Part shown: one piece after another, positions 1 to 64,000 of the stretch
Position numbering within the stretch: the stretch's first letter is position 1
How the letters are laid out: every line of letters begins with the position of its first letter
Assembly (NCBI GenBank): GCA_965214095.1
Contig: OZ243938.1
Coordinates: forward strand, 2,624,001-2,688,000
Direction: 5' to 3'
Length of the DNA stretch: 64,000 nucleotides
Source: Candidatus Poribacteria bacterium
Lineage (GTDB): Bacteria; Poribacteria; WGA-4E; WGA-3G
Program-made: the position numbers and the translations under genes
Notes under the pieces: model-generated
What the model was told of the DNA's origin: nothing
Databases searched by the model: none
The model's input: only the letters and a program-made list of their open reading frames with translations

Positions 1-1509
<1,509 letters not shown>

Positions 1510-1575
1510 CCCATTGACAGCAAAATAGATGTCAATCAAATCAATGCTGGGGTTAGCAAAGTTATGTCCCGGCAA

Positions 1576-1678
1576 TTATGGACTGTTTTGAATTATTTAT
1601 ACACTGTTGTGTCGGCAAGGTTAGAAGCCTCGCCTACTGTGAGGTGAAAGTGTATAATTACTTTTTTATTCACCATAA
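1576..1678. repeat. MITE/REPIN-like element containing one GTAG-type REP hairpin
   Basis: Imperfect terminal inverted repeats (ttatgg..aattatttatacact / agtgtataatt..ccataa) around 1611-1637, which reads gtaggcgaggcttctaaccttgccgac on the minus strand; similar to 23175 and 52889. Confidence 0.7.
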
Positions 1679-1704
1679 TCTAAAGCTACTATAAAGAAAG
1701 TGAA

Positions 1705-4155
1705 ATGCAAGAAGAAAACATTATTAGACGACCGATAGAAAATGAATTACAAACGTCCTATCTCACGTACGCGATGAGCGTCAATACGAATAGGGCACTT
1801 CCGGATGTGCGAGATGGTTTAAAACCGAGTTCACGACGTATTATTTATGCTATGGGGGAACTCAATCTAACGGGTGATCGTCCCTACGATAAGTGTGCTG
1901 CAGTCGTTGGGGAGGTGATGAAAAACTTTCACCCACACGGTGATGGACCGATTTACGGGACACTTGTTGGACTTGCGCAGGAGTTTAATACGCGTTATCC
2001 GTTAATTGATGGACAGGGAAACTTTGGCTCTATTGACGATGACCCCGCAGGCGCAATGCGCTATACAGAGTGTAGACTCGCTAAGATTGCTGAGACATTG
2101 CTCCTACATATTGGCATGGATACGGTAGACTTCCAACCGAATTATAAGGATTCAATTGAAGAACCGACTGTGCTGCCCGGACTTCTCCCGAACCTACTTG
2201 TCAATGGCACGACAGGAATCGGTGTGGGGTATCTTACAAGGATACCACCGCATAATCTCAATGAAGTTGTAGATGCCCTCCTAAACATACTCGACTTTCC
2301 TGATGCTACTGTTGACGAACTTATAGAATTTATGCCCGGTCCAGATTTTCCAACAGGTGGTATTATTGTGGGAAGACAAGCCATCAAGGAAATGTATACA
2401 AGAGGCAAGACAAGTAAGGGTGGGATTACGATACGTGCAAAGGTGACGATTGAACCGATGACGCATGATAAATCGCGGGGAGATCGTGAACAGATCATCG
2501 TTACCGAAATTCCGTATCAAGTTAAGAAAAATCGTCTTCTTGAACAGATCGTTCAACAGGTAAATGGGAATACAATTACCGGAATTTCGAATATTCGAGA
2601 CGAATCTGATGAAGATATTCGTATCGTTATTGAACTCAAACGAGGTGAAGTACCGCAAGTTGTATTGAATCAACTCTATAAACATACTGCTATGCAGGAC
2701 GACTACCATCCGATCCTGCTCTGTCTTGTAGATGGTCTTCCGAAAGTTTTAACGCTGCCAGAGATTTTACTTCACTACTTGGCACATCGGCGGGAGGTAA
2801 TACGTAGGCGGACACAGTATGATTTGGCACGTTGTGAACGTCGAGCACATATATTAGAAGGATACCGAACTGCTCTTGAGCATTTAGAGGAAGTGATTGA
2901 CATTGTGCAAACAGCTGAGACTCCAGATGATGCACTGAATCAATTGCAATCTCAATATGAACTCACGGATGTTCAGGCACGCGAGGTATTAGGTTTAACC
3001 TTACGACAACTCACTGGTCTAGAACGACAACGGATCAACGATGAATACAGTGATCTACTTGAAACAATTGCCGAACTCCGAGCTATCCTTGCAGATGAGG
3101 ACCTTGTCACAGAAATCATCCGAACGGAATTAGCAGGTTTGAAAGAGGATCATGGAGATGACCGTAGAACTGAGATCGTTTCTGAAGTGAAAAGTTTTGA
3201 GATGGAAGACCTTATCGCTGATGAGGAGATGGTTGTTACACTGACACATTCAGGTTATCTCAAACGCATTCCGATGGATACCTATCGTACGCAAAATCGG
3301 GGTGGCGTTGGCATTAAAGGTGGTAATCCGAAAGATGGAGACTTCTTGGAACAGTTGATTATTGCTACAGCACACCAATCCCTACTCTTCTTTACAAGTT
3401 TGGGTAAGTGTTATGTACTGAAAGTTTTTGAGATACCAGAAGGTTCAAGAATAGCAGCAGGCAGAGCCGCAGTAAATATGTTACAATTGAGTGAATCGGA
3501 GACCATAACCGCATTTTTACCGATCAGAGAGTTTACTGATGATACCTATATTCTGATGTCAACAAAACACGGTATTGTGAAGAAAACTGCCCTGAGTGAA
3601 TTTAGAAATACCATTTCAAGTGGGATCATAGCAATTAATTTGGATCCGGACGATCTATTGATCGGAGCACAACTTACAGATGGCAACTATGATGTTATCC
3701 TTGTTAGCCATAATGGGTATTCTATCCGCTTCAAGGAAACTGATGTGCGGGGGATGGGACGGCGGACGCGAGGCGTTCGTGGTATTCGTCTGACAGAAGA
3801 GGATTTTGTCGTGGATATGGTGTGTTCTGCAGATGAAAATGATTCGTTGTTGATTGTTACAGAAAACGGTTATGGTAAACGCACAGGACTGTCTGCGTAT
3901 CGCTCACAAAAACGTGGCGGTGTTGGTTTGACTGCCATAAAACGTTCAACGCGTAATGGGGCAGTTGTTTCTGCAAAACTGGTCTCGAATTCTGATGAAC
4001 TCGTCCTGATTAGTTCTACTGGATACGTTACACGGATGGCTGTCAGTGATGTTCGCGTGATCGGTCGTACAACGCAAGGTGTCAGAATGATGACTTTACA
4101 AGACGATGAAACGTTGGTAGACGTTGCTACAATTTCGGAAACGGATACTGATTAA
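1705..4155 (+). CDS. gyrA: DNA gyrase subunit A
   Basis: RALPDVRDGLKP, FHPHGD, AMRYTE (catalytic Tyr), GPDFPTGG, GyrA-box QNRGGVG and beta-pinwheel C-terminal repeats. Confidence 0.98.
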   Translation: MQEENIIRRPIENELQTSYLTYAMSVNTNRALPDVRDGLKPSSRRIIYAMGELNLTGDRPYDKCAAVVGEVMKNFHPHGDGPIYGTLVGLAQEFNTRYPLIDGQGNFGSIDDDPAGAMRYTECRLAKIAETLLLHIGMDTVDFQPNYKDSIEEPTVLPGLLPNLLVNGTTGIGVGYLTRIPPHNLNEVVDALLNILDFPDATVDELIEFMPGPDFPTGGIIVGRQAIKEMYTRGKTSKGGITIRAKVTIEPMTHDKSRGDREQIIVTEIPYQVKKNRLLEQIVQQVNGNTITGISNIRDESDEDIRIVIELKRGEVPQVVLNQLYKHTAMQDDYHPILLCLVDGLPKVLTLPEILLHYLAHRREVIRRRTQYDLARCERRAHILEGYRTALEHLEEVIDIVQTAETPDDALNQLQSQYELTDVQAREVLGLTLRQLTGLERQRINDEYSDLLETIAELRAILADEDLVTEIIRTELAGLKEDHGDDRRTEIVSEVKSFEMEDLIADEEMVVTLTHSGYLKRIPMDTYRTQNRGGVGIKGGNPKDGDFLEQLIIATAHQSLLFFTSLGKCYVLKVFEIPEGSRIAAGRAAVNMLQLSESETITAFLPIREFTDDTYILMSTKHGIVKKTALSEFRNTISSGIIAINLDPDDLLIGAQLTDGNYDVILVSHNGYSIRFKETDVRGMGRRTRGVRGIRLTEEDFVVDMVCSADENDSLLIVTENGYGKRTGLSAYRSQKRGGVGLTAIKRSTRNGAVVSAKLVSNSDELVLISSTGYVTRMAVSDVRVIGRTTQGVRMMTLQDDETLVDVATISETDTD

Positions 4156-4181
4156 TCTTGCTATTGATAGGGAGAATTATT

Positions 4182-5735
4182 ATGAAGAATAAAATATGTA
4201 TATTTGTCAGTCTGTTTTGTATTCTATGTCCGTTGTCAATGGAAGTGGTAACAGAGGCACAAGAAAACTCCTTAAGTGAAATACCCGAACAAGTGCCGTT
4301 AACAGAGGCATCTAAGAAAGCAAAACAGGTATATACACAACTCATGTATGCAGTCTATCTGCAATCATTTAATAAAGATATTAAGGAAGCAAGAAATATA
4401 TATGATGCGTTGGTAGAACAGGCACCAGAATCTGCCTATGTTTGGTATAAACGCGGGCAACTTCTAAACATAATGCAGAATATTCGCCGCGCTGAACAAG
4501 ATACGCGCCGCGCACTTGAACTTGACCCATCACATATTCAAGCGACATGGCAACTAGCTCAAATTCTTGTGAAACGGGCATCCTATTCAGGTAGCAGGGC
4601 TATTAAGAAAGTCCTGAAAGAACTCGAGGTCCTAGAAACCCTTGAGAGAGTGATTGAACTAGACCCTGACCATTTAGATGCACACCACGTACTTTCAGAT
4701 TTGGCGTTCCAGATCGGTGAATACAAGACAGCGGAAACATCATATAAGGCACTTACACGTATCTTACCTTTTGAACCGACTTTCCATGAACGGCTTGGTG
4801 ATATTTACAAAAATTTAGACCGTCCACATGAAGCAATCGATGCCTATCAAAGGGTGATAAGAATTAAATCGAATGATCAGAATGCGCTTAGAGCATTAGG
4901 GGAACTCTACCTCAGTATAGGTAAATTGACTGAAGCGCGACAATCCTTTGAGAAGGTCCTAGTTATGGTGCCTCAAGACTTTGGTGCCAACTTAGGTATG
5001 GGTTTAGTTTTTCAGCAACTTGCAGGAAACACTATTCAGTCAGAAAATGATAACCCATCAGATGAACCAGTTGATAAATTCGAACTTCTCGAATCTGCAG
5101 AAACACATCTGTTACGCGCGATCTCCATAGCAAAAGAGGTCGTCAATAATTCTCGGAATGAATCCCGTCGTACATATTATCAAGAACTTGCGAACAGAGC
5201 TCAGTATCTCCTTGTAGACGTTTATATTTCATTTAAGAACTTTGAAAAAGCTACAGAAATCTTTGATAAAATACTTGAGGACGATCCTGATAATATTGTT
5301 GCTATATACGGTATCGGTTCAGTCTATCAAGCGATGGGAGATTTCAAAAATGCAGAAACCTATTTGCGAAAAACGCTTACACTTCAACCAACGCATGTAG
5401 ATGCCCTCAACGGACTCGGTTATCTTTATGCACAGCAAGGTAAGAATCTTGATGAAGCTGAGGCGTTAATCAAACGCGCACTTGAGAAATCTCCAGAAAA
5501 TGGAGCATACCTTGATAGTCTTGGATGGGTGTTCTTTAAACAAGGAAAATTCGCGGAAGCTGTTGATACTTTGGAGAGTGCTAATCAACAATTACCAGAT
5601 AGTGTTGAAATCTTGATGCATCTTGGAGATGCATATAGCAAGACGGGTGAACTTGAAAAAGCACGTAGTGTTTGGCAGCAAGCGCAAAAACTTGAACCAG
5701 ATAATAGTGACATAAAGGAACGACTCAAGCAATAG
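4182..5735 (+). CDS. Exported tetratricopeptide-repeat protein
   Basis: GGGAG RBS before ATG 4182; hydrophobic N-terminus; many TPRs; C-terminal ALNGLGYLYA...AYLDSLGWVFFK...ILMHLGDAY pattern typical of envelope TPR proteins. Confidence 0.85.
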   Translation: MKNKICIFVSLFCILCPLSMEVVTEAQENSLSEIPEQVPLTEASKKAKQVYTQLMYAVYLQSFNKDIKEARNIYDALVEQAPESAYVWYKRGQLLNIMQNIRRAEQDTRRALELDPSHIQATWQLAQILVKRASYSGSRAIKKVLKELEVLETLERVIELDPDHLDAHHVLSDLAFQIGEYKTAETSYKALTRILPFEPTFHERLGDIYKNLDRPHEAIDAYQRVIRIKSNDQNALRALGELYLSIGKLTEARQSFEKVLVMVPQDFGANLGMGLVFQQLAGNTIQSENDNPSDEPVDKFELLESAETHLLRAISIAKEVVNNSRNESRRTYYQELANRAQYLLVDVYISFKNFEKATEIFDKILEDDPDNIVAIYGIGSVYQAMGDFKNAETYLRKTLTLQPTHVDALNGLGYLYAQQGKNLDEAEALIKRALEKSPENGAYLDSLGWVFFKQGKFAEAVDTLESANQQLPDSVEILMHLGDAYSKTGELEKARSVWQQAQKLEPDNSDIKERLKQ

Positions 5736-5758
5736 TTACGGAATGCAGTGCGGAACAA

Positions 5759-7471
5759 TTGAGAATGCGATATACGATCCTCACGTTTTTCTTGTTAACG
5801 CTGACACTCTTTTCCCAAACAGGCGAAGCGTTCCGTTGTGGGACTGCGCTCTTGAAACAGGAAAAGGTGCACCAACTCCCATCCGAAGCGGTGACAGCTC
5901 CAGCACATCCGAATGCCCCCGCACGTCCTGTTGGATTCCAACGTCCCTTCTTTGCCATTGACTTCGCAAGAAAGCAGCAGTATACGGTCAACGCAACGTT
6001 ACGTGCAAGCGGAATACATTGTGATATATATGTGGAAGATGCAGAATGGCAAGAAAATATCAATCCGATAACATTGCATTTGATACAAGTAGCATTTGAT
6101 GAGGCAACACCTGCCGACCCGCGACGTGGTATTTATGACATCTTAACGGATGAGTTCGGACCACCACCCGATGTTGATGCCAATCAGAAAGTTATATTGC
6201 TCTTGCTCAATATACGTGATGTTGGTGACCGCCACACAACAGTCGGTTACTTCATGCCAATTGACCAAGAACGCGGGGTACTCCACCATCCAACCCTCGG
6301 ACCATTACATAGCAACGAAGCCGATATTCTTTACCTTAATACAAATTACATTTCGCCAAATTTTGACACGTTTCAGGCAGTCATTGCACATGAGCTACAA
6401 CACCTTATCCATTGGAAGCATTCACCAAGAGAGGAAATTTGGGTAGATGAAGGTTGTGCTGATTATGCGACCTTCCTGTGTGGTTATAATCTAAATCAAC
6501 ATCTTACTGCTTTTCAGAACGCACCACACATTTCCCTTACTGATTGGTCTCAAATGAGTCAAACACACTTGCTTGCACATTACGGGGCGGCTTTTCTTTT
6601 CATGCTATATCTAAATGATCACTATGGGGGCAGCCAAACTATTGCGGAGATTGTTAAAAATCGATTAGATGGAATTGTAGGAATTACTCATGCGCTGGCT
6701 GCACGTGGGGCACCAGTGAAATTCTCGGATATCTTCGCTGATTGGAAAGTTGCGAATTACCTTAGCACATGGCGAGCACTCGGCACACTTGAAGAGCAAT
6801 ACAAGTATAACACACATATACCAACGATTAAACCGATTTTTAGTCATCGCTCCTATCCGGTTGCCGGTAAGAATAAAACACTTGCTAATTTTGCTTCACA
6901 CGCAATTGAATATAAAGTTGCAACTGCGGGGCAGGCAGGACTTACCTTCAGTTTTTCTACGCGACGGAACACAAGTGTAGACATCAAAATCGCATTTCTG
7001 AAAAACACTGGGGACATCCTTGTTGAGGCGTTACCTCTAAACACCGTGGACGGTACTGCTTCATTGGATATTCCTGAGTTTGGTACTTCTTTCCAACGTA
7101 TAATGATTATGCCGAGCCTACAAGTTGAAAATCAAAGTTTTTCTCAGCAAACTATATCTTATAACTATAATGCGTTTGAAGGAAGTCTCGGCACTTATAC
7201 AACACATATTCTTCCTAACCCGATACACCCGAACTATTGGGAAATTATTGCTGTTCCGAGCGAAACAACAGTTGCGCAGGCGTTTACCGTAACCCTAACT
7301 TACCAGAATCGAAAGCTTAATGATGCCGAACCGATGGTGTATATCCAAAGCAAAGATCAAGCGGTCTACCGTTACGCTTTTCACCTTGAACCTGAAATTG
7401 AGACAGCAGACATTAAATGGCGCATTATGCGAGGGGAAACCATTATTGATGAAGGAGTTCTTGAAGAATAA
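5759..7471 (+). CDS. Secreted zinc metalloprotease (M30/immune-inhibitor-A-like)
   Basis: Signal peptide; propeptide FRCGT; zincin motif VIAHELQHLIH followed by WVDEG; family assignment by motif resemblance only. Confidence 0.75.
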   Translation: MRMRYTILTFFLLTLTLFSQTGEAFRCGTALLKQEKVHQLPSEAVTAPAHPNAPARPVGFQRPFFAIDFARKQQYTVNATLRASGIHCDIYVEDAEWQENINPITLHLIQVAFDEATPADPRRGIYDILTDEFGPPPDVDANQKVILLLLNIRDVGDRHTTVGYFMPIDQERGVLHHPTLGPLHSNEADILYLNTNYISPNFDTFQAVIAHELQHLIHWKHSPREEIWVDEGCADYATFLCGYNLNQHLTAFQNAPHISLTDWSQMSQTHLLAHYGAAFLFMLYLNDHYGGSQTIAEIVKNRLDGIVGITHALAARGAPVKFSDIFADWKVANYLSTWRALGTLEEQYKYNTHIPTIKPIFSHRSYPVAGKNKTLANFASHAIEYKVATAGQAGLTFSFSTRRNTSVDIKIAFLKNTGDILVEALPLNTVDGTASLDIPEFGTSFQRIMIMPSLQVENQSFSQQTISYNYNAFEGSLGTYTTHILPNPIHPNYWEIIAVPSETTVAQAFTVTLTYQNRKLNDAEPMVYIQSKDQAVYRYAFHLEPEIETADIKWRIMRGETIIDEGVLEE

Positions 7472-7520
7472 CACATAAAAGATTTTCGGTTTTCAGTAAA
7501 AGCGGAATGTATATCTACTG

Positions 7521-7540
7521 CTGATAACTGACTGCTGATG
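7521..7540 (+). repeat. CTGAnnn heptamer tandem array (about 3 units)
   Basis: ctgataa ctgactg ctgatg, preceded by a complementary tract tcggttttcagt near 7486. Confidence 0.55.
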
Positions 7541-7564
7541 TTATGTTATAAAATGGAGGAATAC

Positions 7565-8545
7565 ATGGCTAACACACTATATGCAGGAACTATTGGACAG
7601 AGCGTTTGGCGGAGTACTGATATTGGTAAAACTTGGCACCGCGTTAGCAACGGGATGTTCCCAGAAGCGGATATTCGCGCTATCGTCGTACATCCGACAG
7701 ATTCAAATGTCCTCTATGCTGGCACTGAGAAAGGTGTCGTCAAAACTACGGATGGTGGCAATAATTGGGCACATCTGCCGAGTGAAATGGACAGTCGAGA
7801 AGTTTGGTCACTTGCAATCCATCCGACTGAACCGGACACACTCTTTGCAGGGACATGTCCATCTGCTTTTTTCAAAACAACGGATGGTGGTAAAACGTGG
7901 AAACAACTTGACGCTGAACTGGCAGAAGAATGTGAAGGCATTCCTATCATTCCGCGCGTAACAACTATCATTATTGACCCAGAAGACCATGATACCGTCT
8001 ATGCAGGTATTGAGATTGACGGTATGCGTCTTAGCACTGATGGTGGAGAAACGTGGCATAATCGCAGTGAAGGATTGAGTAGTCAAGATATCCATGGTTT
8101 GACGGTGGTTCCGGGTGAGCAAAAAACACTTGTTGCTGCAACAAATAACGATGTTTGTATTACAACGGATATGCATCAGTGGACTCCCTTGAAGGTCCGT
8201 GACCATTTTCCATGGCCATATTGCCGCGCAGCATTCTATTTAAACGGTAATTCTGCAAAAGTATTTATCGGTGCAGGCAACGGTCCACCCGGTGATCAGG
8301 GTGGAATCTTTTACATGCAAGATGCAGCTGCAGCATCCGATGCAGACGCAATTCAGTGGGAACGTTCTGATATTGGGATAACTTCAAATAGCACTATTTG
8401 GTGTTTCGGTTCTAATCCGAGTGTGGATGGATTGCTGATTGCCTGTAGTGTGAGCGGACAACTTTTCTTGAGTGAGGACAACGGTGATTCCTGGACGAAA
8501 TTGACACACGAATTTGGAGAAGTACGCGCCTTAGCGGTGGCATAG
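7565..8545 (+). CDS. BNR/Asp-box repeat beta-propeller protein (sialidase/VPS10/YCF48-like fold)
   Basis: GGAGGA RBS before ATG 7565; repeated S/TxDGGxxW boxes (STDIGKTW, TTDGGNNW, TTDGGKTW, STDGGETW, SEDNGDSW); no signal peptide. Confidence 0.85.
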   Translation: MANTLYAGTIGQSVWRSTDIGKTWHRVSNGMFPEADIRAIVVHPTDSNVLYAGTEKGVVKTTDGGNNWAHLPSEMDSREVWSLAIHPTEPDTLFAGTCPSAFFKTTDGGKTWKQLDAELAEECEGIPIIPRVTTIIIDPEDHDTVYAGIEIDGMRLSTDGGETWHNRSEGLSSQDIHGLTVVPGEQKTLVAATNNDVCITTDMHQWTPLKVRDHFPWPYCRAAFYLNGNSAKVFIGAGNGPPGDQGGIFYMQDAAAASDADAIQWERSDIGITSNSTIWCFGSNPSVDGLLIACSVSGQLFLSEDNGDSWTKLTHEFGEVRALAVA

Positions 8546-9204
8546 CAGCTCAAGTCGATCCTTGCTCTGACACAAAAGTTTAGAGATACACAAGGCACAA
8601 GGGGAACAACTATGCACGACCAAAATCCAATTTTAGACCGGGAGAGCAGAACAAATAATAATCAGTTGAATTTGGTATGAGACATCCTACGCAGAATCAA
8701 CTCCGAATTTAGGACAGTTCTGACAAAACCGACCCAGACCCTCAGAATCGTAATTGGTAAAATTGGTAATTTTTCTTATAGACAAATCCAGTGATAGTCT
8801 ACATAATGCAACTTTTAAAATTACCAATTGCCTTTGGATAGCATGGAGTTGTCCTCAGAGATCACAGCAAGTGATCCCAAAACAGGTGCTTGGCACAGTT
8901 GTGACAAACTGCAGAATTGGTATAAGAAAATATAATTCCAATCGATAACGGGTTGTTTGTTTGCGGGGTGGTCTGGTTGGGTTCTGTGGGTTCACTGTGG
9001 TGCGGGTATTCTCTTTGTGCGGTGGTAGACAATCCGAGCGGCGCGGCGCGTTATCGCGTCGATTTATACTGGGTTGGTATACTGATGTTGTTCGGTTGGT
9101 GTGTTATTCTCACCTGGATTATTTTTTTGTAAAAACGTGTATATTTCTTTGGATATTGAGTTGAGTGTCAAAAACTTTACACACCCCCCATTTAAATTTG
9201 CCAC

Positions 9205-9234
9205 TTGACTTTTTTTTGCAAATTGTGCTAAACT
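9205..9234 (+). promoter_or_regulatory. Putative sigma70 promoter of the lipoprotein gene
   Basis: TTGACT (9205-9210), 18-bp spacer, extended -10 TGcTAAACT (9226-9234). Confidence 0.55.
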
Positions 9235-9345
9235 CTTCAAATGGGCGGGTTGTGCTTTGTTGGCAGACATAAGAGGTTTGCCCTCCATCAAAAATACGCA
9301 GCACGCCTTACGACTATAGTTTAATCAAGGAGGCATATCTCTATT

Positions 9346-10113
9346 ATGCGTTTTTTTAGTTTTCTAATAATACCTATTCTCCTCATTTCAATCGTTGGAT
9401 GTCTTGGAAGTGGGGAAATTAAAATTGACAAACCACCAGCATTTGTTAACGCGAAACGAGTTGTTATTACCAAGTTCATCGCTGAGGACACGGAGACACA
9501 GGAACTTGGCAAAAGGGTGAGTAAGAATTTAGCAGAACGTTTAGAACTTGTCTTAAAAGACAACGATTGGGTTTATGATGTATCGGAGAAAGTACAACCA
9601 ATAGCCGATAAAGTTGCGGAGTTAGGATTAACACTCAATGATGTGTATGCAGATCCAGCGTTGGCAGCTAAAGTAGGACAAGCCCTTGAAGCAGACATCA
9701 TTATAACAGGAATGGTTCAAGACCCTAAAATCCGTCGTATTGATAACAATGAACACTATATGCGGCAAGGAAGACAAACAGGTATATCGGGAACATCTAC
9801 ATACATCACTACGCGCCAGTCTGTGAGTGGCAGAGTACGGGTCAAAGCTATTGATGTTGCGACAGGCGAAATCCTATATAACAATCAGATACTATCATAT
9901 CTTAAATATTGGTTCGCTTATCAAACACAGCAGAGCGGACAAGTTATTTTCAAAGAAGATAATGAAATGCTTGCTGATTTAGGATTGTATTTGCCACGTC
10001 GTATTTCATACAAACTTTACCCAACGGGACTTAAGAAGGAACCTGAAGAACAGGTTTTGTTGATACCTGAAATTATACTAAAAGGCACTGGCGGAGTATT
10101 CAAATACGATTAA
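9346..10113 (+). CDS. Lipoprotein, CsgG/FlgT/LpoB-like fold likely
   Basis: AAGGAGG RBS; lipobox SIVGC; KVGQALEADIIITG and VKAIDVATGEIL segments resemble CsgG/TolB_N-type domains. Confidence 0.7.
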   Translation: MRFFSFLIIPILLISIVGCLGSGEIKIDKPPAFVNAKRVVITKFIAEDTETQELGKRVSKNLAERLELVLKDNDWVYDVSEKVQPIADKVAELGLTLNDVYADPALAAKVGQALEADIIITGMVQDPKIRRIDNNEHYMRQGRQTGISGTSTYITTRQSVSGRVRVKAIDVATGEILYNNQILSYLKYWFAYQTQQSGQVIFKEDNEMLADLGLYLPRRISYKLYPTGLKKEPEEQVLLIPEIILKGTGGVFKYD

Positions 10114-10141
10114 CATTACTTTCCTGCTGATTCAAAGATAT

Positions 10142-10180
10142 AAGGTGGATAGAAGTTTGATCTTCTGTCCACCTTGTTTT
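10142..10180 (+). terminator. Rho-independent terminator
   Basis: aaggtggatagaag-tttgat-cttctgtccacctt stem (one G-U pair) followed by gtttt, about 30 nt after the lipoprotein stop. Confidence 0.8.
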
Positions 10181-10258
10181 ATGAATGTATACCGAATTAA
10201 CCCAATTTGTAGCGTGTGGACTCCGTGCCTCGCCATACTGCCAGTTTCAGAAATCAAC

Positions 10259-10314
10259 TTTCCATTAAGAAATAGTCGGTTCTGTGTTTCCATTAAGAAA
10301 TAGTCGGTTCTGTG
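10259..10314. repeat. Perfect 28-bp tandem duplication
   Basis: tttccattaagaaatagtcggttctgtg at 10259-10286 and 10287-10314. Confidence 0.95.
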
Positions 10315-10322
10315 AATGTCGG

Positions 10323-10350
10323 ACGCACATTCACCAAGTGCAATTCATTG
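10323..10350. repeat. 28-bp dispersed repeat, copy 1
   Basis: acgcacattcaccaagtgcaattcattg, identical to 23129-23156. Confidence 0.9.
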
Positions 10351-10351
10351 A

Positions 10352-10828
10352 CTATCCATTAGGCAGCATTGAGTCGGTATCTTGAAAAAAGTTTTCTATT
10401 TGGTGGGTGTAGGTTCTGCCATGTTGTAGCAATTGCCTTGAAACGTCATAAAATTCAGCCGGAGGAATACTCTCATAAGGGTTTGCTATTTTTTGATAAC
10501 AGTCTAAAGCATGTTCAAAGAAATTTAGCGTGGATTCATCAATCGCACCGCTTTCTTGCACTGCACGGAAACCTTGAAATTTTTGGTATGGAGGTGTCTT
10601 GCCACTAAATTCAATTATGGCATTATTTATGTCTACTGCACGTTGTACAATCATCAGAAAGCAGCTTTTGATATAAGAATGCGTTAACCTGTCAGCAGCA
10701 ATATATTCCTTTTTGTTACCTGGAAGACCATGCTGTAATTGTCCAAAACATTCTTCTAAATACGTCAATTTTGCTTTCACAGGATTGAACTGACGTTGTA
10801 ATGAAGTTTCTTGAGTGGCTTTTGACAT
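10352..10828 (-). CDS. HepT/DUF86-like HEPN protein with degenerate RNase motif
   Basis: GGAG RBS; length and pattern (IVQRAVDINNAII...P...F...GAID) fit DUF86; CYQKIANPY occupies the position of FRNxLVHxY. Confidence 0.65.
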   Translation of the reverse strand: MSKATQETSLQRQFNPVKAKLTYLEECFGQLQHGLPGNKKEYIAADRLTHSYIKSCFLMIVQRAVDINNAIIEFSGKTPPYQKFQGFRAVQESGAIDESTLNFFEHALDCYQKIANPYESIPPAEFYDVSRQLLQHGRTYTHQIENFFQDTDSMLPNG

Positions 10829-10981
10829 TTTATACTCCTAATGTTTTTATTTTCAGACTATAATGGTAAGACGTGATTTAACATAAAAAGTTGTAGCAGT
10901 AAATAATTTCTCAATCGGAAACCCAGATTATCTGAAGTAATTTAACGGATATATTGAAGAGATGTTGACATAGGAAGAATA

Positions 10982-11962
10982 ATGATGAAAGCAGTGACGC
11001 GAAGTGGTGATGGCGGCCCAGAAGTTTTGCAATTAAGTGAAGTGCCAACACCAAAACCGACAGAAACGCAGCTATTAGTAGATGTCCGAACAACTGCACT
11101 CAATCGCGCAGACCTAATTCAACGGCGCGGTGGCTATCCACCCCCTTCAGGGGAGTCGGAGATACTCGGTTTGGAAATTGCTGGCATAGTTTCTGGAATG
11201 GGAACAAAAGTTACTGGCTTTAAGAATGGTGACCGTGTTTTCGGGCTTGTCGGTGGTGGTGGCTATGCTGAAAAGGCTGTTATCGATTATCAAATGGCGA
11301 TGGTAATACCAGACGAATGGAGTTTTGAACAGGCTGCTGCTGTTCCAGAAGTGTTTTTCACAGCAAATGAGAACATCTTCACATTAGGCAGGTTGGCTGC
11401 CGGTGAAACAATTCTAATTCACGCAGGTGGAAGCGGTGTTGGCACTGCTGGAATACAGATCGCACATCATGCACGAGCGCGTGTGTTTGTCACCGCAGGA
11501 TCATCCGATAAAATTGAGAGATGCGTGACACTTGGTGCTATCGCAGGAATAAATTATAAACATTCTGATTTTGTCACAGAAATTGAAAGGTTGACAGGTG
11601 GAGAAGGTGTTGATGTTGTATTAGACTTTATCGGTGCACCGTATCTGTCAAAAAACTTACAAATACTCAAGACGAAAGGACGTTTATCGCAGGTAGGGTT
11701 AATGGGTGGTTCGTCTACAGAAATAGACTTAGGGACGGTGATGCGTAAACGACTGCAGATTAACGGTTCCGTTATGCGTCCACAATCGCTTGAGGAAAAA
11801 ATCGCTATCACGCAGCGGTTTGTTGAACGTTGGTTTCCAGAATTAAAGACAGGAAAACTTCAACCCGTGATTGATACCGTCTTCCCTTTATCGCAAGCAC
11901 GGGATGCACATGCGTATATGGAAGCAAACCGAAATATCGGTAAGATCATTTTGAAAGTGTAG
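10982..11962 (+). CDS. NAD(P)H:quinone oxidoreductase, PIG3 family (MDR superfamily)
   Basis: ALNRADLIQRRGGYPPP, ILGLE, LIHAGGSGVGTAGIQ, AHAYMEANRNIGKIIL. Confidence 0.93.
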   Translation: MMKAVTRSGDGGPEVLQLSEVPTPKPTETQLLVDVRTTALNRADLIQRRGGYPPPSGESEILGLEIAGIVSGMGTKVTGFKNGDRVFGLVGGGGYAEKAVIDYQMAMVIPDEWSFEQAAAVPEVFFTANENIFTLGRLAAGETILIHAGGSGVGTAGIQIAHHARARVFVTAGSSDKIERCVTLGAIAGINYKHSDFVTEIERLTGGEGVDVVLDFIGAPYLSKNLQILKTKGRLSQVGLMGGSSTEIDLGTVMRKRLQINGSVMRPQSLEEKIAITQRFVERWFPELKTGKLQPVIDTVFPLSQARDAHAYMEANRNIGKIILKV

Positions 11963-12072
11963 AAGTTTGTTGTGTTCTCAGGTAATCCCATATTTTCTGA
12001 AGAAATGCAATTTTGTTTTCAACTAACAATAAATTCAACACGTCTTATGATTTCGTTGATATATAGGTTAGT

Positions 12073-15000
12073 TTGATTTTTAGGTTAATGATAATGCTCA
12101 CAATTAAACACTGGAAAGGTAAATTAGGCACTGCACGTTTTCTGTGTGCTGTTTGCTTTATATTTGTATCGGTTCTGTTCGTTTTTAGTTTTGCCTCTGT
12201 TGCAGAAATCACTCAAGCGACATCAACAGACGGTATTACAGTCAATTTCAAACTCCCACAACTCCAAATTACAGAAGTTCCAACAGATACCCATGCTGAA
12301 AATACGGGTATAACCGGTGTTCACCACACAGTGCAATATGCCGAATGCGATTGGATTCACGAACCAGGACTTCCTCGGCTGCCTGCGACACGCGTTCTAC
12401 TTGCTATTCCCGCAGATGCTCAACTCAATAAAGCAGATATTTCTGTTAACGCTGGTGCCGCACAATCTCATAATGCGGTTAAGTTTCTACCGTATCAGGT
12501 TGAAATGCCAGTGAGTGTAGACCGTGTTTCTATTGATGCTGGTCATTTACAATCCGATAGTCGTGTGGGCAATCAACAGAATATAAAAAAAGGTAACCCC
12601 AATCCCATTCCAAAACTATATCCAGAAGTACTTGCTCGGATTGAGATGGATGGTTATATCCGTTCACATCGTGTCATCAGTTTAGCACTGTATCCGGTTC
12701 AGTATAATACAGCGACACGCCAACTACGTTCTTATAGTAGTCTTTCAGTTTTCATCCCAATTAAAACGCAATTAAAACCCCGCGCCTCAGGACCAACGTT
12801 CAATCCTACACGAAAAGATCCTTATGAACAAGTCTATAGACGACATATTCTAAATTATACAGACTATCTCAAGACGTTCAACGTTGATTTGAATGCAGGT
12901 GGGGTTTTTCGCAATAGAGCTGCAGGACTTGCTGCTGCTCCTGCTGCCGTAAATTCACAACAGACACGTTACAAACTCTATGTTGATGATACTGGTGTTT
13001 ATCAAGTGACTGCAGCGTCCCTTCGTAAGGATTGGGGAATTGACCTTATAGGTATTGACCCGCAAAAACTTCGTATTACCCACGGAGACAAGGAAATTCC
13101 TATCCATGTGAGTGGGGCAGTTGATGGAAGATTTGATGCTGAAGACGCAATTCTGTTTTTAGCACACAGTTCCACCGATCCTGAAAGTCCCTTTCCAAAA
13201 AATGCCTATACATTGTGGAATGTTTATTGGCTAAGCGTTGCTACAGATGAACAACAACCAGCGCGTGTGCCGCAAATTGAAGCAAGTCCAAGTGATGCAA
13301 CAGCTATTCAGGTGCCTACTTTCCGATCGCGAGTCATTTTTGAGGAGGATCACCTATCCAACAACCTTGAATTTGTATATCCAGAAGTTGTTTCGGAGGG
13401 TGATAAGCACAAATGGTTTGATGCTTTAGACTTTTGGTTCTGGGACGGTATCAAAAATGCAAGTGATATTGGCGAACTACGTCTTGAATTTCCACTCTAT
13501 GATGTCGCAAAGAGTTTTGATCCACCAAAAATAGATTTGGTTCTGCAAGGTGGAACACCCGTGAACCACCAAATCTTGGCAGCTGTCAATGGCGTTCGGA
13601 TTGATCTGGCAGAATGGGAAAGTCAAGCACAAGTCACCCTTTCCAAAAATCTTCGTGTTTGGAACAACCTAAAAGATGCAACGAAAGGGGAAAATAATGT
13701 TCTCTCTCTGGCACGCATTGACAACAACTTGGAAGAAGATACAACACGGTACCCGTATCATATCTACCTTAATCGGTTTTGGGTGGAATATACGCGACTC
13801 TTTTTAGCCGTAAATGACGAACTTCGCTTCGGAACACCCATTAAGGCTTCGCAAGAGAGTGAAAACAAAGGTGTAACACACCAATTTCGAATTGATGCTT
13901 TCTTTGATCCGAATGTGTCGGTTTTTGAGACGGATGGAAACATCCTTACGGCAAAACTTCAAGGTGTAAATGTAACGCAATATGCAACAGATGATGTGAT
14001 GCGTGCACGTCTTAGAGCATTGAATGCAGGAGATCTCAGAGGACTACCAAATCACACCTACTCAACAACTTTCCAGATACCAGATACACGAACAACCGAA
14101 TTTATAGCAGTTTCTGAGGACGCACTGCGGAAACCTGTCAACATTGAAACAGTACAACCCAGTGATTTACAAAATCCATTGAACGGTGTGGATTATCTCG
14201 TGTTAACACATGCCAGATTCCGTGAGGCAGCTGACAGGTTAGCTGAATGGCGGTCGACGGCAAGAGGTGGTGGATATCGCACTAAAGTTGTTGACATCAT
14301 GGATGTTTACAACACTTTCGGTGATGGAAAAGTACACCCAATCTGGATAAAAGATTTCCTGAGTTACGCCTATCAAAATTGGGCACCACCTGCACTCTCA
14401 TACCTTGTTATTTTAGGAGATGGCACTTACGATTTTCGCGGTATAGACAAAGAAATACATCCTGACCCGCCTGAACTGGCAGGTTATATACCTCCCCATT
14501 ACATACCAACCGATTCTTTCGGAAGAACTTCTGCAGACCATTGGTACGCCACCATCTCTGGACACGATGAATTTGTAGATTTTTATCTGGGGAGATTGAG
14601 CGTTGAAACCGAAGCGGAAGCGGATGCTGTTGTTGACAAGATTATCAATTATGAAGCACAGCCGTTAAACGGTGCTTGGAGACGTAGAATTATTTCTGTC
14701 GCAGATGACGAAGTGAGCAATTCAGGGGATGATATATTCAAAAGAAGCCTTAACGAAATCGCTAAAGACCATACGCGACTCGGATACGAAACTGTTGAGA
14801 TTTATCTTGAAGATGTGATAGATGAAGTGGAAGCAAATCCTGAACAATATCCAGGCGTGCTACCTCGCCACGTGGCAAAAGATAGAATAATTAATGCATT
14901 AGGTGAAGGTTCTGTAGTCGCACAATACGCAGGACATGGAGGAAGGATTGTCTGGGCACACGAAGCCATTTTTGATAATGCATCCATTGACAAAATTGAA

Positions 15001-18000
15001 GAGACAAAACATCTCCCATTTATGTTAGTGTTGAGTTGTTATAACGGATATTTTGATGCACCGGGTGAACCGAGTATGGCTGAAAAACTACTCCGGAAAG
15101 AAAAGGGTGGTATCATCGGAATGCTTAGTGCAACCAGACTCACCTACGGAACGGGTAATGACGACCTCAATCGGATTATCTTTGATCTACTGTTCCAAAG
15201 GAATGAACGGCAATTAGGTCCCTTGAGCTTTGACTCCAAACTTGAATACTTGCTGACAGCAGGCACGTCACAGCTGGATATAATGCTGGAATATACGCTT
15301 TTTGGTGACCCCGCATTGCGTATCGCAATGGCAGATTATGAAATACTTCCAAAAATTGAGACCAAGACAGTCAAAGCAGGTGATACTCTCAAGATCGCAT
15401 CAGGATACATCCAGAGCGTACGGTTTGACGCAGCATCACAACAAAAAGTGTTTACGCGTAATACAGGTTTTAATGGACAACTGACCGTTAAGGCAACTTT
15501 CCCAGGACAACAGTCAATCGGTATAGACAAAACTGGGGCACCGAAGGAGTTTTACTCTGGTGATGTAATCGTCACAGAGACATTCCCAGTCCAAGGTGGC
15601 AATTTTCCAGCTGTTGAAATAAACGTGCCAAGAAACATCTCACATGGAGATGCTCATGTAGAGTATTACGCTGAAAACGATACCGAAATTGCTGTCGGGG
15701 GTGATGGCTTTACTGTTGATATCCCGAAAATACTTGATATACAAACGAAGGTGATTACCACAGAATCCGGTGAGGACAAAATTGATATTTCCGCACACAT
15801 CTCTGATGATGATAAAGCAACTGTGTCTGTCGTATTAGAATGGCGGAATCCGCGCACCGTCAATAGAGATAGGGTGGATATGGTTCCTATTGAAGTGAAT
15901 TCAGATACAACATCGCAATCAGTTCCCACAGGAAGATGGTGGAAAATTCCTGAACCTTTACCTGCTCCAACTGACGGCAACGCTTTCCGTTATGATATTC
16001 AGGTTACGGATTCTGACGGATTTGTAGTCACCTCTGATTATTTCAGATTCTATCCATATACATATCCTAATCTTTCTGTGGTTTCCAAAAGATATTCTCG
16101 CATTGAACAGATCAGTTATATTTCTGTTAGCCAAAATGATGGAGTGAATGAACGCGTTTTGTCTGCTGATATTGAAGTCGTAGGTACTACGAATTCTTCT
16201 GATGATTCAGTCGCTTCTGAACGAGATCTGCTTGTGGAATTAGGACTTTCTGATATTGATATTGATGTAGTGTTTTTTAGCGGGAATCCAGATATAGACG
16301 ATAACGGTATCATTGACGTTGATGCAAATATACTTGGTCGCACTCAGATAAAACCGGATGACTGGGTAGTGCGGAATCCCCTTCTCCAACGTTCTAATGC
16401 CTACAACCCTAATCCACTCAACATCGATCCAATTGCCACAGTTTCTATCCCCGTATCCTTACGCAACGGTGTGCACGATGTGTTCGTTTATGTTGATCCA
16501 ATTTTTAGCAGCGGTGATCAACCCGGCAAAGTGCGTGAAAATAATGAACAAGATAATATTGGATATAGGCAGATTGCTGTTTCCGAAACCATTGTTGGCG
16601 CAGCACCTACACGCATAACGAGCATTGATGGTGGCTTGCGGCTAATCGCTCCCGCTGGCGCAATTCAAAATAAGTCTACCGTTATGTCGATCAGCCCGAT
16701 TGTTCCAGATATACCCGATACGAATTATGTTTATTATATCGGAGGCACTGGAGATGTCCGAAATACGAAACAAGACCTTCCTTTTCCTATTGTAAAAAGT
16801 GATTACAATGAGAACTCCGCAACAGCGATGCTATTCCCGGTTGCACTACCTACATACCTATCTATGCAAGGTTATACACTGCATTTAAACGATTCTTCCG
16901 CTGAACAATGGAGCGCATTTAAATTACAAGCACCGGTTACTGTTGAGCTTGATTATGATTATATGACACTTCAACAGGAAATCATACGTGAGCATTATGG
17001 TAGTGATACGGATGTGTTGATGGAAGAACCATCAATTGAGGAAAGGGTCAAGATGGCGGTAGAAACAAGGGTACAGACCATTGGTGTGTATCTCTGGATT
17101 GATCAGATTGCCAATTGGGTGCGACTTGATGGCTCTAAGGTTAAAAAACAAGCGAACGGCAATATATATACAACCACGCGTCCCACACATATCCGCGCGA
17201 ACAACATCGGTGATGGAACACTGGTGGATGTTGAGATTGCCCCAGAGGGGGCAGATGTCGGCACTTGGATAGTACTTTTTGAAAGTGAACGAACCTACCG
17301 ACTTCTCTATATCCCTGTTACAACAGAATTAGATACAGAAACTGCTCAACCACAATTAGAAGTAATTGGAAGTAATATCTCAATTTTACCTTTTAGTCAT
17401 CTCGGAACAAACTTTTCTAACACAAATCTTGGGTTTACACTTGACATTGACATCGGGGAAATCCCTTTCCAATATGGTGATATTTTGCGCTTTAATATAT
17501 CGCAAATTGAAGTACCGGGTGAAAATACTGATCAGTTTTATGGCGCATCTTTTCTCAACAGAAACAATGGGGATGGCACAGTTCAATATCTTGAATTGGC
17601 TCCAGAGACGACAATGCCACAAGACACTTGGTTAATCCTATTCATCTCTCCAAAGCAATTTCAGATTGAAGGTAAAAACAGTGGACTCTTGGTGAAAAAT
17701 GGTGTACCTATATATGGAACAGTTGGTACACCTTTTGAACACAGTGAATATGGATTGAAGTTGCTAATAACACAAGGTCCTGAACCTTTTGAAGTCGGTG
17801 ATCGCTTCATATTTGCTACAAGCATGGTAGGAACGATTCAAGCCGAAACTTCGTATCTCGGAACTATGACCTGTCTGCGGAGTGAAGATACGTTGCCTCC
17901 TGACATTCAATTAACCGTTGGCAATCAGAAGCACTTTATTGATGGGGCACCAGTAGACAACGCACCACTTATCCAAGCCACACTCACGGATGCACGCGGT

Positions 18001-18528
18001 ATTGACTACATCACGCGTCCAGTGAAACTTGAATTGGGACGGTTCGGTGAGTATGAGACCATCGCCGAAACAGAATACAAACTCACACACCATCCTGCGT
18101 CTTCGCAGCTTATATTGACATATAATTCACCCGAACTCGAACCTCGTGAATACCAACTCCGCCTCTCCGCAAGCGATCTTGATGGAAATATGAGCGAGAG
18201 TGAAACTGACTTTCAGGTGCATGGACAACTCCAATTAGTTGAACCCTTGAATTATCCTAATCCTTTCTCAATGGACACCACATTGACCTGTGAATTGACA
18301 CGTCCAGCGGAGTCACTTACAGTCAAAATCTATACAATCACAGGAAGACTTATCAGACAACTGGAAACAGAGGCTACCGCAGGATTCATTCAGCTAAAGT
18401 GGGATGGTAGAGATGACGATGGTAACGAAGTAGCGAATGGCGTTTATTTTGGTAAGTTTATTGTCAAAAGCCTTGACGATGATGAGGATGACCAGACACA
18501 TATTCTAAAAATGATGAAATTGAAATAG
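12073..18528 (+). CDS. PorU-like C25 (gingipain-family) cysteine peptidase/sortase with C-terminal FlgD-Ig/T9SS-type domain
   Basis: Signal peptide; C25 propeptide (EPGLPRLP); YKLYVDDTGVY, DIMDVYNTFG, LVILGDGTYD, SADHWY, YLGRL; catalytic YAGHGG and LSCYNG; TLFGDPA; C-terminal LNYPNPF...KIYTITGRLI...WDGRDDDGNEVANGVY. Start may be ATG 12088 or 12094. Confidence 0.85.
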   Translation: MIFRLMIMLTIKHWKGKLGTARFLCAVCFIFVSVLFVFSFASVAEITQATSTDGITVNFKLPQLQITEVPTDTHAENTGITGVHHTVQYAECDWIHEPGLPRLPATRVLLAIPADAQLNKADISVNAGAAQSHNAVKFLPYQVEMPVSVDRVSIDAGHLQSDSRVGNQQNIKKGNPNPIPKLYPEVLARIEMDGYIRSHRVISLALYPVQYNTATRQLRSYSSLSVFIPIKTQLKPRASGPTFNPTRKDPYEQVYRRHILNYTDYLKTFNVDLNAGGVFRNRAAGLAAAPAAVNSQQTRYKLYVDDTGVYQVTAASLRKDWGIDLIGIDPQKLRITHGDKEIPIHVSGAVDGRFDAEDAILFLAHSSTDPESPFPKNAYTLWNVYWLSVATDEQQPARVPQIEASPSDATAIQVPTFRSRVIFEEDHLSNNLEFVYPEVVSEGDKHKWFDALDFWFWDGIKNASDIGELRLEFPLYDVAKSFDPPKIDLVLQGGTPVNHQILAAVNGVRIDLAEWESQAQVTLSKNLRVWNNLKDATKGENNVLSLARIDNNLEEDTTRYPYHIYLNRFWVEYTRLFLAVNDELRFGTPIKASQESENKGVTHQFRIDAFFDPNVSVFETDGNILTAKLQGVNVTQYATDDVMRARLRALNAGDLRGLPNHTYSTTFQIPDTRTTEFIAVSEDALRKPVNIETVQPSDLQNPLNGVDYLVLTHARFREAADRLAEWRSTARGGGYRTKVVDIMDVYNTFGDGKVHPIWIKDFLSYAYQNWAPPALSYLVILGDGTYDFRGIDKEIHPDPPELAGYIPPHYIPTDSFGRTSADHWYATISGHDEFVDFYLGRLSVETEAEADAVVDKIINYEAQPLNGAWRRRIISVADDEVSNSGDDIFKRSLNEIAKDHTRLGYETVEIYLEDVIDEVEANPEQYPGVLPRHVAKDRIINALGEGSVVAQYAGHGGRIVWAHEAIFDNASIDKIEETKHLPFMLVLSCYNGYFDAPGEPSMAEKLLRKEKGGIIGMLSATRLTYGTGNDDLNRIIFDLLFQRNERQLGPLSFDSKLEYLLTAGTSQLDIMLEYTLFGDPALRIAMADYEILPKIETKTVKAGDTLKIASGYIQSVRFDAASQQKVFTRNTGFNGQLTVKATFPGQQSIGIDKTGAPKEFYSGDVIVTETFPVQGGNFPAVEINVPRNISHGDAHVEYYAENDTEIAVGGDGFTVDIPKILDIQTKVITTESGEDKIDISAHISDDDKATVSVVLEWRNPRTVNRDRVDMVPIEVNSDTTSQSVPTGRWWKIPEPLPAPTDGNAFRYDIQVTDSDGFVVTSDYFRFYPYTYPNLSVVSKRYSRIEQISYISVSQNDGVNERVLSADIEVVGTTNSSDDSVASERDLLVELGLSDIDIDVVFFSGNPDIDDNGIIDVDANILGRTQIKPDDWVVRNPLLQRSNAYNPNPLNIDPIATVSIPVSLRNGVHDVFVYVDPIFSSGDQPGKVRENNEQDNIGYRQIAVSETIVGAAPTRITSIDGGLRLIAPAGAIQNKSTVMSISPIVPDIPDTNYVYYIGGTGDVRNTKQDLPFPIVKSDYNENSATAMLFPVALPTYLSMQGYTLHLNDSSAEQWSAFKLQAPVTVELDYDYMTLQQEIIREHYGSDTDVLMEEPSIEERVKMAVETRVQTIGVYLWIDQIANWVRLDGSKVKKQANGNIYTTTRPTHIRANNIGDGTLVDVEIAPEGADVGTWIVLFESERTYRLLYIPVTTELDTETAQPQLEVIGSNISILPFSHLGTNFSNTNLGFTLDIDIGEIPFQYGDILRFNISQIEVPGENTDQFYGASFLNRNNGDGTVQYLELAPETTMPQDTWLILFISPKQFQIEGKNSGLLVKNGVPIYGTVGTPFEHSEYGLKLLITQGPEPFEVGDRFIFATSMVGTIQAETSYLGTMTCLRSEDTLPPDIQLTVGNQKHFIDGAPVDNAPLIQATLTDARGIDYITRPVKLELGRFGEYETIAETEYKLTHHPASSQLILTYNSPELEPREYQLRLSASDLDGNMSESETDFQVHGQLQLVEPLNYPNPFSMDTTLTCELTRPAESLTVKIYTITGRLIRQLETEATAGFIQLKWDGRDDDGNEVANGVYFGKFIVKSLDDDEDDQTHILKMMKLK

Positions 18529-18596
18529 TTCTGTCGTTTATGAAAAAACTTGGTTCTAAGAAAGTATCTGTTTGTAGTTGCGCAACTTACATTAAA

Positions 18597-18624
18597 CTGA
18601 CCACTGATAACTGAAAACTGATAG
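18597..18624 (+). repeat. CTGAnnn heptamer tandem array (4 units)
   Basis: ctgacca ctgataa ctgaaaa ctgatag, ending 10 nt before the porV-like ATG. Confidence 0.75.
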
Positions 18625-18634
18625 CCTTAAAAAT

Positions 18635-19639
18635 ATGAAAAATTGTCTTTTGCTATGTATCCTTTTTCTATTCGTTCTGCTGCCTATCGCTTATGGGCAG
18701 ACTTATACTGCGGACTTTCTCACATTAGGAACAGGAGCACGTCCGTTAGGTATGGGGAACGCATTCACTGCAATTGCCGATGAAGCGAGTACTGCTTACT
18801 ATAATCCTGCTGGTATTGCACAACTGACACATCACGAATTTAACTTCATGCATTCCACGCTTGCAGACCTCGCAGCCTATGATGTCGCAAGTTATATCTA
18901 TCCGTTTTCCCGTAAAATGTCCTTCGGTATCAGTTGGCTCCGCGTCGGTGTTGACGATATTCAGGTTACTGGAATTCCTGTTACCAGTAAATCAATCGGT
19001 CCCAACAACCGTCCGTATGTGGTTAACACCTTTAGCAATACAAGTAATGCTATATTACTCAGTGGTGGGACAAATCTCGTCATTCTACCGCAAGATATTA
19101 CCACCTATCTCGGTGCTAATCTCAAAATAATCTACATTGATTCTTATCTCAATACCAATGCAGTCGGTGTTGGCAGTGATCTGGGTATACTCGCAAAAAC
19201 GAACCAAAGAAAATCCACTGCTTTTTCCTTCGGCATCGTTGCAAGTGATTTTTTCACAACCAAACTCTATTGGAACACACCACCAGAAAACGAGTGGGAA
19301 GCACCACATACAGAAACGCTTTTGCCACGGGTCAAAGTAGGTGTGGCATACCATCAGAAACTCCCAATTTTCAACAGTAAACTTACCTTAGCAGTCGATA
19401 TTGATACCCGGAACGACTATGAATTCCACACAGGGGCGGAATATGTCCTATTTGAACTGTTAGCACTACGTTGTGGGTTTGATGGTCGGAACGGCACTTC
19501 ACGTGCAATGTATTTTACTGCAGGTGCAGGTCTCCAACTCCGATTTGTCACTGGTGCAGCATTCCATGTAGACTACGCCTATCAACGACAACCGGATTTA
19601 GGTATCAACAACCGCCTCTCACTTCGTGTCAGGTTTTAG
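18635..19639 (+). CDS. PorV/PorQ-family outer-membrane beta-barrel
   Basis: Signal peptide; FLTLGTGARPLGMGNAFTAIADEASTAYYNPAG hatch motif; GAEY..LALRCG; VDYAY; terminal Phe. Confidence 0.85.
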   Translation: MKNCLLLCILFLFVLLPIAYGQTYTADFLTLGTGARPLGMGNAFTAIADEASTAYYNPAGIAQLTHHEFNFMHSTLADLAAYDVASYIYPFSRKMSFGISWLRVGVDDIQVTGIPVTSKSIGPNNRPYVVNTFSNTSNAILLSGGTNLVILPQDITTYLGANLKIIYIDSYLNTNAVGVGSDLGILAKTNQRKSTAFSFGIVASDFFTTKLYWNTPPENEWEAPHTETLLPRVKVGVAYHQKLPIFNSKLTLAVDIDTRNDYEFHTGAEYVLFELLALRCGFDGRNGTSRAMYFTAGAGLQLRFVTGAAFHVDYAYQRQPDLGINNRLSLRVRF

Positions 19640-19656
19640 ACTGCAAACTTGTCACC

Positions 19657-20832
19657 CTACGGACAAACAAACTTCCCCAAAACCTTCCTGCACGATGCAC
19701 CTGTCGCATTCGGAACGTTACTACAATTCCCGTGCACTGCCTCGTTAGCGAGGATAGCAAAAGCAATAGCCTCTTTCGCATCACCAGACATTCCTGTTTC
19801 CGATACATCAACAACGGGGATAGGTTCAAACGCATCAGCGAGACCACGCATTATCAGTGGATTCCGTGCCCCACCGCCGCTCACGTATAGTCTGTCTAAC
19901 GGAGTTTTTGCCATAACATAATTCGCATAATATTGGAAGATACTTCTCACTGTCAATGCTGTTAACGTTGCAAGTCCATCATATTCTGAAATATTATATT
20001 CTTGGATTTGTCGCAAGTATGTGTCAGTAAAGGTTGTGCCGAACATCTCGCGTCCTGTTGTTTTCGGTGGGGTCAATTCAAAAAATGGATGCGCGAGCCA
20101 TCGCTGTAGTAGTGGTTCACAGACTGTGCCTTGTTTCGCTAGTTCCGAATTTTCATCAAACTGCATTGTGCCATCTGTAATCTTTTCTACGCAGGCATCC
20201 AATATCATATTGCCCGGTCCTGTGTCGGATGCATGCACCGACTCTATCCCACAACCCGATGGCAGCACTGTTAAGTTAGCAATCCCACCGATGTTCAATA
20301 GACCAATCGTTTGTGTGTTGTTATGAAATAGCAGATAATCAATGTATGCTACCAACGGCGCACCTGCTCCACCTGCGGCAACATCTGCTACACGGAAATC
20401 AGCAACGGTGGGAATGCCTGTTTCATGGGCAATCACTGCCGGTTCGCCAATCTGTAGTGTTGCAGGGACAAGTGCTTTGGGCATGTGGTGAATCGTTTGT
20501 CCGTGCGATCCAATTAAGTCAATTGCTGTCGGTGCTATTTCAACGTGTTCCAACAGCGTCAACACACTTTTCGCGAATTGTTGACCTATAACGAAATTCA
20601 TGGTGCATATTTCATCAACTCGTGCAGTCTCAACACTGAATAGGTCAAAGATTCTGGAACGGATCTCATCTGCATAAGGAAATGTATCAAACGCTATGAG
20701 TTCAATTTCCGTAGTCAGTCCTGATCCCGTAATTTCAACGAGTGCGACGTCCACGCCATCCGCGGACGTGCCACTCATCAAACCGATTATCAGTTTTTTC
20801 TCTTTTTGTAGCAGATCAAAAAATGGTTTCAT
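19657..20832 (-). CDS. anmK: Anhydro-N-acetylmuramic acid kinase
   Basis: IGLMSGTSADGVD, IGSHGQTIHH, DFRVADVAAGGAGAPL, NIGGIAN, DTGPGN, PKTTGRE, KEAIAFA. Confidence 0.96.
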   Translation of the reverse strand: MKPFFDLLQKEKKLIIGLMSGTSADGVDVALVEITGSGLTTEIELIAFDTFPYADEIRSRIFDLFSVETARVDEICTMNFVIGQQFAKSVLTLLEHVEIAPTAIDLIGSHGQTIHHMPKALVPATLQIGEPAVIAHETGIPTVADFRVADVAAGGAGAPLVAYIDYLLFHNNTQTIGLLNIGGIANLTVLPSGCGIESVHASDTGPGNMILDACVEKITDGTMQFDENSELAKQGTVCEPLLQRWLAHPFFELTPPKTTGREMFGTTFTDTYLRQIQEYNISEYDGLATLTALTVRSIFQYYANYVMAKTPLDRLYVSGGGARNPLIMRGLADAFEPIPVVDVSETGMSGDAKEAIAFAILANEAVHGNCSNVPNATGASCRKVLGKFVCP

Positions 20833-20849
20833 AGTTGTTTATTCTGAAT

Positions 20850-21995
20850 TTAATACAACAAATAGGGTTCTCGTCTTGTTCGAAATTCTTCCGAGATGCA
20901 ATGCCATTCACCAATTATATTATCACATGATGTGCCGTCTAAAAGTACCTGCCGTAACCTTGAACTTCCCGCCAATCTATCAAAATGTGTTTCACGGAAT
21001 TCAAAATCATTAGGATATTCATCAATTAATGTCCATAACATCCTCAATGCAACTTCAACAGATGTCACCCGTTTTCTATCAGTTATATGTATCGCAACCC
21101 CGTGACACACCTCATCTTTATATTTAGAAAACTGTGGCGTAAACATTATAGGTCGGAAAAGAACACCCGATAATACATACCCGTTCAACTGATCTGCCCA
21201 CATATTGTTATCTATCCACGGCGCGCCGATATATTCAAAAGGTTTGGTTGTGCCTCGTCCTTCGCTAACATTTGTGCCTTCAAATAGACATGTCCCGGGA
21301 TATAACGTCGCAGTATCAAGTGTCGGCATATTCGGTGAAGGTGGCACCCAATGCATTCCTGTATCGTTATACCACATTTCCCGATGCCAACCTACCATTT
21401 TGGCAATATTCAACGGAAAGTTAAATCCTTGTTCTGCATGATATAGTTTTGCTACTTCACCAATTGTCATGCCATAACGCACAGGTATCGGATAAGGTCC
21501 AACCAGAGATGTATAATTGGTTTCTAACATTGGTCCTTCTATACAGATACCTCCAATTGGGTTTGGACGATCTGCCACAATACATTCAACTGTGCTACTT
21601 GATTCCATTGCATTCATCGATTCCAGTAATGTGCCAAGATATGTGTAATACCGCGCACCTACGTCCTGTATGTCGTAGATGATGGCATCTAAGTTCTTGA
21701 GGATTTCGGTCCAGTTCAGAGATGATGTGCCGTATAGGCTATGGACTTGTAAGGTTTGTTCAGTTTGGTTTTGACCATACTTTGAATTTGTTATCTTCAC
21801 ACCGTCTTGTGCTGCACCCCATAATCCGTGTTCTGGTGAAAAAAGTGCAATCAAATTAACGTTTTCAGATAGCAACGTTATATTTTGTGTCAAGTTTTCA
21901 TCAACACCAGTATGATTTGTTATCAGCCCGACAGATTTGCCGTTGAGCCATGCCTGCTTTTCTGTCAATAGCTGGGTGATTCCGAGTGTTATCAT
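20850..21995 (-). CDS. namZ: Exo-beta-N-acetylmuramidase NamZ (DUF1343)
   Basis: GLITNHTG, LFSPEHG, DIQDVGARYYTY, DRPNPIGG, PPSPNMP, EGTNVSEGRGT. Confidence 0.92.
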   Translation of the reverse strand: MITLGITQLLTEKQAWLNGKSVGLITNHTGVDENLTQNITLLSENVNLIALFSPEHGLWGAAQDGVKITNSKYGQNQTEQTLQVHSLYGTSSLNWTEILKNLDAIIYDIQDVGARYYTYLGTLLESMNAMESSSTVECIVADRPNPIGGICIEGPMLETNYTSLVGPYPIPVRYGMTIGEVAKLYHAEQGFNFPLNIAKMVGWHREMWYNDTGMHWVPPSPNMPTLDTATLYPGTCLFEGTNVSEGRGTTKPFEYIGAPWIDNNMWADQLNGYVLSGVLFRPIMFTPQFSKYKDEVCHGVAIHITDRKRVTSVEVALRMLWTLIDEYPNDFEFRETHFDRLAGSSRLRQVLLDGTSCDNIIGEWHCISEEFRTRREPYLLY

Positions 21996-23053
21996 GCAAA
22001 GACTATCCTATGGAATTGGTTGCGACATTCAAGTATACCAGTACGTTGTGCATCCGGATGAACCCGATTTGTCAAAAGGATAGCAGCCAATCCTTTTTCA
22101 AGATCAATCCGTATGGAAGTACCTGTAAATCCTGTATGATACATTGAGCCATCCGCAAGGATATGCCACCCGATACTCCGCTGTTCCGAAGCGTCAGGTG
22201 GTGTTTGAGGCATTGCTAATGTCTGAACACTTTCAGGAGATATAAGCGTGTCACCATCCTGTAGAAGCATCTGACAGAATGTCTTAAGGTCTCTTGTGTT
22301 AGAAAAAAGACCAGCATTGCCGGAAACGCCTCCAAGATAGTTAGCGTTTTCATCGTGGACTTCACCGATGATTACACCTTCGCGCCAGTCGTGTCCCTTA
22401 TAATAGCGACCGTGTTGTCCAGAATGGACCATCCTGCGTTCATAACTATTTGAGTCTTCTGTTGCAGCGCAGTTATCGTGTGTCTGCGGTGATGGATTGT
22501 ATGAAGTGCGGTTCATGCCAAGCGGTTTGAAGATGGCGTTATGTGCTAAAGAATCTAAATCCTCACCTGTAATCGCAGAGATAAGTTTTCCCATCAGAAT
22601 ATACCCTAAACAACTATAAGTAACCTTTTCACCAGGTTTGGCTTCAAGCGGCATGTTGCCAAGGTGTTCTATGACATTTTCTGATGATGTTGTTTCAATA
22701 TAAAGCGGTTTCCATGCTGGTAAACCAGAGGTATGAATAAGAAGGTGACGACACGTAATGTGCGGCTGTTTGAGTTCAGGCAGGTATGTTTGTGCAGGTT
22801 CATCTAAGGATAATTTCCTTGATTCAACTAACTGCATGGTCAACGTTCCGATGACAATGGATTTTGTTAGGGATGCAAGGTCAAATAATGTATCGGGTAG
22901 CATCGGTGCTTGCTTCGGTGTTATGATACGATCACCGAACGCTGCATGGTAAATAACCTTGTCTTTATTAAGGATTGCGACAACTGCACCCGGGAATATC
23001 TGTTCCGATATTTTCTGCTCAATAAGTGTTGAAATTGCTTGGACATTCATCAC
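21992..23053 (-). CDS. Serine hydrolase, beta-lactamase class C/AmiE-like
   Basis: FDLASLTK (SxxK), LLIHTSGLP, YSCLGY, GEVHDENA, HTGFTGT, LLTNRVHP; 4-bp ATGA overlap with namZ. Confidence 0.88.
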   Translation of the reverse strand: MMNVQAISTLIEQKISEQIFPGAVVAILNKDKVIYHAAFGDRIITPKQAPMLPDTLFDLASLTKSIVIGTLTMQLVESRKLSLDEPAQTYLPELKQPHITCRHLLIHTSGLPAWKPLYIETTSSENVIEHLGNMPLEAKPGEKVTYSCLGYILMGKLISAITGEDLDSLAHNAIFKPLGMNRTSYNPSPQTHDNCAATEDSNSYERRMVHSGQHGRYYKGHDWREGVIIGEVHDENANYLGGVSGNAGLFSNTRDLKTFCQMLLQDGDTLISPESVQTLAMPQTPPDASEQRSIGWHILADGSMYHTGFTGTSIRIDLEKGLAAILLTNRVHPDAQRTGILECRNQFHRIVFA

Positions 23054-23128
23054 CTATAAGTCTATCTTATTCTTAGGACGATGTCAATAAGTTTGCGGGT
23101 CATTTATCTGGTTTAACGTGAATATCAT

Positions 23129-23160
23129 ACGCACATTCACCAAGTGCAATTCATTGCACC
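23129..23160. repeat. 28-bp dispersed repeat, copy 2, with complete hairpin
   Basis: Identical to 10323-10350 and extends to the palindrome gtgcaattcattgcac. Confidence 0.85.
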
Positions 23161-23174
23161 TCTTACACTTATTG

Positions 23175-23201
23175 GTAGGCAAGGTTTCCTAACCTCGCCG
23201 A
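23175..23201 (+). repeat. GTAG-type REP hairpin
   Basis: gtaggcaaggtttcctaacctcgccga; near-identical to the minus-strand REP at 1611-1637. Confidence 0.75.
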
Positions 23202-23264
23202 TTCTGATCGTTCAAGTAATTCCGAAACCTACAATTCAACTGAGAAATCAACCTTGAGATAAGA

Positions 23265-23306
23265 AAATCCTGGAAATCTACTAATCCTGAAAATCTTGGT
23301 TCAGAT
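23265..23306 (+). repeat. AATCCTG-type short tandem repeat
   Basis: aaatcctgg aaatctact aatcctga aaatcttgg ttcagat; related atcctgattca/tgaatcaggat at 32113-32156. Confidence 0.5.
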
Positions 23307-23362
23307 AAAAAAGAATTCCACTAAATTTCTGAAATATTTGGGGTGTATATTTACCGTTTTTC

Positions 23363-23371
23363 TGCTATAAT
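23363..23371 (+). promoter_or_regulatory. Extended -10 promoter element upstream of dnaE
   Basis: TGcTATAAT about 80 nt before the ATG; AGGAG RBS follows. Confidence 0.55.
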
Positions 23372-23448
23372 TAAACATGCAAATTAGTTGAAATACAAAC
23401 CGAATTTCTATCGTAAATTTCATTAGAAACTTTCCAACAGGAGAAACC

Positions 23449-26400
23449 ATGTCTTCCGAATTTGTCCATCTACACAACCATAGCGAGTATAGTCTGCTTG
23501 ATGGGGCATGCCGCATTTCCGATATGATACAGTGGGCAGTTGAAAGTAGCGCGCCCGCTGTTGCACTCACTGACCACGGCAATATGTTCGGGGCATGGGA
23601 GTTTTACACCAAAGCAAAAGAGGCTGGTGTAAATCCTATTGTCGGATGTGAGGTATACGTCGCCCCAGGTAGCAGAGAAAAACGTGGAAAAGACCAAGGC
23701 AGTCCATATCATTTGACACTTCTCGTAGAGAACGCAACCGGCTACCGAAATCTCCTTGAATTGGTGTCGCGCGGCTACACAGAAGGTTTTTATAGTAAAC
23801 CGCGCATTGACATGGAGATTTTGGGTGAACACCGCGAAGGGATTATTGCACTAACAGGATGTATTCAAGGACAAGTCCCGCAACTCATCGCTTCAAATCA
23901 GCGAGATGATGCTATCCAAAACTTCAAAAATCTCATTGAAACAATGGGACCGCGTAACCTCTACGTTGAAGTGCAAAATCACTACATCGATAAGGAACTT
24001 CAGGCATATCCGATAATGATGGAATTGGCGAAAGAATTTGAACTGCCACTCGTCGGTACAAACGATTGCCACTATCTACGCAAATCAGACCATCACATGC
24101 ACGATGTGCTCCTCTGTATCCAAACAAAGAAAACCGTCAACGAACAAGATCGAATGCGGTTTGACAATCATTTTTACTTTAAAGACATTGACGAAATGCG
24201 GGAGGTCCTAAAGGATTTCCCACCCGAAGCTATTAGCAACACACTTGAAATTGCAAATCGGTGCAATCTGGAATTGGATTATGGCGAGAGCGTCATGCCG
24301 AAATATGAGGTGCCAGAGGGATATACTAATGAGAGTTACCTAAAGGAACTCTGTTATCAAGGCTTACGTGAAAAATTGGGAGGGGAACTCTCCACAGAAG
24401 TCCAGCAACGGTTGGAGCATGAACTTGACATTATCAATAAGACCGGTTACCCAGGTTATTTCCTGATTGTATGGGACTACGTAAAATACGCCAACCAGCA
24501 AGGATATCCACTCACTGCGCGTGGTTCTGCTGCCGGCAGTCTCGTACTGTACGCACTTGATGTCATAGCCTTCAATCCGATGGATTATGATTGCTTATTT
24601 GAAAGGTTTTTGAACCTTGAGCGAATCAGTCCACCTGACATTGATATTGACTTTGCAGACAGGGCAAGAGATCATGTTATTGAGTATCTCGTAAATAAAT
24701 ACGGACACGATTCTGTCGGCAAAGTCGCTACCTTTTCTACTTTAGGTGCAAAGGGAGCTATTAAAGATGTCGGGCGCGCACTTGATGTACCGCTCGAAAA
24801 TGTCAATAAGCTAACGCAATTAATTCCAAGTATACCAGGCATTTCTATTGATGATGCGTTGGAACAGGTGCCTGAATTTCAAACACTTGCTGAGCAACCA
24901 GAAAATAAAGAACTGATGGATCTCAGTTTAGCAGTTGAAGGTATGAAACGGCACGTCTCTTGTCACGCATCTGCCATTGTTGTTTCAAATGGTAAACTCA
25001 CAGATTTTGCCCCGCTTTTCAAGGATAAACATGATCAGGTCGCAACGCAGTTTGAACATAAAACGGTTGAAAATGTAGGTATCGTCAAATTCGATTTCCT
25101 CGGTTTACGGAGTCTTACCGAGATTCATGATTGCCTCCAAATGGTAAAGACGAATCATGGGGTGGACATCAAATTAGATAGTATTCCGTTTGACGATGAT
25201 AAAACATTTTCTGTTATCAGTAGAGGACTACTCGCTGGTTTGTTTCAACTCGAAACTTCTCCCGGCATGTATAGGGTTGTTACACAACTTAAAACGAATA
25301 ATTTCAAGGAATTCTCGGCAATTCCCGCACTCTATCGTCCGGGGCCATTAGAAAGCGGCATGATGCAACAATTCATTGATCGTAAAAATGGATTGGAAGA
25401 AGTAGAATATATGCATCCATCGCTTGAGAATGCACTGAAAAATACTTATGGTGTATGTGTTTATCAGGAACAGGTGATGCAGATTGCACGTGATATGGCA
25501 GGATTTACGATGGGGGAGGCTGATGTCCTGCGTGATGCCATGGGGAAAAAGAAAGAAAAATTGCTCAAGGAACAGCGACCGAAATTCATTGAAGGAGCGT
25601 TGAAAAACGGGATAGCTGAGCAGGACGCTGCTATGGTGTACGATCAACTTGAACCATTCAGCAGATACGCCTTCAATAAATCACATTCCGTTGCTTATGC
25701 TATGTTAGGTTACCGCATGGCATATTTAAAAACACACTATCCCCATGAATTCATGGCGGCGATGATGACTGGTGAGTCCGGTTATTCCGAAAAAATTACA
25801 CGTTATCGCACAGAATGTGTAAAACTTGCAGATTTTCTTGAAGTTGAAATCAATCTGCTGCCACCAGATGTCAATAGCAGTAATAAAGATTTTATGGTGG
25901 ATGGAAACAATATCTGTTTCGGACTTGTCGCTGTGAAAGGTGTCGGAGATGGTGCAATTGATGCAATCGTAGAAGCACGGAATGAGAACGGGGCATTTAC
26001 GTCCTTACAAGATCTCTGTGAACGTGTGGATACAAAGGTCGTTAATAAACGCGCTATTGAGGGACTTATCCTCTGCGGGGCATTTGATTCGCTTGAAGGG
26101 AATCGGGCGCAACTCCTGACGAACTTACCGACTGTTCTAAAAATCGCACAGAGTGCACAAGCAGAACGCGAACGCGGACAGATGAACCTCTTTGGCGATG
26201 CAGCTGAAATACCTATCACACCTGTAATGCTAACAAATGTTGATGAGTATGAACCGCTTGAACGGCTTAAACTTGAAAAACAACAACTTGGGTTTTATGT
26301 TTCCGGACACCCACTCCAAGAATATACAGACATTATTAATTACTATACATCGGCAAGCACCCAAACACTTGGGGCACATCCAATTGAGGCCATTGTTTCA

Positions 26401-26994
26401 GTGGCAGGGATGATAACGGAAGTTAAAAATCTCACCACGAAAAAAGGGGACTCTATGGCAGTTATCGGCTTTGAGGACCTTGAAGGTTCAATTGAGGTAG
26501 TCGTTTTCCCAGAAGCATATAAAAATGCAGGTGAGTTGTTTGAAGAAAGGGTAGTTTGGATTGAAGGTCCTGTCAAGATTAATCAGAACGGTAGAAACCG
26601 AAATTCTGACGATGAGAATGACACTGAACAGGAAGAACGCCAAATTCAAGCGGACGAAATTGTAGATTTAGAAACTGTCCCAGAACAACAAACAACTGCT
26701 GTTGAGGTTACAGTGCCTGAAACCGATATTGATAATCTTGAAAAACTTAAGTCTCTCAAAGAAATTGCTATTGCCAACAGTGGGAATTTGCACTTAGTTT
26801 TGCGTCTCATGACACCGCAACACGGTGAAGTCATCGCTTGTTGTAGTTCTCAATATAAAATCGCAGATAATGACTCAGTTTTCAAACAGGTGGAAAACCT
26901 ATTCGGTGAAAATTGCATCAAACGCAGCAATCGCACGAAGCCAAAACCGAAAAAGAAAAATGGGAACCGCAAATCCCGATTTAATTATGTATAG
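23449..26994 (+). CDS. dnaE: DNA polymerase III alpha subunit
   Basis: PHP FVHLHNHSEYSLLDG, ALTDHG, RGSAAGSLV, PDIDIDF, KFDFLGL, YAFNKSHS, OB fold; no intein seen. Confidence 0.98.
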   Translation: MSSEFVHLHNHSEYSLLDGACRISDMIQWAVESSAPAVALTDHGNMFGAWEFYTKAKEAGVNPIVGCEVYVAPGSREKRGKDQGSPYHLTLLVENATGYRNLLELVSRGYTEGFYSKPRIDMEILGEHREGIIALTGCIQGQVPQLIASNQRDDAIQNFKNLIETMGPRNLYVEVQNHYIDKELQAYPIMMELAKEFELPLVGTNDCHYLRKSDHHMHDVLLCIQTKKTVNEQDRMRFDNHFYFKDIDEMREVLKDFPPEAISNTLEIANRCNLELDYGESVMPKYEVPEGYTNESYLKELCYQGLREKLGGELSTEVQQRLEHELDIINKTGYPGYFLIVWDYVKYANQQGYPLTARGSAAGSLVLYALDVIAFNPMDYDCLFERFLNLERISPPDIDIDFADRARDHVIEYLVNKYGHDSVGKVATFSTLGAKGAIKDVGRALDVPLENVNKLTQLIPSIPGISIDDALEQVPEFQTLAEQPENKELMDLSLAVEGMKRHVSCHASAIVVSNGKLTDFAPLFKDKHDQVATQFEHKTVENVGIVKFDFLGLRSLTEIHDCLQMVKTNHGVDIKLDSIPFDDDKTFSVISRGLLAGLFQLETSPGMYRVVTQLKTNNFKEFSAIPALYRPGPLESGMMQQFIDRKNGLEEVEYMHPSLENALKNTYGVCVYQEQVMQIARDMAGFTMGEADVLRDAMGKKKEKLLKEQRPKFIEGALKNGIAEQDAAMVYDQLEPFSRYAFNKSHSVAYAMLGYRMAYLKTHYPHEFMAAMMTGESGYSEKITRYRTECVKLADFLEVEINLLPPDVNSSNKDFMVDGNNICFGLVAVKGVGDGAIDAIVEARNENGAFTSLQDLCERVDTKVVNKRAIEGLILCGAFDSLEGNRAQLLTNLPTVLKIAQSAQAERERGQMNLFGDAAEIPITPVMLTNVDEYEPLERLKLEKQQLGFYVSGHPLQEYTDIINYYTSASTQTLGAHPIEAIVSVAGMITEVKNLTTKKGDSMAVIGFEDLEGSIEVVVFPEAYKNAGELFEERVVWIEGPVKINQNGRNRNSDDENDTEQEERQIQADEIVDLETVPEQQTTAVEVTVPETDIDNLEKLKSLKEIAIANSGNLHLVLRLMTPQHGEVIACCSSQYKIADNDSVFKQVENLFGENCIKRSNRTKPKPKKKNGNRKSRFNYV

Positions 26995-27054
26995 TCATTC
27001 CGTTGGTTCCTGATAGGATATCTGTTATATCGTTTAAGAGGAGATTCATCAAAT

Positions 27055-27876
27055 ATGCAATATCGCACACTCGGAAAAACTGGACTCAGCGTTTCAGAAA
27101 TAGGGTATGGCGGCGGTAGAGTTCGGCCAGAGCACGATGTAAATTCGCTTGTCAATATGATACATTACGCCATAGATTGCGGTGTGAACTTCATTGACAC
27201 AGCACCAAACTATGGCGGCGGTTACAGCGAAACGGTTATCGGCAAAGCAATAGCGGGCCGACGGGATGCTTGTATCCTCGCGACAAAAACAGAGGCTTAT
27301 GATCCAGACGGTATCGCAACGGATCTGGAAGGCAGCCTAAAACGACTCGGCACCAACTATATAGATGTACTCCAATTCCATGGCGGTTGGTTTTATGAAA
27401 AAGAAACGGATCAGATTCTAAACGGCGGTGGATTGGAAACATATCTCAAACTGAAGGAAGAGGGAAAGGTTAGGTTTATCGGGTTTTCTGCGGATGGTCC
27501 CTCCGGTGGTGCAGAACAACTCATTGCCACAGGTGAACTTGATATGATGCAAATCCATTACAACCTGATGTATCAAAGCACTTGTGACACCTTCGGTATG
27601 CGAGGTGTTATTCCTGATGCTGTTGCACAAGACATGGGAATTGTGTTGATGCGTTCCACGACAAGCAATGTCTACCAAAATCTTATGAAGCACTGCTTTC
27701 CCAATGTGATGGCGGATGTTGACGTGGATAGTTTTCTCCTCAACTATTCCCTCTCAAACCCGATGGTCAACGTTGCCCTAATGAGCCTGCAAAGCAAAGA
27801 CGATGTAGATTGGACAAGTGCTGTGTCTGATGATGTGGAGGCACGGTTGGATTTGCGTGCGATTCATGGACGGTAG
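27055..27876 (+). CDS. Aldo/keto reductase
   Basis: MQYRTLGKTGLSVSEIGYG, FIDTAPNYG, ILATK, SLKRLGTNYID, GKVRFIGFS. Confidence 0.92.
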   Translation: MQYRTLGKTGLSVSEIGYGGGRVRPEHDVNSLVNMIHYAIDCGVNFIDTAPNYGGGYSETVIGKAIAGRRDACILATKTEAYDPDGIATDLEGSLKRLGTNYIDVLQFHGGWFYEKETDQILNGGGLETYLKLKEEGKVRFIGFSADGPSGGAEQLIATGELDMMQIHYNLMYQSTCDTFGMRGVIPDAVAQDMGIVLMRSTTSNVYQNLMKHCFPNVMADVDVDSFLLNYSLSNPMVNVALMSLQSKDDVDWTSAVSDDVEARLDLRAIHGR

Positions 27877-27903
27877 GTGTATCTCTAAACACACCAGTTC
27901 TTT

Positions 27904-28257
27904 TTAAGGTTTTCGGGGTGGTCTTTCATCAACCGATGCCTCTTCCTTGCTCAACACTTCTACGAGATGATATTCATACTTTCCCACATCTTGAATACCT
28001 TCTGGCCGCTCCTCAAGTCTGACTTTGAGCCTGTAGATATATCCAGGTTCAAAGTCAAAGCCTTGTATTCCTTCATAGAAAAACTCCCACCGTTCCCTTT
28101 CCTCGTTGTATTCAAGATAGCATTCCTGTTCAAACGCTCCGATGCAAGTTGTTCTATAGGGACCAATGATGATTATTTCTGTGTGCTGTCCCCGATCACA
28201 TCCGATTGTGAGGGATAGGAAGAGTAATGTGAGTATTAGTTTTGTAGTGTTTTGCAT
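27904..28257 (-). CDS. DUF4377-domain lipoprotein
   Basis: Lipobox LTIGC; CIG..EQECY and WEFFYEGIQGFDFEPGYIYRLKV. Confidence 0.8.
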   Translation of the reverse strand: MQNTTKLILTLLFLSLTIGCDRGQHTEIIIIGPYRTTCIGAFEQECYLEYNEERERWEFFYEGIQGFDFEPGYIYRLKVRLEERPEGIQDVGKYEYHLVEVLSKEEASVDERPPRKP

Positions 28258-28342
28258 GTTTTTCTATATTATAAAATATGGAAAAGATCTTTAATATATG
28301 ACTTTTAGATTTTTTTTTGCTTTATAACTCGTAGCAAGCGTT

Positions 28343-28846
28343 TTACGTTATTTCAAGCCATGTCTCTAATGTTTCAATTGGATCAGTTTCCGGATTGAAA
28401 ATTAATAGTCCTTCATTACTTGCTGCTCTCAAGAGACGTTGATCAGATGCTACAAGGACGAGTGTGTCCTCTTTAGTACGAAATTCTGTATTGATTTCTA
28501 AAGCAGAACGTAGCACCATTGCATCAACGCTGTTAATGGAATGTGTTTCAACTAAATTTAACGATGTCCAAACAAGTGAATTTGGAACAGGAGCAGTATA
28601 GAAATCGGATGTGTCTGAGGTTACCTCACGAGTTAAGTTTACTACGGCATGTGTGAATTCGTGTGGGGTTATACGTTTGTCGTTTTTCTTACGGACACAG
28701 ATCCAAAAGACTTCTGCTGCCCCAAGTGTCAAACATTTTAACTGGTTTAAAGAGACATTTTCAAAAAAATAGTCAACTTTTTTACTACCAACCTCTTCGG
28801 TATACCGTTTGACAAGAGCACTTGCATCCAAGTAGAAATAATACAC
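28343..28846 (-). CDS. PIN-domain (VapC-like) toxin
   Basis: YLDASALVKRYTEEVGS, conserved Glu, SVDAMVLRSA, LVASDQRL. Confidence 0.9.
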   Translation of the reverse strand: MYYFYLDASALVKRYTEEVGSKKVDYFFENVSLNQLKCLTLGAAEVFWICVRKKNDKRITPHEFTHAVVNLTREVTSDTSDFYTAPVPNSLVWTSLNLVETHSINSVDAMVLRSALEINTEFRTKEDTLVLVASDQRLLRAASNEGLLIFNPETDPIETLETWLEIT

Positions 28847-28848
28847 AG

Positions 28849-29172
28849 TTATTTCTCACGTTCTTCAATAATAGCACGACTAAACTCGTTATCCTCGGCG
28901 CGGATACGATTTGCCATACTTTTCCGAATGTCTTCAACTGGTATAGGTTCTACATCAGCAATTCCCATTTTTTCAAGGAGTTCATTGATTATTTTGGTTG
29001 CCTCTTTCTTCTCGGACTTGTTAGATGTGTGTGGTTCATTGCTTGTTCTATCTTGACCAAGCGCGTTTGGTGCTAACTCATCAACAAGATAAGACAGTTG
29101 ATGAGAAACTTTATCTATCTTTTTTTCCAACAGATTTATCCTATTGGTTAATGTTTCAAGTGTTTCTGGCAT
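28849..29172 (-). CDS. Putative antitoxin of the PIN toxin
   Basis: AGGAG RBS; 107 aa, 2 nt upstream of the PIN gene; C-terminal SRAIIEER typical of VapB-like partners. Confidence 0.7.
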   Translation of the reverse strand: MPETLETLTNRINLLEKKIDKVSHQLSYLVDELAPNALGQDRTSNEPHTSNKSEKKEATKIINELLEKMGIADVEPIPVEDIRKSMANRIRAEDNEFSRAIIEEREK

Positions 29173-29322
29173 GATTCTTTTCTCCTAAATTATTGTTAGT
29201 GTTTGATAGCATGTCAAATTTTCAATGTTACCAAATTTTACAATATTTTAACTTGTTTAGGCAATAAAATAGTAGTATAAAGAGAAATGGATTAGTATCT
29301 TACTAATAAAGTAATTCTTTAG

Positions 29323-31992
29323 TTACGTAGACAGGAAATTCCGAATCACATAGTCCAGAATCCCGCCATTCTTATAGTATTCTACTTCTACCGGTGAATC
29401 AATACGGATTAACAATTGAGTTGTCTGCGTCTCACCGTTTGTTCGAGAAACCGTCATCGTTGCTGTCTGTCCCGATTGCAGGTCATCAGCGAAACCTGTG
29501 ATACTGATAATCTCACTACCATCTAAGTTAAGACTTTGTGCATTTTCACCATCCATAAACTGCAATGGCAATATACCCATACCGATTAGATTGCTGCGGT
29601 GTATTCGTTCATAACTTTCAACCACAACTGCTTTGACCCCGAACAGTTTAGGTCCTTTTGCAGCCCAATCACGTGAACTTCCCATGCCGTAATCTTGACC
29701 AGCAAAAATAACCGTGGGAATATTGTTTTCATTATAATTGAGTGCTGCTTCGTAGATAGTCGTTTGCGTTTCCTCTGGATATTGAACAGTATAACCACCT
29801 TCAACGTCGGGAGTCATTAAGTTACGGACGCGACGATTTGCAAACGTGCCTCGACTCATCACGCGGTCGTTTCCACGTCTTGCACCGTATGTATTGAAAT
29901 CTCGCGTTTCAACGCCGCGTTCTTGAAGATAACTTCCTGTTGGGCTTGCTGCTGCTATTGCCCCCGCGGGAGATATATGGTCTGTGGTAACTGAATCCCC
30001 AAAGATGCCGAGTATACGTGCATCAGTAATATCCGAAATTTGCGCGGGTTCACGTGAAAATCCTTCAAAGAATGGAGGGTGTTGGATATAAGTACTTCTC
30101 TCGTTCCACGGATAGAGTACACCTGTTGCTCCCGCAAGTTCTTCCCACTCTGGTGCCTGATTCCCAATAGATTCGTACATCTCCTTAAATGTTTTGCGGT
30201 CAACCGCAGCACCGATCATATCCGCAATTTCTTTGCGTGAGGGCCATATATCTCGTAGGTACACTGCTTCACCAGAATCGCTATGCCCGATAGGTTCTTT
30301 GGCAAGATTGATGTCAATTCGACCGGCAAGTCCATAAGCAACTACAAGTGGTGGAGACATGAGGAAGTTTGCTTTTATCTCTGGATGCACCCGCGCTTCA
30401 AAGTTCCTGTTTCCGCTTAAGACACTTGCAGTTACGAGGTCTTCCGCATCAATCGCTTCCTGGACAACATCATTGAGCGGTCCACTGTTACCGATGCACG
30501 TTGTGCAGCCATAACCGACGACGTTATATCCTAATTTTTCTAAATAAGGTAACAGACCTGTGTTTCGCAGATACTCCGTAACAACACGCGACCCTGGGGC
30601 TAAACTTGTTTTTACATAATCCGGAACACGCAATCCTTTCTCAACTGCTTTTTTTGCAAGCAATCCCGCACCAATCATCACTGATGGGTTGCTTGTATTT
30701 GTGCAGCTGGTAATTGCCGAGATGACAACTGCCCCGTGCGTGATTTCCCCTTTGCTTTCCGTTTCTGTTACACCAAACCCATCTTCTGCTACAGGACGCG
30801 TGAGGAGTTCGTTGAAAGTTTCTTTGACATCTGATAAAGCTATTCTATCTTGTGGACGTTTTGGTCCAGCGATACTCGGTTCAATATCGTTCAGATTTAT
30901 CTCCAATACATCGGAGTATTCTACATCACCGAGACGCGGAATGCCGAACAGTCCTTGTGCTTTGAGATACGTTTCCACTAAGTCAACATGTGTTTCATCG
31001 CGTCCAGTGAGACGGAGATAATTCATTGTTTCAGTGTCAGGCGGGAAAAATCCGATCGTTGCGCCGTATTCAGGACACATGTTTGATAGCGTTGCCCGGT
31101 CAGGTAGCGAAAGTGCTTCTACACCTTCACCGAAGAATTCAACAAACTTACCAACAACCGCAGCCTCTCTGAGTCGTTGTGTTACAGTCAGGACAAGGTC
31201 TGTTGCGGTGATCCCTTCTTTAAGTTCACCTGTCATATAAACACCAAGCACTTCAGGAGTTAAAATGTATACAGGCTGCCCCAACATGGCAGCTTCAGCC
31301 TCAATGCCACCAACACCCCACCCGACAATGCCGAGACCGTTGATCATCGTCGTATGTGAATCTGTCCCGACAACTGTATCAGGATATACGACTGCTTCTT
31401 CAGTCATTACAACCTGCGCGAGGTATTCTAAATTTACTTGATGTACTATGCCGATGGAGGGCGGTATGATATTGAACTTCTCAAACGCTTGTTGTCCCCA
31501 TTTCAGGAATTCGTATCGTTCCTTGTTACGTTCAAATTCTCTTTGGGTGTTAAATTGAAAAGCGTTTTCTGTGCCGTAAGCGTCAACTTGGATTGAGTGA
31601 TCAATCACTAAATCGACAGGAACGAGGGGTTCAATCATTTGTGCGTCACCACCGAGTTCTGCAACAGCAGATCGCATCGCGGCAATATCCACAACAAGCG
31701 GAACACCAGTGAAATCCTGTGCAACAACGCGGGCAGGTTTAAACGGAATTTCTGCTGCTTTTGGAGATTTCGAATCCCAATTGGCTAAGTTGATTACGTC
31801 TTGTTCAGTGATTTGATGTCCATCATAATTACGGAGTAACGATTCAAGTAGTATACGAATACTGACAGGTAGGCTTTCAATTGAACCTTTACCTGCATCC
31901 GCTAAGGCAGGAAGCGAGTAGTAGGCATTTTCAAGTCCTTCGCTTTCAAGGATTTGACGTGTATTAAATAGATTGTGAGAGGGGCTGGGCAT
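29323..31992 (-). CDS. acnA: Aconitate hydratase AcnA
   Basis: [59 protein letters not shown]; AAGGAG RBS favours ATG 31992 over 32007. Confidence 0.98.
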
Positions 31993-32112
31993 TACAAACT
32001 CCTTCATATAGTAATATGTTTTCTATTTTGTTATTTTACCACAGTAGGGAGCGGATTTCAATTGTTTTCAAAGGCATGCTCGTAACGGAAGGATCAAAGG
32101 TAGACAAGGAAA

Positions 32113-32156
32113 ATCCTGATTCAATCAATATAAGAAGTGTTTGACTGAATCAGGAT
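32113..32156. repeat. 11-bp inverted repeat (possible terminator for the NPCBM gene or repeat remnant)
   Basis: atcctgattca ... tgaatcaggat with a 22-nt loop. Confidence 0.5.
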
Positions 32157-32205
32157 CGTTTATGGTTTGAAATTAATCTAACGGTCTACCTTACATGGAT
32201 AAGAA

Positions 32206-32985
32206 TTAATAACGGGCTTTGAGGCTGCCCCAGATTGTTGGGAGTTTGTTAGCGGGTTCAACTGCGGTTACTGATGTAGTGAGGAGCTTAGCATCTCCCA
32301 AGCAGGAGTGGTCGCAGCCTAATCCATCGCCACCATCACCCATAACAATCGTAAGTTCTGATGCCCCTTCAGGGATGTCAAATTCAACTTTCAAAGGTTC
32401 AACATTTTCACCATCTGCTGTGCCTGTCAAAGTTTCGGTTGATTCTACTTCTGTTCCATCAATTGAAAAGACAAAATGACTACTACCACCGTGTCCACAA
32501 TCCCCTGGATCCTTTTCATCGGACATGCCAGCATACCCTTCAAATCTGACGTAATCATCACCAGTTAAATCGTAGACAAAAGTTCCGACAGAATGTGCCC
32601 CAAAACCACGTTCAAAATAGGTGCCACCAATGACGATGTGATTACGGGTTGTTGCACCTTCCCCGATAGTGGCGTTATCAAAGTTCAAGGGACCTCCCCA
32701 ACCTGTCCATTCAGCAACAGGGTTCTTGGGAATAAGACCGCAAGCGTTTGCTTTCGGTTGACTTCCACCAACTACTGCCAAGTAAACAACACCGTCCCGG
32801 GTATCTTCTTCAACAACTTCATCATAGTCGTTCTGTGTAGCAACCTCTTCTGAACTAACTTGTGAAATAGGTTTTGCTCCGTCACCATCTAAGTTTGTGC
32901 AGTCACTTTTGTCAGCATGAATGCCGAAAACGAGACATACGATTAGTAAAATACTTATTGCAATTAAACTATTATATTTCAACAT
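32206..32985 (-). CDS. Secreted NPCBM/NEW2-domain protein with C-terminal TxWG tail (paralogue 2)
   Basis: GGAGG RBS; signal peptide; IGGTYFERGFGAHS, YDL, FEGYAGMSD, DGGDGLGCDH; ends AVEPANKLPTIWGSLKARY. Confidence 0.85.
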   Translation of the reverse strand: MLKYNSLIAISILLIVCLVFGIHADKSDCTNLDGDGAKPISQVSSEEVATQNDYDEVVEEDTRDGVVYLAVVGGSQPKANACGLIPKNPVAEWTGWGGPLNFDNATIGEGATTRNHIVIGGTYFERGFGAHSVGTFVYDLTGDDYVRFEGYAGMSDEKDPGDCGHGGSSHFVFSIDGTEVESTETLTGTADGENVEPLKVEFDIPEGASELTIVMGDGGDGLGCDHSCLGDAKLLTTSVTAVEPANKLPTIWGSLKARY

Positions 32986-33044
32986 AATGTACCTCCGCAG
33001 GTTTGGTAAAACACAGTTTAATATGTACAGTCAATTTATTCATT

Positions 33045-33097
33045 ATATATTGTGAGTAATCAAGGAATAGTGTTATACTTGATTACTCACAATATAT
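33045..33097. terminator. Perfect 20-bp stem hairpin between the NPCBM paralogues
   Basis: atatattgtgagtaatcaag / cttgattactcacaatatat with a 13-nt loop, about 25 nt past the stop of 33123..33932. Confidence 0.75.
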
Positions 33098-33122
33098 TAA
33101 CAATATTTTCCCAAAAGTAAGT

Positions 33123-33932
33123 TTAATAACGTGCTTTCAGATGTCCCCAGATTGTTGGGAGTTTGTTAGCGGGTTCAACCGCAAGTGCTTGCGCGGTTAG
33201 GAGTTTGGCATCGCCAATAGCTGAATGATCGCAACCATTTCCATCTCCACCATCCCCCATAACTATTGTGAGTTCTTTTGCATTAGAGGGAATGTCAAAT
33301 TCAACCTTAACAGCATCAACATTTTCTCCACCATCTGTGCCTTTGAGCGTTTCAGATTTGAATTCTTGTTTCCCATCAACAGAAAATATGAAATCACCGC
33401 TTCCGCCATGACCACAATCACCAGGGTCTTTTTCATCGGACATGCCGACATACGCTTCAAATTTGAGGTATTTGTCACCAGTTAAGTCATAAACTAATGT
33501 ACCTACAGCATGTGCCCCGATACCACGTTCAAAGTAAGTGCCACCGATGACGATATGGTTTCGGGTTGCAGCACCTTCACCGATGGTGGCATTGTCAAAG
33601 TTAAGTGGACCACCCCAACCTGTCCATTGACCTGCATCATTCATGGGAATAAGTCCACAGGCATTCGGTTGGGGTTGGCTGCCACCAATCACAGCAAGAT
33701 ACACGACACCTTTACGATCATCTTCTTCCACGACTTCATCATAATCGTTCTGTGTGCCAGCAACTTCTTCACCAACTTCCTGAATTGGTTTGGCACCATC
33801 ACCATCAATGTTTGTGCAGTCTTCTTTGGCAGCATTCACGGTGAAAGCAATGCCTATTAATAGTATCATCATAATGAAAGCAAAACACTTAATGTCTCCA
33901 TTAGATGTTCTTAACATATTAACTATTTTCAT
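33123..33932 (-). CDS. Secreted NPCBM/NEW2-domain protein with C-terminal TxWG tail (paralogue 1)
   Basis: AGGAGG RBS; signal peptide; same motifs as 32206..32985; ends AVEPANKLPTIWGHLKARY. Confidence 0.85.
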   Translation of the reverse strand: MKIVNMLRTSNGDIKCFAFIMMILLIGIAFTVNAAKEDCTNIDGDGAKPIQEVGEEVAGTQNDYDEVVEEDDRKGVVYLAVIGGSQPQPNACGLIPMNDAGQWTGWGGPLNFDNATIGEGAATRNHIVIGGTYFERGIGAHAVGTLVYDLTGDKYLKFEAYVGMSDEKDPGDCGHGGSGDFIFSVDGKQEFKSETLKGTDGGENVDAVKVEFDIPSNAKELTIVMGDGGDGNGCDHSAIGDAKLLTAQALAVEPANKLPTIWGHLKARY

Positions 33933-33971
33933 AGATTAACCTCCTATAAAACTACAATTGTGTCAAACAAT

Positions 33972-34400
33972 TTAACGGGGTGAATATAGTTCTTCTTGGG
34001 AAAACAGTATAGCTAATTCATTCATAGCATTCTCAGCACAATCGGATGCATGTACGAGATTATAGGTGATGTCAGTTGAGAAATCACCGCGAATACTTCC
34101 CGGCGCGGATTCTAACGGATCGGTTGCACCGTTAATGAGACGTGTTATTTTAATCGCATTCTTACCCTCAATAGCGATGGCAACAATCGGTTTGTCGGTC
34201 ATAAATTCAATAAGCTTGTCATAAAATGGTTGTCCTTTATGAATGGCGTATAATTCCTCTGCAGTAACACGGTCCATCTGCAGCAATTTCAAACCAACTA
34301 TCTTTAGACCTTTTCCTTCATAACGGGAAATAATCTCCCCGATTAGTCCGCGTTGAACACCATCTGGTTTCACCAGAATCAGTGTTTTTTCTATTTCCAT
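33972..34400 (-). CDS. ndk: Nucleoside-diphosphate kinase
   Basis: TLILVKPDGVQRGLIGEII, PGSIRGDF, NLVHASD (catalytic His). Confidence 0.97.
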   Translation of the reverse strand: MEIEKTLILVKPDGVQRGLIGEIISRYEGKGLKIVGLKLLQMDRVTAEELYAIHKGQPFYDKLIEFMTDKPIVAIAIEGKNAIKITRLINGATDPLESAPGSIRGDFSTDITYNLVHASDCAENAMNELAILFSQEELYSPR

Positions 34401-34584
34401 ATCAACTCCGTTTTACTGTTAAAAATCAAATATTTAATACAGATTTCCTATTTCAAATCTGATAATTTAGTATATTGATTTTGTAATTTTTTGTCAACTT
34501 TTAAATCATCCTAACCATTTTATACTTGTCTTACCGTTGACGTTGTGCTAAATTATATTAAACTCGTTGATACAGGAAAACCGC

Positions 34585-34971
34585 ATGGAAAAGCAGCTGC
34601 CACCTATAACAGATCCATCTCAAGTTTTAGCAGAGATATTGACTACAGAAAAACCTTGGGGACGTTTTATTCAGTATGTTCTTAACCAACCGGTGACTGT
34701 AAAGATTTTAGAAATCCATGCGGGGGAACAGGTAAGTTATCAGTATCATCACCATCGGAGTGAACTATGGATCCCACTTGACGAAGGTGCTTGCGTTCGG
34801 CTTGAAGATGATGTGATACATCCAAAACCGATGGAACCGGTCTTTATTCCGCAAGGTGCGAAACATCAACTTATTGGCGAATCTCAAGATTATCGGATAC
34901 TTGAGATCGCTTTCGGAAACTTTGACGAGGACGACATTGTCAGACTTGACGATAAATATGGAAGGGCATAA
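34585..34971 (+). CDS. Cupin protein, phosphomannose isomerase type II C-terminal-like
   Basis: KPWG, SYQYHHHRSELW, ILEIAFG.FDEDDIVRLDDKYGR. Confidence 0.88.
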   Translation: MEKQLPPITDPSQVLAEILTTEKPWGRFIQYVLNQPVTVKILEIHAGEQVSYQYHHHRSELWIPLDEGACVRLEDDVIHPKPMEPVFIPQGAKHQLIGESQDYRILEIAFGNFDEDDIVRLDDKYGRA

Positions 34972-35047
34972 AAGAAAGATGTGATAATTGGATTAAACTT
35001 AGATTTCAATGGCCTCGGAAATGTTAACCTGAATTAAGGAGACAATC

Positions 35048-35830
35048 ATGTATTGCCTAAAATATATACGGATTTGGATATGTGTTGCTCTATTGTTGCA
35101 TAGTTCTGTTATGTTAGGATTTGGACAAGGGGAGAAAGCCGGAACGCTTGTAGGTCATTGGACATTTGAGAAAGGTGTTGAATTGGAAGATTTGACAGGT
35201 AATTTTGTTGATGTTACGCTTATGGGGGCTGAAATAGCGGATGGGAAATTGAATGTTGATCCCGGCAAATGGGCAATCGCGAGTGGTTATGATGGACCGG
35301 ATATTGAAGAAAAAACGCTGGTGTCGTGGGTGATTATGGACGATCTTGATGTTCAGGAAGGTTCGATATTAACCATTGATCGCCTTTCCGATCCTACGTT
35401 TGATGCAATCGTTTTTGGGGAACGCCAACATCATCGTTGGATGGCAGGGAGTGGGTGGTTTCATCGCACTATGGATCCTGATCCCGGTTTTGAGGAAAAG
35501 AAAACTGGTGAGTTGATTATGATGGCGATCTCGTATGAAAATGATAACGACATTGCAAGAGTGAGAATATACCGCAATGGAGATAAAATCGGTGATTACA
35601 CACATGGACAATTCGTGACTTTTGCTAATAACGATGCAGAAGCAATTTGGGGTAAACGTCACGGTGGTGTAGGTGGAGGCCCGGGAGACCTTGATGTACA
35701 CATTGAAGATTCGCGTATCTATGCTGCTGTTCTCAACCAAGCAGAAATAAGAAAGTTAATTCCGGATACGCTGACTGTGGAAGCACAAGGTAAACTCGCT
35801 ACTACATGGGCAAGAATAAAGATAAGATAG
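35048..35830 (+). CDS. Secreted LamG/concanavalin-like protein with C-terminal TTW tail
   Basis: AAGGAG RBS; signal peptide; LVGHWTFE...IYRNG...IEDSRIYAAVLNQAEI; ends TVEAQGKLATTWARIKIR. Confidence 0.82.
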   Translation: MYCLKYIRIWICVALLLHSSVMLGFGQGEKAGTLVGHWTFEKGVELEDLTGNFVDVTLMGAEIADGKLNVDPGKWAIASGYDGPDIEEKTLVSWVIMDDLDVQEGSILTIDRLSDPTFDAIVFGERQHHRWMAGSGWFHRTMDPDPGFEEKKTGELIMMAISYENDNDIARVRIYRNGDKIGDYTHGQFVTFANNDAEAIWGKRHGGVGGGPGDLDVHIEDSRIYAAVLNQAEIRKLIPDTLTVEAQGKLATTWARIKIR

Positions 35831-35909
35831 ATATTTGTTGGCAGGATTTCCACGAAGTATATACACTAAAAAGTAAATGGCTTCTTGGAGGTTATAAAGG
35901 ACAAATTTA

Positions 35910-37343
35910 ATGAATCCGAGTGTAAAACAGGTAGAGTTGGGAAACGATTCAGGTATCAGACTCAAAATGCTTGTGTGTACGGAAACTGATGCGCAAGATG
36001 CAGAGGAAATTGTTGATAAGCGTTTAGAGAAGATACAGGGACTGTTCAAAGAAGAGGTAGATGCGCCGTTATCGGTTTTAGAACAACATTCGCGTGCGTG
36101 GACCCGCAGCCATCAGCAAACCGAACACATTCAGCAAGTGCTTGATTTGTCAACAAAAGCGAGAGACGATTTTTCTGTTCTTGTGACCGTCGGAATAGGT
36201 GGATCTGATCTGAGTGCACGTGTGTTTCACGAAATAGCGAATCATCCGTATCACAATCTTCTGTCAAAATCGGAACGGGGTGGTGCACCTGAAGTCTACT
36301 TTACTGGCGATACATTTGACCCACTTCGGCTCAAGGCATTGCTTGATATGTTAAAATCACGCGACCTGTTACACAAAACGCTTTTCAATGTGATTAGCAA
36401 ATCCGGGAAAACAGGTGAAACACTCGCGACTTTAATGATTATTCAGGACACGCTCCAGCAGGAATTCGGTGAATGGCGGAAACAGGTTCTTGCGACTACA
36501 GGTTTAACAGACAATAGCCTTTTATATCAATTTCACCGAGAAACACCATTTTATGACATTCTTCCAGTTCCAGATGGCGTAGGAGGTCGCTTCTCCGCTT
36601 TTTCTCCAGTCGGTTTATTCTCTTTAGCGATGACTGCCGGTCTCGGTGAAAACCCGGAGGACAGAATACACGATGCGATTGAAGGTGTAGAAAATGCTAA
36701 TAAGAACTTCCAACTGCCTTATGCACATCACAAAAACACTGCATACCATTTAGCACTATGGCTTGACTCTGTTGAGAAATATTACAGGGCAGGTAGTATT
36801 GTTTTCTACAACTATGCAGACAACAGTCGTCTCGGTGAGTGGTTTGTTCAACTCTATACTGAGTCCATTCAGGAACGTGGATCTGGGTGTAATGTGATTG
36901 CTGCCAAAGGTCCTACGAGTAATCATTCTATTCTCAATGGAATTCTTGCTGGACCAAGAGATAAAGCAGTTTTATTTCTTCATTGGGAGGATCTTGGTGT
37001 AGATTTAACTATTCCGAGTACTAAGGAAGGCAGTGGGTTAGATGCGTTCGAAGGACTTTCAATGAACGATAGCCAGACCGCTTCTTATCGTGGTACAGAA
37101 ACGGATTTCACTGATAATGATATTCCAAATGTCACATTAACTTTGCCTAAAAGAGATATCGGTAACCTGTGTCTATTGATGCGAACTCTTATGGATACGG
37201 TTGCAGTTAAAGGTAGATTACAAGAACTTCATCTTTCTGACGGTGTTCCGATACTTGCAGATGAGTTGACCTACCACCAGTCAGCTGTTGAGGGATATAA
37301 AAAGCGTACCGAAGAAATTGCGCGTGAAATGAAAAGGGCATAA
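35910..37343 (+). CDS. pgi: Glucose-6-phosphate isomerase (divergent)
   Basis: VGIGGSDL, VISKSGKTGET, VGGRFSAFS, QLYTES, HQSAVEGYK. Confidence 0.82.
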   Translation: MNPSVKQVELGNDSGIRLKMLVCTETDAQDAEEIVDKRLEKIQGLFKEEVDAPLSVLEQHSRAWTRSHQQTEHIQQVLDLSTKARDDFSVLVTVGIGGSDLSARVFHEIANHPYHNLLSKSERGGAPEVYFTGDTFDPLRLKALLDMLKSRDLLHKTLFNVISKSGKTGETLATLMIIQDTLQQEFGEWRKQVLATTGLTDNSLLYQFHRETPFYDILPVPDGVGGRFSAFSPVGLFSLAMTAGLGENPEDRIHDAIEGVENANKNFQLPYAHHKNTAYHLALWLDSVEKYYRAGSIVFYNYADNSRLGEWFVQLYTESIQERGSGCNVIAAKGPTSNHSILNGILAGPRDKAVLFLHWEDLGVDLTIPSTKEGSGLDAFEGLSMNDSQTASYRGTETDFTDNDIPNVTLTLPKRDIGNLCLLMRTLMDTVAVKGRLQELHLSDGVPILADELTYHQSAVEGYKKRTEEIAREMKRA

Positions 37344-37364
37344 CATCCCTATGTTATTTCGTGT

Positions 37365-39305
37365 TTGTCAAAGCAAATTCATTGCAGTTCCACGGGATCT
37401 GTACCTATGCAATATGCTCAAAAAATAATTAACAAATTGTCTTCAATACGACTGCAAAACAAGATTTTTTTCACCTATAGTCTTGTTTTTCTTCTTATGT
37501 TCGCTGTTATTTTTGCGATTGCGAGTCTGTTGATTGACAACACTTTTAGTGAACAACTGGACAAAGATGTGTTTGAATTAGAATCTAATATTTCTGACCG
37601 CTATACGTTGTTTGTTGAAGAGATTAGAAACGAAGTCCAAACAACTGGTGAAGATCGGAATGTGCGCGAGGCAGTCCGAAGGGCGGAAAGGGGAGGCAGT
37701 CGAGACATTCCACCAACTAATTTTGATGTTTTTGAATGCGGTAATACTGAAGGTATATTAGTCTTGAGTAATGCTTTTGATGAACACCGTATCGGACAAA
37801 AAGTCTTTGAAGGAACCAATGTGGAAACAGACCCTACATTCAAGAAAGGGAAAGGTACGATACAGGAACGAATCATTTCTGCGGGTGATGATCCACAGCT
37901 TGCGGTTGAGGTTACACAGCAGTTTGAATGGGGTTTTGTCACTGGTGGAAGGTCGCTTCAAAAATGGTTAAGAGGTGAATTACTGAGCCAACCTTCTGAA
38001 CATCCAATTTTTCTTGTAAAAAGAAAAAATGAACAGGAGGAGTGGATCCCTTTAAATAGTATCGCATACCGAACGTCAGATCTGAAAATTGGATGGGAAC
38101 AACAGAAGCAGAAGTATGTAGATGAAGGAAAATCTGTTGAGAAGTTGGTCGTTGGCTTAAGGGATCATCAAAGTACAGATGGTTCAGATGCATCAGACGA
38201 AGGTCGACGTACGCCTACTTTTACAGTTATTCGAGCGGACATCCTGAGTTCACCTTTTTCGGATCCACAAAAATTGCCTTTTGTAGAATTAATCATTGCC
38301 TATTCGCATCAGTATCGTATTCGTTGGCAAGATCAAATGCGAGTAATTTTGTTGTGGAGTATCGGTGGTGGGGCAGTGTTAGTCTACTGCAGTAGTTACC
38401 TTGTAAGTCGCCGCATCACACGGCCTATCGCACAACTTCAGCAGGGGGTGAACGAGATTGGTGTAGGTAATCTTACGTATCAAATTGCCGTTCAATCCAA
38501 AGGGGAAGTCGGAGAACTGGCAAATGAATTTAATCAGATGGCACTGACTTTGAAGCGGAGTCTGGAGGAGCATAAGGAGGCAGAAAGAATTGCTGTTTGG
38601 CGTGATGTCGCAAGGCAGCTTGCACATGAAGTGAAAAACCCTTTATTTCCAATTCGGCTTTCTGTTGAAAACTTACAAACTGCAAAAGATCAACCTGCAA
38701 TCTTTGATAAGATATTTAATGAGTGCACGGAGACAATTATTGAAGAAGTTGACCGTATCCGTGAACTAATAGACGAGTTCCACCAATATGCCAGACTTCC
38801 TAATCCTGACCGCCACCCGGTTAATTTGAACGATATTGTTGAATCTGTATTAAAATTGTATATGGATTTGTCTCAAACCCAAAACGTTGCCGTTGAAAAA
38901 CAGTTGAGTCCGCTTCCCGACCTATCTTTAGATCGTGAACAGATGGAGCGCGCAACCGGAAATATCGTCAAGAATGCGATTGAGGCAATGCCAGAAGGTG
39001 GGACCCTTACACTTAAAACTATTACTGCACCATCTGAAAAAGGCAGAAACTTCGCGCTTGAAGTTCAAGATACTGGACACGGAATGTCAGAAGAGACACA
39101 ACAGAAACTTTTTACACCAGACTATACAACAAAACCTTATGGAACCGGGATCGGCATGGCAATTGTCCGCAGAATTATTACTGTACACGGTGGAGATATA
39201 GCGGTAGAATCGGAAGAGAAGGTCGGCACAACAATACGGATTACCTTTAACGAGGACACATATCTTACCGATACAACACCTGTCATTCATAAATTGAACC
39301 CATAA
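37365..39305 (+). CDS. Membrane sensor histidine kinase, NtrY-like (HAMP-HisKA-HATPase)
   Basis: Two TM helices, HAMP, WRDVARQLAHEVKNPL, N box, DTGHGM, GTGIGM; start may be ATG 37407. Confidence 0.93.
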   Translation: MSKQIHCSSTGSVPMQYAQKIINKLSSIRLQNKIFFTYSLVFLLMFAVIFAIASLLIDNTFSEQLDKDVFELESNISDRYTLFVEEIRNEVQTTGEDRNVREAVRRAERGGSRDIPPTNFDVFECGNTEGILVLSNAFDEHRIGQKVFEGTNVETDPTFKKGKGTIQERIISAGDDPQLAVEVTQQFEWGFVTGGRSLQKWLRGELLSQPSEHPIFLVKRKNEQEEWIPLNSIAYRTSDLKIGWEQQKQKYVDEGKSVEKLVVGLRDHQSTDGSDASDEGRRTPTFTVIRADILSSPFSDPQKLPFVELIIAYSHQYRIRWQDQMRVILLWSIGGGAVLVYCSSYLVSRRITRPIAQLQQGVNEIGVGNLTYQIAVQSKGEVGELANEFNQMALTLKRSLEEHKEAERIAVWRDVARQLAHEVKNPLFPIRLSVENLQTAKDQPAIFDKIFNECTETIIEEVDRIRELIDEFHQYARLPNPDRHPVNLNDIVESVLKLYMDLSQTQNVAVEKQLSPLPDLSLDREQMERATGNIVKNAIEAMPEGGTLTLKTITAPSEKGRNFALEVQDTGHGMSEETQQKLFTPDYTTKPYGTGIGMAIVRRIITVHGGDIAVESEEKVGTTIRITFNEDTYLTDTTPVIHKLNP

Positions 39306-39381
39306 AATAGAACACGAAATTGTTTTCAAACTTTGCTAACAGATAAGTTATAACCTATTATCAATTTAGAGACGAAGAAAC

Positions 39382-40764
39382 ATGAATACTATCCTTATTG
39401 TAGATGACGAAAAGAACATATTGAAAATGCTCTCACAAGGGTTAAGTCTGAAAGGTTATAATACCCTAACTGCAGCCAGTGGTGAAAAAGCGTTACAACT
39501 TTGTGCGACTAAGGACGTTGATCTCGTTTTGTTGGATATCATGATGGAAAACGGGATGGACGGCGTTCAGACGTTAGCGAAATTGCTTGAACAGGACCCC
39601 AATCTCAATGTCGTTATGATGTCGGCACAGCAAGATATTGAGATAGCCGTTAAAACGATGGAGCTTGGCGCGAGACGTTACGTTACAAAACCGGTGAGTA
39701 TGGAGAAAATCTTATTCAATATTGAGCCGTTATTAGAACTCTCGCGATTAGCAAAAGAAAATGAAATACTCAAATCACAAATTCCCGCTGAAGATGAAAT
39801 GGTCGGTGAAAGTGCTGTTATTAGAAAACTCCAAGTGGAGATTAAACAAGTTGCAGCGAGCAATCTTGGGGTTCTTATCTCTGGGGAAAACGGCACTGGC
39901 AAACAACTTGTGGCAAATGCAATCCATCAATATAGCAACCGTTCTGATAAGCCTTTTATTCCATTAAACTGTGCGGCATTGCCTGAAGAACTTGTTGAAA
40001 GCGAACTTTTCGGTCACGAACGCGGTGCTTTTACAGGGGCAGATTCTATGCGACAAGGACGTTTTGAACTTGCTGATGGTGGCACGCTTTTCCTTGATGA
40101 AATCGGTGATATGAGTTTAAAAGCACAGGCAAAAGTGCTACGCGTGCTTGAATATGGAGAGGTGGAACGGCTTGGAAGTCAACAAATTCGTAATGTTGAT
40201 GTCCGAATCATCGCCGCGACCAACAAAGATCTCGCTAAGGAAATTGAACGGGGGCAATTCCGAACTGATCTTTATTACCGTCTGAAGATCGTCCCTATTG
40301 ATGTGCCACCACTCCGTGAACGGTTAGAGGACATTCCAATATTGGTAAAATACTTTGCGGAACGGTTGCAGAAGAACATGGCTTCTGCACCGAAAATCTT
40401 TGCTTCAGAAACTGATGCCGTTTTTCAATCTTACAACTGGCCCGGGAACATTCGTGAACTCAAAAACCTCGTTGAACGACTGCTAATTATGGTCAATAAA
40501 GAAATCATACTACCGAACGATGTTGCAGCGGTCTTACCAATAGGCGGGGACCAAATACAGTTATTGGACGCAGCGATTACCTATCAATCAAATACACCTT
40601 TGAGCACTATGGTCGATACTGCTGAATCGGAGTGTATCCTTGCCGCATTAAAAGAAAATGAATGGAACATACGGAGAACTGCCGAGGTCTTGGAAGTTGA
40701 AAGAAGCAATCTATATAAAAAAATGAGCAAATATAATATCGTCCGTCCAGATGCTGATAACTAA
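39382..40764 (+). CDS. Sigma-54-dependent response regulator, NtrX/NtrC family
   Basis: Receiver (ILIVDDE, LLDIMM), [37 protein letters not shown], Fis HTH. Confidence 0.95.
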
Positions 40765-40788
40765 CTGCTGAAAACCGAAAGCCGCAAA
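40754..40788 (+). repeat. CTGAnnn heptamer tandem array (5 degenerate units)
   Basis: ctgataa ctaactg ctgaaaa ccgaaag ccgcaaa; contains the regulator stop codon and ends 2 nt before the pseudopilin ATG. Confidence 0.6.
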
Positions 40789-40790
40789 AT

Positions 40791-41210
40791 ATGAACAGAA
40801 ACAGCGGAATGACCCGCATTCAACTGATAATCTTAATCGCACTTGTAATAGTCATTGGCGGGCTTTCGTATCCACCTTGGGCAGAATATCGTAAAGTTAG
40901 TCAAGCAGATATAGACGTTGAAATCCTTGCTACAGCGATCAAGAAATACTACAGACACACACAGACCTATCCAGAGCAGTTAGAACAACTTGTTACCGAT
41001 CCTGGTGTGGATGGATGGCGTGGTACCTATCTGGAATCCGTTCCGAAAACACCTTGGGGTGGGAACTATGTGTTAATCCAAGAGAACTATAAGGTCGGAA
41101 TAGCGAAAGTTCATCCGCGTGTGCCAACAAAGTATCGGATAGGTGGGATTGCTGAAATCAGCAAGGTGTATCATTATGATGCTATGCAAGGCGAAAAATA
41201 TTGGTGGTAA
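40791..41210 (+). CDS. Type II secretion GspG-like pseudopilin
   Basis: Class III signal G|MTRIQLIILIALVIVIGG; YP..LEQLVTDPG..GWRGTYLESVPKTPWG; adjacent to pilD. Confidence 0.8.
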   Translation: MNRNSGMTRIQLIILIALVIVIGGLSYPPWAEYRKVSQADIDVEILATAIKKYYRHTQTYPEQLEQLVTDPGVDGWRGTYLESVPKTPWGGNYVLIQENYKVGIAKVHPRVPTKYRIGGIAEISKVYHYDAMQGEKYWW

Positions 41211-41213
41211 TCT

Positions 41214-42020
41214 GTGGATGATATCTGGATACCTATCTTCATTTTCATCATAGGTTTAGCAATTGGCAGTTTCCTCAATGTTTGTATTTACCGCATTCCT
41301 CGCTCAGATATGTCAATCTATTCCCCACGTAGATCTTTCTGTCCAGAATGCCATCAATCCATCAAGTTTTACGACAATATACCGCTATTGAGTTATCTGT
41401 TGTTACGCGGAAAATGTCGGCATTGCAAAGCAAAAATATCTGTCCAATATCCGACTGTTGAGTTCGTTACAGCAGCACTCTATCTCGTGATATATTACCA
41501 ATTCGGCATGTCACTTTATTTATTGCTGCATGCGATCTTTTTTGTGTCTGTGCTGATACCGATTGCCTTTATTGACGCACATCACCTTATCATTCCGAAT
41601 GTCCTAAGCCTCATGGGACTCGGACTTGGGTTGGGAATAGTGTGCGTGATTGCATATCAGAATAAAGATTTAGATTATCTGAAGATGCAACTCATCGGAT
41701 TTGTTGCAGGTGGATTGGTGATATGGTTAATTGGGTTTATCGGCAGTGCAATAATGCGGAAAGAAGCGATGGGTATGGGTGATGTCAAGTTGATGGCGAT
41801 TATCGGATTGTATCTCGGTGCGTTCCCTGAGTTGCCTATGGTGATAGCATTGTCTGCCTTCAGTGGTGCAATCATCGGGACACTGCTGATAGCCACTGGC
41901 AAGAAAGATAGGAAGAGTCCCATACCTTATGGTCCATTTATTGCTATTGCTGCTGTGGTCGTGCTGTTATGGGGAGACCCACTTTGGGAGAAATATCTGC
42001 AGCTGGCGGGGTGGAATTGA
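41214..42020 (+). CDS. pilD: Prepilin peptidase (A24)
   Basis: GSFLNVCIYRIP, CPEC and CRHC, AFIDA, GMGDVKL, IPYGPFI. Confidence 0.95.
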   Translation: MDDIWIPIFIFIIGLAIGSFLNVCIYRIPRSDMSIYSPRRSFCPECHQSIKFYDNIPLLSYLLLRGKCRHCKAKISVQYPTVEFVTAALYLVIYYQFGMSLYLLLHAIFFVSVLIPIAFIDAHHLIIPNVLSLMGLGLGLGIVCVIAYQNKDLDYLKMQLIGFVAGGLVIWLIGFIGSAIMRKEAMGMGDVKLMAIIGLYLGAFPELPMVIALSAFSGAIIGTLLIATGKKDRKSPIPYGPFIAIAAVVVLLWGDPLWEKYLQLAGWN

Positions 42021-42074
42021 CAATGTGTTGTATTTATATAGAGTGTTGTAGTAGAATATTATGTAAATATCTAA

Positions 42075-42422
42075 GAGGTTATACAAATTAATTCTATGCC
42101 TGACCACATTCATATCCTTATAAGTATGACCCCAGATTTTTCTCTTTCTGATTTAGTCAGAGATATTAAGGTGAGTTCAACAAAATTTATTAACAAAAAA
42201 CGTTGGGTAGTAGGTCAGTTCAAATGGCAGGAAGGATTCAGTGCATTTACCTATTCACATTCGCAGTTAGGAGATGTCGCAAGGTACATTCAAAACCAAG
42301 AAAAACATCATTCTCATAGAACATTCAGAGAGGAATATCTTGAGTTATTAAAACGTTTTGATATTGCTTACGATGAGAAATATGTTTTTGAGTGTGTTGA
42401 TGAGGATGTTCCAGAAACATAA
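42075..42422 (+). pseudogene. 5'-truncated IS200/IS605-family (Y1 HUH) transposase TnpA / RAYT-like
   Basis: MPDHIHILI (HUH), WQEGFSAF, YIQNQEKHH (catalytic Tyr). Frame is closed by TAA at 42072-42074, so the usual roughly 50-aa N-terminal segment is absent. Confidence 0.82.
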
Positions 42423-42456
42423 TATTCTGTTAGTATGGAGGCAGTAAGTAGACATC

Positions 42457-42528
42457 AACATACCGCTCCGCTGGAGCGGAAGATAGTACATAACATTGTT
42501 CTATAAACATATCGCTCTGCTGGAGCGA
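42457..42528. repeat. Two direct copies of a GC hairpin at the TnpA 3' end
   Basis: aacataccgctccgctggagcgg and aacatatcgctctgctggagcga; candidate transposase-recognition hairpins. Confidence 0.75.
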
Positions 42529-42584
42529 CTAAATATCTCTTATGCTATATGTAAAGTATCTAGTGGAGTGTCCATTCGGACATT

Positions 42585-42668
42585 GTAGGTCGGGTAGAGG
42601 CACGACGCCCGACTTTATTGATGATAAAAATGGCTGCATGTCGGGTTTCGTGTCTCTACCCGACCTAC
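42585..42668. repeat. Inverted pair of GTAG-REPs (BIME/REPIN-like)
   Basis: gtaggtcgggtagaggcacgacgcccgac ... gtcgggtttcgtgtctctacccgacctac; related to 49313-49392. Confidence 0.85.
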
Positions 42669-42743
42669 AAGATTAGTGTAGATAGAACACTAGTACCTTG
42701 CAACTAACTATCTAATAAACTATAATCTGATAAGGAGGGATTT

Positions 42744-43313
42744 ATGGACGTAAAGGATGCAATTATCTCAAGACGATCCGTTTTCAAATTTAAACAGGAA
42801 CCTGTGCCTAACGATGTAATTGAAAAAATCTTCAGTTACGGGATATGGGCACCGAACCATCACGTCACTGAACCGTGGCGGTTTACCGTCATCGGTGAGA
42901 AAACGAAACTGATTCTCGCACAACGGTACCGAGAAATCAAGATGGAGGACACACCAGATCACGTTGATGCCGAGAATCTTGCAAAGATCGGTCAATTGGC
43001 TTACGAGAAATTTATGTCCAAGCCAACGATTATCGCTGTGTCCTGCATACAAGATGGAGACGAACAACGTCAACGCGAAGACTATGCAGCTGCCTGTTGT
43101 GCGATGCAGAATGTCCAACTTGCTGCATGGGATGCAGGAGTCGGTATGCAGTGGAGCACCGGCAGAATTACGATGGAACAGCAGACCTATAAGTTGCTTG
43201 GGATTGATTCATCACAGGAATACATCATTGGCTTTTTCTATACCGGTTATCCCGCAGAGATTAAAGAACCGAAACGGAAACCTGCAGCTGAGTTTATCCG
43301 GTGGGTCGCCTAA
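42744..43313 (+). CDS. Nitroreductase family protein (YdjA/YfhC-like)
   Basis: AIISRRSV, WAPNHHVTEPWRF, AMQNVQLAAW..GVGMQWST, FYTGYP. Confidence 0.92.
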   Translation: MDVKDAIISRRSVFKFKQEPVPNDVIEKIFSYGIWAPNHHVTEPWRFTVIGEKTKLILAQRYREIKMEDTPDHVDAENLAKIGQLAYEKFMSKPTIIAVSCIQDGDEQRQREDYAAACCAMQNVQLAAWDAGVGMQWSTGRITMEQQTYKLLGIDSSQEYIIGFFYTGYPAEIKEPKRKPAAEFIRWVA

Positions 43314-44146
43314 ATAGATAGTTGATAAGCAGCCTTGGCATTTTGCCAGAAGTATTTCTCGCTGACCTCATCGCCTTTTTCGCTGAAGTAGTCATCAACA
43401 ATCTTTTGCACGATCTTATATTGAGCAAAACGTTCTGATACGGGCCAATTGCTCCCGTAGATGAGTCTGTCTTCTCCAAATGCATTCCACAAAACATCAA
43501 TTGTTGGTGTGTAGTAAGCAACGTTTTCAGGGGCAGGTGTTTGTCCTGTATGCTCCGCTAATCCTGATACTTTGCAGTAGACTTTCGGATAACGGGCAGC
43601 TTCCTGTATCGCAGAAACCCATGCGGTATCCGGTGGGTTGCCATCAACGCGAACACCTGCGATATGGTTAATCACAACCCGCATTGTCGGTATGTGTTCA
43701 ACCAGAGCAGGTAGATTCTTTAATGCATCAGGATTTATGAGCAGGTCTAAGGTTAGTTCCTTCTCTGCTAATTTCTCAATGTTCTTTACGAGGTTAGCAT
43801 CGCTAAGTGCTTGTAGGTGACCACCACCGAGACGTATTCCTCTGAAAAGCGGATTGGCGGAAAGCCGATTCAGGTTATCTTCAAAATCATCATCGTTAGG
43901 GTTTAGGTTTCCAACGAATCCAACGATAAAAGGTTCATTTGCCGCAAGATCGAGGATCCATTGGTTATCTTCAACCCATTTGCTCGCTTCAACGACTACA
44001 GTCCCTGTTACGCCTTCAGGAACTGCAAGTTTTTTGTAATCATCCGGCATCACCGTGCGGTAAAGTAGTTCATCATTGGGGTTCGGCCACGGCACACCTT
44101 CGGGGCGCGTCGGGTCGTAAAAATGCGTATGTGTGTCAATTATCAT
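43310..44146 (-). CDS. Amidohydrolase_2 family protein (sugar-lactonase-like)
   Basis: IIDTHTHFYD, VVVEAS, VINHIA, YCKVSG, LIYGSNWPV. Confidence 0.9.
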   Translation of the reverse strand: MIIDTHTHFYDPTRPEGVPWPNPNDELLYRTVMPDDYKKLAVPEGVTGTVVVEASKWVEDNQWILDLAANEPFIVGFVGNLNPNDDDFEDNLNRLSANPLFRGIRLGGGHLQALSDANLVKNIEKLAEKELTLDLLINPDALKNLPALVEHIPTMRVVINHIAGVRVDGNPPDTAWVSAIQEAARYPKVYCKVSGLAEHTGQTPAPENVAYYTPTIDVLWNAFGEDRLIYGSNWPVSERFAQYKIVQKIVDDYFSEKGDEVSEKYFWQNAKAAYQLSI

Positions 44147-44992
44147 CAGTACTCCTTAGGAAGTTGTAACTATAAGCATCTTATTGTTGTCTTGTTTGTT
44201 TTCTTGTCTGGTTTATTATCCAGTTGTTCAACACCTGATGAAGTACAACAGCAACAGAGAGAACTCAAACGTGAAGCGTTGAAACTTGAAATGGGACAGG
44301 AACTCAATCCACTTGATCCCGAGGGACATGTTGCTTTAGGAAAAATCTATCATCAATTGGGTGAACATGAGAAAGCAATAACAACGTTTCAAACAGCAAT
44401 TGCTCTTGACGAAAATCATGAGCATGCCTATAATAATTTAGGTTTAGTTTATGTTGATATGCGTCTGTTTATCCTTGCGATAGAAATGTTTCGTGGTGCG
44501 CTGGAAATCGCGCCAGAAAACCCCGCCTTCTATAACAATCTCGGTTATGCTTACGACATGTCAGATAGATTTGATGAGGCACTGCAGGCATATCAAAATG
44601 CTTTGGATGCGGACTCAACTTTTGTAGATACCTATTACAACCTTGCGGATGCCTATCTCAACAAAGAATCATACCAAGAGGCTATTCAGTATTATAAGTC
44701 AGGCATAGAACTGGATGGCGGTGATGCTACAGTGCATTTCAATCTTGGTCTTGCTTATGAAGAGACCGGTGAAGTGCTCAGTGCTATCCAATCTTATGAA
44801 AAGGGTGTCTCTCTGGATTCCGATGAAATAGAAGCATATTATCGTCTTGTGCTTGCCTATCAGAAAAAAGGTGATAATGTCATGATGAGTCGTTATTTGG
44901 ATATGTTTCTCAAAAAAGCTAAAGGTATACCACGCTTTGAAAAACAGTATCTTACTGCTAAACAGATGCTTCAAACTATGGGAGACAGATAA
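44123..44992 (+). CDS. TPR lipoprotein (start uncertain)
   Basis: Lipobox LLSSC; six TPRs (AYNNLG, FYNNLG, TYYNLA, VHFNLG). The ATG overlaps the divergent amidohydrolase start. Confidence 0.82.
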   Translation: MRMCVNYHQYSLGSCNYKHLIVVLFVFLSGLLSSCSTPDEVQQQQRELKREALKLEMGQELNPLDPEGHVALGKIYHQLGEHEKAITTFQTAIALDENHEHAYNNLGLVYVDMRLFILAIEMFRGALEIAPENPAFYNNLGYAYDMSDRFDEALQAYQNALDADSTFVDTYYNLADAYLNKESYQEAIQYYKSGIELDGGDATVHFNLGLAYEETGEVLSAIQSYEKGVSLDSDEIEAYYRLVLAYQKKGDNVMMSRYLDMFLKKAKGIPRFEKQYLTAKQMLQTMGDR

Positions 44993-45027
44993 ATTAAAAA
45001 GTGTGCTTGCCTCCTGCCAGTTTTATT

Positions 45028-46518
45028 CTAAAGGATATATCTGCTCAAGTCTTGATCTTTGACGATTTCCGCCAATTCACCACGGACATAATCTGCGTCA
45101 ATAGTAACGCTTTTCTTCTCAAGATCTGGGGCATCAAAGAACAGATTTTCAAACAACTTTTCCATGATAGTGTGTAGCCGTCTGGCACCGATGTCTTCCA
45201 CAGATTCGTTGACCTGAAAAGCGAGTGCAGCGATTTCATCAATCGCATCATCTGTGATTTTGGCTTTAATCCCTTCAGTTTTGAGTAGTGCGGTATATTG
45301 CTTGACTAAAGCGTTTTTCGGTTCAGTTAAGATAGACTTGAAGTCGCTTTGATTGAGGCTTTTTAGTTCAACACGAATAGGAAATCTCCCTTGAAGTTCA
45401 GGGATTAGGTCTGATGGATTAGAGACGTGAAAAGCACCCGCAGCGATGAATAGGACGTGATGCGTGCGGACAGAACCGTATTTTGTTGCTATGGTACTCC
45501 CTTCAATAATAGGAAGGATGTCTCGTTGTACTCCTTCGCGCGACACATCGGGTCCCTGTCGAGATTCGCGTCCAGCGATTTTGTCTATTTCATCTAAGAA
45601 GACGATACCGGTATTTTCGACGCGTTCAATCGCATCATTGATGACAGCGTCCATGTCAATTAGTTTTTCTGCTTCCTCTTGCATCAGGATTTGTCGTGCT
45701 TCGGACACCTTCACACGTCGTTTCTTCGTTTGATTCGGAAGTATGTTGCTGAACATATCTTTGAAGTTAATGTCCATTTCTTCAATCCCACCCGGTGAAA
45801 AGATCTCTACAAATGGCATACTCCGCGATTTCATGTTGATTTCAACTTCGTTATCTTCAAATTCCCCATCCTTTAGCCGTTTACGTAACTTTTCGCGTGT
45901 TTTTTGGTGTCGTTCTCGTTGTTCATCTAAAGCCTCATTTTGCTTTACATTCACTTCTATATCAAAGGGCAATTCAATTGCTTCATCTTCGTCTATATCT
46001 AAATCAATGTCTTCATCTATATCAAAATCATCATCTGTATTATCCGTTGGTTGATTCTTTAGTGCGCGTGGCATTGGGAATAAGCAGTCTAACAGCCGTT
46101 CTTCGGTTGATTCTAAGGCTTTTTCTTCAACGACGACGGTTTGTTCGGCTTTCACACGGCTGACCGAAATCTCTGTTAGGTCGCGGATCATTGATTCAAC
46201 ATCACGACCGACATAGCCGATTTCTGTATATTTTGATGCTTCAACCTTGATGAATGGTGCCTCTACGAGGCGCGCCAGTCTCCGTGCGATTTCTGTTTTG
46301 CCGACACCCGTAGAACCGATCATGATGATATTTTTGGGAGCAACTTCATCTTGCATATCATCAGCAAGCATCTGTCTACGTGCTCGGTTACGCAGAGCAA
46401 TAGCGACACTTCTTTTTGCCTCAAATTGACCGATGATATATTTATCAAGTTCTTCAACGATCTGGCGTGGGGTTAGCGAATCTGCTAAAGTTTTTGTTTC
46501 AACAGTTTTTTTCTCCAA
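45028..46518 (-). CDS. hslU: ATP-dependent protease ATPase subunit HslU
   Basis: TTG start with AGGAGG; [59 protein letters not shown]. Confidence 0.97.
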
Positions 46519-46592
46519 AGTGACCTCCTAAAAGACATGAGACACACGCATTTGTGTCATAGTCAAGTAACAAGTAATCTATAGGTTCTAAT

Positions 46593-47156
46593 CTATTCTC
46601 CAGTTTCAATTGATTCTATTTCAACCTGTGCGTTTGTATAAATGCAGATTTCACTGGTAATCCGTAATGCTTCAGCGACGATCTCGGTAGCGTTGAGTTC
46701 TGTGTATTTTAGCAAAGCTCTGGAAGCTGCAAGTGCAACAGAACCGCCAGAGCCGATAGCCAGTACATCATCGTCAGGTATGATGAGGTCTCCATTACCT
46801 GAGATTAGATAACCGTCTTTTGCATCAACTGCGATCATCAAAGCGTCTGCGCGTCTAAGAATGCGGTCACTTCGCCAATCTCTTGCGAGTTCTACGGCAG
46901 CTTTTTGAAGGTTGCCGCGGTATTGTTCCAGTTTTTTCTCCAAATTTTCATATAGGGTAAGCGCGTCTGAAGCAGAACCTGCGAATCCGATAAGTACACT
47001 ATCCTGATATATCTTCCGTATTTTCCGTGCGCTGTGTTTGATGGCTGTATCCCCTAAAGTGACTTGACCATCTCCACCGATAGCGGTTTGTCCGTTTCTG
47101 CGGACAGCTAATATTGTAGTTGAACGCATTCTTTTCTTTTCAAGTAAATCTGCCAT
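46593..47156 (-). CDS. hslV: ATP-dependent protease subunit HslV
   Basis: Short propeptide then TTILAVRR, GDGQVTLG, GFAGS, AIGSGG, ICIYTN. Confidence 0.97.
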   Translation of the reverse strand: MADLLEKKRMRSTTILAVRRNGQTAIGGDGQVTLGDTAIKHSARKIRKIYQDSVLIGFAGSASDALTLYENLEKKLEQYRGNLQKAAVELARDWRSDRILRRADALMIAVDAKDGYLISGNGDLIIPDDDVLAIGSGGSVALAASRALLKYTELNATEIVAEALRITSEICIYTNAQVEIESIETGE

Positions 47157-47230
47157 ATTTTTTTTTCTAACTAATAGAATCTCCTAAGTAATTCCACAAA
47201 CTAAAAGTTTGTGTTTCAATAGTGCCCAAA

Positions 47231-47920
47231 TTATATGTAGATTTTCCACGAGACGAAATAACTTAAAAACATCACTATTCCCATGAAAAGACCACACCTT
47301 ATCCCCGCGATTAGAGGATGTTGTTTCCGATGAAAGTAGTAAGGCAATAAGGTAAAGGTAAGCAAGAATGTAATTGGCATAAAAATAGGGACTGATGCGA
47401 TGTGTGGTATATTTTCAACCCTCAGTTGGTTCCATATCCATAGTTCTTTTCCAAGTCCGTACATCGTAACGCTCCCAATAGATGCTACAATCCCTGTTAT
47501 CCCCGAAGCAATAAAATGGTGCAGCCCGGACATTTGAAGTCTTTGGTAGCAGTAAACAGTTAACGTTGCCAGAATAACCCATGTCAGTATTAAACCGATC
47601 GGTGTGGTCACGTTTCCCAAAAAATCTGAGCTGCGATAGATGATAAAACGTACTTTTTTTGAAAATAACCAGTCCATCGGTAGATATGTTGCGGTTGCTG
47701 AAAGCCCGAATAAGACACTTTCCCAGAGTATGCCTTCATCACGTTCCGGATGTCTGTAGATAAGATAACCTAACCAACCGATTGCAAGCAGCAGATTCGG
47801 ATAGAGTAACCAGATAGTGCGAATTCCTGCTGCCCTAATTGGTAATAGAAACACTAATAAGAACGTTAATATTGTGGTTAAGGCTACAGTGAATACGGCT
47901 TTATCTGTTTTGAGACTCAT
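47231..47920 (-). CDS. Integral membrane protein of unknown function (about 7 TM)
   Basis: Alternating hydrophobic helices; co-oriented between the ArsA-like gene and hslV. Confidence 0.7.
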   Translation of the reverse strand: MSLKTDKAVFTVALTTILTFLLVFLLPIRAAGIRTIWLLYPNLLLAIGWLGYLIYRHPERDEGILWESVLFGLSATATYLPMDWLFSKKVRFIIYRSSDFLGNVTTPIGLILTWVILATLTVYCYQRLQMSGLHHFIASGITGIVASIGSVTMYGLGKELWIWNQLRVENIPHIASVPIFMPITFLLTFTLLPYYFHRKQHPLIAGIRCGLFMGIVMFLSYFVSWKIYI

Positions 47921-47965
47921 TAGTTTGTTATTGCGGAAATTGAGACGTGAAACTTTAAGAATAGT

Positions 47966-49144
47966 TTATTGGAAAGTGATGATGAGCTGATTACCAGTAA
48001 GTTTTGCTCCGGTAGTTTTAGTGCTTGATAAACTTCGTGGTAGCGCGACATGACGTTTAAATCCTCCAATAGTGACGATCAACTCATCTCCATGTTTTGT
48101 TAGATGTACCTCTTGTTTTGTGAGAAATGGAAGTTGCATGGTCAGTTGGTAATTATCATTGACTTTCGTGAACTGATATGGTTTCTGTTCTGAAAATCTA
48201 TCGGCTGGATCAATATCAGGATAGAGGAGATCACCCAACTTACGGAGTCCTAGTTCACCAACAATCTGATCGTCAAATAGATTCACTTTCCAAATCGGTA
48301 CACCCGAAAAATAGTTTTCTGCTTCCTCTATATACTTTTGTTGCGTTTGTTTCCAGATTTCAAAAAACTTTTCCTCAACACCTTCTGGGAAGATACGATT
48401 GATAATGACAGCGTCAATACATAATCCATATAGGCAAAAGTACATAAAGGCGCGTTGTGTCTCTTTTATTACTATTTTTTCTGGATTTGTCACAAGCCGT
48501 ACAGTAGTTATATTAGGATCAGTCAGGACTGTATCAATTCCTTCAAGTTTATCAAAGAGTTGTTTGATATTTTGGAAGTATGCATCCTTTGGTATTGGGA
48601 CAGAACTGATAGTTTCTATTATGGGGCCGGCAATTTTTGCCATGTTGCGTTCTAATTTGAAGATGCGATTCATATACCATTCAAGTGTAGTTGGAATGCT
48701 AACAAATCTAAGAGATTCACCCGTTGGGGCACAATCGAGGATAATAACATCATAAGTATTTTCACGGACGTACTGATTGATGTAGAGCAATGCGCAGATT
48801 TCTTCCATTCCCGGAAACACAGCAATCTCCTCTGCCACCAGACTTTCCAGTCCAGAACGGTTCAGCAAAGACCGGATGTAGTTGTAGACTTCATCCCAGT
48901 ATTCAACAATCGCTTCTTGAACGTTTATTTCCTGAATCCATAGGTTTTCATTGATCTGTATCCGTTTTTCGTCTGCTTGTGCGATGAGTATGTCTTCTCT
49001 GTCAAAGGAATCACGTAGGGAATGTGCCACGTCAAGTGATATGACGATGGTTTTATATCCAAGTGAAGCCAGTTTTATTCCTGTTGCTGCGGAGATAGTC
49101 GTTTTTCCAACTCCGCCTTTGCCTGTGTAAAATATGAGTCGCAC
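47966..49144 (-). CDS. ArsA/GET3-family ATPase with C-terminal HSP20-like domain
   Basis: TGKGGVGKTT, SLDVAHSL, FPGMEE, LDCAPTG, LVTNPE; C-terminal LPF...GDELIVTIGGFKRHVALP. Confidence 0.92.
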   Translation of the reverse strand: MRLIFYTGKGGVGKTTISAATGIKLASLGYKTIVISLDVAHSLRDSFDREDILIAQADEKRIQINENLWIQEINVQEAIVEYWDEVYNYIRSLLNRSGLESLVAEEIAVFPGMEEICALLYINQYVRENTYDVIILDCAPTGESLRFVSIPTTLEWYMNRIFKLERNMAKIAGPIIETISSVPIPKDAYFQNIKQLFDKLEGIDTVLTDPNITTVRLVTNPEKIVIKETQRAFMYFCLYGLCIDAVIINRIFPEGVEEKFFEIWKQTQQKYIEEAENYFSGVPIWKVNLFDDQIVGELGLRKLGDLLYPDIDPADRFSEQKPYQFTKVNDNYQLTMQLPFLTKQEVHLTKHGDELIVTIGGFKRHVALPRSLSSTKTTGAKLTGNQLIITFQ

Positions 49145-49275
49145 TTTTTAATCCTACTTATTTGTATATTGTTGTTAAGTATATCTTATATTTTGGTGGT
49201 ATGCAAAGGATTGTTTCTGAATTGCGGAAGGGGAGGAATGAACGGATCGATGCAGAATCTTATGCCATTTCTTAG

Positions 49276-49429
49276 AAATAACGTGAGTTTAAGATTTAAT
49301 TCAATAACCGCTGTAGGATAGATTGAGGCACAAACCCCGCCAAGACCTATAATGAGCAAATGTTGGGTTTCGTGTTTCAACCCCTAACCTATAGATATTT
49401 TGGGATGAGTTCTCAAACTTACGTTATTT
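49276..49429. mobile_element. MITE-like element: 19-bp TIRs enclosing an inverted GTAG-REP pair
   Basis: aaataacgtgagtttaaga / tctcaaacttacgttattt (17/19 match) around gtaggatagattgaggcacaaacccc ... gggtttcgtgtttcaacccctaacctat. Confidence 0.75.
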
Positions 49430-49450
49430 TAGGTTTAACTATAAGTGTCC

Positions 49451-52400
49451 TTAGGGTAGCGTATAGACACCCCATCGCACTTTAGCGATTTCACCTGTAT
49501 CAACGAGCCGTCCAAGTTCATTTTTTATTGCTTTTGGATGTCCTTCAATGGCTTCAATAAATTCTGCGGTTCTTTTATCTCCATCAGAAAGGAGGGTGAT
49601 AATTTGCTCCTTGAAAGGAATACGGAGAGGTCTTCCACCTCGAAGTTTTTGTAGGATACGGTTTGCTTGTCTGGATGAGCATCCCAAAATATGTTCCACA
49701 TGTTCTCTGTCAGATTCACCCGTTAGATTACCTCTTTCTGTCTCAAATTGTTCACGTGTTGCTATCACTTCAGGCAGTTTTTCAAGCCCACCTGCAACTT
49801 CAAAGTCTTCCCAGTCGAAAAAGAGTGTCTCAGGTCTGTCTGTGATTTGCGGCAGGAACATACTTGAGATTAATACGATTCTTTTGTTAGGGAATGTGTT
49901 TAACTTAGTGAGTTGGACAAAGCGAGAGAGAATTGGAATGATACTTTGCTCATATACACTTTGAACCCGTTCGTCTATATATTGCACTGAATTTGCGTCT
50001 TTTTCATAGGAGAGGGGTTCCTTGTCGTTCCCGAACAATATCTGTGATCGTCGCCATATTAGTTTTTCAGAGAGCGTTGGTGTTCCAATTATCCAAACGA
50101 CATGCGACTCTTCTAATGTGGATTTCATACCTTTAGGAATATCAAAATCAACGACGCGACAGACATTTTCTTTCTTTTCGAGATCTGACAACCGAGCAGC
50201 GATTGCCTTATAAGTAAGAATAGTATGCTTAATACTGGTGTCTCTATCTATTTCAGTACAGATACCTTGGAAAAAGCGTTGCGCAGTTTCGGACAATCCG
50301 ATGACATCCCAATTACTGTTGTAATCTAAGATAGTATCTCGTGGGTAGTTGCCTGTTCGGATCTGAAAAACCTTGTTTTCAGGGAGCCAAGGTGTTGGTT
50401 CGGTATAGCGTACTTCTATATTCTTATTTGGGAACGCCCGTCGGAGATGTTGATCAGAGAGAGTTACAGACATCAGCATGAGTCTTTTGACGGCTGGATG
50501 CAAAACTGGAGGCACCCAGAATCTTAGTGTTTTTCCGTTCCATCGTATCGGTGCGTCGGCATCCCGTGTATAATATGCAAAGAAACTATTGAGTTGATGC
50601 CAAAACGTCCAGTTTAGGTTTGAATTGATCGTCTGTAATTTCTGAATATCTTCAACGGTATCTATGTTAAAAATCCCCAATTCAATAGCCTTTGTTATTG
50701 ACATTCTGATTCTAATGTCTTCGTTAATCACAGATGAATCCACTTTGAACACGTTAATTCCTTTATCTGTGAGTATATTTGAGGCTTTCTTGTCATGTGG
50801 AATATATGCAGTAGCCCCTCCTTCAAATTTGATGCTAAAACGTGCTAATTGTGTGCCGGTATCAGGGTCAACATAACCGCGCGGTACAACTCTACCCCAG
50901 ACAATGACTTGACACACCTGTCTTAAAAGTCTTTTATGCTGCCATTCGAAAGCGCGCATCACTGCTCGTATGCGTTTCACAGCATCTGCATGAGGTATAT
51001 CCTTAATCTCAACAGCATGAAGTAAGGCTTTGGCAAAGTCTCCTAATGCACTACCTTGCCAGTTGACACTCCATTCCTGCAGAACTTTCTTTGTCAATAT
51101 ACATTCAGGAAATAGTTTGTAGGCTTTTATTCTGTCAAGGATGCAAAGTCTTTCAGTGTCATCCATCTGTTTGAGGATTTCATCTGCAGTTTCTGTGTGT
51201 TGTGGATCAAAAAACAGTTCAGGAAGTGCTAATATTTGTGTCTTAGCGCGATTTAATGAGGCGGGTTGTGATAAAAAACCGCGTTGTTGACAATCCGTAT
51301 AAACAGGACACTGCGGACAGATAGTTTCACTGGCATTACCACCCTTTTCCTCAAGGGCATCACATCTTTCAGGGTCTTCGCATACATTACCAAGTTGAAA
51401 AGGGTTCGTCATGCGAACATCAATCGGTATCTGTTTGACCTGCTCCCACAGGTACATTCGTGGTTTTCAGCGTTCAAACAGCGTAAGTTTCTGATTTTGA
51501 TAGTGATTCTCTAACTCCTCAGCATACTTGTAGGTTGGAACGTTTAAACAGGTTGATTCACTGGCGGAGATAAAGGATTCTGCATCTGTATTCACCTCTG
51601 TGTCTTCCTCGGAAATTAGTGCCAGAATATGGTCAGCCTGATTAAATATGTTCTGATTCTGAAGGTTACCGTTATTGTGCGTACCGTTTATCCGACTTGT
51701 TTGCTCAGGTTTTTGCAACACGGGATTGGATCTTTTTATTGCGAGTGGACTAAGTTTTCCCTCTCGAATACTGAGTATTTTATCGGAGATAGGTATACTC
51801 GCGGGTGATTTAATTGGCACAATTCCTGTATCAACCCAAATATCTGTTATAGGTGTTGATGTTATGGGTATTCCAGTTTCATGGGTTGAGGCGCGTAACC
51901 ATACTGTTCCTTCATCTTCCCATAGTGAGATGTAGTGGTTATCAATTCCACTGTGTGGTAAGGTCCAGCGGTAGTTCTCTTCTTCTTGTCCAATATAAGA
52001 AAATCCTCTTTTAATAAGAGTTTCTTTCGCGAGATCAAGATTCTGTGAACCGAGGGAATCAGGTATTTCGTGGGTAATTGGCTTTTCAATAATTTTTTGC
52101 GGCGCGGGTTCATGAAGTGACACTCGAAGAGCATCAATGGGGGCAAAAACGACTTCCTTAGCGATAATAGGTGGGTCTAACAAACTGCCTTGCAGAATTT
52201 CATAGCGTGCATCCCATCTACTATAATCCTTTTCTCCGTTGATTTCAAGGTATACATCAAGGTTCTCAGGGGCATCGGAAGTCGGTGTGTGCTTATGGAT
52301 ATATAGTTTGGAGGAGTCGGTATTTGGATGCAAGTAGTCCGGTATCCTGCAAGAAAACCGAATGCCTCCAGATTTTGTTATTGTCAATAGTGAGTTGGGA

Positions 52401-52849
52401 ACTGCATTCGCGAGTGTATCAATGCAAGTATGAACTGCCTCAGGTTCGGAGCAAATGAGACTATATGTAAAATGGAAATCGTGCCAATTTGCCCCATCTA
52501 GTTCGGAGGGTGCACCGGTATACACTTGAATTCCCCATGATTCGTGCCATCGCCTTATGTCCCAGTCTTTAATTCCTTGGCGTTTTAGGAAGCGTTCTCC
52601 TCCCAATTCCCTGGGGCCATTATCGTTGCCAGGTCCGCGTCCTATAGGCATAAACGATATGTGTGCTGCTTCTAAGTTCGCGAGTAAAACAGGATATTTA
52701 TATGCACAATGTGTTGTCAGATGATAAGGGAAACCAATGTTGTAAAGGGCAGGTGATACCACTGTCTGACGTTGAAGCAATGGTTTTTTGTTTCGTTCAT
52801 GGCATCGTTGAATAATGTCTTCAAAAGAAATCATAATATCAATTAGCAT
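49451..52849 (-). pseudogene. Large Prim-Pol-like / SF2-helicase-like / wHTH gene interrupted by one in-frame TGA (51467-51469)
   Basis: ORFs 51467..52888 and 49451..51457 are in the same frame, 9 nt apart (FER*KPRMYLW). N-part WGIQVYTG..WHDFHF..TITKSGGIRF resembles bifunctional primase-polymerase; middle has VPTYKYAEE, four Cys, CILDR, LMSVTL; C-terminal winged HTH (LGRLVDTGEIAKVRWGVY). Confidence 0.65.
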
Positions 52850-52888
52850 GTTTTGAAAACCGCGTCTCCTAACAAACAAGATTCTCAA

Positions 52889-53027
52889 TTATAGTAAAAA
52901 CCATAATTATTTACACACTACGGTAGGTTCAATTTCCTAACCGAACCGGTGTTTGTTCAGCCGCATAGATGCGATTAGGAAACCGTATCTGCCGGAGAGT
53001 GTGCACATATTTTACATTTCACTATAA
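52889..53027. mobile_element. MITE-like element enclosing an inverted REP pair
   Basis: ttatagtaaaaaccataattatttacacact / agtgtgcacatattttacatttcactataa around gtaggttcaatttcctaaccgaaccg ... gatgcgattaggaaaccgtatctgcc. Confidence 0.72.
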
Positions 53028-53101
53028 ATTAAAATAATATTACGAAGTGTACCACAAATTTTCTTTATAATCAATATTTTTTTTATTTTATTGTAGTCTT
53101 A

Positions 53102-53234
53102 TTATGGTAAAGTATGAAAAAAAATTATACACGCCACTGTAGGAGCGATCTCCGAATCTCGACTTAACTCAGTGATAATCGGGGTTCCCTCCTACATATC
53201 CAAAATGCATAAACAATTCAAGAATCTACGATAG
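53102..53234. mobile_element. MITE-like element enclosing a degenerate REP pair
   Basis: Left end ttatggtaaagtatgaaaaaaaattatacac resembles the ends at 1576/1678 and 52889; core gtaggagcgatctccga ... atcggggttccctcctac (53139-53195). Confidence 0.62.
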
Positions 53235-53292
53235 TTAGAAAATCTAATATCAAAAAGGTTGTGGTAGTTAACAATGTAATGTGAATTATATT

Positions 53293-55704
53293 TTACCGAT
53301 CAGCACCAAAATCTGGTTCTTTTGCTGATCGTACCACCCATTTTTCAAATACAGACTTGAAAGACTCTGCCTTATCGCCAAAATGTAGATACTGGATACT
53401 TTTGATTGGAATTGACACATCCCCGTATATTTGTGAATGTCCAAGAAATCTGTCATCTTTAACTTCAATCGGTTCAAAAATCAAGATTGGGTTGTGTATT
53501 AAGGCGAAGCGAACTAAGGATTGAGTGGTTTCTGACTGTTGACTGTCTGGTTTCTGCTGTTCCTGTGCTTCTTCATCGTTTATCGGTTGATCAGTGTCGT
53601 CAACGCTGATATCAACTATCCGTGCTACTCGGTCAATAGGTATATCAAGTGTCTTTAAATTAGAAGCAAACTGAAATGTTTTTCCATCGAAACTGATCAA
53701 ATTCCCGCGCTTCATATCACCATTTTTTGCCACAAGAATGTGTTTGGGTGGGTTATCACGATTGAACCGTGGAACGGTGAGTGCGCGTTCTAATTTTACA
53801 TCTAACTCTGTATCCTTGATTTCAAGTGGGTCAAAGATGAGTTCAACCGCTTGTTTAAACGCAAGAGCATCATTATCAATCACGTTTCCTCCAGAAAAAA
53901 CGATTTTCATTTTCTCATTAGGGTTTCCGGTATCTACTTCAATTTCCAAATTTCCAACTTTAGTCCTACGCATTTTGCCTTCCATAATTCGACCATCTTC
54001 TAAAATGATACGATGTTTATTTCCACCAGTGATGGTGATAGGATTTCGGTTCTCTTTACGGGAGTGTGTTTTTCCGCGTGAAAATTCAATACCTTTTATG
54101 TGTTTTGGGGCGATGTGTGTTGCTTTGGCAAATGGTGAAACGAAATTAATACGAACATTATCGTAGGAAATGACTTGACAAGGAATGACTTCTCCGTTCT
54201 TCAGATGCATTAAGTGCGGGAATGTTTTTACATCAAATTGGTGGAGTCTTGATACATGTTTATTATTTCGTTCAACCCGAGGAGATAGGTTATTTGCTAT
54301 ACGAACAGATTCTGAACAACCTATAGGCAACCATTGGATACTGGATTTCTCGTTGGTGTCAAATATTACTTGTCCACGGAGACTTCCGGTTGGAAAGAAC
54401 ATCTTATCGTAAGCATCAATGGGTTGTTTGATTTTACTTGTAGACTCAAGACGAAGTTCGGACACACCGTCAAGTGAGCATACTATTGATTCTTCTGCGA
54501 AATTTGTTCGCATTAAAACACTGTCCGTATTTAATTGTTCGACCTGTCCATTTATAACTGATCCGTCAATGTATGTCAATGCCATGCGTTGATCAGTTTT
54601 CTTTAGTCTTCGTCCGGGCATAACAACTCGATCAACATGTCTTATGTCTGTGTCAGTTCGTGTGCCATCCGTGTCAAGTATATAAGCGTCATCATTTTTG
54701 ATAAACAACTTTCCGTGAAAAACTTCACCATTCATCATGTGGACTCTCGGTTTAGTAAAATCTACTTGCTGGTTTTTAAATTCCTCAGGTTGATGGTAAA
54801 TTCTTAATCGTTGCACCGATAGGTCTTGTCCTCGGTTGTAAACATACGCTCCGGGTACCTCAGTTGTCTGATGCACTTCATCTAATTTCAAGAGTAAATT
54901 TCCGTTTTCATCAAATACCTTTAACACCTGCGTGTCTTGGTCATAAGCAATTCGTAAACGGTAGCTGCGGTGATCTGGTTTTATTTGTAATATAGGTTCA
55001 TATAACGTTCCTTGCACGACAACAAGTTCCTTTGCCCATGTTTCAATTCGCAATGCTTGATAAAGATTTTTTCCGAGAGAGAAAACAAAACCTGGGGGAC
55101 TTGATGTGGATGCAATTTCAAAGTCAATTTCATAACGTTTTGGCCATTTAATCGGATAATATAAATTCGTTTTACTTCTATCTGTGCGTGGTTTTCCACC
55201 CTGTTCCGGGTACCACCCAGTGGGATTTTTGCCGCTTCCTTCCTTGGTTTCGTTTTGGTCTGCTGGCAACCATGATGCCAGTTGTGAACCATCAAAAATA
55301 AGGTTGGAGTGTTCTTGGTTCTCAAGAGAGTAGATCATATCTCTATTGACACGGAACTGACCATGGCGATTATTTAAGAATAGGAAAGTGTCTTCATCTG
55401 AATCAATAATATCCGCTGTCCAGAAGTCTCCCAATATAGTACCGACACGGAAAGTTCCTGTTACAGGTGCGGGGTGCTTGGAGAAAGCAATGGAATCTAA
55501 TACGGTGATATCTACATTCAGATCGTCTGCGAAGTATGGGGACTTCCATCGGATTGTCCCAGATTTACCATCCATCAGTTCACCGGAGAGGGAATCACCA
55601 TTTTTCCAACGTAAAAGTGTTTCTTGAGCCTGTGTCGTGGTGTGAAACCACAATCCGATGAGTGTAAGGGCAATCACCATTAACATTCTAAGACATTTTC
55701 GCAT
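53293..55704 (-). CDS. Exported protein with repeated LxNGD beta-modules, unknown function
   Basis: AAGGAG RBS; signal peptide; recurring WKNGDSLSG, MMNGEVFHG, YIDGSVING, LKNGEVIP, AKNGDMKRG units. Confidence 0.75.
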   Translation of the reverse strand: MRKCLRMLMVIALTLIGLWFHTTTQAQETLLRWKNGDSLSGELMDGKSGTIRWKSPYFADDLNVDITVLDSIAFSKHPAPVTGTFRVGTILGDFWTADIIDSDEDTFLFLNNRHGQFRVNRDMIYSLENQEHSNLIFDGSQLASWLPADQNETKEGSGKNPTGWYPEQGGKPRTDRSKTNLYYPIKWPKRYEIDFEIASTSSPPGFVFSLGKNLYQALRIETWAKELVVVQGTLYEPILQIKPDHRSYRLRIAYDQDTQVLKVFDENGNLLLKLDEVHQTTEVPGAYVYNRGQDLSVQRLRIYHQPEEFKNQQVDFTKPRVHMMNGEVFHGKLFIKNDDAYILDTDGTRTDTDIRHVDRVVMPGRRLKKTDQRMALTYIDGSVINGQVEQLNTDSVLMRTNFAEESIVCSLDGVSELRLESTSKIKQPIDAYDKMFFPTGSLRGQVIFDTNEKSSIQWLPIGCSESVRIANNLSPRVERNNKHVSRLHQFDVKTFPHLMHLKNGEVIPCQVISYDNVRINFVSPFAKATHIAPKHIKGIEFSRGKTHSRKENRNPITITGGNKHRIILEDGRIMEGKMRRTKVGNLEIEVDTGNPNEKMKIVFSGGNVIDNDALAFKQAVELIFDPLEIKDTELDVKLERALTVPRFNRDNPPKHILVAKNGDMKRGNLISFDGKTFQFASNLKTLDIPIDRVARIVDISVDDTDQPINDEEAQEQQKPDSQQSETTQSLVRFALIHNPILIFEPIEVKDDRFLGHSQIYGDVSIPIKSIQYLHFGDKAESFKSVFEKWVVRSAKEPDFGADR

Positions 55705-55784
55705 TGTGTTTCTCCTTGATGTGTTTGGTCTTTCAGTTTATTCTTGATATAGTTCTCTATCATGGGAGTTTAGTATTTGTAGTG

Positions 55785-56909
55785 TTATCTTTCGTAAATG
55801 GGAAGTAAGCGATAGTTCAAAGCTAATGTAAGCACAGCCATGCCAGTTCCATAGGCTTTACCGTAGGAACTGTTGAAACTTCCATCTGGTTGTTGCATTT
55901 TTTGAAGCCGTTCAATAGTGCGCTGATTCCAAGCTTGCCATGCTTCCAAATCACTCTGGAATAGTGCCTGTGCCATATAGTATAAGGTATAAAACATATA
56001 ACTATTACCGATATTATAATTTGTTCTTCGTTTTATGTATTCGGAAGTGGCTTTATATTCAGGTGTGTCTTTTCGTTTTCCAATTGCATATACGAGTGTC
56101 GCGATGGCAGAACGTGTGAGTCCGTCTCCATGACTGCCTGATGGGGTATAAGAGACACCTCCACCTTTTAGTGTGCAAGTTTGGAAAAAGTTTAATGCTT
56201 TGTTAACGGCTTCATTTGGTATTTCAATGCCAGCGTTTCGTGCGCCGAGAATTCCCATCAGGACGGTGCCAGCCACGGTGGTGTCAGCATCTCGTGCTTG
56301 TGGTGAGTATCGCCATGCACCCCACGGGTTCTTTTCTTGGGCTGTCAATACACATCTTACTGCAAGTTCTAATGCTTCGCTAATCGTTCTTCTGCGGCTT
56401 GCGGGGACATTACTATCTTTCCAGAGGAGATCTTCATCTACAGCACCGTAAGCTTCAGACAGTGCTAACGTAGCGAAACCGTGATGATACATTGATGCAT
56501 GTCCACTTCTTGTTCCCATATATCCTGATCGGGCATCCTGTTTTGAGATCATATTGCGCAGTGCTTTACGGATGTTTGGTGCATAAGGTCCATAATCTGG
56601 GTCTTCTCCACTTGCCATTAACGCCATGACACAAATACCCGTAATTCCTGCTCCACCTTGTGCTCCTTGCCAACCGCCATCTGCTAATTGGGTGTTTGCA
56701 AGATAACGTAAACTTCGGTCATTGATGCTTCTTACTGCGGGTGGGACACCTGTGCCGTAACGGAGTGTGGGGTCTTGAGCGTTGGTTGGTTCATTGTAGA
56801 ACGTAACCAGAAGTATTAGCAGAAATGAAAACCCGATTTTGAATGTATGTTCATTCAAAAATGAATCTATTCCTTTTTTCTCTTTTGCCATGATTGATTT
56901 ATCCTCCAT
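55785..56909 (-). CDS. Prenyltransferase/squalene-oxidase-repeat (alpha/alpha toroid) protein
   Basis: QW-type repeats TQLADGGW, AQEKNPWGAWRY, MQQPDGSF; MYHHGFATLALSE; ends LPIYER; N-terminal TM/signal. Confidence 0.85.
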   Translation of the reverse strand: MEDKSIMAKEKKGIDSFLNEHTFKIGFSFLLILLVTFYNEPTNAQDPTLRYGTGVPPAVRSINDRSLRYLANTQLADGGWQGAQGGAGITGICVMALMASGEDPDYGPYAPNIRKALRNMISKQDARSGYMGTRSGHASMYHHGFATLALSEAYGAVDEDLLWKDSNVPASRRRTISEALELAVRCVLTAQEKNPWGAWRYSPQARDADTTVAGTVLMGILGARNAGIEIPNEAVNKALNFFQTCTLKGGGVSYTPSGSHGDGLTRSAIATLVYAIGKRKDTPEYKATSEYIKRRTNYNIGNSYMFYTLYYMAQALFQSDLEAWQAWNQRTIERLQKMQQPDGSFNSSYGKAYGTGMAVLTLALNYRLLPIYER

Positions 56910-56990
56910 CTCTATATTCAGTATATTCTTCCATTCGTAGAATAAGGTTTTTCATTTTTTGTTACACATCAGAAATTCTACATTGTTGTT

Positions 56991-57938
56991 TTAATCTTCC
57001 TTGATTGTAGCCAAACCAGTTTGCCATTCATTTCCTTTCTTACCAGCATAGAGCATGATATAAGTATCATTGATCTCAAGGATTTGTCCAGTTAAGACAC
57101 CGTCGCAGTCAAAGGCATCAGGATCGTCAGAGGGTGTAAATATAGGGTTGTACGGGTTCGGTTCATAGTTAAGAAAATCGCGAGTCCGCACATGTCCGAT
57201 ACGCCAAAATTCCCCATCAAACCCACCATAAATGATATGGAAATACTCCGGTCCCTTGAACAATTCAGTCTCACGAACGGATTTGCTATCCCATGCTTCG
57301 CCACTACCTGTGAAAACAGGATTGGCAGGATTCTTAGTTACCATCGCTGGGTCACTCGTTGGCGCGGTTGCATGGCACATCGTTAGTCCTTCACCGAACG
57401 ATTTCGTTGCCTTACCTGTATAAACAATGTGTATCATATCACCATTTATTGCTACGGAAGGATGTGTTGAACCGTGTAATTCGTGTTCAGTATCCGCAGG
57501 AATGACAGGTGTGTGTTGGACGCGTTGCCATTCACCTAAATCACCGTCGCTTACAAGCAGACCTGTCTGTTCAGGTGTCGTTTCCCCTTTGCCACGATAA
57601 TACATGTAGTACTTTCCATCAGCAGGATTCAGAAAAGGGAAAGGATACTCAACGGCTGCATTGTCAAATCCGTCCGCTGAAGGCTCAAAAATGGGATTAC
57701 GCGTATCTTGTGTGATGTTTGTGATGTCACTGACGGGAGCAGTAGCGTGCATCAGTACCCATCGCCGATCAACATAGCGTTTACACCAGATATAGTGGAC
57801 AGTCCCATCAACAACAATCGCATGAGTTGCTGCTGCCCACAGTGGTGGCTGTAGAGAGATGATTGGATTTCCTTGTTCTATCCGTTTGAAACTGGCAAAT
57901 ACTTCAAAGGGGATTGCATCATTTTTCCTGACAGTCAT
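56991..57938 (-). CDS. Five-bladed beta-propeller glycoside-hydrolase-like protein (GH32/43/117/130-like)
   Basis: Repeated NPIF/NPVF..FD/WD blades, YYMYYRG, YIMLYAG, WRIGH, WQTGLA; GAGGA RBS favours ATG 57938. Confidence 0.75.
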   Translation of the reverse strand: MTVRKNDAIPFEVFASFKRIEQGNPIISLQPPLWAAATHAIVVDGTVHYIWCKRYVDRRWVLMHATAPVSDITNITQDTRNPIFEPSADGFDNAAVEYPFPFLNPADGKYYMYYRGKGETTPEQTGLLVSDGDLGEWQRVQHTPVIPADTEHELHGSTHPSVAINGDMIHIVYTGKATKSFGEGLTMCHATAPTSDPAMVTKNPANPVFTGSGEAWDSKSVRETELFKGPEYFHIIYGGFDGEFWRIGHVRTRDFLNYEPNPYNPIFTPSDDPDAFDCDGVLTGQILEINDTYIMLYAGKKGNEWQTGLATIKED

Positions 57939-58003
57939 CAGTGTTCCTCTGTTGTGCAGCACATTGGATACAAATTAACGGGTTTTATCTTGATTTATTT
58001 GTT

Positions 58004-58027
58004 GTGCGGTTAGGAAACCGCACCTAC
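58004..58027 (-). repeat. Single GTAG-type REP hairpin
   Basis: Minus strand reads gtaggtgcggtttcctaaccgcac; same family as the 52923 core. Confidence 0.8.
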
Positions 58028-58052
58028 CGAGACGAATGAAGTTAATTTGGAT

Positions 58053-61000
58053 TTAGTTGCCTTCTAAGACGTTGAAATATGTGTCTAATCCTTGTCGGAA
58101 TTCTTCTGGTAATACGCGACCAGTTTTGCCTATTGCTTGTTTCGGTGCGCGTTTTTCAATGAATGCCTGACCTGAGTCGTCTCCTCTACCACTTCCGAGT
58201 GTCATTGCAGAAACTAATTGTGCAAAGACATTTCCACTACTACCTGGTGAGTCACCACCACCTCCGCCACCAGCAGGTGTATTTGGCATGCGTTGCGTTT
58301 GAAGTAGGATTTCAATCACTTCCGATATAGCAGCGATTGCTTCGGGACCTGTTTCGGGTTTAGCAAGGATCGTCTCTGCCTCCTCCATCACCTCAGCTGC
58401 AGCACTGACTTTGGCGTATTGCTGTCTGATACGTCGTGTATTAAACTCTGGTAACAGACTTATTTGTCTTGCCACCTCAAGTGTATCCTCGGCGATTTCA
58501 TACTGTGTATCGCTTAATCCTTCGCTTCGCGCATAATATTTATCGGAATTGAGCGTGTCCTTTGCGTTTTCAGTTTCGCGCGTTTCCTCTCGTAATTGAA
58601 TTTCACGATTGATGAGACGCAATACCTCTAAAACAATTTCAGGTGGCAAACTTGGCAGCTCCGTCATTCCACCTTCTGGAGGCTCTCCATCAGGTAATGG
58701 GTCTACTAACTGTTCTGCCCATCGATCCAACGTATCTGCCCAGTATTCTGCCTCAATCGTTGATTGCCCGACATAATTTCTGTTAATTGATCTGACAAGT
58801 TCGCTCATCTGGTTTGATACAGAAGCGTCTTCCATCTCTGCAAGGACACGTAGGTAGTTATCATTAGGACGACGATCAGTATAGGCTGCCATATCTTGAA
58901 TGATGGTGGTTACCTTTTTGGATTCATTGGATTCCATTTCAGCTAAACGTTTTCGGACATCTCGATTTTTTGTGCCTCTGTCAGACAATCCAAAGGTGTC
59001 AATTTTGTTGAGATCTGTAGCGATGTCAATCTGCCTTCGTGAGGCTGCCTTCAATCGTTTCACGAATGTGCTATTTTCAAAACTGACCAAAAGTTTTTTC
59101 ATCTCGTCTGATAGTTTATCAAAAGCGTCCAACAATTCCTTCTGTTCTTCAACAGCCTGGGCCACGAGTTCTTCAGCAGGAGGTGATTCTGCGTTTTCAT
59201 CTTCACCTTGATCTTCTCTGCCGCTACCCATCAACGTCGTATTAGGGAGGGCTAATCCACCAACGACCTGTGATGGAGGGGCATCATTTGGTTTCTCAGG
59301 TTTGTTGAAACCTGATTCCACATCGGAAACTCCAGGTGTGGGATTCGTAGGTGAAGGTTTACCTTGTTCGCCGCCTTGTGGTGGTTTACTCCGGTTCACA
59401 CTGACAGAATCGGGACGTTTGTTCGGATCTTCAGGATCCTCAGATTCCTCGTCTGTCCCTTCAGGTGGCACAAAACTATCAGGTCCATACTTTTTCGTAT
59501 CGTCTCCTGAACCTTCTTGTGGTTTACCGGAAGATTGTGATTTATTACCTGATGCTTGGTTTTGCTGTTGTTCTGAATCTTTCTGTTGGTCAGACGGCTG
59601 AGATTGCCCGTTTGATGCTTTGTTTTGCTGCTGTTCATCTTGGTTTTCGCTTGGCGATTGTTGACTGCTACTACTTGAGGAAGATGGACTTTGCTGGCTG
59701 CTATCTGATGGCTTTTGGCTGCTCTGTCCTTGTGCTTCGGATGCTTGTGCAAGTAAATTTGCGACAGAAGGCATCTGTTTTCCTGCTATCTCCTCTAATT
59801 GTTTGAGCATGTCTCCCCAAGATTGGAGTTGTTCTGCGTCAAATTCACTGTTTTTTGCTGCTTCCTGGACCAACTCTTTACCGCTTTCAATGAGACTGTC
59901 AAGTTTTGCGGCGTTTGCTCGTTCTGATGCAGCTTGTTCCTGTAATTTTTTACGTTGTGCTGGATCGTCAAGTGCTTCAGGTGGTAGGTCTTGGATTTCA
60001 CGATTGGTTTCGTGTAATTGCAATTCTTTATCGTGTACATCCTTTGCTGCACCTGCCCAGAGCTGCATCTGTCCGATTAACCATTTGAAGTGTTCTGATG
60101 GGGAAAGCACGTGGAGCACAATTTGTGGGGAACGGATACGTTCACGGTTAGGAAAATAATCCTCCGCAAAAGCACGCAGACGCAGACTTTGTGGTGGTAT
60201 ATTTTCACGTTCAACGGAGAATGTCGCGGGAACGATTAATGATTCCGATATTGGCGACCCTGAGGACACGGCTTTCTCTCCGATTGCCGGTTCGGGGTTT
60301 TGGATTGGATTCTCAATACCTTCCCATTCTATACCGACCTGTTTCACACCAAAGTCATCCGCTGATTGGATTTCAAATGTAAGCACTTCTGTAGATAGCA
60401 CAACTTGATTGTTTTTTAGCTTCGTGATAGCAATAGTTGGTTCAGCATCTTCTTGTAGTTCAAATTGCACTACTTGTGGTTCACTTGCAGTGAGACCATA
60501 TTGATCACGCCATGTTAATTCCATTTCTGTTGTTTTTTCTACGGAAATAGATTCGGTTGTTATTTTTGCCCCATCCACTTTTTGCCGACGATTATTTAAC
60601 GTTGCCTCAGAGAGTTCTCGTGTGATTGTCGCTTCCAAGGTGGCAGCACTCCCTTTTACTAAACTCACTATTCCACCGCGCACATCATCTATTCTCGGTT
60701 CTTCGCGTTGTAGATATTCGGGAAGTTGAACGTTGGCAATAAGTTCTTTGAGTGCCGGACGTAATTTCGGTTCAACGGGGATGGAACGTCTTGCATCTCC
60801 CACCCGCATCTTGATTTGCCCTTCCTCTGTTTGCGGTGGCAATTGAAATTTGTAAGTAGACCCATCTCGTTCTGCGACTACAGGTTCTTGTTTTGCGTAT
60901 CGTGCTTCACCGCTTTCAGGTTTCCATGGGGATTCTTCTTTCAGTAGTGCTTCAACATCAAAAGGTTCTGCGTAGGCGACGACACGTGGATCTGGTTTGC

Positions 61001-61616
61001 CTTTTAATTGAGCAAACGTATATCGTTCAACGTTTCGCCACGGTGTTAACCATCGTGCTAAGGTGTTGTTAGTCGTTGCCGGGATAATGATTATCCCGAT
61101 GATGACAAGGAGTAATGGCAAACCTACTGCCAATGCCCAACGACGGTGGCGAGGATTCGGCACAGCATCTTTGAGATTGTGTTTCGCTACCTCTTCATCA
61201 ACTTGACGCATTGCGGCTGCAACCAATGCCGGACTCGCTGATTGATCCGATCTTTCCGATGCAAGTTCTACGATACCAAGCACATGATCACCAAAACGTG
61301 GGAACTTATGTTGCAATAGTTTGGCAATGCCTTCTAATTGCCGATTTCGCCAGACCCATTTGTAGTATTTCAGTGGCAGGAAAATCACCATACCGACCAT
61401 GCCGACTATCAGGATGAGTGCGCGCAGAAGGGCAGAGGTATCAATCAGTCGGTCTAAGCCAAACACAATGAGATATGAAACGATGAGTCCAAAGATCGCT
61501 GCTAATGTGCCTTCGGCAAGTTTGATGATCCATACCCGTTTTCGGTATTGTTCTAATGCTTTTTTCATTCTTGGAGGTAGATTTATCCCATTCTTTTGTA
61601 ATGGTGTTTGGTTCAT
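58053..61616 (-). CDS. Large membrane-anchored coiled-coil protein (DUF4175-like)
   Basis: Three N-terminal TM helices, Ig-like region with DDFGV, long helical region, S/Q/P-rich linker, C-terminal LPEEFRQGLDTYF. Confidence 0.78.
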   Translation of the reverse strand: MNQTPLQKNGINLPPRMKKALEQYRKRVWIIKLAEGTLAAIFGLIVSYLIVFGLDRLIDTSALLRALILIVGMVGMVIFLPLKYYKWVWRNRQLEGIAKLLQHKFPRFGDHVLGIVELASERSDQSASPALVAAAMRQVDEEVAKHNLKDAVPNPRHRRWALAVGLPLLLVIIGIIIIPATTNNTLARWLTPWRNVERYTFAQLKGKPDPRVVAYAEPFDVEALLKEESPWKPESGEARYAKQEPVVAERDGSTYKFQLPPQTEEGQIKMRVGDARRSIPVEPKLRPALKELIANVQLPEYLQREEPRIDDVRGGIVSLVKGSAATLEATITRELSEATLNNRRQKVDGAKITTESISVEKTTEMELTWRDQYGLTASEPQVVQFELQEDAEPTIAITKLKNNQVVLSTEVLTFEIQSADDFGVKQVGIEWEGIENPIQNPEPAIGEKAVSSGSPISESLIVPATFSVERENIPPQSLRLRAFAEDYFPNRERIRSPQIVLHVLSPSEHFKWLIGQMQLWAGAAKDVHDKELQLHETNREIQDLPPEALDDPAQRKKLQEQAASERANAAKLDSLIESGKELVQEAAKNSEFDAEQLQSWGDMLKQLEEIAGKQMPSVANLLAQASEAQGQSSQKPSDSSQQSPSSSSSSSQQSPSENQDEQQQNKASNGQSQPSDQQKDSEQQQNQASGNKSQSSGKPQEGSGDDTKKYGPDSFVPPEGTDEESEDPEDPNKRPDSVSVNRSKPPQGGEQGKPSPTNPTPGVSDVESGFNKPEKPNDAPPSQVVGGLALPNTTLMGSGREDQGEDENAESPPAEELVAQAVEEQKELLDAFDKLSDEMKKLLVSFENSTFVKRLKAASRRQIDIATDLNKIDTFGLSDRGTKNRDVRKRLAEMESNESKKVTTIIQDMAAYTDRRPNDNYLRVLAEMEDASVSNQMSELVRSINRNYVGQSTIEAEYWADTLDRWAEQLVDPLPDGEPPEGGMTELPSLPPEIVLEVLRLINREIQLREETRETENAKDTLNSDKYYARSEGLSDTQYEIAEDTLEVARQISLLPEFNTRRIRQQYAKVSAAAEVMEEAETILAKPETGPEAIAAISEVIEILLQTQRMPNTPAGGGGGGDSPGSSGNVFAQLVSAMTLGSGRGDDSGQAFIEKRAPKQAIGKTGRVLPEEFRQGLDTYFNVLEGN

Positions 61617-61706
61617 TGAAGCTCTCCTTTGGTGTTATTTAAGCGAGAAATCGGACAATCTGTTTGTTCTGCTAAAATTATAATATTATCCTGATGTGAT
61701 TTCAAT

Positions 61707-63914
61707 TTATATCGTACCTGCCATCTTACGTGCAACCCAGAACAACCCAAGCAGCAAGATAAGTAATCCGCCCCAAAACGGGTTTGCCCAGATACGTGTT
61801 CGTTTAACAATCGGTTCAGGTTCTGGTAGGGCAGCGAGATGTTCTTGTAATGTCCCTACCTCAGAAACTGATACTAATTTTCCTCCAGTGATATTTGCAA
61901 TTTCTTCCAGAACATCAAAACGCGCCAATCTTCCTTGTTGTTCCCGATTCAAGCCTTGCACGGAAAGTTCAGTTTGAACGGATGCTCCTGTTTCACTACT
62001 TGTCGCTATAAGACGATAGATCCCTGCTTCTTTCGGTGTAAACGTCCCGATGAACAATCCTAACGCATCTTCTACACCCGGTTGCAGTCGGATTGTCTCT
62101 GTTTTACCTGAAGGGGCAATCGCTTGCACCACGACTGTCCCCCTTTCCAGTGGTCCACCGAAGTTATCAATTACATTTGCGTTTAAGGTAAGGACATCAT
62201 CAACATGAGGTCGGTCAGGAGAGTAAAACATTCGTATCGATTCACTCTGCGCCATCTGTCGTCGATACGCCATCCAACGTGCCACTTGACTCCAGAAACG
62301 GTAGTGGTATTTGTCTTCAACACCATGCCGCCAACGCCATGCACTGTCCGTTCCCATGAACAGCACTTTACCTGTGCCATACGTTTTCGTAACGATGAGT
62401 GGCACACGTCCGGACACTGTAGAAGCTTGATCGTGTACTGCCAATACTTCTGTTCCTGCTTTCGCACGTCTGATGCCAGCGTACCAGAAGAAACCCGGTA
62501 ACATCCGCCACACATCACTATTTCCAATATCGGTATCTCCAAGTCGTGTCAACAAACTTCGTTGTCCGGGTTCGGTGAGAGCGAAATATCCTTGGACACT
62601 TGAGCCGACACCGTTCGGTGTAACTGGGTCTAAAACGACAGGATATAGATCGGCAAGCGGACCGGTAGTTAATGATTCATGTGCCCCCGTGCGTCCGGGT
62701 AAAAAGACGATACCCGATGCTTGTGCACTGACAAGTTGTCGTAAATCCTGTGCTTGTTCAGTCGTCAACTGATCTGGAGCAATACCTACATCTCCAAGAA
62801 ACACCACGTCAAATTTGCTGAGTTCTCTTGCATCAGGGAATCGCTTGATATAAGCACGTCCTCCACCAACTTGTGGCAATTTAGGATGAAATAACAGGCA
62901 CGTTACATCAACACCAGCATCGCGTTCCAAAGCATTACGGAGATAACGATACTCCCAACGCGGAAAAGAATCTATGACAAGGATTTTCAACTGTTCTTTA
63001 CGAATTGATATGGGAGCAGAGAGTTCATTATTTTCAGGTATCAACTCCTGAATATCTTTCGCAATTCGCAAGGATATGTCATATTCACCTGTATCTTGTG
63101 GTGTCCAAGCCATATTATCTTGTGCTTGTCCCATAGCGGGAACTGTAATGGTTTTAGTAGTCGTTGCTTCCCCATTGATGCTCAATGTGAGATTCACGTC
63201 TCTGTCTTGGCCTAAAGTGTTGCGAACGACAAACGGAATGCGGAGTTGTTTCTTTGTTACCCCGTAAGTTGGCGCGTCCATACTAACTAACTCAAGGTCG
63301 GGTAATGGCACTTCACTGCCAACACCTACGGTGAAAACGGGAACCTCTTTCATGTGGAACCGAGTTGCAGCTTTCTCAGGTGAATCCCCAACATTCCAAT
63401 CGCCATCCGAGAGCAGCACCACACCACGCAGATTATTGTGATTTTCCAGAATGTGTGTCAGTCCTGCGTTAATATCTGTTCCTTCTTCTGCTGGGTCTAA
63501 TAGTGATGAGAACGATTCAAATACAACATTTAGTTCGGTATCATCTGCAGATTTCCATACTTCTTCAGACATAAGCGGCTGAATTGTTTCTGCACGACTT
63601 TTCCGTTCAACGGTGGTGTCTGGGTCTACAAGAATGTCCTCGGTTTTCATGCTATTAGATTTATCCCAAAGTACAGCAAGCGTAGATCGTTGTTCTGGCG
63701 GTTGTGATTCTAACCATTCGGGTTGATTTAGGGTGAGAATCACAAGGCAGACGAGAACAAATCGGAGTAGTTCAAGCCATCCGATACGTTTGCGATATCC
63801 ACTGCGATGCCATGCATACCAGCACAATGCAGCGGTTACAATGATAATAATGACTCCCAAAGTTATAACAGAACTGTTGGAAAAGAATTCAAGGTGTCCT
63901 TGTGTGTCTTGCAT
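61707..63914 (-). CDS. Membrane-anchored vWA + Ig + glutamine-amidotransferase-like protein
   Basis: Two N-terminal TMs; MIDAS DKSNS..GTDI..LLSDG; PRWEYRYLRNALERD; YGTGKVLFMGTDSAWRWR; C-terminal TM ending ARKMAG. Confidence 0.85.
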   Translation of the reverse strand: MQDTQGHLEFFSNSSVITLGVIIIIVTAALCWYAWHRSGYRKRIGWLELLRFVLVCLVILTLNQPEWLESQPPEQRSTLAVLWDKSNSMKTEDILVDPDTTVERKSRAETIQPLMSEEVWKSADDTELNVVFESFSSLLDPAEEGTDINAGLTHILENHNNLRGVVLLSDGDWNVGDSPEKAATRFHMKEVPVFTVGVGSEVPLPDLELVSMDAPTYGVTKKQLRIPFVVRNTLGQDRDVNLTLSINGEATTTKTITVPAMGQAQDNMAWTPQDTGEYDISLRIAKDIQELIPENNELSAPISIRKEQLKILVIDSFPRWEYRYLRNALERDAGVDVTCLLFHPKLPQVGGGRAYIKRFPDARELSKFDVVFLGDVGIAPDQLTTEQAQDLRQLVSAQASGIVFLPGRTGAHESLTTGPLADLYPVVLDPVTPNGVGSSVQGYFALTEPGQRSLLTRLGDTDIGNSDVWRMLPGFFWYAGIRRAKAGTEVLAVHDQASTVSGRVPLIVTKTYGTGKVLFMGTDSAWRWRHGVEDKYHYRFWSQVARWMAYRRQMAQSESIRMFYSPDRPHVDDVLTLNANVIDNFGGPLERGTVVVQAIAPSGKTETIRLQPGVEDALGLFIGTFTPKEAGIYRLIATSSETGASVQTELSVQGLNREQQGRLARFDVLEEIANITGGKLVSVSEVGTLQEHLAALPEPEPIVKRTRIWANPFWGGLLILLLGLFWVARKMAGTI

Positions 63915-63935
63915 GTTTTTTGTGTCTCCAGTGTG

Positions 63936-64000
63936 TTAACTTTCTCTTTCCTCTTCAATTCTTGCGTGTTCAATGTAGTGATCTAATGCCTCCACATATT
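63936..64000 (-). CDS. 3' end of a gene continuing beyond the window
   Basis: Open frame ...YVEALDHYIEHARIEEERES* ending 21 nt before the vWA gene start. Confidence 0.5.
   Translation of the reverse strand, partial: YVEALDHYIEHARIEEERES

Follow-up and report, generated by a model that had tools for sequence, protein, structure and literature searches.

Poribacteria are dominant, uncultured symbionts of sponges. They export many 'eukaryote-like' and lectin-like proteins, which presumably mediate host contact. In the window, the whole 64,000-nucleotide stretch of Candidatus Poribacteria DNA analyzed here, three genes for exported-looking proteins end in a common short tail (Table 1), which raises the question of whether this tail is a sorting signal and, if so, what reads it. 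A first-pass annotation had described the three open reading frames (ORFs), their endings and their N-terminal signals, and inspection of the ORFs finds all of them as claimed. It also took the tail for an outer-membrane export or anchoring signal that a PorU/PorV-like pair in the window could read. That interpretation as a whole is partly supported, and the tail is probably a sorting or anchoring label.

A modular tail on unrelated exported proteins

The two NPCBM-type ORFs, of 259 and 269 aa, are paralogs (73% identical) and share the C-terminus AVEPANKLPTIWG[S/H]LKARY. The tail AVEPANKLPTIWGSLKARY of the shorter one is coded by 32209-32265, with the stop codon at 32206-32208, and the tail AVEPANKLPTIWGHLKARY of the longer one by 33126-33182. 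The LamG ORF has the C-terminus TVEAQGKLATTWARIKIR, coded by 35774-35827; its Laminin_G_3 match reaches 27.1 bits in Pfam, for a cut-off of 27.6, and PF13385 is present in its database homologs. BLASTP finds no likeness between the NPCBM and LamG proteins of the window beyond the tail (best E 0.99), and hydrophobic, signal-peptide-like N-termini are seen in all three. Two longer LamG homologs (P0154 and P0156), considered as fusions of LamG to a type IX secretion system (T9SS) C-terminal domain (CTD), were ruled out as such and are tandem or fused LamG copies. Contigs from RNA libraries cover the three tail genes at 90-95% likeness in four runs (shares 0.07-0.16), from which neither transcription nor habitat follows.

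Table 1 Tail-carrying proteins of the window and the PorU/PorV-like pair
Feature	Position	Strand	Basis
PorU-like protein, 2151 aa, candidate reader	12073..18528	+	Propeptide_C25, Peptidase_C25, C-terminal FlgD_ig/T9SS-type CTD
PorV-like outer-membrane barrel, 334 aa	18635..19639	+	Pfam UPF0164; directly downstream of the PorU-like gene
NPCBM-type protein, exported-looking, 259 aa, tail carrier	32206..32985	-	ORF, tail profile
NPCBM domain protein, 269 aa, tail carrier	33123..33932	-	Pfam NPCBM, E 1.3e-25
LamG (Laminin_G_3-like) protein, exported-looking, 260 aa, tail carrier	35048..35830	+	Pfam, database homologs

A genome-wide profile count, proposed in the first-pass annotation, gives 134 C-terminal matches in the 5.2-Mb genome, most of them with signal-peptide-like N-termini. 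The search returns 139 rows, namely 134 ORFs with the tail at most 12 residues from the stop codon, which terminate in V-[ED]-P-x-x-K-L-T-T-T-W-[GA]-x-[LI]-K and a further 1-10 residues, and five others: one directly before a T9SS CTD, one in a 78-aa ORF, where Arg replaces Lys and 45-46 residues lie downstream of the motif, and three that are noise. Internal copies, which might have been equally frequent, are absent from this search except directly ahead of a T9SS CTD. The regular expression K[LIVM].[TS].W[GAS].[LIVM]K occurs 84 times against 0.19 expected in 3.17 million ORF residues, every time 1-10 residues ahead of a stop codon; the match of the tail between proteins is far beyond chance. 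Tail genes make up 132 of 4,079 crudely called genes (~3%) and are scattered along the chromosome.

The tail-only set splits into 26 BLAST families with mutually unrelated cores. Carrier families by Pfam include Laminin_G_3, NPCBM, LTD/LRR/Cadherin, PD40, WD40, Ldl_recept_b, CBM9_1, CBM_4_9, F5_F8_type_C, DUF4960 and DUF1349, and 13 of 40 representatives remain without a Pfam match. Signal-peptide-like N-termini are found in 107/126 tail genes compared to 1117/3288 other genes, by a crude measure that is the same for both, and a lipobox in 1/134 tail proteins. The tail is 16-20 aa long and never contains a membrane helix; a hydrophobic 15-mer (mean KD ≥1.6) within the last 40 residues occurs in 2/134. 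These results bear out the description of the tail as an ending of unrelated exported proteins without a transmembrane helix, and support a modular tag, whose carriers are the largest coherent group of candidates for surface display or secretion in Poribacteria.

Trp and the last Lys are invariant (134/134 each), and when the last motif position is left free in the pattern it is Lys in 84/84 tails. At least one residue follows Lys in every tail, none ending at Lys either here (0/134) or elsewhere (0/119). This final stretch of 1-10 residues (mode 3) is variable, with S/R/K/Q/T/A/G/N at +1 in 114/134 tails. The VEP...TTW segment upstream is as conserved as Lys itself, and within one LamG family the tail columns show no variation, in contrast to the residues after Lys. 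Judged from sequence, the conservation of Trp and Lys and the constant presence of a residue after Lys fit a recognition or cleavage site.

The tail occurs in all 61 sampled genomes of the phylum, across 14 genera. In a public search with a profile built from 45-aa segments, the matches carry Poribacteria titles. In 119/120 public loci the stop codon lies at most 8 residues after the motif. The first-pass annotation, which had linked the motif to Poribacteria, was right on this point. Since there is no tail-less genome in the phylum sample, co-distribution of the tail with export genes is not informative. The tag also offers a simple way to recognize Poribacterial DNA in sponge assemblies. No curated model covers the last 25 residues in Pfam (40 tail proteins, E ≤0.01) or NCBIfam (10 proteins, E ≤1). 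Among the matches listed in literature text, KLTTTW, TTWGKLK and TTWGSIK have 0 occurrences and shorter tail strings are DNA motifs and primers. No paper describing the tag was found in the literature on Poribacteria sorting and type IX secretion, and as far as we found the tag is new to the literature, Pfam and NCBIfam. A 2014 single-cell study reports T9SS-type sorting domains in Poribacteria and no Por secretion genes, and leaves the pathway open (PMC3909097).

The tail peptide ahead of T9SS-type CTDs

The tail peptide is also found, identically spaced, in the disordered linker directly upstream of canonical T9SS CTDs, in 4 of the 70 CTD-bearing proteins examined in this genome. Composites of tail motif and CTD occur in 37/41 genomes of the phylum, with 5-33 per genome in sister families; a reversed-pattern control gives 0. 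They follow the pattern VEPxx.LxTT[WLF]Gx[IVL]K then RTA-LLQN[FY]PNPF, and the motif ends at a fixed position 7 residues upstream of N[YF]PNPF (motif B). By eye, the last motif residue is Lys in 79 and Arg in 5 of 84 composites from five sister genomes, and a script check finds Lys in 29/29 composite loci. Because the peptide that ends the tail proteins also forms the linker before CTDs, and does so across the phylum, the tail is tied to a T9SS-like system, as the first-pass annotation had suggested.

In a structure model of a composite, residues 1-60 including the motif have pLDDT <50 and the CTD >90, which places the motif where PorU cleavage sites lie, in a disordered coil that joins the mature domain to the CTD fold. 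The AF2 model of the LamG protein is similar, with pLDDT <50 for tail residues 245-260 and >90 for domain residues 30-240; the possibility raised earlier that the tail folds within the LamG domain is not borne out, the tail being disordered and outside the fold. A by-eye resemblance (G-x-hydrophobic-T-x-T) had suggested a shrunken last hairpin of the CTD (motif E); hhalign did not back this and matched the tail to the stretch before the CTD, not to that hairpin (a weak alignment, probability 21%).

The other 66 of the 70 CTD proteins lack the motif and have P-x-x-T-A-L-L in its place, so the motif is no general requirement for CTD processing. Composites were not found in 4/41 genomes, all belonging to the three most distant families; these genomes carry 61-102 tails. 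Genomes of the window's own family have many tails and few composites, and sister families have more composites. WD40 and LRR/LTD families are seen with either ending. When 13 composites from sister families were used as queries in this genome, no tail-only ortholog was found among the matches listed; six (L184-L189) had no match, and the WD40 composites matched the genome's own composite.

T9SS-like machinery and candidate readers

The PorU/PorV-like pair named in the first-pass annotation is present in the window. The PorU-like protein retains the catalytic His (GHGG) and Cys, its best solved match is P. gingivalis PorU (E 1e-31), and the barrel gene adjoins its gene. The genome holds about 12 PorV-like barrels and three giant, deeply diverged PorU-like C25 genes, in all of which His and Cys are invariant; the window pair is thus a candidate reader of the tail beside two other PorU-like paralogs and ~11 barrels. 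The phylum keeps two to four giant PorU-like paralogs, and at least two C25 genes are found in 40/41 of its genomes. A SprA-like ORF of 2196 aa is also present, with a score below the model cut-off. Cargo with Sec-type N-termini, by the crude signal measure, is therefore accompanied by SprA-like (sub-cut-off), PorU-like and PorV-like genes, as in a T9SS. GldM, GldL and GldN (TIGR03517, TIGR03513, TIGR03523) gave no match with models that are Bacteroidota-based and were also silent in control genomes. TIGR04183 CTDs number 77 in the genome, none on the three window tail genes, and no Por_Secre_tail or FlgD_ig domain was found by Pfam on 40 tail proteins.

Gene neighborhoods do not link tail genes to PorU or PorV genes: 3 of 12 PorV-like genes lie within 5 kb of a tail gene, compared to 2.4 expected. 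No specific neighbor family of tail genes emerged, the one enriched group being 445 secreted multi-domain proteins loosely joined by single linkage, and no shared neighbors of the three PorU-like genes and the SprA-like gene were seen. When the 524-aa catalytic region of the PorU-like protein in the window was co-folded with the C-terminal 45 aa of tail proteins, the score was 0.01, with a mark of 0.32, from alignments of 21 and 41 rows, respectively, and with this one paralog; the result speaks neither for nor against an interaction. Alignments of the PorU-like enzymes to RgpB and PorU are too gapped to read the S1 pocket.

A proposed linear tag and its possible readers

We tentatively read the tail, with a likelihood a little short of even, as a Poribacteria-wide linear C-terminal tag of a T9SS-like surface-protein system that PorU-type attachment machinery would read. 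The tail would then be the free-standing form of the conserved, disordered peptide that joins mature cargo to the CTD, a segment at which the PorU sortase of Bacteroidota both cleaves and attaches cargo. After export by Sec, the flexible tail, with its core T-T-W-G-x-[IL]-K, would be recognized as a linear motif by PorU-type C25 machinery and cut after the invariant Lys, which would release the 1-10 variable residues (in composites, the CTD), and the protein would be either freed or coupled to a surface acceptor. The tag itself offers something concrete to test: a peptide, three enzymes as candidates and the signatures that the mature end would leave in mass spectrometry. Against this reading, and by analogy with the preference of PorU for small residues at +1, composites could also be cut at T/A, two residues past Lys, in which case many tail-only proteins would be product mimics and not substrates.

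The tail resembles LPXTG/sortase, PEP-CTERM/exosortase and GlyGly-CTERM/rhombosortase signals in being a short, conserved and lineage-restricted motif at the C-terminus of many exported proteins of one genome that are otherwise unrelated. Those signals are tripartite, with a motif, a membrane-spanning helix and a basic tail, whereas here there is no helix and just 1-10 polar or basic residues follow the motif. Clan CD peptidases such as the Lys-gingipain Kgp, legumain-type ligases and GPI transamidase cut after one defined residue. Family C25, which belongs to this clan, includes Lys- and Arg-specific gingipains, and other enzymes of the clan are transpeptidases with very short leaving groups. 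By analogy, the invariant basic residue with a short, variable, ever-present extension may suit such an enzyme. A bolder version, which we consider possible and on the doubtful side, is a self-sufficient diderm sortase signal. A Lys/Arg-specific PorU-type C25 transpeptidase would cut the five-residue core W-[GA]-x-[LI]-K behind its Lys and link Sec-exported lectin-like proteins covalently to a glycolipid of the surface, without any membrane helix or folded CTD, and a separate class of C-terminal signal would fall to each of the three deep PorU clades. If cleavage after Lys is true, the tail would be a sortase-like signal free of membrane anchor and folded domain, and possibly a very small display tag.

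Compared with the T9SS type A CTD (TIGR04183/PF18962 Por_Secre_tail; FlgD_ig-like), the tail is likewise C-terminal on Sec-exported, unrelated surface or secreted proteins, occurs tens to hundreds of times per genome together with SprA-, PorU- and PorV-like genes, and is physically joined to the CTD in composites. It differs in being a predicted disordered peptide of 16-20 aa and not a beta-sandwich of roughly 45-100 residues, in lacking motifs B (YPNP), D (GxY) and E, and in being the counterpart of the pre-CTD linker and not of the CTD. The lack of these motifs in tail-only proteins is counted against the PorU/T9SS-tag reading, as motifs B, D and E bind PorV and are required for secretion in Bacteroidota, according to PMC11969387. 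The same paper places PorU cleavage in Bacteroidota in the coil between mature domain and CTD, at a cleavage-site motif (PT/GI in P. intermedia), which is also the place of the tail motif in composites, the disordered linker before the CTD, with small residues favored at +1 and R, K, H, D and N tolerated; the residues after Lys resemble these preferences. The tail is nevertheless far longer, far more conserved and able to stand alone without a CTD, its cleavage is putative, and most CTD proteins here carry another pre-CTD sequence.

Alternatively, and on balance doubtfully, the tail may remain uncut as a product mimic or docking peptide, equal to the C-terminal end kept by composite cargo after CTD removal, and hold the protein non-covalently on a surface receptor (a PorV-like barrel, LPS or a giant adhesin). 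Tail-only proteins stop 1-10 residues (mode 3) past Lys, almost exactly where T-A-L-L starts in composites, the dozen or so PorV-like barrels and the equal conservation of VEP...TTW and Lys agree with docking, and the mostly small lectin-like cargo would benefit from display. A docking peptide could be internal, yet the motif never is; Lys is never terminal, the neighborhood analysis found no receptor, and the route to the surface is left unexplained. As a reader of the tail, an unrelated, Poribacteria-specific protease, ligase or transporter, with the pre-CTD use being a second, independent one or a matter of shared ancestry without a shared reader, is unlikely. No candidate gene presents itself, neighbors being enriched only as the giant, loose cluster of secreted proteins, and it is hard to see how the position could match the pre-CTD linker exactly in hundreds of proteins unless the two were functionally linked. 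In its favor, the tag is confined to one phylum as sampled whereas T9SS-type CTDs are found in many phyla, Pfam and NCBIfam have no model for it, and GldL/M/N-type motor genes were not detected (control genomes also being silent).

We regard as quite unlikely a minimal export signal that replaces the CTD and takes Sec-exported cargo to the SprA-like translocon, directly or via a PorV-like shuttle. The use of either ending by the WD40 and LRR/LTD families and the many tails and few composites of the own family relative to sister families would fit replacement of the CTD by the tail, and in one P. gingivalis CTD the last 22 residues alone are strictly needed (cited in PMC11969387). However, the tail aligns with the pre-CTD linker and not with the terminal strands bearing motifs D and E, and it is predicted to be disordered, whereas the shortest T9SS signals described there, the 'short' CTDs of Prevotella intermedia, are folded, three-stranded and 43-55 aa long (PMC11969387). 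Least of all do we expect a tail without any sorting role, whether left behind by loss of the CTD or serving as a generic stabilizing end, a reading that is disfavored and highly improbable. Tail-only proteins do resemble composites truncated at the CTD boundary, but neither Trp nor Lys varies among the 134 paralogs from 26 families, the tail is kept in 61/61 genomes of 14 genera with the stop codon within 8 residues in 119/120 public loci, and one LamG family preserves the tail columns while the residues after Lys vary. The single copy with Lys changed to Arg is the 78-aa ORF, which runs ~45 residues beyond the motif.

The window proteins and the tail census

The tail, a C-terminal peptide of about 19 residues, ends three proteins of the window, and their reading frames are present with the coordinates and C-terminal ends quoted in the first-pass annotation (see table). 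The two NPCBM proteins are paralogs with 73% identity, and the one at 33123–33932 matches Pfam NPCBM with an E-value of 1.3e-25. The LamG protein scores 27.1 bits against Laminin_G_3, for which the cut-off is 27.6, and its database homologs carry PF13385. The description of the LamG and NPCBM carriers as unrelated is borne out, as they show no significant similarity beyond the tail (best E 0.99). An AlphaFold2 model of the LamG protein, built from a 40-row alignment, has a confident domain at residues 30–240, with block means mostly above 90, and pLDDT below 50 at tail residues 245–260. The tail thus lies outside the LamG fold, and the possibility that it folds within this domain, which the first-pass annotation had raised against its own reading of a sorting signal, does not agree with the model.

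The assembly that holds the window (5.25 Mb, four contigs) yields 22,939 stop-to-stop ORFs with a minimum length of 60 residues. This set contains 84 occurrences of the regular expression K[LIVM].[TS].W[GAS].[LIVM]K, all of them 1–10 residues before the stop, compared to 0.19 expected from residue frequencies. A profile made from these 84 matches gives the genome-wide count that the first-pass annotation had proposed: in 134 ORFs the tail lies no more than 12 residues from the stop. Of the 139 profile rows, the other five comprise a copy that immediately precedes a T9SS C-terminal domain (CTD), a copy in a 78-aa ORF that continues for 46 residues past the tail, and three noise matches. All 134 tails have the Trp and the last Lys; the first Lys is found in 124 and Val at –10 in 114. 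When the last motif position is left unconstrained in the pattern, it is still Lys in 84 of 84 C-terminal instances. Between 1 and 10 residues follow this Lys (mode 3, never 0). R, S, K, and Q are frequent among them, and in 114 of the 134 proteins that carry the tail without a CTD (tail-only) the residue directly after the Lys is one of S, R, K, Q, T, A, G, and N. The 132 tail genes in a crude gene call are spread across the entire chromosome.

Carrier proteins and distribution of the tail

Without signal peptide and tail, the protein cores group into 26 BLAST clusters, of which LamG, with 60 members, is the largest. Among 40 representatives Pfam finds Laminin_G_3, NPCBM, LTD with LRR, Cadherin or Big, PD40, WD40, Ldl_recept_b, CBM9_1, CBM_4_9, F5_F8_type_C, DUF4960, and DUF1349; 13 of the 40 have no Pfam domain, and in none does a Pfam match cover the tail. 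By a crude hydropathy measure, 107 of the 126 tail genes that encode at least 150 aa have a signal-peptide-like N-terminus, compared to 1117 of 3288 other genes; choosing the most favourable of the first eight start codons raises the count to 119 of 134. A lipobox is found in one of the 134 tail proteins and a hydrophobic 15-mer within the last 40 residues in two. CTD proteins are longer, with a median of 910 aa compared to 258 aa for tail proteins. Within their last 150 residues, the long LTD/LRR/cadherin tail proteins of this genome (loci L004–L010 and L014) share a common module of about 100 aa directly before the tail (LPVTLSxFxAE...KWTTESExDNAGF...YYYxIEDVS), over which Pfam gives no match, and their tails begin with ISA, not VEP.

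The tail is a real, phylum-wide, and undescribed C-terminal tag. All 61 genomes sampled from the phylum, in 14 genera and 8 families, match its profile; the count per genome ranges from 19 to at least 134. A DNA search of GTDB species genomes for exact matches to KLTTTWGx[ILMF]K gives at least 120 loci, and among the matches listed a stop follows 1–8 residues past the Lys in 119 of 120. Among the matches listed, 80 titles comprise 71 Poribacteria, six “uncultured bacterium”, two on one Pseudomonadota contig, and one Synechococcus, in line with the statement in the first-pass annotation that the motif is abundant in Poribacteria. The Synechococcus match is a chance hit, in which the ORF runs on and the upstream VEP is missing. 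The two Pseudomonadota matches (loci L058 and L059) are genuine tail-ending ORFs on the 21.5-kb contig JAPPIL010000222.1 of a MAG with that title, which may be a misbinned Poribacterial contig. A search of 5.8 billion proteins with a 45-aa profile returns at least 2011 proteins at E-values up to 10 (8000 candidates scored), and all named proteins among the 120 matches listed are from Candidatus Poribacteria. No description of the tag was found in the papers searched, in Pfam (40 proteins) or in NCBIfam (10 proteins). Kamke et al. 2014 described eukaryote-like proteins of Poribacteria with TIGR04183 domains and did not find Por secretion genes; passages of that paper do not mention the short tail (PMC3909097). 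Many short RNA-library contigs from several studies match only the 37-base tail-coding stretch of the window LamG gene, which implies nucleotide-level conservation of the tail among different genes of relatives; these matches do not establish transcription.

Coordinates of the features discussed (C1 is a contig of this genome)
Feature	Location	Strand
PorU-like C25 protein of double length (2151 aa), then PorV-like barrel	window 12073–19639	+
Adjacent small ORFs (107 and 167 aa)	window 28343–29172	–
NPCBM tail protein	window 32206–32985	–
NPCBM tail protein	window 33123–33932	–
LamG tail protein	window 35048–35830	+
Tail-coding stretch matched by RNA-library contigs	window 35775–35811	
Prepilin peptidase	window 41214–42020	+
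SprA-like ORF (2196 aa)	C1:2569438–2576028	
Two further deeply diverged PorU-like paralogs	C1:2779829–2786311; C1:2992996–3098221 region	
PorV-like barrel genes	C1:2852209; C1:3852647	

The tail peptide upstream of T9SS C-terminal domains

The tail belongs, evolutionarily and positionally, to T9SS-type cargo architecture, in which it may serve cleavage and attachment, docking, or export. The genome encodes 77 TIGR04183 CTDs, and in 4 of 70 CTD proteins a tail-like peptide is found directly upstream of LLQN[YF]PNPFNPETW. Such composite proteins are detected by the DNA pattern for [WLF]Gx[ILV]K-x5-QN[YF]PNPF in 37 of 41 genomes of the phylum, with 0 matches for the reversed control; genomes of the family that the window belongs to have 1–11 of them, compared to 5–33 in the two sister families. 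Their consensus, ...PFxVEPxGLxxTT[LF]Gx[VI]K-RTA-L[LFY]QNFPNPF..., has spacing identical to that of the tail. The invariant Lys lies seven residues before N[YF]PNPF, inside the coil that precedes the CTD. With this position unconstrained, 84 composites from five sister genomes have Lys in 79 and Arg in five, as counted by eye, and the loci checked by script have Lys in 29 of 29. In hhalign the tail profile lands on the pre-CTD stretch and not on the terminal hairpin of the CTD (probability 21%, E 0.001, with the motif in only 4 of 20 template rows). AlphaFold2 places the motif of a composite C-terminus, modeled from a 44-row alignment, within a segment with pLDDT below 50 (residues 1–60), and the CTD is above 90. 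The shortest CTDs known, according to passages of PMC11969387, are 43–55 aa, folded, and three-stranded. We infer that the tail is a free-standing form of a conserved pre-CTD linker peptide. Most CTD proteins here differ before the CTD: 59 of the 70 have P at –8, and 48 have T at –5. A stretch common to many of the 70, FQRGIxxLEQLLxxLTPKETALLPNYPNPF, resembles a module in its own right ahead of the CTD.

Candidate readers and alternative routes

Among solved structures, the C25 protein of the window matches P. gingivalis PorU best (E 1e-31), and the GHGG and the catalytic Cys align. The genome has three C25 genes (2153, 2161, and 1752 aa) and about 12 PorV-like barrels. Across 21 PorU-like catalytic regions the active-site His and Cys never vary. 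In this genome these regions split into three deep clades, with about 32% identity between the window type and the others. These clades, together with the presence of at least two C25 genes in 40 of 41 genomes of the phylum, would be compatible with paralogs specialized for different signal classes. The SprA-like ORF, about 48 kb upstream of the window, has partial TIGR04189 matches (67.9 bits, under the curated cut-off). GldM/L/N gave no match in the genome, and the control genomes were silent too. Neighbourhood analyses were negative for tail genes, for PorV-like genes near tail genes, and for PorU-like and SprA-like genes.

Were the tails cut by a peptidase or transpeptidase, a scissile bond shared by every tail could only lie at or before the Lys–x bond, since some tails have a single residue after Lys and none has 0. 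An invariant basic P1 residue would suit family C25, which includes the Lys- and Arg-specific gingipains, as a candidate reader. PorU itself is described as both a signal peptidase and a sortase-type transpeptidase (PMC11285876). As the main rival, by analogy with known PorU sites, composites could be cut between T and A, two residues past the Lys, and many tail-only proteins would then be mimics of the product instead of substrates. The analogy is with the cleavage sites of Prevotella intermedia, which are found in the coil that separates the mature domain from the CTD; small residues are preferred at +1, and R, K, H, D, and N are also accepted. The PorU motif there, PT/GI, lies 6–11 residues before motif B in short CTDs, according to the same passages of PMC11969387. 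The window also encodes a prepilin peptidase (Peptidase_A24 with A24_N_bact), and a type II secretion or type IV pilus-type pathway is therefore a possible alternative outer-membrane route. Elsewhere on contig C1, two PorV-like barrel genes directly follow ORFs of 3324 and 3067 aa without an NPFNP-type CTD motif. The two adjacent small ORFs of the window resemble, by eye, an antitoxin and PIN-type toxin pair.

Follow-up and report, generated by a model that had tools for sequence, protein, structure and literature searches.

The gene under study occupies positions 49451..52834 on the minus strand of the window (the whole 64,000-nt stretch that was analysed) and contains one in-frame TGA. It is carried by the chromosome of Candidatus Poribacteria, a sponge symbiont, and runs for ~1127 codons (~1130) from an ATG at 52832-52834 to a TAA at 49451-49453. 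Residue numbering counts from 52849, five codons upstream of the start ATG; the start methionine (M6) was nearly invariant among orthologues. Two minus-strand ORFs (51467-52888 and 49451-51457) lie in one frame and were joined by reading the single TGA, which bore out the ~1130-codon protein of an initial annotation, and the strings quoted there (DFH, SGGIR, VPTYKYAEE, CEDPERC..CPQCPVYTDC, CILDR and MSVT) were all found in the translation. That annotation passed over the in-frame TGA, the most unusual feature of the gene, and also the multi-copy nature of the family. Coordinates of features within the gene refer to the minus strand throughout.

Profile searches of the protein were uninformative. 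Pfam and NCBIfam gave nothing significant on either ORF, PADLOC and PHROGs gave no match for the read-through protein or for the upstream 803-aa ORF, and a profile search of solved-structure sequences returned non-significant matches only (the best being WhiB on the Cys region, E 0.31). Fold comparison of the model placed an AEP Prim-Pol fold at residues 44-249 (52103..52720; motifs WHDFHF, SGGIRF and RWDARY). VIA-align matched this range to the pRN1 Prim-Pol (1ro2_A, Z 12.2, rmsd 3.4, 175 aligned) and Foldseek to 1rni (E 9e-4, TMt 0.54); other matches were 3m1m_A (Z 11.9) and NrS-1 6a9w_A (Z 7.6), with unrelated rows near Z 5. A small alpha/beta domain at residues 267-345 (51815..52051) gave no significant fold match (Z ~5). 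Residues 394-1030 (49760..51670) had an XPD/DinG-like SF2 helicase fold (Foldseek 5h8w_A, E 8e-11, TMt 0.45; VIA-align 5sva_Y, Z 14.4, rmsd 6.0, 457 aligned, and 5h8w_A, Z 14.0, rmsd 5.4, 466 aligned), and XPD/DinG chains aligned over ~440-485 residues as against ~260-290 for most of the RecQ, UvrB and other SF2 cores listed. A cluster of four cysteines (C490, C511, C514 and C520; 51290..51382), which were the only invariant columns of a 59-sequence alignment, lies after motif Ia and before the Walker B position. A helical HTH-like region (~1025-1069) precedes a C-terminal winged helix at residues 1074-1132 (49454..49630; 9j89_A, Z 10.7, rmsd 2.1, 59 aligned). PF13338 (AbiEi_4) is carried by relatives; in this protein nothing in Pfam matched at E up to 1. 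The Prim-Pol-like N-terminal region, the central SF2-like order of motifs, the four-Cys cluster and the C-terminal HTH with winged HTH, all proposed in the initial annotation, thus agree with the folds and the alignment.

The catalytic motifs were compared across the orthologue group. AEP enzymes use an acidic dyad (DxD/E), a motif II His and a motif III Asp. The dyad is not kept here, reading DFH in the window and DFH, DFY, DFN or DFD among orthologues; throughout the family Arg stands at the motif II position, and the RWDARY string resembling motif III is retained. In the helicase part, Walker A GK[ST], Walker B DE, motif III SAT and motif VI QxxGRxxR were lost in 15/15 orthologues, with no Walker A lysine, DE changed to DR, and SAT changed to SVT, SVN or SKN. 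The same four motifs are intact in most distant relatives. The earlier reading of dead catalytic motifs therefore held for the ATPase motifs, which are gone group-wide, but not for SGGIR: SGGxR is the usual form throughout the family, also in relatives whose helicase motifs are intact, and so is no sign of decay. A check of motif conservation showed that the loss is common to the whole orthologue group, in which each half of the gene evolves at dN/dS 0.10-0.22 (at dS 1-2, which is near-saturated). Given the loss of the ATPase motifs and the drift of the second acidic residue of the primase, the protein of this group most likely acts as a non-catalytic DNA-binding protein, as far as can be judged from sequence.

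The gene had been described as solo, which the copy number contradicted: besides fragments, the genome was found to hold 8 more paralogues that are full or nearly full (about nine additional copies or fragments). Distant relatives carry a BT4734-like AEP domain, PriCT-2, intact SF2 motifs and an HTH; those of the helicase part have PF08800 and PF08707 ahead of an intact helicase and an AbiEi-type HTH, and distant relatives also gave matches to DNA-primase PHROGs of phages and to PADLOC's PrimPol model. The family is Poribacteria-specific, multi-copy and derived from mobile-element primase-helicases. As stated initially, there is no integrase or phage gene next to the gene, and no integrase, transposase or plasmid genes were found near it; the neighbourhoods of the paralogues shared no partner gene, integrase or transposase. 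Its chromosomal position is fixed, synteny with ArsA-HslVU being conserved among orthologues. The proposal of a domesticated mobile-element replication protein, now a DNA-binding factor, fits the data, since distant relatives have element-type domains and the present group combines lost motifs, low dN/dS and a fixed locus. The literature searched on selenoproteins and on primases and helicases in Poribacteria contained no report of this family.

The flanks were examined for repeats. Outside the gene, upstream, lie a high-copy interspersed MITE/REP-like repeat of ~140 nt (52888..53029; ~110-270 matches in the genome) and a second, lower-copy repeat with a GTAGGAGCGA-type palindrome (53110..53230; 10-25 matches). 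Downstream, an imperfect inverted repeat (49276..49429; 46-nt arms, 72% complementary) is absent from orthologues, has one weak other match in the genome and forms no repeat family. MITE-like elements had been placed on both sides; the upstream ones are true repeats, whereas downstream there is only this imperfect inverted repeat. A conserved RNA-like element was sought in the downstream flank and not found; a promoter-like TTTGCA-18-TATACT for the downstream ArsA gene (49151..49207, minus strand) lies in the only conserved part of that spacer, which is otherwise occupied by different fillers among orthologues.

The in-frame stop, the dead motifs and the upstream repeats could be taken for a decaying pseudogene, or for passive cargo between REP/MITE elements as had been suggested earlier. 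This is very improbable. Each of 14 orthologues has exactly 1 stop in ~1130 codons of the reading frame, and the low dN/dS was measured at near-saturated dS. The repeat family is present on one flank only, orthologues lack the same repeats and differ in spacer fillers, and they retain identical chromosomal neighbours, so that a reading as REP cargo is not supported.

The TGA (51467..51469) is a candidate selenocysteine codon at residue 461. It falls within the XPD-like fold (model range 394-1030), in the first helicase, RecA-like lobe and not at a domain boundary. In 95 relatives the counterpart is Trp in 65, Tyr in 12, Phe in 3, His in 3 and Cys in none; such an aromatic, Cys-free column counts against selenocysteine, as does the lack of any obvious redox context around the residue. 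TGA was kept in 18/18 orthologous stop-bearing loci listed, which come from 16 genomes of a single genus and are 58-100% identical. Its 13-nt context, AACGCTGAAAACC (51462..51474), was invariant in 14 aligned sequences and retained by 17/18 loci seen, the exception (L067) having AAG after the TGA. A single orthologue (G103, = L018/L059) has no stop and carries TGC (Cys) at this position; it nests with two genomes that bear the TGA (SH-aLRT 100%). A metagenome pattern scan for Cys/Trp junction variants returned 2 loci only, both with TGA and an intact hairpin. Sequencing runs were also examined, in which regions without cover carry no meaning. In an independent DNA run one contig bridges TGA and hairpin, with no differences listed there; the RNA runs gave a single 151-nt contig in the N-half with 4 differences, which is no proof of transcription and is uninformative on recoding.

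The stop is followed by a SECIS-like hairpin of 17 nt, UACCUGUGGGAGCAGGU (51438..51454), invariant in 18/18 TGA-bearing loci. Its 6-bp stem (ACCUGU/GCAGGU, loop GGGA) begins 13 nt past the UGA, the UGA-to-loop distance is 19 nt and the MFE is -8.5. Across the 3.4-kb gene in 14 orthologues, two invariant nucleotide runs were longer than all others, this hairpin (17 nt) and the TGA context (13 nt), and the next longest had 8 nt; in the same alignment a single codon was retained in only 66 of the 441 invariant-residue degenerate columns. In the Cys orthologue a change of CTG to CTA, the only substitution seen in the hairpin, breaks a G-C pair. Rfam gave no match around the TGA at E up to 10 and none over 49100-53300 at E up to 1.

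The available part of PMC13188914 gives as bSECIS constraints a loop of 3-9 nt with G in its two leading positions, a stem of 4-16 bp, a UGA-to-loop distance of 16-37 nt and an MFE <= -7.5 kcal/mol. With the energy test applied at window level, the hairpin fell within all four of the constraints published there. A strict test on the bare stem-loop (<= -7.5) was rejected; the hairpin failed it, and the window-level test was adopted because 9/12 accepted selenoprotein sites of the genome failed the strict one as well. The adopted implementation passed 209/4000 random TGAs (5.2%), and only 5/12 accepted sites, which counts against its weight here. The stability of the hairpin was also unremarkable (z -1.18; 30/200 shuffles folded equally well or better) and, as the hairpin is invariant, it offers no compensatory covariation; these points, like the lack of an Rfam match, count against the selenocysteine reading.

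The genome encodes selA, selB, selD and a tRNA-SeC(tca) that adjoins selB and is the sole tRNA with a UGA-cognate anticodon among 46 tRNAs found. selB was above cut-off in 39/40 genomes of the genus, among them each of the 16 that carry the TGA. At least 13 other TGA-interrupted genes of selenoprotein type were found in the genome (FdhA, SelD, Rdx and 10/26 AhpC-TSA matches), with hairpins that start 7-17 nt past the UGA and mostly have small G-first loops. Genome-wide reassignment of TGA was considered and rejected, as TGA terminates 259/1367 long open frames.

The nearest 21 clusters to the C-half are all annotated as fragments of 653-670 aa, and no fused protein >57% identical to the N-half was found in a collection of 5.8 billion proteins; we count both results for recoding as selenocysteine. 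Public gene calls divide every database orthologue into two ORFs and, taken at face value, describe a true split, in which the TGA ends a 460-residue protein and the C-part is re-initiated at ATG 465 or 479, the pieces reassembling or acting apart. The ordinary use of TGA as a stop in this genome agrees with such an arrangement, as do an ATG four codons past the TGA in 10/18 loci and an ATG at residue 479 that is conserved in all sequences seen. However, the nearer ATG is missing in 8/18 loci (ATC, ATA, TCA or CAC instead), and inspection by eye showed no Shine-Dalgarno-like motif at working distance. Codons 462-478, which precede the first conserved ATG, evolve as coding sequence (dN/dS 0.03-0.24), and codons 462-464 vary only synonymously, with all four codons in use for Pro, five for Arg and both for Lys. 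The break would also sit within a RecA-like lobe, and the invariant hairpin and its decay in the Cys orthologue would be left unexplained. We regard a split as unlikely. The stop and the hairpin behind it are conserved in related genomes as selenocysteine codons are, so that the split-looking gene is most likely one gene.

If the frame is read through, the residue inserted at the UGA has to be considered. Near-cognate tRNA-Trp(CCA) might read it, in a programmed or leaky manner, with the hairpin stimulating read-through or merely slowing termination. Trp is ancestral and dominant at the column (65/95), so that putting it in would recreate the conserved protein; one transition turns TGG into TGA, and purifying selection past the stop fits any read-through mechanism equally. 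Against this, the genome has no UGA-reading tRNA-Trp, the sole tca anticodon being that of tRNA-SeC, the single sense reversion is to TGC (Cys) and not TGG, and the hairpin obeys the SECIS rules on spacing and loop and is similar to the SECIS elements that this genome has elsewhere. To our knowledge, hairpin-stimulated UGA read-through is not established as a bacterial mechanism, which also speaks against decoding as Trp, and we consider such decoding improbable.

Recoding of the UGA as selenocysteine in this one gene, through a SelB-read hairpin, is the reading we favour as probable. The Trp codon at residue 461 would have become TGA within one genus; SelB with Sec-tRNA(Sec) would bind the hairpin 13 nt downstream and selenocysteine would be inserted at the UGA to give the full-length protein, while ribosomes failing to recode would release a 460-residue N-terminal fragment. 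Direct observation covers the conservation of TGA, hairpin and frame, the purifying selection, which acts on either half of the gene as well as on the codons past the TGA, the Sec machinery and the bSECIS fit, and from these we infer selenocysteine as the residue that would be inserted. Known selenoproteins are reported with Cys homologues (available part of PMC12013277), whereas the candidate position here has one Cys orthologue only (TGC), with none among the 95 wider relatives, in which Trp dominates.

An origin and a role can be proposed tentatively, although we hold the proposal to be rather doubtful. A nonsense mutation at a conserved Trp would have been rescued by a chance near-SECIS and selenocysteine then fixed, giving a selenoprotein without Cys ancestry or redox chemistry. 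UGA and hairpin together would form a selenium-dependent switch that sets the ratio of a 460-residue Prim-Pol-only fragment to a full-length DNA-binding pseudo-helicase.

Should selenocysteine be inserted, the gene would represent a family of selenoproteins built on a primase-helicase scaffold, with Sec occupying a Trp position, and a concrete case of a new Sec codon arising via nonsense mutation beside a chance hairpin. Such a family would slip past pipelines that demand Cys homologues, for example the deep-Sep filter, which according to the available part of PMC12013277 requires a known Sec homologue or two Cys homologues in the top ten matches. The terms 'helicase' and 'primase' are absent from the main text of the selenoproteome papers PMC13188914 and PMC12013277. 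In practice, public annotation cuts every database orthologue in two, and the gene is part of a large and as yet unnamed family in Poribacteria, made up of catalytically dead primase-helicases.

Several known systems resemble the gene in part. In the fold of residues 394-1030 and the order of motifs, with two RecA lobes, inserted domains and four Cys between motif Ia and the motif II position, the protein is like the SF2 Fe-S helicases XPD, Rad3 and DinG (including CasDinG); unlike them it has no ATPase motifs, has an AEP domain and a winged helix fused in the same chain, and carries an in-frame UGA in lobe 1. Its N-domain shares the Prim-Pol fold of pRN1 ORF904, whose helicase is SF3, whereas the helicase here is XPD-like SF2. 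Through the PF08800 and PF08707 of distant relatives it is linked to BT4734-like/VirE and PriCT-2 replication proteins; in contrast to mobile-element replication proteins it is chromosomal and syntenic, exists in about ten copies and has no Pfam, PHROG or PADLOC matches of its own. As in fdhF-type selenoprotein genes, an in-frame UGA is conserved, a hairpin with a G-first loop starts 13 nt behind it, the genome has the Sec machinery, and an orthologue in which the hairpin has decayed carries Cys; the candidate Sec, however, would take the place of a conserved Trp rather than a Cys, and the protein lacks a redox motif and any predicted catalytic activity. The coat protein of phage Qbeta is extended by reading a UGA as Trp, with no need of a downstream hairpin or Sec machinery. 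There, as here, the UGA lies within a continuous frame, and low-efficiency decoding yields, or here would yield, a short and a long product; unlike in Qbeta, no nucleotide stretch of the present gene is more conserved than the hairpin behind the UGA.

The gene under study lies on the minus strand as two open reading frames in a common frame, the N-terminal half at 51467-52888 (473 codons as listed) and the C-terminal half at 49451-51457 (668 codons). The only stop separating them is an in-frame TGA at 51467-51469 (protein context ...LTLFER*KPRMYLWEQ...). Residues were numbered on the read-through translation, which begins at 52849, five codons before the conserved start. This start is the ATG at 52832-52834, whose Met column is nearly invariant in a 96-sequence alignment; the upstream Met is absent from one orthologue. 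Neither ORF matched Pfam or NCBIfam. The source genome is 94% complete, with the window on its 5.2-Mb contig, and TGA ends 259 of its 1367 long open frames and is thus a normal stop here. Exactly one stop (the TGA) was found per ~1130 codons in each of 14 orthologues. dN/dS between orthologues was 0.12-0.22 for the N-terminal and 0.10-0.17 for the C-terminal half at dS of about 1-2, and purifying selection has therefore acted on both halves ever since the TGA appeared. Decay of the gene is very improbable beside these values. It is one continuous gene under selection, and its family, a set of catalytically dead primase-helicases, is Poribacteria-specific.

The new finding in the window is a UGA recoded throughout the genus, with a conserved hairpin downstream of it. 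In a survey of the phylum, which gave 218 weaker matches beside the matches listed, all 18 matches with one TGA (58-100% identity) came from 16 genomes of the window's genus; among the matches listed, no stop was present in the orthologue of genome G103 (86%), which has TGC (Cys) at this position, nor in any of the others (≤58% identity). At the nucleotide level CGC TGA AAR CC and an identical 17-mer, TAC CTG TGG GAG CAG GT, were present in 18/18 TGA loci. Sequencing error was excluded because one contig of an independent DNA run spans both TGA and hairpin, no difference being listed for that stretch, and two further metagenome contigs carry both. Two related genomes hold two TGA-bearing copies each at different chromosomal places (G105, loci L024/L028; G108, loci L023/L031), and the recoded gene has therefore been duplicated with TGA and hairpin intact.

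Among the 14 orthologues a single codon was kept in only 66 of 441 degenerate columns with an invariant residue. No invariant nucleotide run in the gene was longer than the 17-nt hairpin; next came 13 nt around the TGA and then 8 nt. The 17-mer folds as ACCUGU-GGGA-GCAGGU, the stem beginning 13 nt past the UGA. Its stability is ordinary (z -1.18; equal or better folding in 30 of 200 shuffles), it is invariant and hence without covariation, and it had no match in Rfam. The sister clade with TGG reads CAY CAR TGG GAR CAR at the hairpin site, where synonymous positions vary freely and there is no stem. A change in the 17-mer was observed only in the Cys orthologue, where CTG to CTA breaks a G-C pair. 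On a quick maximum-likelihood tree this orthologue was nested with the window's genome and G093 (both TGA) at 100% SH-aLRT; the TGG clade was set apart at 100%, and the label needs two changes.

Several observations were counted as evidence that ribosomes would pass the TGA. Codons 462-464 (Lys, Pro, Arg), directly after it, showed synonymous variation only (AAA/AAG; all four CCN; CGA/CGC/CGT/CGG/AGA). The ATG four codons past the TGA is replaced by ATC, ATA, TCA or CAC in 8 of 18 loci, and dN/dS was 0.03-0.24 for the stretch before the first universally conserved ATG (codons 462-478). In the predicted model the TGA falls at the end of a strand within RecA-like lobe 1 and not at a domain boundary. 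A true split into two polypeptides is unlikely.

The window's genome has a rich selenoproteome. ARAGORN listed 46 tRNAs, the sole tca anticodon being that of tRNA-SeC right after selB; selA is present too, as is selD with a TGA. Immediately upstream of selB is a peroxiredoxin-type match that also contains a TGA. Of 40 genomes of the genus, 39 scored above the selB cut-off; the remaining genome is 81% complete and had no family match in the phylum survey. One in-frame TGA each was found in FdhA, SelD and an Rdx/SelW-like protein (outside the window on the same contig at 3641372-3643387, 1272212-1273138 and 490096-490311, respectively) and in 10 of 26 AhpC-TSA matches (two of the ten at 4477687-4478061 and 1416357-1417181), several of them in tandem clusters. 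The hairpins of these selenoprotein-type genes start 7-17 nt past the UGA; their stems are 5-8 bp long and most loops are small (GGUCU, GGU, GGA, GUU and UGGAU among them). The window hairpin (loop GGGA, 6-bp stem, 19 nt from UGA to loop, MFE -8.5 kcal/mol) agrees with all bacterial SECIS constraints applied, taken from an excerpt of PMC13188914. 209 of 4000 random TGAs also passed this test, and of the genome's 12 accepted sites only 5 passed in the crude implementation used. Selenocysteine is probably inserted at the UGA. Against this count these pass rates, the hairpin's ordinary stability and missing covariation, the lack of an Rfam match and the use of TGA as a normal stop here. In addition, the aligned residue among relatives is Trp and not Cys, with one Cys homologue only; according to an excerpt of PMC12013277, Cys homologues now appear to exist for every known selenoprotein. 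The TGA position is Trp in fused relatives, and the column over 95 relatives held W 65, Y 12, R 6, H 3, F 3, L 2, Q 1, two gaps, one other residue and no Cys. Near-cognate read-through of the UGA as Trp, which would restore this residue, is improbable. No fused protein >57% identical to the N-terminal half was found in a large protein collection, and the comparison of selenocysteine with Cys therefore rests on a single genome. RNA libraries gave one 151-nt contig only, within the N-terminal half.

The gene is not mobile. Eight orthologous loci lie, as in the window, upstream of DUF6989-HslV-HslU, and 7 of the 8 also keep ArsA; in the window this string (ArsA-type ATPase with HSP20-like tail, DUF6989, HslV, HslU) occupies 45028-49144 on the minus strand. 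The downstream spacer varies among orthologues apart from the promoter-like TTTGCA-18-TATACT of ArsA (49178-49207). An 803-residue ORF directly upstream (53293-55704, minus strand) had no Pfam, PADLOC or PHROG match and also lies ahead of the orthologue, at 67-93% identity, in three related genomes. The initial annotation had placed the gene between REP-MITEs. The upstream spacer does hold interspersed repeats, one of ~140 nt at 52888-53029 with roughly 110-270 matches (85-93% identity) across the 5.2-Mb genome, apparently a MITE/REP-like family that is very abundant in this Poribacterium, and one at 53110-53230 with 10-25 matches; the supposed downstream MITE is a unique imperfect palindrome. 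In related genomes the equivalent spacers are filled by other palindromic GTAGGAGCGACC-type units.

Nor is the gene solo, as had been proposed: eight further full or nearly full paralogues, plus fragments, at 43-54% identity are present in the same genome. The family was found in 87 of 176 genomes of the phylum, all but one in a single taxonomic family, with up to 11 matches per genome. Genes next to the paralogues were unrelated ones (metabolic, LRR, cadherin or lectin-type, and similar), and neither integrases nor transposases occurred in these neighbourhoods. One paralogue (L109, contig positions 4774200-4789500) adjoins a Type ISP-like restriction-modification methylase gene (Type_ISP_C and N6_Mtase), no other paralogue having a defence-type gene nearby. 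A subgroup of exactly 976 residues (dozens of clusters, tight, 53-55% identical to the N-terminal half) appears to be a distinct shorter paralogue class.

A sensitive search gave 464 cluster representatives at E ≤1e-3. Distant full-length relatives (20-31% identity) retain Walker A (TGxGK), motif Ia (PTxxLA), Walker B (DE), motif III (SAT) and motif VI (QAxGRARL). BT4734-like_N was found in 3 of 24 relatives scanned, two of the three also with PriCT_2 and AbiEi_4, and two of the BT4734-like_N relatives matched phage DNA-primase PHROGs and the PADLOC PrimPol model. How far the ATPase motifs have been lost differs between Poribacteria members; among 13 close members both GxGKS and DE were kept only by P0077 and P0098. 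The claim of dead helicase motifs held for the whole orthologue group: Walker A lysine and motif VI are absent in 15 of 15 sequences, Walker B DE is DR (one EQ), and motif III SAT is SVT/SVN/SKN and similar. The second acidic residue of the primase dyad is H, Y, N or D among these orthologues. SGGIR had been read as decay; SGGxR is normal family-wide, helicase-intact relatives included. The protein may serve in non-catalytic DNA binding through its HTH and winged-helix domains and a helicase-like scaffold.

AlphaFold modelling of the full-length protein from 96 aligned relatives gave a mean pLDDT of 86 and pTM of 0.74; the N-terminal 345 residues were modelled separately (pLDDT 92.8) and searched with VIA-align against 48,161 representative chains. 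The Prim-Pol, SF2 helicase and winged-helix architecture proposed in the initial annotation was largely right. Residues 44-249 matched the Prim-Pol domain of pRN1 ORF904 (1ro2_A, Z 12.2, rmsd 3.4, 175 aligned), followed by 3m1m_A (Z 11.9) and phage NrS-1 6a9w_A (Z 7.6), with unrelated rows near Z 5; Foldseek gave 1rni (E 9e-4, TMt 0.54). The winged helix at residues 1074-1132 matched 9j89_A (VIA-align, Z 10.7, rmsd 2.1, 59 aligned). In the predicted model residues 394-1030 resemble XPD/DinG helicases, both by Foldseek (5h8w_A, E 8e-11, TMt 0.45; 84 chains at E ≤1e-3) and by VIA-align (5sva_Y, Z 14.4, rmsd 6.0, 457 aligned; 5h8w_A, Z 14.0, rmsd 5.4, 466 aligned), the aligned length being about 440-485 for XPD/DinG chains versus about 260-290 for most RecQ, UvrB and other SF2 cores. 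In an alignment of 59 full-length relatives, invariance was confined to four columns, C490, C511, C514 and C520. These cysteines sit past motif Ia and before the Walker B position, the same place as the Fe-S cluster of XPD.
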